Source: an uncultured Methanosarcinales archaeon
GTDB taxonomy: Archaea; Nanobdellota; Nanobdellia; Woesearchaeales; CAZYIM01
DNA length: 36,176 bases
NCBI GenBank assembly: GCA_964647565.1
Contig: CAZYIM010000004.1
Coordinates: forward strand, 1-36,176
Direction: 5' to 3'
Shown here: positions 1 to 36,176 of the stretch, piece after piece
Numbering within the stretch: the first letter of the stretch is position 1
Layout: every line of letters starts with the position of its first letter
Notes under the pieces: generated by a model
Databases searched by the model: none
Told to the model about the DNA's origin: nothing
Seen by the model: only the letters and a program-made list of their open reading frames with translations
Translations under genes and position numbers: made by a program

Positions 1-5
1 ATTCT

Positions 6-2288
6 ATGTTTAAGTGGGCTTTCATTGATCTTTATCTTACTTCAAACTGGTTTATCAAATCCCCTTTTTCAAATAGCATAAAAAATCTACTAAAAAGAAG
101 TTTCACCAAACTGAGAAATGACAAAAGGTTGCCGGGTTGGGCAAAGTTTGAAGCTTTGGAATCTGAAGTAGATAATTTATTTCTTCCGAATCTTGAAGTT
201 AATATCCTTGGAGAAACTTTAAAAACAACCAATCCAGTTACAATTAGAGAGCCTAGAAGAACAATGCCAACACCCACAACTCCCCGCGCTGCTGTACTTA
301 ATGCTATTAGAGAGAATACTAGACGTAGATTTAGGGAGGAAGAGGCTAGAGGTCCTGCTGTGGGCGATGGCGCAGATACCCTTGCTGGTAAAGTTGTTAA
401 TAAAGCTACTGCTTTCGCCAAAGTTGCTCCGCCATTAGCAGCGGCGGTTGCTGTCAAGAAAGCTATTGATACCAAAGAACGGTTTAAGGATTGGAGAGCT
501 CAAAGAAAGCAAAAAAGTGAGGCAAAAGCATCTGTGAAGGCTGCTCGTGCTGAGATTAGGGATAGACGGGAAGCTTTGGATTTGGAGCATGATAAGGTGG
601 CTAAAGAGCGAAAAGAGCGGATAAAGGAACTCAAAAAAGGCACTGGTGCTTTCAGTAAGATGAAAGCCAAGTACAAGGGATTTAACGAAGGCTTTAAGGA
701 TTCTAGAAAGGACAGGAAGGAGGGTAATGATGCCTTGTTTGGCATCAAAGCCTACAAAGGGGATATGGAGGTGGGTGAAGGTCCTATGCTCATATTCCTT
801 CTGATGTGTATTGCCCTTCATTTATATGATGTGCTGCCTGGACTTAATGGCTCCATCAGGGCATTTCCTGACTCCGTCTTATACTTACTTATTTTGTTGA
901 CTATATTTGGAATCCTGTTCTTCAGAATTCACTTAGATCAGGAGGAGGCCGCAATATTCATAGGAATATCTGTTGCGGCATATGTTGTTGCACTTCCTTA
1001 TCATTATATCACGGGCACTAGCGGCATCATGAGAGGTCTTATACGGGGTATAGCCCTTTTTCCTATCTGGCCTGCAGCTATAGGCTTTTGGTTGAGAGGA
1101 GTCTCAAAAGGGGCTGGTACTTCTGAAAACCTGGCAAGACTTTATACTGTAATATGGGTATTTATAATCATAGGAGCTTTTATTGCTGGTTCAGCTACAA
1201 CTGGTGATTTAGGCAAAGGTCCTTTTGAAGGTGTAGGATTTGGACTGAAACAATTCTTTGCGAACATCAGGCAAGGTGCAGTTGATCTGCCTGGCGCCAT
1301 TAACAGATCTATTCACATGAACTTGGGCACCTACTACGAAGGTGAGGTTGAGGACAATCAGAATGAACCGACCGGACTTACGCTAGAGAATATACGTGCT
1401 GCAGACAGCAAATTCTTTACGCATATCCCGATTGTGCTATGGTTCGATGTCAAGGGGCAGAGTTTTAAGAGCTATATGGATGTTATTAGCTGGTGTAAGA
1501 CCCAGGATGGAATTTTAGGTGTGATTGATCCTCCTGAACCTATTCAGATTTATTTCTACGAGCAGCAGACCATTGAATGCAGATTCGAAGCGCTACCCAA
1601 GGATTTCCACACTATCCAAGTAGGAGCTTCATTTAATTTCGAGACCTGGGCATATCTTAAGTATACTTTCATGGATAGGGAAACATTGTTGAGTATGTAT
1701 TCACAGAATAAAGATGTCCATGGTGATTTAGAGATTGACAGAATTCCTAGGGCGGTCTATACTAATGGGCCTATCTCTATTGGTATGCTTTCTGTAGATC
1801 AACCAATAGGCATTAACGCTGAAAATATTAATATTCTGCCAACCTTTGGTATCTCTTTGACTAGCAGAGATGCAAAGGGATCAATAGAAAGAATAGATGC
1901 TGTAGAAGTGATAATTCCAAAAGAGTTGGCTTTCAAGAGATGCGATCATCCTTATGATTATCCCGCCACAGTTAAGTCTGCAGACGATTATGAAGGAGAG
2001 CTTTCTGATGATGGGCTCTATAGGATTTATAATTTTTCAAAAACTTTCAAGCAAGCTATGCAAGGAGGTCAACTTAGGCATTTTGATGATATTTCCCTAA
2101 CCTGTAGATTAGCTATAGCGGGTGGTAAGGATAATGAAGAAACCCAAAAAACCAATGCTGCTGAGTTATTAGGTCTTGGAGTAAAATCAGAGAAGACTTT
2201 TGCTGTCAAGGCCAAGTACATATACTTGTTGGAAGACGAGATTAATATCCAGGTATCAGATATGGATGAACTTTACGGAAGGAGCTAA
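6..2288 (+). CDS. Large membrane protein: basic helical N-terminal region, about 5 TM helices, C-terminal beta-rich domain distantly paralogous to the three downstream lipoproteins; start uncertain (frame open to the window edge)
   Basis: 760-aa ORF. K/R/E-rich stretch about aa 100-245, hydrophobic segments about aa 260-400. C-terminal motifs GLTL..., FNFETWAY, TNGPISI, TCRL, AKYIYL parallel motifs in the downstream ORFs. Confidence 0.75.
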   Translation: MFKWAFIDLYLTSNWFIKSPFSNSIKNLLKRSFTKLRNDKRLPGWAKFEALESEVDNLFLPNLEVNILGETLKTTNPVTIREPRRTMPTPTTPRAAVLNAIRENTRRRFREEEARGPAVGDGADTLAGKVVNKATAFAKVAPPLAAAVAVKKAIDTKERFKDWRAQRKQKSEAKASVKAARAEIRDRREALDLEHDKVAKERKERIKELKKGTGAFSKMKAKYKGFNEGFKDSRKDRKEGNDALFGIKAYKGDMEVGEGPMLIFLLMCIALHLYDVLPGLNGSIRAFPDSVLYLLILLTIFGILFFRIHLDQEEAAIFIGISVAAYVVALPYHYITGTSGIMRGLIRGIALFPIWPAAIGFWLRGVSKGAGTSENLARLYTVIWVFIIIGAFIAGSATTGDLGKGPFEGVGFGLKQFFANIRQGAVDLPGAINRSIHMNLGTYYEGEVEDNQNEPTGLTLENIRAADSKFFTHIPIVLWFDVKGQSFKSYMDVISWCKTQDGILGVIDPPEPIQIYFYEQQTIECRFEALPKDFHTIQVGASFNFETWAYLKYTFMDRETLLSMYSQNKDVHGDLEIDRIPRAVYTNGPISIGMLSVDQPIGINAENINILPTFGISLTSRDAKGSIERIDAVEVIIPKELAFKRCDHPYDYPATVKSADDYEGELSDDGLYRIYNFSKTFKQAMQGGQLRHFDDISLTCRLAIAGGKDNEETQKTNAAELLGLGVKSEKTFAVKAKYIYLLEDEINIQVSDMDELYGRS

Positions 2289-2293
2289 AGAGG

Positions 2294-4972
2294 ATGAGTA
2301 GATTACTATTAGTTGTCATACTATGTGTTATCTTAGTGTCAGGCTGCAATGAGGATCGTTATAATATTAGGGATATCAATTACTACGAAGGTGACGATGG
2401 CTTGGTCATGGAGTTCTTAGAGAATGCGCCGCCTACTGAAGTATATGAGACCTCTGAGTTCCCAATAAAGATCATGATCTTTAACAAGGGAGCTTTTGAT
2501 GTCATTAATAAGAATCATGCAGAGCTGACTATGACCTACGATGGATTCTATCTTGAGGAAGCTGATTCACAGGGATTCAAGTCTTTTTTTGGAACAGATC
2601 CCGATCTGATCACTGATAACCCTGACTTTATCAATCTTACTGGAAAATCACCGGCATATCCGAATGGCAATTTTATGCTTTTTTCTTTAGGCAGTCTTAA
2701 AGCCAGCACTATCAAAGGAACACGGGAGATGCCAGAAACATCTATCTCACTTAATTTATGTTATCCCTATAATACGACCATGGTGGATACTGTTTGTGTT
2801 GATACCAATCTCTATAAAGAGAATCTTAGGACTCAGGTTTGTGAGGCTACTGATCTCAATCTAAGAGACCAAGGGGCTCCAGTTGCAGTCAAGCAAGTCG
2901 AGGTTGAGATGCAGCCTGTTGCAGGTATGGTCAGACCTGTTTTTGTAGTCCATGTTGAGAATGTAGGAGGTGGTAACTTATTGGCTCCAGGAGAAAACTG
3001 TTTGCTTCAATCCAAGAAGAGAAACTCTTGGAACCAGGCCAATATTAGTGCATATCTTTCGAATATAACCTTGGATTGTTCTCCTAAGAATATAAGATTG
3101 ATTGAGGATGAAGGATATACCCGCTGTTATGTGCCGAATGATGCCTTGATATCCGGGATTGATAGTTATATGGCATCAATTACTGTATATCTTAACTATG
3201 TTTACTTGAATACAATTTCAAAGGAATTACAGATCAACAGGGTAAGCAGTTTTGACTTTACATTCAGGGATTCATTTGAATGTGAGTCACACCAGGTTAA
3301 GGATCCTGTCGACGACAGGTGCATGAGCAAGTGTGAGGCCTGCGCCAGATTCCCTGAGCATGAGATGTGTCAGATGCTTGAAGTGCCTATTTCATCAGGC
3401 TTTGCTTGTGTATGTAGCGTAGAGCAATGCTCGAATCTTAAGAATGATAATCGTTGCACATTTGAAAATGTCTGTGCTCCAGGCAGCTACTGCTGTTACA
3501 ATGATGATGTATTGACAATTGAAAAGAAGAGGCCTTATGGAATCAATAAGAGGGATAGTGTGGCTTTCTTCCAGATAACTCCGTTCCATCCTGGCTGTAA
3601 GATATCCTACAATATTGATGCTGGTCAGGATATTAAGTTTGGAGCTGAACAGCACTATACGGAGCCAGTCTTTGATACGCAGCCTGGTGATGATCACTAC
3701 CTTGAGGTCAAGATGGCCTGCGGCCATATCACTGGAAGCAAGAGGGAATATTGGTCTGTTGAACAAATGGGAATCCATGTGAGTGCTGGCACTGTAACTT
3801 TTGAGAATGAGAAGAAAGCTCAAAGTGATGGTAAGGAATATCCCCTTAAAGTGAGCGGCATATTCAATGGAGACGGCACAACATGTGTTGATAATGTTTA
3901 CACTTTGGAGATTGAGAGCACAGAAGCTGAACTCAACAACTATATTAAAAGAAAGATAACAGATAGTTATGATAAGAAGTTAGCAGACTGGAAGATGAAG
4001 ATCTTTGATAAGCTGCAGCAATTGGCTTTAAGAGAATGTGTGACCATTGCCAAACAGCCAGTAACTCGAGATGAGCCAACAAATCCAGGGCCTCGAGACA
4101 TTCCTTTGCAAGACCCATCTATATATGCAGTTGCAAATTTATTGCCTTCAAAAGGATTTTTATACAAGACTGAAAACATAGGCAATATTGGACCAATAAC
4201 TTTGAGAGTATACTTATGGGAACAGTGGGTAGATAACAAGCTTTATATCGCTAAATATTATCATTATCCTATGGGCCAGTATCAACCAGAGGTAGGCAAG
4301 AAACAAGAACTCAAATTTGAGATCCAGATAAAGGATAAGGATGGCAAAATCATACAAGATTTAAAAGATTGGGATCTGAACGGATTTGAGAACGATGATC
4401 CTCCAACAGACGAATGGATTTACCTTAATGGAAAAAAACTATTTACAGCGCATACTGATGGAAAACCTGGCGGCCCAATTACTATTACACAATTAGCAGC
4501 AGCCAATCAAGAATTACAATCCACATTGACAGATCTTAGGAACAGAATCTACAAAAAACATTCCAGTCCGCAAGAGGCCAGCATTAGAACCCTGTTGGCT
4601 GCTTTGGTGGAAAAACTTAATTTATTACCCTTTGGACATGATTGGGAAGATACAGCTAATGACAAGCAATACATACTTTCTATGAGACAATCAGGCAACA
4701 ATCCTCACTATTTTGATTTCAAGGTTAAACAGATTTCATCTGGTAAAATCCTGATGGAATTCAAGGATTATGGCTTTGATGGTTTTAAAGAAGATTCATT
4801 CAAAGACAAAGAACACGCGAGTGGTGAAGCGATAAACACAATCCTTGCCAGCAACACTCAAAGCAATAAAAATACCAACTCTGCCTGGAGTGTTGATGAG
4901 CGACGACAGATAAATAGTGCCTATGCAACTGCAATAGCTGCTTTCACAACATATTATAAGAGCTTAAGCTGA
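2294..4972 (+). CDS. Predicted lipoprotein/surface protein: conserved core, Cys-rich domain and long C-terminal extension
   Basis: Signal peptide with lipobox-like VSGC. Core motifs GLVMEFLENAPP, CYPYNT...VCVD, QGAPVAV, NVGGG, YLNYVY. 12-Cys segment at 3281-3496. GAGG just upstream of the ATG. Confidence 0.85.
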   Translation: MSRLLLVVILCVILVSGCNEDRYNIRDINYYEGDDGLVMEFLENAPPTEVYETSEFPIKIMIFNKGAFDVINKNHAELTMTYDGFYLEEADSQGFKSFFGTDPDLITDNPDFINLTGKSPAYPNGNFMLFSLGSLKASTIKGTREMPETSISLNLCYPYNTTMVDTVCVDTNLYKENLRTQVCEATDLNLRDQGAPVAVKQVEVEMQPVAGMVRPVFVVHVENVGGGNLLAPGENCLLQSKKRNSWNQANISAYLSNITLDCSPKNIRLIEDEGYTRCYVPNDALISGIDSYMASITVYLNYVYLNTISKELQINRVSSFDFTFRDSFECESHQVKDPVDDRCMSKCEACARFPEHEMCQMLEVPISSGFACVCSVEQCSNLKNDNRCTFENVCAPGSYCCYNDDVLTIEKKRPYGINKRDSVAFFQITPFHPGCKISYNIDAGQDIKFGAEQHYTEPVFDTQPGDDHYLEVKMACGHITGSKREYWSVEQMGIHVSAGTVTFENEKKAQSDGKEYPLKVSGIFNGDGTTCVDNVYTLEIESTEAELNNYIKRKITDSYDKKLADWKMKIFDKLQQLALRECVTIAKQPVTRDEPTNPGPRDIPLQDPSIYAVANLLPSKGFLYKTENIGNIGPITLRVYLWEQWVDNKLYIAKYYHYPMGQYQPEVGKKQELKFEIQIKDKDGKIIQDLKDWDLNGFENDDPPTDEWIYLNGKKLFTAHTDGKPGGPITITQLAAANQELQSTLTDLRNRIYKKHSSPQEASIRTLLAALVEKLNLLPFGHDWEDTANDKQYILSMRQSGNNPHYFDFKVKQISSGKILMEFKDYGFDGFKEDSFKDKEHASGEAINTILASNTQSNKNTNSAWSVDERRQINSAYATAIAAFTTYYKSLS

Positions 4973-4998
4973 TAACCTATAGCTTAGTAATATTCAGA

Positions 4999-5080
4999 GG
5001 TAACATCATTTGCGCAGAGGTCAGGTCTCCTGACCAGGTTTTCTTTGAAAACCGCTCTGCCTGCCTATGATGATGTTGCC
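4999..5080 (+). other. Y-shaped (three-way junction) folded element in an intergenic region; function unknown
   Basis: P1 GGTAACATCAT 4999-5009 / ATGATGTTGCC 5070-5080 (one G-U on + strand). P2 GCAGAG 5014-5019 / CTCTGC 5055-5060. Hairpins GTCAGG-TCT-CCTGAC 5020-5034 and GGTTTTC-TTT-GAAAACC 5037-5053. Confidence 0.6.
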
Positions 5081-5112
5081 GTAATAAATGAATGGACACG
5101 TCACCCAACAGT

Positions 5113-5128
5113 AAACTTTATATATAAA
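5113..5128 (+). promoter_or_regulatory. Archaeal BRE/TATA promoter for the 5147 gene
   Basis: AAACTTTATATATAAA, with the TTTATATA core about 23-30 nt upstream of ATG 5147. Confidence 0.55.
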
Positions 5129-5146
5129 GAAGACTAGGTTTTAAAA

Positions 5147-6433
5147 ATGAGAGTGAGGAAGTTTTCAATTGGGATATTCTTAATTCTAGCTATGTTTATT
5201 ATAACTAGCTGTAACACTCATATACCAGGGGGTACAGATAGACCCCGAGATCCTAAATATGAAAAATATTTTATCGGCAATGAAGGCGTAAGAACCCAAT
5301 TTGAGGGCAACAGTCCACCTTCAAGAGTGTATTATTACTTAGGTGCTGATAGGCCAGAAAACACCTTTGAGATTGTTGTTAGGCTTAAGAATGAAGGATC
5401 TGCTTTTTCCCATGGTGCAACCTTTGTGTCTGGCTTTGATCCATATATGTTTCACGTTGAAGGTGTGCTTTTAGAGGGCTTCTCTTTTAAAGACTGTGTC
5501 TTTGATCTAAGGGCAAACCCTGTCGGTGGTTTGATGTCGATGCTTAACTGTCCTGGACTTGCAGCAGGTAATTACTATAATTCTAATAACTGGCAGGTTG
5601 GTTTCGACAATATCCTTGAGCATTTTGGATGGAACAAGACATATTTCAATAATTTAGGTATTAACTTCGGTCAATCTGGAAGCGAGCCTTTTATCACATT
5701 TGATCTGAACAATCCCGGCATTAATATGGATATTTTTAAACACGGCAAAATGTTGATATCTGCTTCGGCTCCAATTATAGGCTTATTAGAATCCAACAAT
5801 GGCAAACCTTACATGATTGAAGCAGACTCGTATGAATATCCAGGAGGCGGCCTTCATTACGAGACTGTTCCTGTCTGGATCAAGAACTGGCCTCAAGGCT
5901 TAGATGAGACTGACCAGACCTTTTTGATTACCAATTGTTACCTTTACACGACTTACGCAGATCCCATAGTCTGCATTGATCCAGATCCGTTTTCAATGCA
6001 AGAAAAAGTATGTCGGCCTGGGCAGGTCAAGATGGCTAACACCCAGGGAGCTCCTGTTGCCATCACAGCAATATATCAGGAGAATACGCAGCATAAGGTT
6101 TTCTTTACAATTGATATCAAGAATGCAGGCCCTGGTAGGATATTTTACTATAATCACCTGAACAGGTGCAGCCCTTACTATCACGGCCGCACCACCAGGA
6201 ATGACATTGATGTTGTATATGTTGCTTTTGCAAGGATAGGCGACACCATGTTGGATTGTGTTCCCCAGGATAGGTTTGTAAGATTACTTGATGGTGTTGG
6301 TACTATCACCTGCACTTATGATCTTCAGTATGCAACTGCAGGATCCGCATATAAGACTCCATTGATAATGGAGCTATGGTATGGTTATGAGGATACTATT
6401 CGAAGAAATGTGCACTTTAAACGTGTGACATAA
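5147..6433 (+). CDS. Predicted lipoprotein/surface protein, paralog of the flanking ORFs, with an Asn/Gly/aromatic-rich insertion
   Basis: Signal peptide with ITSC. Motifs GVRTQFEGNSPP, LKNEG, CYLYTT...VCID, QGAPVAI, KNAGPG, LWYGY. Confidence 0.85.
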   Translation: MRVRKFSIGIFLILAMFIITSCNTHIPGGTDRPRDPKYEKYFIGNEGVRTQFEGNSPPSRVYYYLGADRPENTFEIVVRLKNEGSAFSHGATFVSGFDPYMFHVEGVLLEGFSFKDCVFDLRANPVGGLMSMLNCPGLAAGNYYNSNNWQVGFDNILEHFGWNKTYFNNLGINFGQSGSEPFITFDLNNPGINMDIFKHGKMLISASAPIIGLLESNNGKPYMIEADSYEYPGGGLHYETVPVWIKNWPQGLDETDQTFLITNCYLYTTYADPIVCIDPDPFSMQEKVCRPGQVKMANTQGAPVAITAIYQENTQHKVFFTIDIKNAGPGRIFYYNHLNRCSPYYHGRTTRNDIDVVYVAFARIGDTMLDCVPQDRFVRLLDGVGTITCTYDLQYATAGSAYKTPLIMELWYGYEDTIRRNVHFKRVT

Positions 6434-6467
6434 TGACAAAGAAAGATAAAAACAGGAGGTTTTTAAC

Positions 6468-7406
6468 ATGAGAAAAATAATGGTTTTGGTTATTGCATTG
6501 GCATTTATACTGGCTGCTTGTTCAGGTGGCGGTTCAACTACGGGTAATACAAGGGCCTTTCTTGGAGGCACCGCGGGTCTTATAATCAACTTTGTTGAAG
6601 GAGAGCCTCCCACAGAGGTTACAGATGGAGATGCTTTTCCGTTTACAATCGCTATCCAATTGGAGAACCAGGGGGAGAGTGATATAGCTAAGGATGATGT
6701 ATCTGTAAGCTTCAAGGGCTTTGATGCTGTACAGTTTGCATCGACAACAGCTGCCCTGACAAACATCAAACCTAGTGAAGAAATTATGGCTGCTGACATC
6801 AATCCTGATACGGGAGCAAGGATACCTTCACCGCCTGTTTTTGTGACATCACCTGAACTTAACTATAAAACTTTCTTGAGCGGTAATAAAGAGTTTCCAG
6901 TAGTGGCAGATGTCTGCTATAAATATACCACTCAAGCAACTGCAGATATCTGTATTAAAGAGAATCTACAAGACACCTTAGATACAACTGTCTGTACGGT
7001 TTTGGGTGCTAAGGAGATCCAAAACTCAGGTGCTCCAGTTCAGGTTGCGTCTTTTGAAGAATTCTCTGCTGGCCAAGATGCAGTATCATTCACATTTACA
7101 GTGAAGAACATGGGTAATGGAGAGGTTTATACACAAGGCAGTACCTGTAATGATGCAACTAGGGCAGATGAAGACAAGGTCTATATCGAGGTTGATACGG
7201 GCTTATCAGATCCTTTGGCTTGTCAAGGCTTGGGCGATGGAACAAAAGGTACAATTAAACTTTCAACAGGACAAAGAATTATCAGATGTACCCAGCAAAT
7301 TACTGACAAGGTTGACAAGATCAGCGTGGTGACAATTAAGCTGACCTATGATTATTTAGAGTCAAAAGCAACATCTGTGCTGGTAAAACACGTAGGAGAC
7401 AACTAA
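6468..7406 (+). CDS. Predicted lipoprotein/surface protein, minimal member of the paralog family
   Basis: Strong SD (AGGAGGT) upstream, lipobox LAAC. Motifs GLIINFVEGEPP, LENQG, CYKYTT...ICI, SGAPVQV, KNMGNG, LTYDY. Confidence 0.88.
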   Translation: MRKIMVLVIALAFILAACSGGGSTTGNTRAFLGGTAGLIINFVEGEPPTEVTDGDAFPFTIAIQLENQGESDIAKDDVSVSFKGFDAVQFASTTAALTNIKPSEEIMAADINPDTGARIPSPPVFVTSPELNYKTFLSGNKEFPVVADVCYKYTTQATADICIKENLQDTLDTTVCTVLGAKEIQNSGAPVQVASFEEFSAGQDAVSFTFTVKNMGNGEVYTQGSTCNDATRADEDKVYIEVDTGLSDPLACQGLGDGTKGTIKLSTGQRIIRCTQQITDKVDKISVVTIKLTYDYLESKATSVLVKHVGDN

Positions 7407-7416
7407 TTTCCTTTTT

Positions 7417-8382
7417 TTATTCTTCTTTATTTTTTAGAACGAACTTACTTAGCAGAGCTTCTAGCTGGATGAATTCATCACTTCCTTCTACCATCCGAAA
7501 TTCTGCATCTCCACAATCCTTAGTCATCTCAAGCTTGATCCTGTCATCTATCTCCAGATGCCAGATCTCCTTTTGAATTTGCTTGATTATGTCAAGACCA
7601 GACAATCCATAGTTGAGCATAGTATCCAGCAACTTGTCCTTAGCTTTCAAGAAGTCACTTTTCACACAGAGATCAAGCACTTCCTTGACCTCTTTTGGCC
7701 TAGCCATGCTAATGACATCATAGATGGTTTTTTCAGAAATGTGATCGCTTATTACAGCGCAGCTTTGAAGAATATTCTCCAGTTTTCTGCAATCCCCTTC
7801 ACAGACCTCAAACAGTGCATCCTTTGCGCCTGCATCAATATTCAATTTCTCTTTTTTAGCAATAGTTTCAATGATTTCGAGGATATTTTCTTTTGCCAAA
7901 GGCTTGAATCTGAAAACAGAACATCTTGACTGGATAGGATCGATGATCTTGGATGAATAGTTGCAACTGAGGATAAACCTGCACGTTTGCGTATAGTTTT
8001 CCATAGTTCTCCTTAGAGCTTGTTGGGCCTCTCTTGTAAGGGCATCACATTCATCTAGATAAATAATCTTAAACGGTACATCCCCAAAGGCTTTAGTCCT
8101 GGCAAAATCCTTGACCTTAACCCTGATGACATCTATACCTCTTTCATCCGAGGCATTCAGTTCAAGAAAATTTTCTCTCCAGTCGTCGCCAAAAAGCTTT
8201 CTGGCTACTACTAACGCCAATGTGGTCTTCCCAATGCCTGCAGGTCCTGCAAAGAGAGTATGAGGCATGTTTTTTTTCTCGACAAAGGCCTTAACTCTTC
8301 TTACTATTTCCTTTTGCCCTTTTACTTCTGAGAAATCCTGAGGCCTGTATTTTTCAGTCCAGATAGTTATCTCCTCAACCAT
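7417..8382 (-). CDS. rfcS: Replication factor C small subunit (clamp loader)
   Basis: WTEKYRP, Walker A GPAGIGKTT, LELNASDERG, Walker B LDECD, SRC motif. No intein. Start placed at ATG 8382 because a TATA-like TTTTTAAA lies about 25 nt upstream. Confidence 0.97.
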   Translation of the reverse strand: MVEEITIWTEKYRPQDFSEVKGQKEIVRRVKAFVEKKNMPHTLFAGPAGIGKTTLALVVARKLFGDDWRENFLELNASDERGIDVIRVKVKDFARTKAFGDVPFKIIYLDECDALTREAQQALRRTMENYTQTCRFILSCNYSSKIIDPIQSRCSVFRFKPLAKENILEIIETIAKKEKLNIDAGAKDALFEVCEGDCRKLENILQSCAVISDHISEKTIYDVISMARPKEVKEVLDLCVKSDFLKAKDKLLDTMLNYGLSGLDIIKQIQKEIWHLEIDDRIKLEMTKDCGDAEFRMVEGSDEFIQLEALLSKFVLKNKEE

Positions 8383-8466
8383 AGCAGATGATGAATTTAG
8401 CACGGTTTAAAAAAGTTGTTATTGAATGTAGAACTCTCTAAATAATGATTAAAATTAACTGAAGAA

Positions 8467-8730
8467 TTATACTATATCTTCTTCGGCAACGACCATATAA
8501 TCTCCCATTGCAATGACTGCACTAAAAGGAATGAGTACCTCGCCTTCTTTGGTCTTTTCAAGTTCTAGCTTCTCAGTATATGCAGTAGGGTTTTTGAGTA
8601 CTAGATGGATAAGTTCTCCAGAACTAGTTTCAAATACTATATCACCCACTTCTCCAAACTTCTTTCCTGTCTTTGAAACGATTGTTTTTCCTATTAATTG
8701 TTTTGAAAACTTTTTTTCTTCCTCACTCAT
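8467..8730 (-). CDS. PRC-barrel domain protein (CdpB-like candidate)
   Basis: 87 aa with LIGKTIVSKTGKKFGEVGDIVFETSSGEL...IPFSAVIAMGDYMVV, a typical PRC-barrel pattern. GGTGG SD upstream. Confidence 0.88.
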   Translation of the reverse strand: MSEEEKKFSKQLIGKTIVSKTGKKFGEVGDIVFETSSGELIHLVLKNPTAYTEKLELEKTKEGEVLIPFSAVIAMGDYMVVAEEDIV

Positions 8731-8966
8731 GATAAACCACCACGCTTTTTTGATAATAAGTACCCTTTATCAGTTGGTTGTAATATATAAAGCTTTTGAT
8801 TTCTAATTGAGGTCAACCTCCTATGCTTGGTATCGAGGATACATCAATTAGGACAAAAAATCCCCTTTATGTTGAATACCTCTGAGCACTGCTCAGTTGA
8901 GATTATTAATTTTTATTGAGAGATCTTATAGAAAGATTTTAAAACAATAGAGGAGAATTGTATCAT

Positions 8967-10004
8967 ATGAAACTGGAACTATTTAAAAAACATCTTCGAC
9001 AGAATAATATTGATGCTGCAATATTTTTTTCCAAAGGCCAGAATTTCGTTTATTTTGTTCAAGAGAAAATACCAGATAGCTTGCTTATCATCTTTTCCAA
9101 AGGATCTCCTTTGATTTTAGTGACGCCACTTGCTAATCAAAAATATTGTTATACTGCTAAAGTGTCCAAAGATTTTAAATCTGATATAAAGAAGATTTTC
9201 AAGAAAAGGAAAATAAAAACCTTGGGTGTCAACAAGAGATTCTTAACTGTTTCTCAGCATAACAAACTACGGAAGTTCGGCAAGCTTGTAGATATACGTA
9301 ATTCTGTATTTAAGCTTCGATTGACCAAAACTCCTGAAGAGATCCAAAAAATTAGAAAAGCTTGTAGAAAGACAGATAAGATATTTGATGCAATAATCGA
9401 TAATTTCAAACAATTCAAAACAGAAGAAGATATTAGGAAATTTATTAAGATACTTGCGATTGAAGAGGATTGTGAGCTTTCATTCGATCCCGTTGTAGCT
9501 TCAGGTGTAAATGCCGTAATTCCTCATTATACGAAAAATTCTAAACTTAAAAAAGGATTTCTAGTACTAGATTTTGGGTTAAAATATAAGGGCTACTGTT
9601 CTGACCTGACAAGAACAATATATCTTGGCAAACCCAGTGAAAAGGAATTAAATTTTTATCTCAAGATAGTATGGATACAGGATGAGACTATCAAGCAGAT
9701 AAAGCCAGGCATCCAGGCTGCTGTTCTGGATAAATTTGCACGAGATTATTTTGGGAAAGACAAAGAATATTTTATCCATAGCCTGGGTCATGGTATAGGC
9801 CTTAATATACATGAAGAACCTGCCTTAGCACCTAAATCCAAAGTCATTTTAGATGAAAACATGGTATTTACTATTGAACCTGGATATTATAACAAGATTG
9901 GAATACGAGTTGAAGATGATATTCTTGTGACAAAAAAAGGGCATAAGTTTCTTACCCAAAGCCCTCGTCACCTAATTTTTATTAAAGACTTTGGTAAAAA
10001 ATAA
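8967..10004 (+). CDS. Xaa-Pro aminopeptidase/prolidase (peptidase M24B)
   Basis: PH, LDFG..Y.GYCSDLTRT, HSLGHGIGLNIHEEP, FTIEPG and GIRVEDD metal-binding motifs. Confidence 0.93.
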   Translation: MKLELFKKHLRQNNIDAAIFFSKGQNFVYFVQEKIPDSLLIIFSKGSPLILVTPLANQKYCYTAKVSKDFKSDIKKIFKKRKIKTLGVNKRFLTVSQHNKLRKFGKLVDIRNSVFKLRLTKTPEEIQKIRKACRKTDKIFDAIIDNFKQFKTEEDIRKFIKILAIEEDCELSFDPVVASGVNAVIPHYTKNSKLKKGFLVLDFGLKYKGYCSDLTRTIYLGKPSEKELNFYLKIVWIQDETIKQIKPGIQAAVLDKFARDYFGKDKEYFIHSLGHGIGLNIHEEPALAPKSKVILDENMVFTIEPGYYNKIGIRVEDDILVTKKGHKFLTQSPRHLIFIKDFGKK

Positions 10005-10062
10005 AATTAATTTCCTTGCTGAAAACAAAACTTTTATATTATCCAATAAAAAGTCTTGAAAT

Positions 10063-11814
10063 ATGAAATACAACCTAAAACAATTCAATAGTGCAGTTAA
10101 CTATTACAAGAAAAAGCTAACGCCATATAAGAAAAAGACAATTCTTATACTCATGCATCTTGGTGATGATAATGCATATTTTTCTATTGCTCCTCTTTCA
10201 AGGGCAGCCTACATGCTGGGAATAGATATATCTGTCAGCGTAATTGGAGATGACTCAGAAGGTCTAGAGGCGCTCTATGACGTCTGGGATACATTTGATA
10301 ATCTCAAGAAAGGTGTGGTTAACACTAAAACAAAAGCTCTTAAGGCATTTATTGCTGAAGTTGAAAAAAAGACCAAGGGTAAGTTCAAAAAGATCTTCAA
10401 AAGGCCTGACTTAGAGATATTTTCAGATGGCCAATGCTTTGTTTCAAGCAAGGGTTTATTTATGGAGTTTAAAACAGAATGGTATAAGACTCATAAATGG
10501 AACAATCTCTTAAAAACAGGTAAGGTAATTTGGTCGCAGGTTATGGATCTTAAATCATCTGAGAAGGTTGGTATCGGATTTGAACTTGTTCCAGATGCCA
10601 AGCATACAGAGCTGCCTTTAGAGGATTACCTCGATTCTTTTTCAATTTCTTTGGCAATGGCAAGTTCAATCAAGAACTCTAAGTCTATGAAAGCTTCGAC
10701 AGCTCGCTGGTCGATGCTGGATGAAGCTCCTAGATTGGGTGAGCTTTCTACCACTCTTCTTGGCTGTGAATTGAAAAAGAATGTTTCTGAGCCCATCTTC
10801 AAGAAGTTCAAGGTTCTGTCCAGGCTTTTGAAATTGAACAGATTAAAGACCAATAATGCAAGCTTTTTCATACACGCTAAAGGGTATGGAGGTAAGCACC
10901 TGTTTGGAGAGGCTATAGGATACCCTACTGATAACAAGAAGAGCAGATGGCCTAGCCCTGGAGGATTCATATATAAGTTCGATTGGTATGCGCAATCTGC
11001 ATATGAGGATAGAGATCCAATTTCTAGGGTGTGTTTCACAGAGACCTTACCTATAGATATCTTCATCGAGACGTGCAATATTGATTGGCTGGCAATGAAG
11101 AGACGAGATGATAAGATCCGATCTGTCGTGAATAAGTCGGATCATGTTGCAGTGGAATCCAAAACTTCCAATTTTAAGGTATATCTTAAGAGCGGTAAGA
11201 GCCATAGATTATGTAAAGGCTCTGATGTGGAGACCAGAAACCTAGTAAACCAGGATATTCTGAAGCTTAAAGGTATCAAGACGGGTACTATGGCTAATCT
11301 TCCTGGTGGTGAGGCCTTTGTTACGCCCGAATATATTGACGGTATATTTTATGGGGATGTTGTAATAAGTGTTGATAGGAGTTATGTGCTTAATCCTAAA
11401 CAACCATTGGTTGTCGAATGTAGTAAAAAAGGATATAATATTTTGTCGGGACCTAAGAAAATCCTTTCAAAGCTGGATGAGAAGAAAGCTGAAGCGTGGA
11501 AAAGGTTAATGGTCCTTGAAAAGAACAAATCCTTGCCGCAACCTCTTATCAATATGAAGAAAAAGAACTTTAACAACATCGGAGAGTTTGCGATCAACAC
11601 AAATCCCCAGGCCAAATTGTGTGATTATTTGATTGTGAATGAAAAAATAGCCAAAATGATCCATATAGCATTGGGCGCAGGATTTGAACCAGATAAAGAC
11701 ACTGAGTATCATTATGATATTGTAATAAATGCCCAAAAACAAAAATTAGACATCTACGGTGTCAAAGGCTCAAAGAGGTTTTATATCCTGAAAAAGGGTC
11801 ATTTTGTGGTCTAA
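10063..11814 (+). CDS. Peptidase M29 (aminopeptidase T-like) with an unusually long N-terminal region
   Basis: C-terminal NLPGGEAFVTP, IGEFAINTN, NEKIAKMIHIALG and HYDIV motifs. 583 aa. Confidence 0.8.
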   Translation: MKYNLKQFNSAVNYYKKKLTPYKKKTILILMHLGDDNAYFSIAPLSRAAYMLGIDISVSVIGDDSEGLEALYDVWDTFDNLKKGVVNTKTKALKAFIAEVEKKTKGKFKKIFKRPDLEIFSDGQCFVSSKGLFMEFKTEWYKTHKWNNLLKTGKVIWSQVMDLKSSEKVGIGFELVPDAKHTELPLEDYLDSFSISLAMASSIKNSKSMKASTARWSMLDEAPRLGELSTTLLGCELKKNVSEPIFKKFKVLSRLLKLNRLKTNNASFFIHAKGYGGKHLFGEAIGYPTDNKKSRWPSPGGFIYKFDWYAQSAYEDRDPISRVCFTETLPIDIFIETCNIDWLAMKRRDDKIRSVVNKSDHVAVESKTSNFKVYLKSGKSHRLCKGSDVETRNLVNQDILKLKGIKTGTMANLPGGEAFVTPEYIDGIFYGDVVISVDRSYVLNPKQPLVVECSKKGYNILSGPKKILSKLDEKKAEAWKRLMVLEKNKSLPQPLINMKKKNFNNIGEFAINTNPQAKLCDYLIVNEKIAKMIHIALGAGFEPDKDTEYHYDIVINAQKQKLDIYGVKGSKRFYILKKGHFVV

Positions 11815-11854
11815 AACAAAGCCTTTAAAAATACAGCTCCATTTTCTTTTAAAA

Positions 11855-13015
11855 ATGGCATCTAAGGAAGAAATAGACCAAGCATTTTTTTCATATACGA
11901 ACGTTAAGCCACTTAACGGACAGAATGGAAATAAACTTGAAGAAGAGAACAAAGTACTTAGAGAGACAGTAAATCACTTGAAAACAGAATTGCAGCGATT
12001 CAGGACTCCTCCCTTGTTAGTGGCTGAAATAATTGAAGTGCTTGGAGAGAATGCTATTATCAGACTTCCAAATGGCAATAATTTTCTCGTAAACATTAGT
12101 GCAGAGCTAAAAGACCTAAATCCGAGTGATTCTGTGGTCGTTGAACAAAAAAACCTTACTGTGATGGATAAGATTAATTCTACTAAAAAATTCAATGTAG
12201 AGAGCTTTGTGATCATTGAAAAACCCACAATAACCTGGAAAGATATTGGCGGATTGAATGAACAAATAGAGGATATCAAAGAAGTAATCGAGCTTCCCTT
12301 GAAAAAACCCGAGCTTTTCAAAAAAGTAGGTATTAAACCTCCTAAAGGCATCCTGCTTTATGGACCTCCTGGAACAGGAAAAACCCTGCTAGCAAAGGCG
12401 GTGGCTGCATCAACCAATTCAACCTTTATTGAAATAGTGGCTGCAGAACTGGTTCAGAAATTTATTGGAGAAGGTGCAAAACTGGTCAATGAGATATTTG
12501 ATATGGCCAGGGAGAAAGCACCGGCCATAATTTTTATTGATGAACTTGATGCTTTGGCCGCCAAACGAGTAGAACTAGGAACTTCAGGAGAACGGGAGGT
12601 ACAAAGGACGTTTATGCAGTTTTTAGCAGAGTTGGATGGATTTAAGCCTTTGGATAATGTAAAAATTATCGGTTGTACTAACCGAAAAGATATTCTTGAT
12701 CCTGCAGTACTTAGGCCCGGCAGGCTTGATAGACTGATAGATGTGCCTCTTCCTGATAAGGAAGGTATTAAACGAATATTCAAGATTCATACTCAAGCTA
12801 TGACTTTGAGTAAAAATATAAATTTCAACAAGATACATCATAAACTAGAAGAGTTTTCAGGGGCTGAAATAAATGCAGTCTGTACAGAAGCAGGTTATTT
12901 TGCCATTAGAGATAACAGAATTAAAATCCAGGAAAAGGATTTTCTTGACGGTATAAAGAAGGTCAAGAAAGAAGAAGAGCGTCAAGGTCAGGATTACCTG
13001 CACATGTTTGGATAA
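11855..13015 (+). CDS. pan: Proteasome-activating nucleotidase (AAA+ ATPase)
   Basis: N-terminal coiled coil and OB domain (PPLLVA), DIGGL, GPPGTGKT, FIDELD, GEREVQRT, RPGRLDR, C-terminal HbYX-like MFG. Start ATG 11855 has a TATA-like element about 25 nt upstream. Confidence 0.95.
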   Translation: MASKEEIDQAFFSYTNVKPLNGQNGNKLEEENKVLRETVNHLKTELQRFRTPPLLVAEIIEVLGENAIIRLPNGNNFLVNISAELKDLNPSDSVVVEQKNLTVMDKINSTKKFNVESFVIIEKPTITWKDIGGLNEQIEDIKEVIELPLKKPELFKKVGIKPPKGILLYGPPGTGKTLLAKAVAASTNSTFIEIVAAELVQKFIGEGAKLVNEIFDMAREKAPAIIFIDELDALAAKRVELGTSGEREVQRTFMQFLAELDGFKPLDNVKIIGCTNRKDILDPAVLRPGRLDRLIDVPLPDKEGIKRIFKIHTQAMTLSKNINFNKIHHKLEEFSGAEINAVCTEAGYFAIRDNRIKIQEKDFLDGIKKVKKEEERQGQDYLHMFG

Positions 13016-13121
13016 CAAAGTAGAGTGGTTGGAGCGAGACAGAGAAGTTCAAAATTATATTTTTCGTTCTTTATTGTTAGATAGGGTTGCCTCATGAATT
13101 GTAAATTTACTTTTTTCTGTT

Positions 13122-13164
13122 TTGAAAAATGAAGAAGACGTTAAAGGCGAATTTCATTTTTCAA
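13122..13164. terminator. Inverted repeat between convergent genes (possible terminator hairpin)
   Basis: TTGAAAAATGAA 13122-13133 / TTCATTTTTCAA 13153-13164, perfect 12-bp arms just past the stop of the 13168 gene. Confidence 0.4.
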
Positions 13165-13167
13165 TTT

Positions 13168-13896
13168 TTAAATAAATGCGAGAATTATTAATCCAATTAT
13201 GTCTATGAAATATAGAACTAATAATTTTTTTCTTTGTTTTACCCAAATTTTATTAAATTCTTTTTGCTTAAACTTCCCAGGAATTCTACCTCTAAAAATC
13301 TTTTTATAGAATTCAGATATGATTCTCTCTCCTCCAGTTATGGATAATAAGAAATATTTTCCGGGTATGTTTGGAAACAAAAAGTTAATGCCCAAACCTA
13401 CAACAATTGCAACCAAAGGACTACGGAAAAATTTAATTTTATCAAAACCTTCATATGGCGCATCTTTTAGCATCCCTCCAAGGGCGACAATAAAACCAAT
13501 AATCAAAGTTAAATATATTTTATTCATAGAAATTTCTATATAATATATTAAAAACCCAATTATCAATATCAGAAATACGCCTGTTACAAATTTTAATTGG
13601 TAGTTTATCTTGATGTTTAAATCTGATGGAATTTTATATTTATTCTGATTTTCTACTCTAATCAAAGCCTTGTAAATTTCTGTTGTAATTCTTTCTAAAC
13701 TTATTATAACCAATGCAACAATCAATAGGGGTAAATTAGGATTTATAAAGAATAATAAAATACTCCACAGAATACCAATAACTATGCTACGCAGTATTTT
13801 CGATGCACGAATTTTTTCAACTAATGAATCTCCATATAATCCCCATAGAATCATGTTTATTACTCCCAGTATACCAGATAAAATGTATGTAATCAT
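13168..13896 (-). CDS. Integral membrane protein with internal duplication; function unknown
   Basis: 242 aa, multiple TM segments. Both halves share G..(K/G)D...E.....K..RS....ERI..E.YK...R....K(Y/F). Visibly more AT-rich than its neighbours. Confidence 0.8.
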   Translation of the reverse strand: MITYILSGILGVINMILWGLYGDSLVEKIRASKILRSIVIGILWSILLFFINPNLPLLIVALVIISLERITTEIYKALIRVENQNKYKIPSDLNIKINYQLKFVTGVFLILIIGFLIYYIEISMNKIYLTLIIGFIVALGGMLKDAPYEGFDKIKFFRSPLVAIVVGLGINFLFPNIPGKYFLLSITGGERIISEFYKKIFRGRIPGKFKQKEFNKIWVKQRKKLLVLYFIDIIGLIILAFI

Positions 13897-14000
13897 GTTA
13901 TTCCTCTAGCAAATAATTTTTGTCAGTATATAAATTTTTCTCTAATAATTTGTTTTCTAAAATGACTTGGATGCAAACACCTTTGTGTTTCACACATAAC

Positions 14001-14008
14001 TTTTTAAA
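14001..14008 (+). promoter_or_regulatory. TATA box for the C/D sRNA
   Basis: TTTTTAAA 22-29 nt upstream of the sRNA terminal stem at 14030. Confidence 0.5.
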
Positions 14009-14029
14009 CTTAACAATCTCACTATTGTT

Positions 14030-14103
14030 GTGCGTGCAATGAGGGAAGTGAACACCCACTGAGCGAAAGCAATGAAGAGCGGAAGTAACTACCGAGCACG
14101 CAC
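14030..14103 (+). ncRNA. Archaeal box C/D 2'-O-methylation guide sRNA
   Basis: 8-bp terminal stem GTGCGTGC/GCACGCAC. Box C ATGAGG(G) at 14039, D' CTGA 14059-14062, GC-GAAA-GC tetraloop, C' ATGAAGA 14072-14078, D CCGA 14092-14095. The C/D deviations are compensatory (G-C pair). Two guides of about 13 nt. Confidence 0.85.
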
Positions 14104-14106
14104 TCT

Positions 14107-15114
14107 TTATTCTATTCGAAAATCAATACATACTCTGAATACATATGGTGCAAATTGTCCGCATTTGACTGTTCTTAGAATCTTGCATTTCAATTGGTTT
14201 CGCTTACATATCTTTGTGATCTTATTCCTTGCTAACTTAAATTCTTTTTCTCTTAAGAACTCATAGAAATGAATGATCGTGCCTTTTTTTGAAGCAAAAA
14301 GCGCAGCGTCAAGAAAATCTTCTGCGCCTTTAGGAAGAGGCATAAGAATTCTATCGAATTTCATTTTAAGCTTAGGAACAACCTTATTTACATCACCTTT
14401 GTAGAGTTTCACTTTACTGATTTTATTTAACTTGATGTTTTCCTCAGCATATTTATGTGCGATTGGGTTAAGTTCGATTCCTATAACCTCTTCGGGCTGG
14501 CTGTTTTTTGCTATAACACAAGGATAGGGTGCGCATCCTGAAAACATAACAAGAATCAGTTCATTGTTTTTAACAAGCTGATATATTCTTTTTCTTTCAT
14601 TACTCGATCTTGCAGAGAAATAGACCTTTTCAACATCTAGTTTTAGTTTTACGTTATTTTCGATATAGATTGTCTCTTTGGTCCTCTGCCCTGCTAAGTA
14701 TTTCATCTTTTGAGTCCTGAAAGTGCCGCCGTGGATATCTGCTTTTTTTACGACAGTCTTGATGATCTTGTTACTCTGAAGCAAGGTCTCTGCTATCAGT
14801 TTCTCTTTTTTCCTAAGCTCTTCAGGAACCTCAACAATGGCAATGCTACCGACAACATCATATGCTCTCCTGAGCAGAGCTAATTCTTTTTTTGAAAGAG
14901 ATTTTTCAAGAGAGTCTTTGAGCGATCCAGCTTTCTTTTTTTTGGTTAATTGTTTATTGATTATTGTTTCAGTTGTGGAAAACCTCTTCTTGATAGGGTA
15001 ATAGATGTATTGTTCATCCTTAGAAAACTTGTAATCGTAATCAAGTAACCCTTTTTTCATAAGAGTTCGCTTTACTTTCTCAGCCTTTTTTAGAGGTACT
15101 TTTAGTGTTAACAT
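14107..15114 (-). CDS. trm5: Trm5/Taw2-family (Met-10+-like) tRNA methyltransferase, probably tRNA m1G37 MTase
   Basis: N-terminal D1 domain, YDVVGSIAI, KVYFSAR...ERKR, SAM motif MFSGCAPY, ELNP, FDRILMPLP, IIHFY. Confidence 0.88.
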   Translation of the reverse strand: MLTLKVPLKKAEKVKRTLMKKGLLDYDYKFSKDEQYIYYPIKKRFSTTETIINKQLTKKKKAGSLKDSLEKSLSKKELALLRRAYDVVGSIAIVEVPEELRKKEKLIAETLLQSNKIIKTVVKKADIHGGTFRTQKMKYLAGQRTKETIYIENNVKLKLDVEKVYFSARSSNERKRIYQLVKNNELILVMFSGCAPYPCVIAKNSQPEEVIGIELNPIAHKYAEENIKLNKISKVKLYKGDVNKVVPKLKMKFDRILMPLPKGAEDFLDAALFASKKGTIIHFYEFLREKEFKLARNKITKICKRNQLKCKILRTVKCGQFAPYVFRVCIDFRIE

Positions 15115-15200
15115 AAACTTGGTTGAATAAATGCCTTATTTAAAGCTTCTGAAACCAGATTGAATCAAAAAACTTTTTAACTTATAAACGCTATCTCACT

Positions 15201-16202
15201 ATGATGAGGGATATATCTAATAAAATTCTTCTAGCTATAGCAACAATAGTTATCATGACGGTTATCTTTGAATTAGCTTTCAGTATTTTTGGACCCAAAT
15301 ACCCCCAGTTCAATACTCACTCGAGCGAATATTTTACTAATCCCCGGGGCTATTATGATGCTGTGAGGATAGATCCCTATGGTAACCAAATATATAGCAT
15401 ACGTTATCGTTTTGATAAAAACGAGTATAGACTTCCTGAAAAGCAGGGTATTTACTTGGCATATGATGAAGATAAAGATGTTAAGATTCTAGGTTTGGGG
15501 GACTCATTTGCATGGGGTCAGGGAGTCAGATATGATGATTTATATTTAACCCGTCTTGAAACATTATTAAGTGAAGAGAATAAAAAAGTTGACTATCAGG
15601 TTCTAAATAGTGGAAAGAAAGGCCATAATGTGAAGTCTGTGATGCAGGAATTTCTAGAAAAGACCAAGAATAGATCATTTAACATCATAATTTATGGGTT
15701 TGTATTAAATGATTTTACCCGAGATAACTTATGCGAAGATTTGATTGACTATAATAATTGTGGTACTGATTCTAATTCGTTCCAATATAATTCTGCTATT
15801 TTCAGATATTTTTACCATAGCATACGCAAATGGCGAATTAAAGAATATACTATCAAATCCTATCTGAATTCATTTGAGGATACTTCATCAACATATCATT
15901 TTAATCTCTTAAACAAGATGGATAAGGACTCAAAAGAGAAAAATAGCACATTTATCCTTGTCATATTTCCTTTGCTTTATCATCTGGATGAGACATATCC
16001 TTTCGTGTCAATCCATGATAAGATTAAGAGCTATGGACAGGAGAATGATTTTCTTGTTCTGGATCTTTTACCTTATTATAGGGAATATGCTGACGCTGAG
16101 CTTTGGGCGGCACCTACAGATCAACATCCAAATGAGCTGGCACACAACATAACTGCCCGTGCGATATTTGAATTTATGCAAGAACATAAATTGATTGAAT
16201 AG
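15201..16202 (+). CDS. Membrane-anchored SGNH/GDSL hydrolase-like protein
   Basis: N-terminal TM helix, LGDSFAWGQG (block I), VLND (block III), DQHPN (block V DxH). Confidence 0.85.
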   Translation: MMRDISNKILLAIATIVIMTVIFELAFSIFGPKYPQFNTHSSEYFTNPRGYYDAVRIDPYGNQIYSIRYRFDKNEYRLPEKQGIYLAYDEDKDVKILGLGDSFAWGQGVRYDDLYLTRLETLLSEENKKVDYQVLNSGKKGHNVKSVMQEFLEKTKNRSFNIIIYGFVLNDFTRDNLCEDLIDYNNCGTDSNSFQYNSAIFRYFYHSIRKWRIKEYTIKSYLNSFEDTSSTYHFNLLNKMDKDSKEKNSTFILVIFPLLYHLDETYPFVSIHDKIKSYGQENDFLVLDLLPYYREYADAELWAAPTDQHPNELAHNITARAIFEFMQEHKLIE

Positions 16203-16222
16203 AATGGTCATCTAGTATTTTT

Positions 16223-17092
16223 CTAAATAACTATCATGATCACTCCCCAGATCATGATTATGCAGCCCATTAGCTTTATAGGAAGACCTTTTTCATGGAA
16301 CATGCTTCCCCCGATAATCGACGAGAACAAAGTAGATAATCTTTTGATCGGAATGACCAAAGATACATAAGCAAGAGACATTGCATTTATCTGTAAGAAC
16401 CGGTAGGTCACTGTAAACACTGCTACAAGGAGAATCCAGATGCCTGCATTCTTTATTCCATGCGCAATACCCTTGAAACCGTCATGCATCAGGTTAATCA
16501 TCACTATAAAATTTATGCATAAGAAGAAATGCACTATGACAATATAGCTGGTTGGATCTACACCATTGTTAAGTACAAACTTGTCGCAAACAGAACTGAT
16601 TGAATAGAGAATCAATGCTACGAAGATATAATGGATATGCCTTGATTTTATCAATTTTACAAAAGGATCTTTTAGATGCTTAAAACTATGATCCACCTCT
16701 AGTGCATAAGCTCCGATGAGCAGGATAAATATACCTCCCAGTTGACGTCCAGTAAGCTGTTCTCCTAAGAACAGGAATGCTGCAAATGCTGTGATGGCAG
16801 GTCCGAAGTTAAGCATAGGTGATGATACAGATATTTCAAGATGCCTTATTGCTTTGGCAACAAACAGGAATGCGATGGATCCTAGCACAGAGGCGATAAA
16901 GATAACAACATAACTGATGAGTCCTATATCGAAATTGACCTTAGGAAGGAAAATCAAAGAAATGACAAAAGTGAATATAGATAATACAGTAGCAAATTCC
17001 ATTGCATGCTCTTTGAACAAGGTTTTCTTCTGGACAATGCATGCTGCTGATGAGAAGATTGCTGCTCCGAGTGCAAAAACATACCATTGCAT
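16223..17092 (-). CDS. EamA/DMT-family transporter
   Basis: About 10 TM helices in two repeats, with FLGEQL and MFHEK motifs. ATG overlaps the fen stop (TAATG). Confidence 0.88.
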   Translation of the reverse strand: MQWYVFALGAAIFSSAACIVQKKTLFKEHAMEFATVLSIFTFVISLIFLPKVNFDIGLISYVVIFIASVLGSIAFLFVAKAIRHLEISVSSPMLNFGPAITAFAAFLFLGEQLTGRQLGGIFILLIGAYALEVDHSFKHLKDPFVKLIKSRHIHYIFVALILYSISSVCDKFVLNNGVDPTSYIVIVHFFLCINFIVMINLMHDGFKGIAHGIKNAGIWILLVAVFTVTYRFLQINAMSLAYVSLVIPIKRLSTLFSSIIGGSMFHEKGLPIKLMGCIIMIWGVIMIVI

Positions 17093-18126
17093 TAGAAAAA
17101 CTCACCCAACCCTTTTTGTTTTTTTTCAGATTCACTTTTTACCAGCTTGTCCATGACACCAGAGACTCTATCCACATTAAAGTCATGCTCTTCTACTAGT
17201 ATCTTATTGACTTCATCCCTATTAGGTTCTTGCCATTCCAGAACATAATCATCAGTAGTCTGCATATTCTTTAATAAATCAAATAATACTGTCCATTCAA
17301 ACTCAAAGAAATCACTCCAGTTCATTTCAGCAAATAGAGTCTTAAAATCAGCCCCACTTTCTTTTACAGCAGCAAGAGCTTTTTTCGGGCCAATTCCCTT
17401 GATACCTTTGGCATTAAAGTCTGTTCCGACTAACATGGCCAATACGATAAGTTGATCTTGATTTATATTTAATTTTCGAAGATTCTCGTCGAGGGATATC
17501 AGTTCTGGATTGATAGTTTCATATCTTAATTGGTTGATTTTCTTCTTTTTACCAGTAATATTGAGATTTTTTATGACAAGAGGAGCTTTAAACAATAAAG
17601 AGTCTGCGTCCTGGCTGACAACAGCATAACACTCACCTTTAAGGGTAAGATGCGCTGCTTGTGCTTCACCCTCGCAAGGTGCTTGTACAATGGGGATGCC
17701 TAACGCTGTTAAGAGTTTCTTGGCTTCTTCAACCATATCTTTAGTCAGCAAAGAGGTTCTTGAAGCATATTTTTTCATGGCTTCAAGATCTTCTTCCTGT
17801 TTAGCAGCTTCATATTTTTTCTGTGCTTCAATCTTGACCTCTTTTCTTCTGGCTCTTTCCTTTTTTTTTAGTTCTGGTGGTTCACCATCAAAAACAAAAA
17901 CCAATTTGATTTTTTTTTGCATAAGTTTTGTGACTCTGTTGAATAGACCAGTCAAATGGCTGGTAACATTCCCTTTAGAATCTGTAAGCAGGCTTCCATC
18001 TCTTTGTCGAATGGTTGATAAGAACTGATAAAGCATGTTGAATGCATCAACTGCAAGTGTTTTTCCACTTAGATCTTCAAGCGTTATGGTTTCTTTTTCT
18101 AATATATCCATGATTGCGGTTCCCAT
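17092..18126 (-). CDS. fen: Flap endonuclease 1
   Basis: MG start, AVDAFNMLYQFL, VFDG.PP.LK, EGEAQAA, SQDADSLLF, GTDFN..GIKGIGPKKA, C-terminal PIP box QKGLGEFF. Confidence 0.97.
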   Translation of the reverse strand: MGTAIMDILEKETITLEDLSGKTLAVDAFNMLYQFLSTIRQRDGSLLTDSKGNVTSHLTGLFNRVTKLMQKKIKLVFVFDGEPPELKKKERARRKEVKIEAQKKYEAAKQEEDLEAMKKYASRTSLLTKDMVEEAKKLLTALGIPIVQAPCEGEAQAAHLTLKGECYAVVSQDADSLLFKAPLVIKNLNITGKKKKINQLRYETINPELISLDENLRKLNINQDQLIVLAMLVGTDFNAKGIKGIGPKKALAAVKESGADFKTLFAEMNWSDFFEFEWTVLFDLLKNMQTTDDYVLEWQEPNRDEVNKILVEEHDFNVDRVSGVMDKLVKSESEKKQKGLGEFF

Positions 18127-18128
18127 TA

Positions 18129-19085
18129 TTAGATCTCCTTTAGAATCAATCCCTTAAACTCACTATTGAGCTTGTCTTTTGATTTTTTTGTGACTTCTCC
18201 AGTTGTTATGAAGAGAACTGGCAGCTTTTTGGCTTGTCCTTGAAGATAGGCTGAGCTTAGATCCCCATCATTGCATTTCTTCTTGTTTTTGGCCTTGCAA
18301 TAATACTCAACTCTGCCCAAGGTGGTAGGTAAGGTTATTTTGAGTTCAATATCTGAATTCTTTCTTAAGATCTTTTTATCGACAATGAGGATTCTTTTTT
18401 CTTCGAAATAGCCTATAAGTTTCTTTAAGAAAGGATCTTTTATCGTATCATCGACTGTTTTGATTGTCTGAGAGGGCACTACAACTTTCTTTTGCACGGG
18501 TAAAGATTGTACTGGCTTTTTTTCAGTTTTTACAGGCAAAGGTTTTACTATTTTCTTCTCAATTGGTTTGGGAGGAATCTGTTTTTTTACTTCAACTGTC
18601 TTTTTAGGAGGTGGAGATGTTGTTGGAGGTGCAGGGGCAGTTATGCCCAACATTCTTTTTATTACAGGTTCAGCCGACTCATTTTTAACCAAATACCATT
18701 TCCAAAATAGATGGGTTTGGCCTTTTAAGTTAACTTCAAGAGGCTTGGCAAAGTCCTTAATATTCCTTAATGCAACTCTCATAAGGGGATCTAGTGCCTT
18801 ATCCCTAAGAATCTTTTTAGATTTTAAGAGCTCGTATGCTCTCTTATCTTTTTCATTAAGGTACTTGAAAAGGTTTTGGAGTTTGTATGCCTCGCCAGGT
18901 ATATAGTAGGCAGGAGAGCCCCCTATTTTTGTGTTAGACACCTTTAGTTGATGGGCTTGGGTCATCTCTGAGAGAATGGCTCCAAAAATAGTGGTATCCC
19001 CCCCGAACTCTTTCTTTAGTTGGTTAGGGATTGTCGGGCCGTTTCTTCTTACAAAACTTAGAATTTGTTCCTTACGTATCATCAT
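18129..19085 (-). CDS. Hypothetical protein: winged-helix-like N-terminus, Pro/Lys linker, restriction-endonuclease-like C-terminus
   Basis: 318-aa ORF ending 2 nt before fen. Domain architecture inferred from sequence pattern only. Confidence 0.7.
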   Translation of the reverse strand: MMIRKEQILSFVRRNGPTIPNQLKKEFGGDTTIFGAILSEMTQAHQLKVSNTKIGGSPAYYIPGEAYKLQNLFKYLNEKDKRAYELLKSKKILRDKALDPLMRVALRNIKDFAKPLEVNLKGQTHLFWKWYLVKNESAEPVIKRMLGITAPAPPTTSPPPKKTVEVKKQIPPKPIEKKIVKPLPVKTEKKPVQSLPVQKKVVVPSQTIKTVDDTIKDPFLKKLIGYFEEKRILIVDKKILRKNSDIELKITLPTTLGRVEYYCKAKNKKKCNDGDLSSAYLQGQAKKLPVLFITTGEVTKKSKDKLNSEFKGLILKEI

Positions 19086-19131
19086 GAAAAATTAAGAGAG
19101 AATTGGATATAAATGTTTCGTTATTTAGAGA

Positions 19132-19803
19132 TCAAGGCCTCATCCATTTGACTTCATAATAGGTTACATCTCCTTCATCATCAACAATGCCCAGCATGAG
19201 TCTTTTCTTGGTTGAATGAGCTACCCTGTTTTTTGCAGCGAAATCATACCAGGTCATAGTGGAGCCTTCATGAACAGGGTATACGATCCATCTTGCATGA
19301 TCTTCTCCTGGTTTGATGCCTCTGTCATAAACCCTGAAGTCTGCACCGAACTTAAGGGCTGTCTTAATTATATAGCCTCTGTCCCTGATATCCTTAAAAA
19401 CGCAATACCTGATCCAGATATGGGGTTCAAGCCGTTTGGCTTTTTTAACATAATCTTCGAATTTGATACGTTTTTTCCTATAGTCGTAGATGTTTACCTT
19501 ACCTTTTTCCATCAAGTAAAGACCTTCTATTAGTGATAATTGGATCTTACCATCCTCAAGGACAACCCCGAACCTACTTTGGTTATAGAGTTCTCTTGCA
19601 GGATCTGATTTTTCAGTTATTACTCTTTCTCTTGCAAAATATGCCTTGATCTTGGTCTTTCTTTTTTTGGCTTTCTTCTCTTCATTAGGTTTTTCAGAAG
19701 AAATTGGTTCCACTGTTGTTGTCTCTAAACTCACATCTAGATCGATCTCCTTATTTTCAGCCTTTTTCTTCTTAGTCCTAGACGTTTTTTTCTTCTTAGC
19801 CAT
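19132..19803 (-). CDS. endA: tRNA-splicing endonuclease (tRNA-intron lyase)
   Basis: LSLIEGLYL, RDRGYIIKTALKFGADFRVY, EDHA and RVAHSTKK give the Tyr/His/Lys triad. Start at ATG 19803 with TATA about 25 nt upstream. Lys-rich N-terminal tail. Confidence 0.93.
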   Translation of the reverse strand: MAKKKKTSRTKKKKAENKEIDLDVSLETTTVEPISSEKPNEEKKAKKRKTKIKAYFARERVITEKSDPARELYNQSRFGVVLEDGKIQLSLIEGLYLMEKGKVNIYDYRKKRIKFEDYVKKAKRLEPHIWIRYCVFKDIRDRGYIIKTALKFGADFRVYDRGIKPGEDHARWIVYPVHEGSTMTWYDFAAKNRVAHSTKKRLMLGIVDDEGDVTYYEVKWMRP

Positions 19804-19895
19804 ATAACTTTGAGAGGAAATAATTTGTTTATAAATTTTCCTATACAATTTTTTTTTAGAAAATCATTTAAAGGAAATGACCGTTCTAGTTGACT

Positions 19896-20795
19896 ATGCA
19901 GTTAACCTTTTTAGGCACATCTTGTATGGTGCCAACCAAAGATAGAAATGTACAAGCAATTTTTCTTAGCTATAAGTCTGACGGCATTTTAGTAGATTGT
20001 GGAGAAGGGACTCAGCGGCAAATGAATATTGCAGGCATCAACAGGAATAAGGTGAAAAAGATCTTAATAAGCCATTGGCACGGAGATCATGTGTCTGGCA
20101 TAATTGGTTTAATCCAGACGCTGGGCAATCAGGAGGAAGAACCCTGCCTGACAATTTTTGGTCCAAAAGGTTCTGAAGGGAGGGTACAACACATGTTGGA
20201 AATGTGTGCTTTTGACAATAAAGTTGACTTGAATGTTATTGAACTGGATCCAAAAAAGATCGAAACATTTTACGAGACAGAAGACTATCTGTTGAACTGT
20301 GCTTATCTTGACCACTCCACTCCTTGCCTGGGATTTTCATTTATAGAAAAAGATCGACGTAAAATTGATATGAAACATGCTAAAAAGTTAGGATTAAAGG
20401 AAGGTCCTTTTATTGGTAAGCTTCAGAGGAGCAAATCTGTTGTCTTTAGGGGTAAGAATATATCTCCTGATGATGTTTCATCTATAGTTAAGGGGAAGAA
20501 GATAACGTTCATTATGGACACCTCTGAGTGCCAAAATGCAAATGATTTAGCGAAGGGAGCGGACCTGTTGATTTGTGAGTCTGCTTACAGCTCAAAATTA
20601 GAGGAAAAAGCGGTCACTAATAAACACATGACTGCTGCTCAGGCAGCACACATGGCTACGGGCGCAGGAGCTAAAAAACTGATTTTAACACATTTTTCTC
20701 AAAGATATAAAACTGTTGATGATCTTGAAGAAGAAGCAAGGACTATATTTCCCGAATCAGTCGGTTCTTATGATTTTATGAAGATAAAATTATAA
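19896..20795 (+). CDS. rnz: Ribonuclease Z (tRNA 3' processing)
   Basis: FLGTS..PT..RN, DCGEGTQRQ, SHWHGDH, GP exosite, CES, HMT, LTHFSQRY. Confidence 0.95.
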   Translation: MQLTFLGTSCMVPTKDRNVQAIFLSYKSDGILVDCGEGTQRQMNIAGINRNKVKKILISHWHGDHVSGIIGLIQTLGNQEEEPCLTIFGPKGSEGRVQHMLEMCAFDNKVDLNVIELDPKKIETFYETEDYLLNCAYLDHSTPCLGFSFIEKDRRKIDMKHAKKLGLKEGPFIGKLQRSKSVVFRGKNISPDDVSSIVKGKKITFIMDTSECQNANDLAKGADLLICESAYSSKLEEKAVTNKHMTAAQAAHMATGAGAKKLILTHFSQRYKTVDDLEEEARTIFPESVGSYDFMKIKL

Positions 20796-21023
20796 TTAGG
20801 GTTTAACTTTTTTTGCAGCAAGCTTGATATCGCTGGCCTTAACTGTCTTTCTCTTGGCATGTTTAGCAAAATCATATGCTGATACTGCAACCTGTTCACC
20901 GACTTCTTCGAGAAAATCTCTTAACTCTGCTTTAGCATCCTCTGCAACTCTTACATCTCCTGCCGCATGTTTAATCAATCTTTCCATTGCAGCCAGAGGA
21001 ATACATCTCTTTGTAGTCATCAT
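20796..21023 (-). CDS. Archaeal histone (HMf family)
   Basis: IPLAAMERLIK, RVAEDA, AKHAKRKTVKASDIKLA. Stop codon directly abuts the rnz stop. Confidence 0.95.
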   Translation of the reverse strand: MMTTKRCIPLAAMERLIKHAAGDVRVAEDAKAELRDFLEEVGEQVAVSAYDFAKHAKRKTVKASDIKLAAKKVKP

Positions 21024-21201
21024 ATCACCTAAACGCCTTGAATTGGCCCTTCTTTATAAATTTATCGGCAAAACAATCTTGTTTTTATGAATTGCAAGGC
21101 TATTTCCTTTTTAATAGAATAATAACCTTAATATAATATGTTTACTCTTATATTGATAAATATTAAGAAAATTTTTAAACAACTATTATAGTTTTTTTTC
21201 T

Positions 21202-21591
21202 ATGTCCAGAAAATCCAAGGGTATTAACGCTGAGCGAGATCTGATTCATAAGTTCTGGGCAGCAGGCTGGGCCGCTATGCGTGCAGCGGGTAGTGGTGCT
21301 ATACAGTATCCTTCACCAGATGTTGTGGCTGGTAACAATCTGCGAAAAGTAGCTATTGAATGTAAACTCACCGCCGACAAATCAAAATATTTTCCTATTG
21401 AAGAAATCAATGCTCTAGTGTATTTTGCAGAAAAATTTGGGGCCGAGCCCTGGATTGCTGTACGGTTTTTAAGACATCCCTGGTATTTTTTCACTATAGA
21501 TGATATGGAACAGACAGAGAAGAACTATGTAGTTAATTTAGAACTTGCACAGAGGCGTGGGCTAAGTTTTGAAGAATTAGTAGAAAAATAA
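21202..21591 (+). CDS. hjc: Holliday junction resolvase Hjc
   Basis: KG..AERDL, RAAGSG, PDVVAG, IECK. TATA TTTTTAAA at 21172-21179. Confidence 0.93.
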   Translation: MSRKSKGINAERDLIHKFWAAGWAAMRAAGSGAIQYPSPDVVAGNNLRKVAIECKLTADKSKYFPIEEINALVYFAEKFGAEPWIAVRFLRHPWYFFTIDDMEQTEKNYVVNLELAQRRGLSFEELVEK

Positions 21592-21606
21592 ATAAAAAAA
21601 GATATT

Positions 21607-21846
21607 TTATCTTTTCTTTTTTGGGCGAGAATCTAATTTGCGCTCAATACGTCTTTCCTCTTTTTCAATCTTAACTTCTTCTCGTGCAATTGCAAGCGTC
21701 ATTCTTTCGATATTTCTATCCATCTTTGCAACTCTTCTTTCCATGAGAACAAGAACCCTTAAGCTGTAGACAATTGCAGCCAAAGTACCCACAATGACGG
21801 CAAGAATTACGTTTATTCTGCTAGCAACAATTTCATCAACGACCAT
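21607..21846 (-). CDS. Small single-TM protein with basic coiled-coil tail
   Basis: One hydrophobic helix followed by an E/R/K heptad-like tail. SD GAGGTG upstream of ATG 21846. Confidence 0.7.
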   Translation of the reverse strand: MVVDEIVASRINVILAVIVGTLAAIVYSLRVLVLMERRVAKMDRNIERMTLAIAREEVKIEKEERRIERKLDSRPKKKR

Positions 21847-22005
21847 TTTATACACACCTCTCTTTTCAAGATTACTTTATGATTTGTAATTCTTATTTAT
21901 ATAGTTTTCGAAAACCCCTGACTTTAATTATCAAACCCGCTATTTAGAAAAATTTATAAACCTATATATTTTTTATTTAGACATAACAATTTAAGGTGGT
22001 TCAAC

Positions 22006-22272
22006 ATGCTAAAAATGAAACGGTTGGCGGAAACTTATGACATGAGAGTATTTACTGATACAGGCGATTATTTTGGAGATATCGAGGAGGCAATCCTTAC
22101 CAACAACAAAGTCTTTGGCTGGAGAGTTAAAGCAACAAAAAATTCTTTCTTGAACAAGGTGTTGGGCTCTGCAAAAGGCGTGATTGTGCCACATCAGCTT
22201 GTTAAGAGTATAGGCGATATAATGATTATTAATAAGTCAGCTATACCGTCGTATAACCCCGAAGAAGAATAA
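22006..22272 (+). CDS. PRC-barrel domain protein (CdpB-like candidate)
   Basis: MRVFTDTGDYFGDIEE...VIVPHQLVKSIGDIMII. SD AGGTGG upstream. Confidence 0.88.
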   Translation: MLKMKRLAETYDMRVFTDTGDYFGDIEEAILTNNKVFGWRVKATKNSFLNKVLGSAKGVIVPHQLVKSIGDIMIINKSAIPSYNPEEE

Positions 22273-22315
22273 CTTTTTAATAAAATTTTTAAAACATTTC
22301 TAACTAGTTCTAATT

Positions 22316-23803
22316 ATGAAAAGATCTACGGCTATTCTTTGGGTACTCATCATTTGTTTAATAGCTTTGGCAATAAGGCTTTTCTTCAGTTTTCAAAGCC
22401 CATATACTTCTTATGATTCTTATAATGTTTTAAGACAGGTAGATGCTATTAAGACAACAGGATTGCCTATTTACTCTGATGAACTGAGCTATAGTGGCAG
22501 AACTAATGTCTTTTCACCTCTTTACTATTATGTGCTTGCCTTTTTTGGCCTGTTCATTCCAACACAGATAATGGTCAAGATATTGCCTAATATATTTATG
22601 TCTTTACTTGTCTTGGTGGTCTTTTTTATATCTCTTTACATTTCAAAAAACCGACTTGTTTCTGTTATAAGCGCCTTTTTTTCAGCATTTATCCCTATAT
22701 TATTTTTCAACACATTTAACAGAGCGCCCGCATATTCTCTGGTGCTTCCGATGGTTTTCTTGTTCATCTACTTTATTCTACGCATTAACGAGGATCTCTA
22801 TGCCCGTCTGGCTATACTCTTGGTTGTACTCTTGGTTTTTACGCATGCATTTTCCTTTGTATTAATCCCTGTTTTACTGTTTTATCTCGTGCTTGTAAAA
22901 CTTCAGGCCCTTGATACTAACACCAGAGAGGTTGAGATGGCTATGTTTATCACGTTCTTTATTTTCTGGTTTAATCTTATCCTGTACAAAAAAGCATTCC
23001 TTGCTCATGGCGCTAGTGTTATTTGGCAGAATATACCATTTGTATTGCTCACCAGATACTATGTTGACCTGAGCTTGTTTCAGATAATATTCTTTATTGG
23101 TCTCGTTCCCCTTTTCTTTGGAGTATACTCCATCTATGCCAACTTCTTCAAACAAAAAAAGAGATCCATCTCTTTGATTGTAAGTTTTGTAATCTCAATT
23201 TTTCTTTTATTGCTTTTAAAGCTAATTTCATTCCAGGTAGGATTGATGGTTCTTAGTATATTGTTGGTGATTTTATCATCTTATTCGCTTAAACTAACCT
23301 TTAATTTCTTTTCAAAGACAAAATTTTCAAAATTAATCATCCCTGTTCTAGTAATATTGTTAGTCATCTTCCTTTTTTCTTCAGTTTTACCCATATTGAG
23401 CTTGGCACCTTCTTCTCTGAATACGCCTTCTGTTGAAGAAGTTGAAGCCCTAAATTGGCTAAAAAGCAACACTGAAGAAGACAGTTCTGTTCTGTCCCGT
23501 GTTGAAGAGGGATATATCATGAACTACTTTGCGTCAAGAAAAAATGTGATGGATCCAAGCTTTCTTTTTGTATCCAACATAAACCAACGGTATAGTGATA
23601 TCAATGATTTGTTTTCTGCTAGACTGGAAATTGATGCACTCAAGTTGCTAACCCGTTATGATGTAGATTATATATACTTTTCAAACCGATTTAAAAATCA
23701 AAATGATCCTGATGCTCTTTTTTATGCATCAGATCCTGAATGTTTTGAACCTGTATATAATCAGTCTATTTTGATCTACAAAGTCAAATGTGATTTAAAA
23801 TGA
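22316..23803 (+). CDS. Multi-TM GT-C-fold/STT3-like membrane protein with degenerate WWDYG
   Basis: N-terminal YDSY..LR loop, more than 10 TM helices, soluble C-terminal domain ALNWLKSNTEEDSSVLSRVEEGY...RKNV...YDVDYI. Confidence 0.7.
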   Translation: MKRSTAILWVLIICLIALAIRLFFSFQSPYTSYDSYNVLRQVDAIKTTGLPIYSDELSYSGRTNVFSPLYYYVLAFFGLFIPTQIMVKILPNIFMSLLVLVVFFISLYISKNRLVSVISAFFSAFIPILFFNTFNRAPAYSLVLPMVFLFIYFILRINEDLYARLAILLVVLLVFTHAFSFVLIPVLLFYLVLVKLQALDTNTREVEMAMFITFFIFWFNLILYKKAFLAHGASVIWQNIPFVLLTRYYVDLSLFQIIFFIGLVPLFFGVYSIYANFFKQKKRSISLIVSFVISIFLLLLLKLISFQVGLMVLSILLVILSSYSLKLTFNFFSKTKFSKLIIPVLVILLVIFLFSSVLPILSLAPSSLNTPSVEEVEALNWLKSNTEEDSSVLSRVEEGYIMNYFASRKNVMDPSFLFVSNINQRYSDINDLFSARLEIDALKLLTRYDVDYIYFSNRFKNQNDPDALFYASDPECFEPVYNQSILIYKVKCDLK

Positions 23804-25209
23804 AAACAACTCAAAGAGAAAAACTAAGTCTGCTTTTTATAGGTTGTTTGTTGATCTTATTTTTCCCGATATTAGCACGTGTTCTTTCTGGGAGTGGATT
23901 TCCGCATGGTGGCGAGCCATATTATAATATGCGAATTGCTGAGCAAATAAAGACAGATGGAATAATATCTGAAGACTGGCTTCAGCAGGAAAACTATTCT
24001 TTTAATTTGGTTCACTATCTCATAGCTGCATTATCTTTTTTGTTGCCTGTTATGATTCTTGCCATTATTTTGCCACCTCTTTTTGGCATGATAACTGTAT
24101 ACTTCATATTTCTTTTACTGGAAAAGCTGAAGGTAAGCTTTTATAAGGGATATTTTCTCTTGCTTTTTATTGTACTGTCTCCCCTATTTGTCTTTCTGTT
24201 CTCTGTCCTGTCTAAGTATACTTTGATTATCTGCTTTTCTACAATTATAATCTATGCTCTATTCGCTAGAAAAGAATATCTTGCATACATACTGTTGCCC
24301 TTGGTGATGCTTACAGATTTTTTTTCGGCATGTATTGTGCTTCTTATAATATTGCTTCTTTCTGTGAAATATAAGAGGCTACAAAAAGGTTTCATTATCT
24401 TAATACCTGTTTTGGCCATAACAATCTTAATTTCAATGATATTGTTGAATTTTTCAATAAATATATCTCAGCTATTTGTATCAAATCCTGATTTGAGGTT
24501 TTTCATAAGTGATCTTGGTGCATCTACAGGTTTTTCAGTATTTATTGTGCTTTTGTTTTTCATAGGCTTGGTTTTGAACTGGAGACGGGATACAAAACAA
24601 GTTTTTGACAATCTTGCGGCCCTTGGCGGGGTTGCTCTTTCTATTTTCATATTGCCCGTCCGGTTTTTCTTTCTTTTCTTTCTTTGTTTATATGCAAGTA
24701 TGGGTTTCAACTATCTAATACGAAGAAAATGGTCGCTCAACATGCTAAAAAAGATAACCTCGCTGGTCCTCTTCTGCGGTATCCTCTTTTCTGTTATTGT
24801 ATTTATCAAGTTTGAAATTGAATCTCAACCTTCCGAAGAAATGCTTTCTGCTCTTTCATTTCTCCAAGACAAGCCTTCTGGAACAGTTCTTAGCCACCCA
24901 TCTTATGGGACGTTAATCCAATATTTTGCAGAGAAAAGAATACTTTTTAGTGCTTCTCTTGATTATTCGACAACTCTATATAATCAAAGCTCACCTTATT
25001 TCTTTTCAAGGGATCTTGAGGTTGTTGAGACTTTGTTCCAACAAAGTAATATTAAGTATATCTTTATACATGAAGATATGAAGGAAGGATTACTTTGGCA
25101 AGAGCCACTTGAGGGTCTTCTCTTTTTGCTGAAATCTAGCAAAAAGTTTATTAATATTTACTCGTATCAAGGATATGAGATATGGGAATATACAGGTGGT
25201 ACTGAATAA
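23800..25209 (+). CDS. Second multi-TM GT-C-fold/STT3-like membrane protein
   Basis: GEPYYNMRIA loop, many TM helices, ALSFL...VLSHPSYG.LI.YFA.KR...NIKYIFI. ATGA overlap with the upstream gene. Confidence 0.7.
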   Translation: MKTTQREKLSLLFIGCLLILFFPILARVLSGSGFPHGGEPYYNMRIAEQIKTDGIISEDWLQQENYSFNLVHYLIAALSFLLPVMILAIILPPLFGMITVYFIFLLLEKLKVSFYKGYFLLLFIVLSPLFVFLFSVLSKYTLIICFSTIIIYALFARKEYLAYILLPLVMLTDFFSACIVLLIILLLSVKYKRLQKGFIILIPVLAITILISMILLNFSINISQLFVSNPDLRFFISDLGASTGFSVFIVLLFFIGLVLNWRRDTKQVFDNLAALGGVALSIFILPVRFFFLFFLCLYASMGFNYLIRRKWSLNMLKKITSLVLFCGILFSVIVFIKFEIESQPSEEMLSALSFLQDKPSGTVLSHPSYGTLIQYFAEKRILFSASLDYSTTLYNQSSPYFFSRDLEVVETLFQQSNIKYIFIHEDMKEGLLWQEPLEGLLFLLKSSKKFINIYSYQGYEIWEYTGGTE

Positions 25210-26444
25210 TGCGGTGGGATATAATCCTTGTTTATATCGTGATATATTTAAGTCTTTTTTTCACTCTCGTATATTTTATTAACTTTTTTGAAAACAAGAG
25301 AAAGTTGAAAAATCCTAAACCAAAAAAATTTCCTAAGGTTTCTATTATTGTTCCTGTTTTTAATGAGGAAGAGACTATTGCAAAGACCCTAACTTCTTTA
25401 CTTAATCTTCGGTACCCTAAGAATAAACTGGAAATTTTTGTAGTTGATGATGGTAGTACAGACAAAACATATGATATTGCTAAGAGCTTTAAAAAGAAAG
25501 GGGTTGTTGTTTTAAAGAAGAAAAATTCTGGAAAAAGTGATAGTATTAACTATGCTTTGAAAAGAGCATCTGGTGAATTGGCAGGCGCTCTAGATGCGGA
25601 TTCTTTTGTAATGCCTGATGCTTTGGAAAAAGTTGTTGGATACTTTGAGAATCCGCGAGTGATGGCTGTAACACCCTCAATAAAAATATGGAAACCGCAT
25701 AATATTTTCCAGAGGATGCAGTTTATTGAGTTTTTAGCATCGTCATTTATGAGAAAAGTCATGTCTTTCTTAGGAGGCGTTCCGTTCACTCCAGGACCCT
25801 TTACAATTTACAGGATATCTTTTTTTAAAAAACATGGATTTTACGACACGTCAACACTGACCGAAGATACTGAATTAGCATTAAGGATTGAGAGTCATAA
25901 GTATATAATTGAAAATGCAATTGATGTTAATGTCTATACAGTGGGCGTACCAACTTTTAAAGGGCTGTTAAGCCAAAGAATACGCTGGTACAGGGGTATG
26001 CTTGATAACTTTTGGAACTATAGGCATATGTTTAGTAAGAGATATGGTAATCTTGGCTTGTTTATACTGCCCAGTTCTTTGGCTGCGGTTTTTATTTCGA
26101 TGGTCGTGGTTGCTCTTGCCATCTATTTCGCAATTAAACGAATTGTACTTACTTACAGGACATTCTACCTTTCAGGATATGATTGGTCCTCCTGGTTTGA
26201 TTTCAGTTTTCGACCTTTTTTCATTAATACTTCTGCTTTAACGTGGTTCACTCTTTTACTTTTAGGCTTAGGAATATTAATTATCATTGTAGCCAAACAG
26301 TATTCTGGTGAAGAGCAGGGTGTTAAGATGTCTTATTTACCCTATACTTTATTATATATCTTCTTTTTTTCTTTTTGGTGGGCTATTGCTTTATTTTATA
26401 GAATCTTTAACAAAAAAATACTGTGGGGGCGACAAGAACTATGA
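25209..26444 (+). CDS. Processive GT2 glycosyltransferase (PgaC/cellulose-synthase-like)
   Basis: VSIIVPVFNEE, DDGS, GK, DAD, TED, QRIRW. N- and C-terminal TM helices. Confidence 0.92.
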   Translation: MRWDIILVYIVIYLSLFFTLVYFINFFENKRKLKNPKPKKFPKVSIIVPVFNEEETIAKTLTSLLNLRYPKNKLEIFVVDDGSTDKTYDIAKSFKKKGVVVLKKKNSGKSDSINYALKRASGELAGALDADSFVMPDALEKVVGYFENPRVMAVTPSIKIWKPHNIFQRMQFIEFLASSFMRKVMSFLGGVPFTPGPFTIYRISFFKKHGFYDTSTLTEDTELALRIESHKYIIENAIDVNVYTVGVPTFKGLLSQRIRWYRGMLDNFWNYRHMFSKRYGNLGLFILPSSLAAVFISMVVVALAIYFAIKRIVLTYRTFYLSGYDWSSWFDFSFRPFFINTSALTWFTLLLLGLGILIIIVAKQYSGEEQGVKMSYLPYTLLYIFFFSFWWAIALFYRIFNKKILWGRQEL

Positions 26445-27088
26445 AAAGAAAAGCCATTAATAAACGAAGATATGTAACTGCTTTTGCTCTAACAACTTTA
26501 ATTTTCATTATTGGTATACTATTGGGGAGTTTTTTCAGCTCTTTGAAAATAGATAATGTGCTGAACGCACAGACAGATTTGCGTCTCGAAATTATGGGCT
26601 CTGAATTAAAATATGAGCTATTAGAGGATGAGCTCTGTGTCGTTAATATATCCAACCTTAATCTGAAACTCTATGAGACTGGCAATAAGCTAGTTTTCCT
26701 AGAATCTCAACTAGGACCTGAGAATCAACTGGTCAAGGAATTGAAGGAATATTATCATCTGTTAGAAATAAGACAGGTTCTTCTACTGCGTGACGCCGAA
26801 AAAAAATGTAACGCGACTCAGAACCATATCCTGTACTTCTATACGATTGATGAACTTTGTCCTTCTTGCAAAGATCAAGGGGAGATCCTTACATACATAC
26901 ATAAACAGAATCCAGTCTTTAATGTATATTCATTTGATGCCAATATTGAAAATCCTGCTATTAGGCAGTTAAGGAATTTGTATGATATTGGACAGGTTCC
27001 TGCACTTGTGGTAAACGGCAAACCCTATCAGGGATTTCATAGCAGAGATCAGCTTTTATCTGTTCTCGAGAGCGATGGAGTGATATAA
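26441..27088 (+). CDS. Membrane-anchored thioredoxin-fold protein
   Basis: N-terminal TM, helical linker with two Cys, LYFY...CPSC, VPALVVNG cis-Pro motif. ATGA overlap at 26441. Confidence 0.8.
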   Translation: MKRKAINKRRYVTAFALTTLIFIIGILLGSFFSSLKIDNVLNAQTDLRLEIMGSELKYELLEDELCVVNISNLNLKLYETGNKLVFLESQLGPENQLVKELKEYYHLLEIRQVLLLRDAEKKCNATQNHILYFYTIDELCPSCKDQGEILTYIHKQNPVFNVYSFDANIENPAIRQLRNLYDIGQVPALVVNGKPYQGFHSRDQLLSVLESDGVI

Positions 27089-27108
27089 TGAATAAAGTTA
27101 AAGCCGAT

Positions 27109-27570
27109 CTAGTCTTTTATATTTAATATATCTCCTATGGTCAGGGCCTTGCTGGCACCTGCCTGTATTTTTTTATGTTTTTCAATATGCTGGGTTATCA
27201 GGCGTATCTTTAAGAAACGTTCTATCTTTCTGGCGAGATTTAGATCTGGGCGGGTTTTTCCAGATTCTATCTTGTTGATTAAAGACTCCTTTTCTTTTAT
27301 TCTCTTAGCCATCTCTTCCTGTTTAAGGCCTAATCGTTCGCGGGCATCCTTAATTAGGCTGGAATACTCTGAAGTTATTATTTGGATTACTTCTTCATCA
27401 TTTTTTTGTAAAATTGGTCTAGTATTTTCTTCTTTTTTCCTTTGGGGTGATACTGCTCTTTTTAGAATCTTGCCAAATTTGCTGCATTTACTACAAACAT
27501 TTAGCTCAACACCCTCTACTTCTGCCTTAAATATTTCAGCTTCATCAGAACCACACATGTCACATTGCAT
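27109..27570 (-). CDS. mbf1: Archaeal multiprotein bridging factor aMBF1 (Zn ribbon + HTH)
   Basis: CDMCG...VEGVELNVCSKC, IKDARERLGLKQEEMA..IKEKES...KIESG, C-terminal TIGD. Confidence 0.92.
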   Translation of the reverse strand: MQCDMCGSDEAEIFKAEVEGVELNVCSKCSKFGKILKRAVSPQRKKEENTRPILQKNDEEVIQIITSEYSSLIKDARERLGLKQEEMAKRIKEKESLINKIESGKTRPDLNLARKIERFLKIRLITQHIEKHKKIQAGASKALTIGDILNIKD

Positions 27571-27607
27571 CTTTTAAACCCCCCATACTATCTTTTATAT
27601 TGTAAAT

Positions 27608-28771
27608 TTAAATATTTTTTTGTTTTTTAAAAACCAATACTTTAAGTTTTTGTTCACCTGTATAAATTTCATGATCTTTATCCAAGATAAATTTATGCTT
27701 TTTTGCGAGTCCAAGAATTTCTTCGTCTTTTGAAACTACCAATACGATCCTGCCTTTGGGTTTCATTACATTTTTTACCTGGACAAATAGTTCTTGGTAT
27801 AATTTTTCAACATCTTTCTTTCTGCATTTTTTTGAAAACGGCGGTGGTTGGCTTACAACTTTATCAACAGAGTTTTTATTGAAGATCGTGTCCATCCAGT
27901 CAACTTCTTTTTTCGTAATCTCTAGGTACTCGTGCACACCCGCAATTTTACTGTTTTTTCGTGTAGTGTTAATGTTATTGAGCAAAAAGTCTATAGCATA
28001 TATTTTTTTGTCAGGAATTATAATTTTCTTGTTTTCTTCAATAATAACCTTTTCCGCAGCATCCTTGATGCTTTTGATATTAATAAAAGCAAACTCTTCA
28101 ATCCTGAAATTAGGTGCTTTATTTGTGCACCACAGAGCTGCCTCGATTGGAATGGTGCCTGATCCACTAAATGGATCTACCAGCAGCTCTCCCGGCTTAT
28201 AACCTCCAAGCTTTAGTGCAGTGTAAGCAATATTGCCTTTGAGCGATCTTGGATAGTTAAAAACCCTATAATCTCTTTTTGACAGATCTTTTCCAGTCAT
28301 GTCAATTCCAAACCAACCTTTATTTTCAATGATATAAATGAAAACAGTTAGGTCAGAATTTCGCATAATGACTTTAGGGCACTGCTTTTTCCCTAAAACC
28401 TCTATGATTAAAGCGCCAACCTCTCGTTCAATATCATTCCGTACAAAATTGTGCTTACCCTTTCTTAAGCATCTGACTCTAAAACTATCAACAGAAGTTA
28501 TCCATTTTTTAAATGCTGTTTTTTCCACTAATTTCTTTATTTTTTTCAAGGTGCTATCTAGTTTATTATCTGCATTGAACTTTCCAAATTCAAGCAGAAT
28601 TTTTTTAGCAGTCCTTGTTTTATAGATGATTCTGATCAAATCCTCTATTTTATCAACATTAAAGCTTACAGCAGTCTGTAAGACAGCAACTTTCGTTGCA
28701 TTGAAGAGAGTATGCAATTCATCTGCCATAACTTGCTCTGTTCCTTTCTCAACAATAGCTAATCCGTTCAT
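27608..28771 (-). CDS. THUMP-domain RNA methyltransferase (Trm14/RlmL-like)
   Basis: SFRVRCLRKGKHNF (THUMP), GIDMTGKDLSKRDYRV, DPFSGSGTIPIEAA. Motif IV reads QPPPF. Confidence 0.82.
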   Translation of the reverse strand: MNGLAIVEKGTEQVMADELHTLFNATKVAVLQTAVSFNVDKIEDLIRIIYKTRTAKKILLEFGKFNADNKLDSTLKKIKKLVEKTAFKKWITSVDSFRVRCLRKGKHNFVRNDIEREVGALIIEVLGKKQCPKVIMRNSDLTVFIYIIENKGWFGIDMTGKDLSKRDYRVFNYPRSLKGNIAYTALKLGGYKPGELLVDPFSGSGTIPIEAALWCTNKAPNFRIEEFAFINIKSIKDAAEKVIIEENKKIIIPDKKIYAIDFLLNNINTTRKNSKIAGVHEYLEITKKEVDWMDTIFNKNSVDKVVSQPPPFSKKCRKKDVEKLYQELFVQVKNVMKPKGRIVLVVSKDEEILGLAKKHKFILDKDHEIYTGEQKLKVLVFKKQKNI

Positions 28772-28792
28772 TTTTAGAATAATTAGATGGAA

Positions 28793-29575
28793 TTAAACAA
28801 GGCCTAATTTCTTCAAAACATAATGATATAAACCCTTCGTCTCTTCACCTTCCAGTTGTTTTGCATAGCTTTCCCCTAAAAGCTGTTTTGCAAGGTTGAA
28901 ATATTCTTTAGATGCCTTGCTTTTTGGATGGCTGTGAAGGACAGGTTTCTTTATTTTTGCAGCTTTTTTAACATTAGTATCATAAGGGATCTTAGCAATG
29001 ATGGGAAGTTCAAGGAAGGTTTCTATCTCTTGGTCACCCATATCCTCTTTTCCATTCCTGGATTTGGTTAAGACAATACCTAATGTAGTCTTATTAAGCT
29101 TTCTAGCGATGTGGGCTGTTTTCAAGGCCTCTGTTACTGAGGCCAGCTCAGGATTTGCTACAATCAAAACCTCATCACAGGCTTCAAGGGGCATAATGGC
29201 TTCAGATCCAAGACCTGCTGCAGTATCTATGATTACAACGTCTGTTTTGCCCTTTAAATCATGTAGTGCATCTTTCATCTTTCTGTTATCTATATTTTGA
29301 AGATCATTAACAGAAATACTGCCGGGAATCAGTTTAATGCCTGTAGTATGAGTGTGGATTGTTTCATCAATTTTCTTTTTATTTTTAATCACATCATGAA
29401 GGGTATTATTTTTCAAAGGTGCATCTATATAGATTCCGATGTTGGGTGTTGTCAGATTTCCATCTACCAGAATGTTTTCCTTCCCATATTTATGAAATGC
29501 ATATGCAAGGTTGATTGCAGTTGTTGTCTTTCCAACTCCGCCCTTACCTGATATGACGCATATATATCTAGTCAT
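28793..29575 (-). CDS. minD: MinD/ParA-family ATPase
   Basis: Deviant Walker A SGKGGVGKTT, VDGNL, IDTAAGLG, NPELAS, IPYD. C-terminal amphipathic helix LYHYVLKKLGLV resembles a membrane-targeting sequence. Confidence 0.88.
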   Translation of the reverse strand: MTRYICVISGKGGVGKTTTAINLAYAFHKYGKENILVDGNLTTPNIGIYIDAPLKNNTLHDVIKNKKKIDETIHTHTTGIKLIPGSISVNDLQNIDNRKMKDALHDLKGKTDVVIIDTAAGLGSEAIMPLEACDEVLIVANPELASVTEALKTAHIARKLNKTTLGIVLTKSRNGKEDMGDQEIETFLELPIIAKIPYDTNVKKAAKIKKPVLHSHPKSKASKEYFNLAKQLLGESYAKQLEGEETKGLYHYVLKKLGLV

Positions 29576-30051
29576 TTTTCCTCCGGATTAATTAGTACTT
29601 TATCAATATATTCAAAAAACTTCTTTTGAAAATGATAGTATTCAGTTATGATGTCGATGTTGATGATTTCTTTTCTTCCATCGACATAGCTTATCATGGT
29701 TACGTGTCTTCTGAATTCCTGCTCTTTTTGAGGGTTATTAGTTCTCATAAGTTTTCTTAATAGGAAATATAGGTTGACATTGTCTTTTATGACTTCATCA
29801 TCTTCAAAATTCTGTTTTAACAACTCACCCCTTTCGATTGGGGAATCGGGCATTGCAGCAATCTTTTTATCATCCAAGGCCTTTATTAGGATAACCTCGA
29901 GTAAATAATCATAGCAATCCACCATCCTGCTGATAATATTTTGAAAAACATCGACAGTTCTCGTATATTTTAAACTTACAAATATCATATGTTCGACTCT
30001 CTTAAGCTCTTCTTTTGCATCATTCAATACGTCATTTAAAGATTCCTGCAT
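29572..30051 (-). CDS. Hypothetical all-alpha protein, paralog of the adjacent ORF
   Basis: AKEELKRVEHMIFVS...P...EFRRH. ATGA overlap with minD. Confidence 0.75.
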   Translation of the reverse strand: MQESLNDVLNDAKEELKRVEHMIFVSLKYTRTVDVFQNIISRMVDCYDYLLEVILIKALDDKKIAAMPDSPIERGELLKQNFEDDEVIKDNVNLYFLLRKLMRTNNPQKEQEFRRHVTMISYVDGRKEIINIDIITEYYHFQKKFFEYIDKVLINPEEK

Positions 30052-30517
30052 TTTTATTCACCAAATTTGTCATTTCATTCACAAATAGCTTGGTCCTAGA
30101 TATATATTTCTTTATATCTGGGACAGATATTGTTTTCATTTGATAATTAGCTCCACAAATTACGAATTTGTCTTTCCTAGCAAATTCAACAGGGCTGTTT
30201 TTATGATCCTTTAATAGCTCCCTGATTTCTTGGATCATACCAAGATAACCCTTATCTATTCTATATCTTTCGATTAAACTGGACTTAAAGACATTAAATC
30301 TTGAGTCAAAAGACTCTTGGAATGGTGGCACTCTCTTAAAAAGCCTCTCATAATACAATAATGAGGTCATAGCATTATCAAGACTCGAAAAGACATTCTC
30401 AAGTACAGCCAAAAGCAGTTTGGGATCGTTGACAATCGGAAAAGTCATGACCAGCATGTGGTCTGCAATTCTTATTTTTTTAATAGCGAGATCTCTATAT
30501 TCTTGGAACTGCTCCAT
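30032..30517 (-). CDS. Hypothetical all-alpha protein, paralog of the adjacent ORF
   Basis: AIKKIRIADHMLVMT...SPVEFARK. TATA-like TTTATATT about 25 nt upstream. Confidence 0.78.
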   Translation of the reverse strand: MEQFQEYRDLAIKKIRIADHMLVMTFPIVNDPKLLLAVLENVFSSLDNAMTSLLYYERLFKRVPPFQESFDSRFNVFKSSLIERYRIDKGYLGMIQEIRELLKDHKNSPVEFARKDKFVICGANYQMKTISVPDIKKYISRTKLFVNEMTNLVNKNAGIFK

Positions 30518-30575
30518 AGGAAAAGTGATGGTTCTATAATATATAAATTTATCGACAAAAGATAATAATTCTATG

Positions 30576-30923
30576 TTAATCCGAAGAGAGCTTCAGTATA
30601 GCTTCAGCAAGGTCGCCATTGGTTTCTTCAATTGCTTTTGTTGCTTCTTCTTTGGTGCAGTTGGCTTGTTCCATCACTGTTTGGACATCTTCCTCAGAAA
30701 TTTCTGGCGCAGTGTCAATAAACCGCTCATGTTCTTCGCCAGTTATCTGATATGTATCCTGACCCATCATGTTGACTTTAGCAACATTAGGGTTCGTAAT
30801 GACAATTTCTTTATCCTCAAGCCTTATGATAACTTCTTTTGCGTTCATCTCCTGTTGGGAGATGCCCATTTTTTTCATGGCCTGTCGCATCTGCCTAGAA
30901 TTCATATTCATTCCCGGTAGCAA
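30576..30923 (-). CDS. nac: Nascent polypeptide-associated complex protein
   Basis: MRQAMKKMGI, EVII, ITNP.V....MMGQ.TYQI.G, C-terminal UBA domain EEDV..VMEQ...A.KA....NGDLAEAILKL. Confidence 0.95.
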   Translation of the reverse strand: MLPGMNMNSRQMRQAMKKMGISQQEMNAKEVIIRLEDKEIVITNPNVAKVNMMGQDTYQITGEEHERFIDTAPEISEEDVQTVMEQANCTKEEATKAIEETNGDLAEAILKLSSD

Positions 30924-30929
30924 CCTTAA

Positions 30930-31106
30930 TCACCCCAATCCTAACCATTTTGTGCCTTGTAAATGTAGAAGAATCTCAATTATGATAACAATAATAACAA
31001 GAATGATAATATGTTCTGGTTTGAATTCTATCTTGGACTTATATTCATCAAAATATCTTGTTAATCCTGCCCCCGAAGAGGGCATAGTGACTCTGTCCTT
31101 TGACAT
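30930..31106 (-). CDS. secG: Preprotein translocase subunit Sec61beta/SecG (58 aa, absent from the ORF track)
   Basis: Manual translation MSKDRVTMPSSGAGLTRYFDEYKSKIEFKPEHIIILVIIVIIIEILLHLQGTKWLGLG shows the AGL.RYF signature, P and one TM helix. Confidence 0.92.
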   Translation of the reverse strand: MSKDRVTMPSSGAGLTRYFDEYKSKIEFKPEHIIILVIIVIIIEILLHLQGTKWLGLG

Positions 31107-31204
31107 GGAAGCTAGAATATGGGTTTAATTTATAAATTTTATTATACTTTGTAGGTAAACCCTCAGCTATCGAAAAATACACTTATAGCTGATTTGGCTT
31201 ACGT

Positions 31205-31651
31205 TCAAACAAGTTCTGTAGAATTGAGATACGCACAGTTACTTACGCAGGTTACAATACCCTTGACGCCATCAATCTTGAGCAGAGTATCTATGCTGGT
31301 CACATCCCTCTTGGAAAGGATGCCCTGGGCATACCATTGCCCCTGCTCCTGATAGACGCTGATGATAGAGGATTGTGCGCTAAAAACAGTGGCAGATGAT
31401 CTTAAGAAATTCTCTGCATAGTTCCTGGCCTTTTTTTCTGTTACCAGTACTCGTTCAAATGTACATTCATTGTAGTTTTCTGCCTTTTTACCGTCCGGGC
31501 AAAAATAAGTTACCTTGGTGGATATAATTTCCTGTCCACCCCCTGCAGAGCCATCTTTGCATAGATAAACAGTTTGGCTTCCAGTACATCCAGATATCAG
31601 AAGTAAAAGTATTAAAATGGATGTTGTAATCAGGATGTTTTTCATTTCCAT
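31205..31651 (-). CDS. Small predicted lipoprotein with two YxCxDG motifs
   Basis: Signal peptide with ISGC, YLCKDG and YFCPDG, C-terminal PepSY-like alpha/beta pattern. Confidence 0.75.
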   Translation of the reverse strand: MEMKNILITTSILILLLLISGCTGSQTVYLCKDGSAGGGQEIISTKVTYFCPDGKKAENYNECTFERVLVTEKKARNYAENFLRSSATVFSAQSSIISVYQEQGQWYAQGILSKRDVTSIDTLLKIDGVKGIVTCVSNCAYLNSTELV

Positions 31652-31786
31652 TTATTAATCTTGATTTTCCTAATTTAAAAAGTTTACTTTTCTGGAGACT
31701 TTAAAATTGTATAACTATTTAGTGATTTTATGAAATATTTCTATTTTCGAAAATTATTAAAATTAACCTGAAAACTAGCTGTTAAG

Positions 31787-32437
31787 ATGAAAATTAAAAA
31801 CCTTCTTCCTATTCTCTTTAGTATTCTGCTTTTTGGTACTATTTGGGGCATACTTGAAGCAACATTAGGCAATGTTCTTCATTTTATTGGATTGCATCCT
31901 TGGACAGGTAAGATCATGACTGCTATTGGAGCTGGATTGATGGGTTTTGTCAGATCTGCGCATCGCGTTAGATGGACTGGAACTGCAATGGCAATAATTG
32001 CTGCTGCCTTGAAAAGCCTCGACCTTCTTATAGAAGGAAGCAATGTTTTCCGACCCATGATAGCTATATTGCTTGGAGGCATTGCCTTTGAGCTTGTCTT
32101 ATATGTCACAGATAAACTAAAAGAAAGTCAGATTGTAAATGCTGCAGCAGGATTTGGAACTGGTTTTTTAGCAGCAACAGGGTTTGTATTTGCAGCTGCC
32201 TATATTCTCAAGCATAAATATTGGTTAGGTATGGGTTTTGCAGGTCTTATAAAATATCTATTGGTTGAAGGATGGCAGTTTGGCTTGCTAGCCATGGTAA
32301 CTTTCTTGTTAGGTTGGAATCTTGTGAAATTGATTAATATGAGAATACCTCTTCAGCAAGTATTAAGATCAAGGTTTTATTACTTCATATCAATACTTTT
32401 TTCAGTTTTAGCCTTCATATTAGTACCTTTACTCTAA
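31787..32437 (+). CDS. Integral membrane protein (about 6-7 TM), possibly ECF S-component-like
   Basis: 216 aa, Gly/Ala-rich helices, WG..EATLG..LH. First gene of an apparent operon with the NTPase and GAPOR. Confidence 0.7.
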   Translation: MKIKNLLPILFSILLFGTIWGILEATLGNVLHFIGLHPWTGKIMTAIGAGLMGFVRSAHRVRWTGTAMAIIAAALKSLDLLIEGSNVFRPMIAILLGGIAFELVLYVTDKLKESQIVNAAAGFGTGFLAATGFVFAAAYILKHKYWLGMGFAGLIKYLLVEGWQFGLLAMVTFLLGWNLVKLINMRIPLQQVLRSRFYYFISILFSVLAFILVPLL

Positions 32438-32440
32438 AAA

Positions 32441-32941
32441 ATGAACGTAATAATAACATCTGAACCGCATGTTGGGAAGACAACTGTAGTTGAGAAGATG
32501 ATGGCATTATTGCAGAAGAATAATGTTCCTGTAGGAGGTATTTTGTGCAAACGCCATACGATAAAAGAAATAGGAGGCAAGTCTCAGAGGTTCTATTATC
32601 TGGGTGAGATGAACAACTGTGAAAAGGTCGGGCATTGTTATATCCTGAACTCGGCCATTGAATTTGGTGAACAAGCCATAAAAAACACATGGGACCAGGA
32701 AGGTTACATAATCATTGATGAATATGGCTCTTTAGAGCTTAGAGGGAAGGGATTTCATGGAGTGACTGAAGAGAGCCTTAAATTGGAGAGGTGTATCATT
32801 CTTGTAAGGAAGATTCTGCTTAAGAGATTTGTTGAGAAATTCCCTTATAAGTTCCTCATTTTCGAGGTAACTAAGGAAAACAGGAACCAGATGCCTAAGA
32901 TCATCTGTAAATGTCTTTGTAAAAAAGAGGATAAGTCATGA
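32441..32941 (+). CDS. Nucleoside-triphosphatase (NTPase_1/THEP1 family)
   Basis: ITSEPHVGKTT Walker A variant, VGGI, IIIDEYGSLE Walker B, VTKENRN. Confidence 0.85.
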   Translation: MNVIITSEPHVGKTTVVEKMMALLQKNNVPVGGILCKRHTIKEIGGKSQRFYYLGEMNNCEKVGHCYILNSAIEFGEQAIKNTWDQEGYIIIDEYGSLELRGKGFHGVTEESLKLERCIILVRKILLKRFVEKFPYKFLIFEVTKENRNQMPKIICKCLCKKEDKS

Positions 32942-34818
32942 TTGATCAAACAGCAGCCTATATTGACGCTACTAGTAAGCAGTTCAAGGTGGAAAAGTTC
33001 TATGATGATGATATTATTGGTCCTGTTGATTTTGGCCTAAGTGAGGCAAAAAAGGATCCTGAGAGCTTTTGTTTTGGAAGTGGCATCTTAGCTGGTTCCA
33101 TTATTCCTGGCGCAAAGAGATTGATTTTCTTTGGCCATTCTCCTCTGTGGCAGAATTACTATATCTCAACTATGGGTGGAGCTGCTTTTGTATTTCATAA
33201 GACAGGCCTTAACTATGTCTGTATCAAGGGCTGTTGTGATAAACATTCAATTCTAAAGATCAATTTCAAAGATGGTCAGCTTTTAGTTGATTTTGAGGAT
33301 GTAGATGTCGAATCGATATGGAGAGATTATCAGGGCTTGAAAGGGACATATGCTTTACAGAAGTATTGTTATGATGAATATCATGAAGAGTTTACTGATT
33401 ATAAAAGTTTCAGGATATTAGCGACAGGTCCTGCAGCTCAAAAAACAAGGATTGGTGCTATAATGTCTGCACCCATTGAGAAGGGGGGACCTAATCATGT
33501 TGATTGTTGGGCTGGAAGGGGTGGTCTTGGTTCCAAGTTGGTACAGGAACATAAGATTGTGGCTGTTGTATATGGGGGTAATTTTGTTAATCCTGATGAG
33601 TTTGCAGATGACAAAGGCGAGATCCAAGAGCTGTTTATGGATGAGTTCAACAAGAGCATGGTGTGTACTGATATTGATGTCACTAAAAAATATCGTTTTG
33701 ATCCGACATATAACTCAGGAGGAACATTTGGAGTGAACTACACCAAGTTAAAAGGCTGGATGTTTTGCTTTAACTATAGCTCTATTTACTTTTCTGAAGA
33801 GAAAAGACTTGATATCCATAAGCGTTTTGTTGTGGACCATTACCTCAAGCAATTCAATGAAGAGACCATTGAAAAAAAGCAGTTCAAGCATTGTGGTGAG
33901 CCTTGTAGTGTTGTCTGTAAGAAGATGAATAATGGGTTCAAAAAAGATTATGAACCCTACCAAACCCTCGGGCCCAACAGTGGAATATTTGATCAGAGAG
34001 CTGCAGAAAAGCTTAACCATCATGCTGACACAATGGGCTTTGATGCAATCCAGGTTGGAGGCTTGCTTTCATGGATACTGGATATCCTTTCAAAAGGACT
34101 GATCAAGAAAGAGGATTTTGACATTTCACAGGATCCTAAGTTCGATCCAGACAATTTTGATATTGTTGCAGATTCCATGCACAATGCAGATCTTGGTGTT
34201 GAGATACTCAATAGGATCTTGTTCGATGATAAATGTGATGTGTTTAGACAGGGTATACGGAATGCCGCTAAAGCATTGGATCAAAGATATAATATTGACA
34301 CGATAAACCATGCTGTTTTCATTGCGTTTGGTAAAGATGGGTGTATGGTGCCAAACCAATACTGGACGCCCGGCATGTTTTCGCCTATGCCTATCATGGG
34401 TAAGTATTTTGAGTATTATGGCTCTGATTTTCTGCCACCTTATGAATTAGGCAAGAAAAACACAGAACGCATGACAAAAGAGTTATACATGGACAACACA
34501 GGTATGTGTAGATTCCATAGAGGTTGGGCAGAGAAGCTTATAGAAAGTCTTGTAAATGATCTGTTCGAGGAAGAGATTGACTTTTATTCTCACCATAGGA
34601 AGCTTGTGCAGCAGATCAACTGGGGAAACAAGCCTGTCTTTTGGGAGTCAAACAGAGTTGTTGACATCATCAAAGGCTTTTTAGAGAAGAATCTTAGTGG
34701 AGATCCTGATAATAAAGAGCTTAAAGACTGGATTGACAGATTTAATACTGATAAGCCTAAGGCTGCAAAAGAGTTTTGGGAGCAAATTTTAAAGGGTATC
34801 AACGATTCGTTGACCTAA
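32938..34818 (+). CDS. gor: Glyceraldehyde-3-phosphate:ferredoxin oxidoreductase (AOR family, W/Mo-pterin)
   Basis: STMGGA, WAGRGGLGS, GGTFGVNY, CGEPCSVVCKK (4Fe-4S), KDYEPYQTLGP..GIFDQRAAE, MVPNQYWTPG, CRFHRGWAE. Confidence 0.88.
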   Translation: MIDQTAAYIDATSKQFKVEKFYDDDIIGPVDFGLSEAKKDPESFCFGSGILAGSIIPGAKRLIFFGHSPLWQNYYISTMGGAAFVFHKTGLNYVCIKGCCDKHSILKINFKDGQLLVDFEDVDVESIWRDYQGLKGTYALQKYCYDEYHEEFTDYKSFRILATGPAAQKTRIGAIMSAPIEKGGPNHVDCWAGRGGLGSKLVQEHKIVAVVYGGNFVNPDEFADDKGEIQELFMDEFNKSMVCTDIDVTKKYRFDPTYNSGGTFGVNYTKLKGWMFCFNYSSIYFSEEKRLDIHKRFVVDHYLKQFNEETIEKKQFKHCGEPCSVVCKKMNNGFKKDYEPYQTLGPNSGIFDQRAAEKLNHHADTMGFDAIQVGGLLSWILDILSKGLIKKEDFDISQDPKFDPDNFDIVADSMHNADLGVEILNRILFDDKCDVFRQGIRNAAKALDQRYNIDTINHAVFIAFGKDGCMVPNQYWTPGMFSPMPIMGKYFEYYGSDFLPPYELGKKNTERMTKELYMDNTGMCRFHRGWAEKLIESLVNDLFEEEIDFYSHHRKLVQQINWGNKPVFWESNRVVDIIKGFLEKNLSGDPDNKELKDWIDRFNTDKPKAAKEFWEQILKGINDSLT

Positions 34819-34885
34819 ATTTTTCATTAGAAAAATTTATATACATACTTACCTGTTGTAATAATTATTAAAAGGGGTGTTAGAT

Positions 34886-35866
34886 GTGCAGGACATGTTA
34901 AACAATATTAAAGAACGAGCAACTTCTCTTAACAAAAGGATGGTGTTTCCTGAAAGCACAGATGAACGGATTCTAAAGGCTTGTGAGATTATGGTGCAGG
35001 AAAAAATCGCTACGCCTATATTAATTGGCAATCCTGATGAGATTAATTCCAAGGCTAAAGAGCTAAATGTGAACCTTGAGGGGATTGAGATTCACGATCC
35101 TCAGAATTTTCCAGATTACGAGCCATATGCAAATGCGATGTATGAGTTGCGAAAGGGGAAAGGGATGACAATTGAAGAGGCCCATCAGATTTTACAGGAG
35201 CCAATATATCTTGGGACAATGATGGTGCATCTTGGAAACGCAGATGGCTTGATTTCAGGCGCTTGCCACCCGACAGCACATACCTTAAGACCTGCTTTGC
35301 AGATAATCAAGACTCATGAAAAATTCCATAAAGTATCAAGTGTTTTCTTTATGATGTTAGAGCAAAGGCTTATTATCTTTGCAGATTGTGCGGTAGAGAT
35401 AGAGCCTGACGCAAAAGATCTTGCTCTTATTGCGATTGATACTGAAAAGACTGCAAAGAAATTTGGAATAGAACCCCGAATGGCAATGCTTTCTTTTTCA
35501 ACTAATGGATCCGCAAAACATCCGCTAGTTGACAAGGTCAGAGAAGCAACTCAAATAGTCAAGGCCAAGGCTCCTGATCTTATTGTTGAAGGAGAGATAC
35601 AGGTTGATGCTGCGTTGGTCCCTGAGATTGGTGAAAAAAAATTTCCAAATTCTGAATTAAAGGGAAATGCAAATATCCTGATTTTTCCAGACCTCAATTC
35701 AGGAAACATAGCTTACAAGCTTGTCCAGAGGTTAGCCGGCGCACACGCAGTTGGCCCGATACTACAGGGACTTAACAAGCCAGTGAATGACTTAAGCAGG
35801 GGATGTAATGTACAGGACATTGTTGATGTTGCAGCCATAACTGTTGTAGAAACTCAAGAAGAATAA
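34886..35866 (+). CDS. pta: Phosphate acetyltransferase
   Basis: VFPESTDERILKA, ADGLISGA, FADCAV, AMLSFST.GS, GEIQVDAA, FPDLNSGNIAYK, GPILQGLNKPVNDLSRG. Start GTG 34886 follows SD GGGGTG (34877 and 34895 are alternatives). Confidence 0.95.
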   Translation: MQDMLNNIKERATSLNKRMVFPESTDERILKACEIMVQEKIATPILIGNPDEINSKAKELNVNLEGIEIHDPQNFPDYEPYANAMYELRKGKGMTIEEAHQILQEPIYLGTMMVHLGNADGLISGACHPTAHTLRPALQIIKTHEKFHKVSSVFFMMLEQRLIIFADCAVEIEPDAKDLALIAIDTEKTAKKFGIEPRMAMLSFSTNGSAKHPLVDKVREATQIVKAKAPDLIVEGEIQVDAALVPEIGEKKFPNSELKGNANILIFPDLNSGNIAYKLVQRLAGAHAVGPILQGLNKPVNDLSRGCNVQDIVDVAAITVVETQEE

Positions 35867-35918
35867 GCAAACCCGTTGTCAAATAAATTTATATATTAGT
35901 TCTTATCCCAATTCTCTC

Positions 35919-36176
35919 ATGTGCGCTAACACATTAAAACAATCCAGATTGATGACTCAGAATAAAGCCATACAGCTTCTTAAACAATATAAGATTCCTT
36001 TTGCAAAATACGCCGTCTGCAAGACAAAAAAAGAGCTTATGAAGAGTGCAAACAAACTGGGTTACCCTCTTGTTATGAAAGTGATTTCTCCAGATGTAAT
36101 TCATAAGACTGAATCTGGCGGGGTTGTTGTTGGTATTAATGATGAAGCCGAGCTTGTTCAAACCTATTCTCTTATG
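35919..36176 (+). CDS. acdB: ADP-forming acetate/acyl-CoA ligase beta subunit (ATP-grasp), truncated by the window edge and absent from the ORF track
   Basis: Manual translation MCANTLKQSRLMTQNKAIQLLKQYKIPFA...LGYPLVMKVISPDVIHKTESGGVVVGI... stays open to the end. TATA TTTATATA about 25 nt upstream. Confidence 0.85.
   Translation, partial: MCANTLKQSRLMTQNKAIQLLKQYKIPFAKYAVCKTKKELMKSANKLGYPLVMKVISPDVIHKTESGGVVVGINDEAELVQTYSLM

Follow-up and report, generated by a model that had tools for sequence, protein, structure and literature searches.

A box C/D sRNA of Woesearchaeales predicted to guide methylation at two sites of the peptidyl-transferase centre

The window analysed here, a 36,176-nt stretch of DNA from an uncultured archaeon of the order Woesearchaeales, contains at positions 14030–14103 of the plus strand a real, previously unannotated guide RNA, which most likely directs the methylation of two nucleotides at the catalytic centre of the ribosome. 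It is a known kind of RNA, a box C/D sRNA, though without an earlier description from this group: our literature searches on Woesearchaeota fibrillarin and on DPANN box sRNAs returned incidental mention only, and a description of Um2552 formation in DPANN archaea was not found. From the sequence comparisons reported below, we estimate a probability of about 0.8 for the reading as a whole, in which an independently transcribed sRNA would guide Um2552 and most likely also Um2438 (E. coli numbering), the latter being the less certain of the two.

Anatomy and genomic setting of the sRNA

The preliminary description of this DNA had proposed a complete C-D′-C′-D architecture with an 8-bp terminal stem and a GAAA loop, and each of these elements was located in the sequence. 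The features are as follows.

14001–14008, plus strand: TATA-like element TTTTTAAA, with the start of TTTAAA 36 nt 5′ of the TGA of box C
14030–14103, plus strand: whole box C/D sRNA, about 74 nt, 54% G+C compared to 37% in the window
14030–14037, plus strand: 5′ strand of the terminal stem, GTGCGTGC, forming 8 bp with 14096–14103
14039–14045, plus strand: box C, ATGAGGG (AUGAGGG; consensus RUGAUGA), with UGA retained
14046–14058, plus strand: C-D′ spacer of 13 nt, AAGTGAACACCCA, with the D′ guide AAGUGAACACCCA; the fifth position from D′ is A14054
14059–14062, plus strand: box D′, CTGA (CUGA), recognised by sequence
14063–14070, plus strand: internal hairpin GCGAAAGC (GC-GAAA-GC), recognised by sequence and fold, which closes the C′/D′ motif
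14072–14078, plus strand: box C′, ATGAAGA (AUGAAGA), recognised by sequence, its UGA conserved in the alignment
14079–14091, plus strand: C′-D spacer of 13 nt, GCGGAAGTAACTA, with the D guide GCGGAAGUAACUA; the fifth position from D is A14087, and A14083 is the proposed bulge
14092–14095, plus strand: box D, CCGA (consensus CUGA), with GA retained and CC pairing with the GG of box C
14096–14103, plus strand: 3′ strand of the terminal stem, GCACGCAC, partner of 14030–14037
14104–14114, plus strand: T-rich TCTTTATTCTA, probably an archaeal terminator, which the convergent Trm5b gene overlaps with its 3′ end

Boxes C and D retain the UGA and the GA for both G-A pairs of the K-turn, and their departures from the consensus pair mutually, with GG at positions 5–6 of box C opposite CC at positions 2–1 of box D. 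The norm for archaeal C/D spacers is about 12 nt. Folding of 14030–14103 gave a z-score of −2.99. Minus-strand ORFs flank the sRNA on both sides, and we infer from the sequence that it would be transcribed independently. The sequencing runs listed as containing the stretch or part of it were eight of DNA type from two studies, five of which held at least half of the sampled words; no RNA run was listed.

A strict scan for this architecture across the whole 2.68-Mb genome returned nine matches, compared to none in a reversed-sequence control, and this sRNA was the sole match with an rRNA complement of at least 10 bp. Among the other eight candidates, seven showed rRNA runs of 8–9 nt, which is in the range of chance, and one had no run of 8 nt or more. 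Further guides in the genome were sought with the pattern TGA-spacer-NNGA plus a 9-nt rRNA complement, for which 1234 real and 1107 control matches indicated no enrichment. No Rfam family matched the window at its gathering score, which places the RNA outside all existing Rfam families; below threshold, the best three C/D-type matches on the sRNA strand were all to C/D snoRNA families (ceN89, SNORD63 and sR1; E 2–7), with the top one, ceN89, scoring 15.3 bits where the threshold is 48.

Conservation and covariation in the order

Forty genomes of the same order, with sizes of 0.6–2.1 Mb, were sampled as relatives. The host genome, with 2.68 Mb at 87% completeness, exceeds all of them, and its characterization as reduced in the preliminary description was thus an overstatement. 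Orthologues were detected by blastn in 21 of the 40 relatives and by a covariance model, which matched the locus itself at 14027–14105 with 87.5 bits, in 34. As two of these 34 genomes (G014 and G028) matched with the D guide only, and one genome beyond them (G033) carries a guide-swapped form of the sRNA, 33 of the 40 relatives possess the U2552 guide. A pattern scan with one genome per species yielded at least 116 loci, of which 115 lie in archaeal MAGs and one is a chance match in Enterobacter. The MAG labels of the 115 or more orthologue contigs are mostly Woesearchaeota or Nanoarchaeota, in agreement with the DPANN setting originally suggested.

In the 24 blastn-found orthologues, 85.2% of cells at paired positions were able to pair, compared to 63.3 ± 1.8% in shuffled alignments (none of 500 shuffles reached the observed value) and at most 50.5% in slid controls. 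Two-sided changes were observed in 12 of 14 pairs, including all eight pairs of the terminal stem. The internal hairpin helix covaries as well (column pair 37–50: GC 13, CG 5, UA 5), and its loops are mostly tetraloops (GAAA, GCAA, UUCG). A joint change of boxes C and D, postulated from this sequence alone, was borne out by the alignment, where position 6 of box C and position 1 of box D read UA in 13, GC in six, CG in four and another combination in one of the 24 sequences. Box D′ appears in orthologues as NUGA, NCGA or NAGA.

Both guide cores, GTGAACACC before D′ and GTAACT before D, were invariant in all 24 blastn-found orthologues; their invariance in the set of at least 116 loci is by construction, since that set was chosen by a pattern that demands both cores. 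The C′-D spacer measures 13 nt without gaps in 24 of 24 orthologues, and among the 115 matches listed, 88 have a C-D′ spacer of 12 nt, 26 have one of 13 nt and a single match has one of 11 nt. The overlapping ORFs of 40–64 aa were rejected as genes, as the conservation consists of invariant guides and covarying stems and not of codons.

With regard to the flanks, TATA-like hexamers peak at −39 to −35 in 50 of the 114 orthologues listed, compared to 1–20 in every other 5-nt bin between −124 and −10, which together with the element at 14001–14008 lends weight to the earlier proposal of an own promoter. A T-rich run within 15 nt 3′ of the stem was found in 59 of the 115 orthologues listed, a count without a control, and the tract is tentatively taken as a likely terminator.

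A structure of another nature, either a fortuitous motif or an element that acts for the neighbouring genes by binding L7Ae or as a terminator, would fit the position of the sRNA, just 4 nt from where the convergent Trm5b gene has its stop codon, as well as the lack of an Rfam match at gathering score. Against it stand the order-wide conservation, the two invariant single-stranded stretches complementary to two rRNA sites, the covarying stems, the TATA peak and the absence of matches in the scan control, so that we regard it as hardly credible. Positions 14030–14103 are, almost certainly, a genuine C/D sRNA.

The D′ guide and the A-loop

Few rRNA modifications are conserved as widely as Um2552 of the A-loop. 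Positions 2–11 of the D′ guide form ten contiguous Watson-Crick base pairs with GGGUGUUCAC, the A-loop of the host's 23S rRNA. By the N+5 rule, the target is the U of UGUUC (GGG-U-GUUC), which is the equivalent of U2552 and nucleotide 2626 of the genome's 3′-incomplete 23S copy. Thus, the A-loop target foreseen in the preliminary description is present in the host's rRNA and in the expected register. This duplex was the best within 16S and 23S rRNA, at −19.3 kcal/mol compared to −12.7 kcal/mol for the next site, a margin of 6.6 kcal/mol. These features make it highly probable that the D′ guide directs the formation of Um2552.

The D guide and the U2438 site

For the D guide, a second site near U2438 had been predicted, and its place was recovered; the perfect complement expected there, AGUUACUUCCG, was not, as the rRNA reads AGUUACUCCGG. 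The guide pairs with AGUUACUCCG of 23S rRNA (E. coli 2435–2444; target U2438) through 7 bp, a 1-nt bulge in the guide and 3 bp: positions 2–8 pair with AGUUACU of the host's own 23S rRNA and, past the bulged A14083, GGC pairs with CCG. The equivalent of U2438 is the second U of AAAAGUUAC. In this genome, the longest contiguous run is therefore 7 bp, and 9 bp or more are reached only in the interrupted 7 + 3 bp form. A bulged guide-target duplex differs from the textbook geometry of C/D substrates, and a literature search on the tolerance of C/D RNPs for such a duplex returned nothing. Target lists that tolerated mismatches or G-U pairs were too noisy for use.

Several observations bear on this pairing across the order. 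The AGUUACUCCGG strand is identical in the host genome and in all six RlmE-lacking relatives checked (G011, G017, G022, G025, G031 and G032). Among the at least 116 loci listed, 97 of 116 D guides (approximately 84%) are of the bulge type, with the extra base being A in 63 and U in 25 at position 9, and U in nine at position 8. Contiguous pairing of 8–10 bp occurs in 15 of the 116 listed variants; CGGAGTAACT and TGGAGTAACT pair over 10 contiguous bp, or over 9 bp plus a G-U. GTAACT invariably lies one nucleotide from box D, and position 5 is therefore always opposite the same U. This D guide may work in a mode of its own, in which a 13-nt spacer would carry a single bulged base, variable between A and U, at a distance of four positions from the nucleotide to be methylated.

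Within 16S and 23S rRNA, the bulged AGUUACUCCGG duplex was the best site for the D guide (−12.9 kcal/mol), closely followed by a G-U-rich site at nucleotide 1767 of the genome's 23S copy (−12.6 kcal/mol). This runner-up is one of the candidates if the D guide (CGGAAGUAACU) truly targets another RNA, together with the terminal part of the 23S rRNA, roughly the last 270 nt of which are missing from the assembly because the contig ends there, and a tRNA, maybe across a splice junction, given that most of the 10 tRNA genes recognised contain introns (counted with RF00005, the lists from aragorn being mutually inconsistent). In the relatives, however, all four full-length 23S rRNAs gave the same 2435–2444 strand as the best site, the extra guide base alternates between A and U as expected of an unpaired base, and no recurring, perfectly complementary target was evident across 41 genomes. 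The perfect complement AGTTACTTCCG occurs 28 times in 23 of the 41 genomes, with 19 of the 28 being the sRNA's own antisense strand at identified sRNA loci; of the remaining nine, the one inspected (in G002) lies in a coding region. We thus consider another target RNA very improbable and binding of the D guide to the 2435–2444 strand highly likely on its complementarity.

Whether this pairing leads to methylation is a separate matter. In a genuine C/D sRNA, only the D′ guide might be catalytic, with the D guide acting at 2435–2444 as an anchor or folding chaperone that leaves U2438 unmethylated, either by keeping the peptidyl-transferase strand open or by tethering the RNP about 114–170 nt from the A-loop. 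The 7 bp of contiguous pairing, the bulge shared by most listed orthologues and the small energy margin over other sites speak for such a role, as does the extra pairing between yeast snoRNAs and rRNA that van Nues et al. (2011, PMC3116282) reportedly found to aid methylation at a nearby site. Nevertheless, a pure tether would need no register, and that of the D guide is strictly fixed; moreover, the 15 contiguous orthologues and, according to the supplementary entry discussed below, N. equitans sR14 pair in that same register. An anchoring role appears rather improbable for these reasons, and methylation of U2438 by the D guide is the reading that we favour, with less assurance than for Um2552.

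Core proteins and distribution of RlmE

One contig of the host genome (C30, positions 2348–3639) encodes fibrillarin and Nop5 side by side, with scores of 265 and 189 bits, respectively, and L7Ae was also detected (101 bits; contig C8, positions 47426–47704), so that all three proteins whose presence was to be checked were recovered. The case named beforehand as opposing a guide function, that is, no complement of 9 nt or more or no fibrillarin and Nop5, did not arise, given the 10 bp of the D′ guide and the presence of both proteins. RlmE was not found in the 87% complete genome, where matches to FtsJ (PF01728) were partial and did not exceed 33.6 bits, and tblastn with two Woesearchaeal RlmE queries gave a best E of 0.29.

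Among 76 relatives, RlmE-like genes were present in seven of the 25 that lack the sRNA, compared to none of the 51 that carry it. In the first set of 40, full-length FtsJ occurred in three of seven genomes without the U2552 guide and in none of 33 with the guide; in the second set, the values were four of 18 model-negative and none of 18 model-positive genomes. The seven RlmE-bearing genomes span six families, and kin within these counts are not independent. The best FtsJ-type protein of the relatives matched TIGR00438 (rrmJ) from end to end with 194 bits, under the model cut-off of 300.

Neither the sRNA nor an RlmE-like gene was found in 18 of the 25 sRNA-less genomes, including 10 of the 11 tested from one family (f43), and hence the two routes do not cover every genome. 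In sRNA-negative, RlmE-negative genomes, a loose sRNA pattern gave counts near those of the controls, consistent with chance-level noise. Five GTGAACACC matches inspected in such genomes were coding sequence or rRNA antisense.

Comparison with known guide RNAs and enzymes

Yeast snR52 and Spb1 act at U2921 of 25S rRNA. As predicted for this sRNA, snR52 and other archaeal A-loop guides direct a fibrillarin RNP to the A-loop uridine, albeit in different organisms and with different guide RNAs. RlmE (RrmJ/FtsJ; TIGR00438, PF01728) shares the predicted product, Um2552, but is a protein-only enzyme that requires no guide RNA and, among the sampled relatives, was found only in genomes lacking the sRNA.

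The closest comparison was provided by Dennis et al. (2015, PMC4644070), specifically by passages of the paper and its supplements 1–2 (NeqsR10, row 256 and target sheet; NeqsR14, row 260). These report A-loop guides in five of seven archaea, and both U2552 and U2438 are already predicted targets of separate Nanoarchaeum equitans sRNAs there. The target of sR10 is U2826 in the paper's numbering, corresponding to U2552 of the A-loop, and that of the sR14 D guide, AAGGAGTAGCTG, is 23S U2712, which lies 114 nt upstream of U2826, the same spacing as between U2438 and U2552. As listed in that source, NeqsR10 shares with the Woesearchaeales sRNA the D′ guide core GTGAACACC before CUGA and the predicted A-loop target; in contrast, its D guide AAAAATCCACACA is directed at a different 23S site (U2880, paper's numbering), and it has canonical boxes and a 3-nt D′-C′ linker that lacks a hairpin, while the sequence given there shows no long terminal stem. 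NeqsR14, according to the same supplement, resembles this sRNA in that its D guide, before CAGA, complements AGCUACUCC of N. equitans 23S rRNA in the same register at the U2438 site, but it does so with nine contiguous base pairs and no bulge, and no target is listed for its other guide. On these entries, two guide functions combined on one RNA in Woesearchaeales are thus divided between two sRNAs in N. equitans. The likeness to NeqsR10 may reflect either homology or convergence on a conserved target.

The host of NeqsR10 is a cultured organism of the NCBI phylum Nanoarchaeota, a label also carried by the MAG records of several relatives. NeqsR10 has reportedly been described by Randau in 2012 as well.

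A second Woesearchaeales sRNA family was observed in six relatives (G014, G028, G016, G037, G006 and G025), which resembles this sRNA in its D guide (CGGAAGTAACT or GAGTAACT) and overall architecture. In five of the six genomes, its D′ guide reads GTTATTCCCRG (in G025, GTTATCCCCG), complements 23S CCGGGGAUAAC and points to G2446 by the N+5 rule; that of G028 differs from the other five. A search of the host genome for a member of this family did not find one.

Proposed mechanism and implications

By analogy with the known mechanism of the C/D family, from which the assembly steps are taken, L7Ae would bind two K-turns, C/D, closed by the 8-bp terminal stem, and C′/D′, closed by the GAAA hairpin, and Nop5 and fibrillarin would assemble on them. 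The D′ guide of the expressed RNP would then base-pair with 23S helix 92, along its loop and 5′ strand, while the helix is still unfolded, thereby placing the 2′-OH of the U2552-equivalent uridine in the active site of fibrillarin to yield Um2552. In this organism, the sRNA would thus perform the task carried out elsewhere by stand-alone RlmE. The D guide would pair with 2435–2444, located in the peptidyl-transferase ring on its helix 74 strand, and most likely direct Um2438 with A14083 bulged out of the duplex. It is doubtful, in our estimation, that a conserved non-canonical recognition by the D guide goes together with replacement of RlmE by the sRNA through repeated RNA/protein switches within one archaeal order.

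These findings leave the current understanding of how C/D sRNAs function unchanged. If the proposed D-guide mode is true, methylation by C/D RNPs through an interrupted guide-target helix would be possible, and the conserved bulge turns the substrate geometry of these RNPs into a concrete, testable question. The mutually exclusive pattern of sRNA and RlmE offers a natural comparative setting in which to study the replacement of RNA-guided by stand-alone enzymes and vice versa. For the order as a whole, the locus is an easily recognised marker RNA, overlooked by current annotation and by Rfam, and it draws attention to two sites in the peptidyl-transferase centre that would be kept modified even in archaea with small genomes.

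Anatomy of the Locus and Chance Controls

Window positions 14030-14103 (+ strand) contain, in order, all the boxes (C-D'-C'-D) of an archaeal box C/D sRNA, closed by an 8-bp terminal stem.

Features of the element at window 14030-14103, 5' to 3', all on the + strand
5' stem: GTGCGTGC
Box C, with one A between 5' stem and box: ATGAGGG
C-D' spacer (14046-14058), D' guide: AAGTGAACACCCA
Box D': CTGA
Internal hairpin: GCGAAAGC
Box C', with one A between hairpin and box: ATGAAGA
C'-D spacer (14079-14091), D guide: GCGGAAGTAACTA
Box D: CCGA
3' stem: GCACGCAC

The architecture, 8-bp stem and GAAA tetraloop listed in the preliminary description were all present, and RNAfold (-20.8 kcal/mol, z = -2.99) recovered both the terminal stem and the GAAA hairpin. 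The reverse complement of 14030-14103, read directly, contained no such boxes. The G+C content of the element was 54%, versus 37% in the window. Two minus-strand ORFs flank the sRNA, namely 13168-13896, for which no Pfam family was matched, and 14107-15114. The latter is a Trm5b/Taw22-like tRNA (guanine37-N1) methyltransferase gene, convergent with the sRNA, whose stop codon lies 4 nt past the 3' stem.

The genome was scanned for both box pairs with 11-13 nt spacers, box C positions 5-6 paired with box D positions 2-1 and a terminal stem of at least 4 bp, which yielded nine matches versus none in the reversed genome; only this locus among the nine had an rRNA complement of at least 10 bp. No Rfam family reached its gathering score in the entire window, while at relaxed thresholds all three + strand matches covering the element were C/D snoRNA families (9.7-15.3 bits). 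Such sub-gathering scores are expected, because the guides differ from every curated family. The initial observation was confirmed and its interpretation as a box C/D sRNA supported: although unannotated, the RNA at this locus is of an ordinary kind, a predicted box C/D methylation guide. In textbook archaeal sRNAs, the C'/D' motif is closed by a short K-loop linker, whereas here it is closed by a covarying hairpin, and the D spacer is 13 nt long with a bulged base.

Conservation, Covariation and Promoter

Orthologues were found by blastn in 21 of 40 sampled relatives of the same order, and a simple pattern search over fetched loci added three more, giving a 24-sequence alignment in which GTGAACACC (D' guide) and GTAACT (D guide) were invariant and the stems variable. 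On this alignment we scored the structure that we propose, consisting of the terminal stem, two K-turn pairs and the internal hairpin. Paired cells amounted to 85.2%, versus 63.3 +/- 1.8% in shuffles (0/500 as high), and the covariation score was 0.570 versus 0.209; slid controls reached at most 50.5% paired. Changes on both sides were seen in 12 of the 14 pairs. Box C position 6 and box D position 1 formed UA in 13 sequences, GC in six, CG in four and another combination in one, which bears out the earlier proposal that the non-consensus boxes AUGAGG and CCGA compensate each other. The adjoining pair was standard in 13/24 and non-standard in 11/24, the latter mostly the canonical U-U by reading of the alignment.

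A covariance model built from the alignment matched 34 of the 40 relatives. In a phylum-wide sample it matched 96/150 genomes (91 labelled as the same order and five as the same class), some of the lower-scoring matches possibly belonging to a second C/D sRNA family with the same D guide. With each prokaryotic species represented by one genome, a pattern scan returned at least 116 loci, with 115 archaeal MAGs among the matches listed. A match on an Enterobacter contig lacked every flanking feature and was discarded as chance.

Upstream of the sRNA, TTTTTAAA occupies 14001-14008, and its TTTAAA begins 36 nt upstream of the TGA of box C. TATA-like hexamers peaked at -39..-35 (50 of the 114 orthologues with enough upstream flank), versus 1-20 in each of the other 5-nt bins from -124 to -10. 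Because of this peak, the gene is predicted to carry its own archaeal promoter, in agreement with the TATA box noted previously. A T-rich run followed the stem in 59/115 orthologues, a count without a control.

Among the orthologues, 21/115 have a box D ending in UA or CA rather than GA (L065, L072, L091, L102, L108, L130, L150 and L158 among these loci). By eye, box C in these members has one extra nucleotide, the terminal stem is longer and begins with GTGCAAC or GTGGAA, and the TATA element upstream is mostly missing. These traits point to a variant K-turn and perhaps to another way of being transcribed or processed. One further locus, L043 (genome G003), has a shortened internal module, GTGAACACC-CGA-GCCCTATGGC-TGA-CGGAAGTAACT, with minimal D'/C' remnants around a hairpin.

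The D' Guide and the A-Loop

The genome's own rRNA operon lies on contig C15, where the contig ends within the 23S gene, at about E. coli position 2630. Positions 2-11 of the D' guide form 10 contiguous Watson-Crick pairs with GGGUGUUCAC of this 23S rRNA, and, counting from box D', the fifth pair involves the U just before GUUC. The helix 92 loop begins with this U, equivalent to E. coli U2552, as the preliminary description had predicted. In an unbiased duplex scan of the 16S and available 23S rRNA, the A-loop site ranked first (-19.3 kcal/mol versus -12.7 for the next). By our arithmetic, a 10-mer match in one fixed register is expected about 0.004 times by chance in 4.3 kb of rRNA.

The D Guide and the U2438 Site

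The D guide had been tentatively linked to a site near U2438, with AGUUACUUCCG as its predicted exact complement. The location was supported; the perfect complement was not, since AGUUACUUCCG was absent from the genome's own rRNA, and its occurrences across 41 genomes were mostly the antisense strand of the sRNA itself. The 23S sequence at the site is AAAAGUUACUCCGGGGAUAAC, and the same best match was obtained in all four full-length 23S rRNAs of relatives. Guide positions 2-8 pair with AGUUACU and, with A14083 (position 9) bulged, GGC pairs with CCG. The duplex scan returned exactly this bulged structure as the best D site (-12.9 kcal/mol), by a narrow margin over a G-U-rich alternative at nt 1767 of the available 23S copy (-12.6 kcal/mol).

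The case for U2438 as the putative target rests on comparison among orthologues. Of 116 distinct D guides (the 115 loci plus the window, among the matches listed), 97 were of the bulge type, with GGAAGTAACT occurring 63 times, GGTAGTAACT 25 times and GGATGTAACT nine times. These variants place an extra base, A or U, at position 9 or 8, and it appears to behave as an unpaired base would. If such a bulged duplex does not support catalysis, the D guide would be an anchor or chaperone at this strand. In fifteen of the 116 the extra base is missing and pairing is contiguous over 8-10 bp (10 bp for CGGAGTAACT), and the other four retain the 7-bp core; this set was picked by a pattern containing GTAACT, so that its core is invariant by construction, while the 24 blastn-derived sequences were not so selected. 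A guide-swapped sRNA in relative G033, ATGATGA-TCGGAGTAACTA-CTGA-TTTT-GTGATGA-GGTGAACACCAG-CTGA, carries both guides with their slots exchanged; its boxes are canonical, its spacers 12 nt long, and it has no bulge. The fifth pair of the D guide always faces the second U of GUUAC, which we take to be U2438, counting from the E. coli landmarks D2449, Psi2457 and Um2552. This numbering was checked against the E. coli row of a published alignment.

The swapped sRNA is one of two sRNA genes about 276 nt apart on G033 contig C27 (about 11870-12260; loci L208/L209). In one, the U2438 guide precedes D' and the U2552 guide precedes D; in the other, the U2552 guide again precedes D and the D' guide is unrelated.

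A second C/D sRNA family with the same U2438 guide before D was seen in six relatives (L222 in G014, L223 in G028, L224 in G016, L225 in G037, L227 in G006 and L228 in G025), and was not found in the window's own genome. In five of the six, its D' guide is GTTATTCCCRG (GTTATCCCCG in G025), complementary to 23S CCGGGGAUAAC with the fifth pair on G2446 (our numbering); that of G028 differs. Where both guides pair here, they would bind overlapping stretches of one rRNA strand.

Modification Machinery and Distribution of RlmE

The proteins expected of a functional guide system were all found in the genome: fibrillarin (265 bits) adjoins Nop5 (189 bits) on contig C30, and L7Ae (101 bits) lies on contig C8. 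The preliminary description had also raised the presence or absence of rlmE. No full-length RlmE was found in this 87%-complete assembly, in which Pfam FtsJ gave partial matches only (at most 33.6 bits) and tblastn with two RlmE-like proteins from relatives a best E of 0.29.

Among the 40 relatives, full-length FtsJ was found only in G002 (194.9 bits), G013 (157.8) and G040 (138.3), the rest giving at most 39.2 bits. Along its full length, the G002 protein matched TIGR00438 rrmJ with 194 bits, under the model's strict cut-off of 300. With G033 counted for its swapped form, and G014 and G028 set aside as D-guide-only model matches, 33/40 relatives have the U2552 guide; RlmE occurred in 0/33 of these and in 3/7 without it. 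In a second, non-overlapping set, full-length FtsJ was present in 4/18 model-negative genomes (165, 157, 84.7 and 84.7 bits) and 0/18 model-positive ones. Pooled, an RlmE-like protein was found in 7/25 genomes without the sRNA versus 0/51 with it (one-sided hypergeometric p about 2e-4, our arithmetic), a value that ignores kinship, kin not being independent, with the seven RlmE genomes spanning six families.

Neither route was seen in 18 genomes, including 10/11 tested of family f43, and no U2552 guide was found for these 18. Across f43 (G042, G061, G063 and others), 0/16 genomes matched the sRNA model, an FtsJ-like gene was seen in 1/11 tested, and no GTGAACACC guide was seen in a C/D context. 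Fibrillarin was found in 38/40 relatives, and not in G017 (neither route) or G040 (with RlmE). The 2435-2444 strand is altered in two of the three RlmE-bearing relatives (G002 AGCUAUCCCGG, G040 AGUUACCACGG), while AGUUACUCCGG is kept in all sRNA-bearing genomes checked; with only two to three genomes, this is at best a hint.

The Host Genome

The assembly, whose contig C4 contains the window, is archaeal (2.68 Mb, 86 contigs, 38.4% G+C, 87% completeness, 1.85% contamination). The description of a reduced DPANN genome held as to DPANN, since public contigs with the same RNA are titled Candidatus Woesearchaeota, Nanoarchaeota, Nanoarchaeia or Nanobdellota; 'reduced' was overstated, as the 40 relatives, from other families of the order, have genomes of 0.6-2.1 Mb. 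A large batch of public contigs bearing the RNA is labelled 'uncultured Methanosarcinales', taken to be a default label.

The Rfam tRNA model recognised only 10 tRNA genes in this genome, nine of them 83-123 nt long and therefore intron-containing, and aragorn produced odd results (8-18 calls); it may be that many of the genome's tRNA genes are unassembled, or else split, permuted or multi-intron. Between the two sRNA target sites, the 23S rRNA (contig C15, about 1-260, minus strand, outside the window) has two insertions, one of 29 nt and one of 30 nt, by alignment against relative G031, whose 138-nt segment length is shared by G022 and G025 versus 197 nt here. They lie at what we take to be the tips of helices 89 and 91. 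Expansions so near the peptidyl-transferase centre are unusual.

Precedents and Significance

By the family's known mechanism, L7Ae would bind the two K-turns, and Nop5 and fibrillarin would then assemble. Each guide would form a short helix with nascent 23S rRNA, in which fibrillarin would methylate the ribose that faces position 5 of the guide. The D' guide pairs with the loop and one strand of helix 92 and hence must act while that helix is still unformed.

According to Dennis et al. (2015; PMC4644070), five of seven archaea have the first A-loop nucleotide among their predicted C/D targets. In the tables of that paper, N. equitans sR10 has the D' guide AGTGAACACCCT, with predicted targets 23S U2880 and U2826, and sR14 the D guide AAGGAGTAGCTG, with predicted target 23S U2712. 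U2826 is the A-loop site, since the paper's text equates C2830 with E. coli C2556, and U2712 lies 114 nt upstream of it, the same spacing as from U2438 to U2552. In a cultured nanoarchaeon, sRNAs had therefore already been predicted to target both sites, although there the guides reside on two separate RNAs and in Woesearchaeales on one. A review by Breuer et al. (2021; PMC7994747) credits N. equitans with 26 C/D sRNAs and states that U2552 and/or G2553 is always modified. In the literature searched on Woesearchaeal fibrillarin and DPANN box sRNAs, we found incidental mentions only and no description of this family.

Across the order Woesearchaeales, the sRNA constitutes a newly recognised family, with N. 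equitans precedents for both targets. Its novelty is modest and lies in the fusion of two guides to the peptidyl-transferase centre on one RNA, the conserved bulge and the pattern of exclusion with RlmE.
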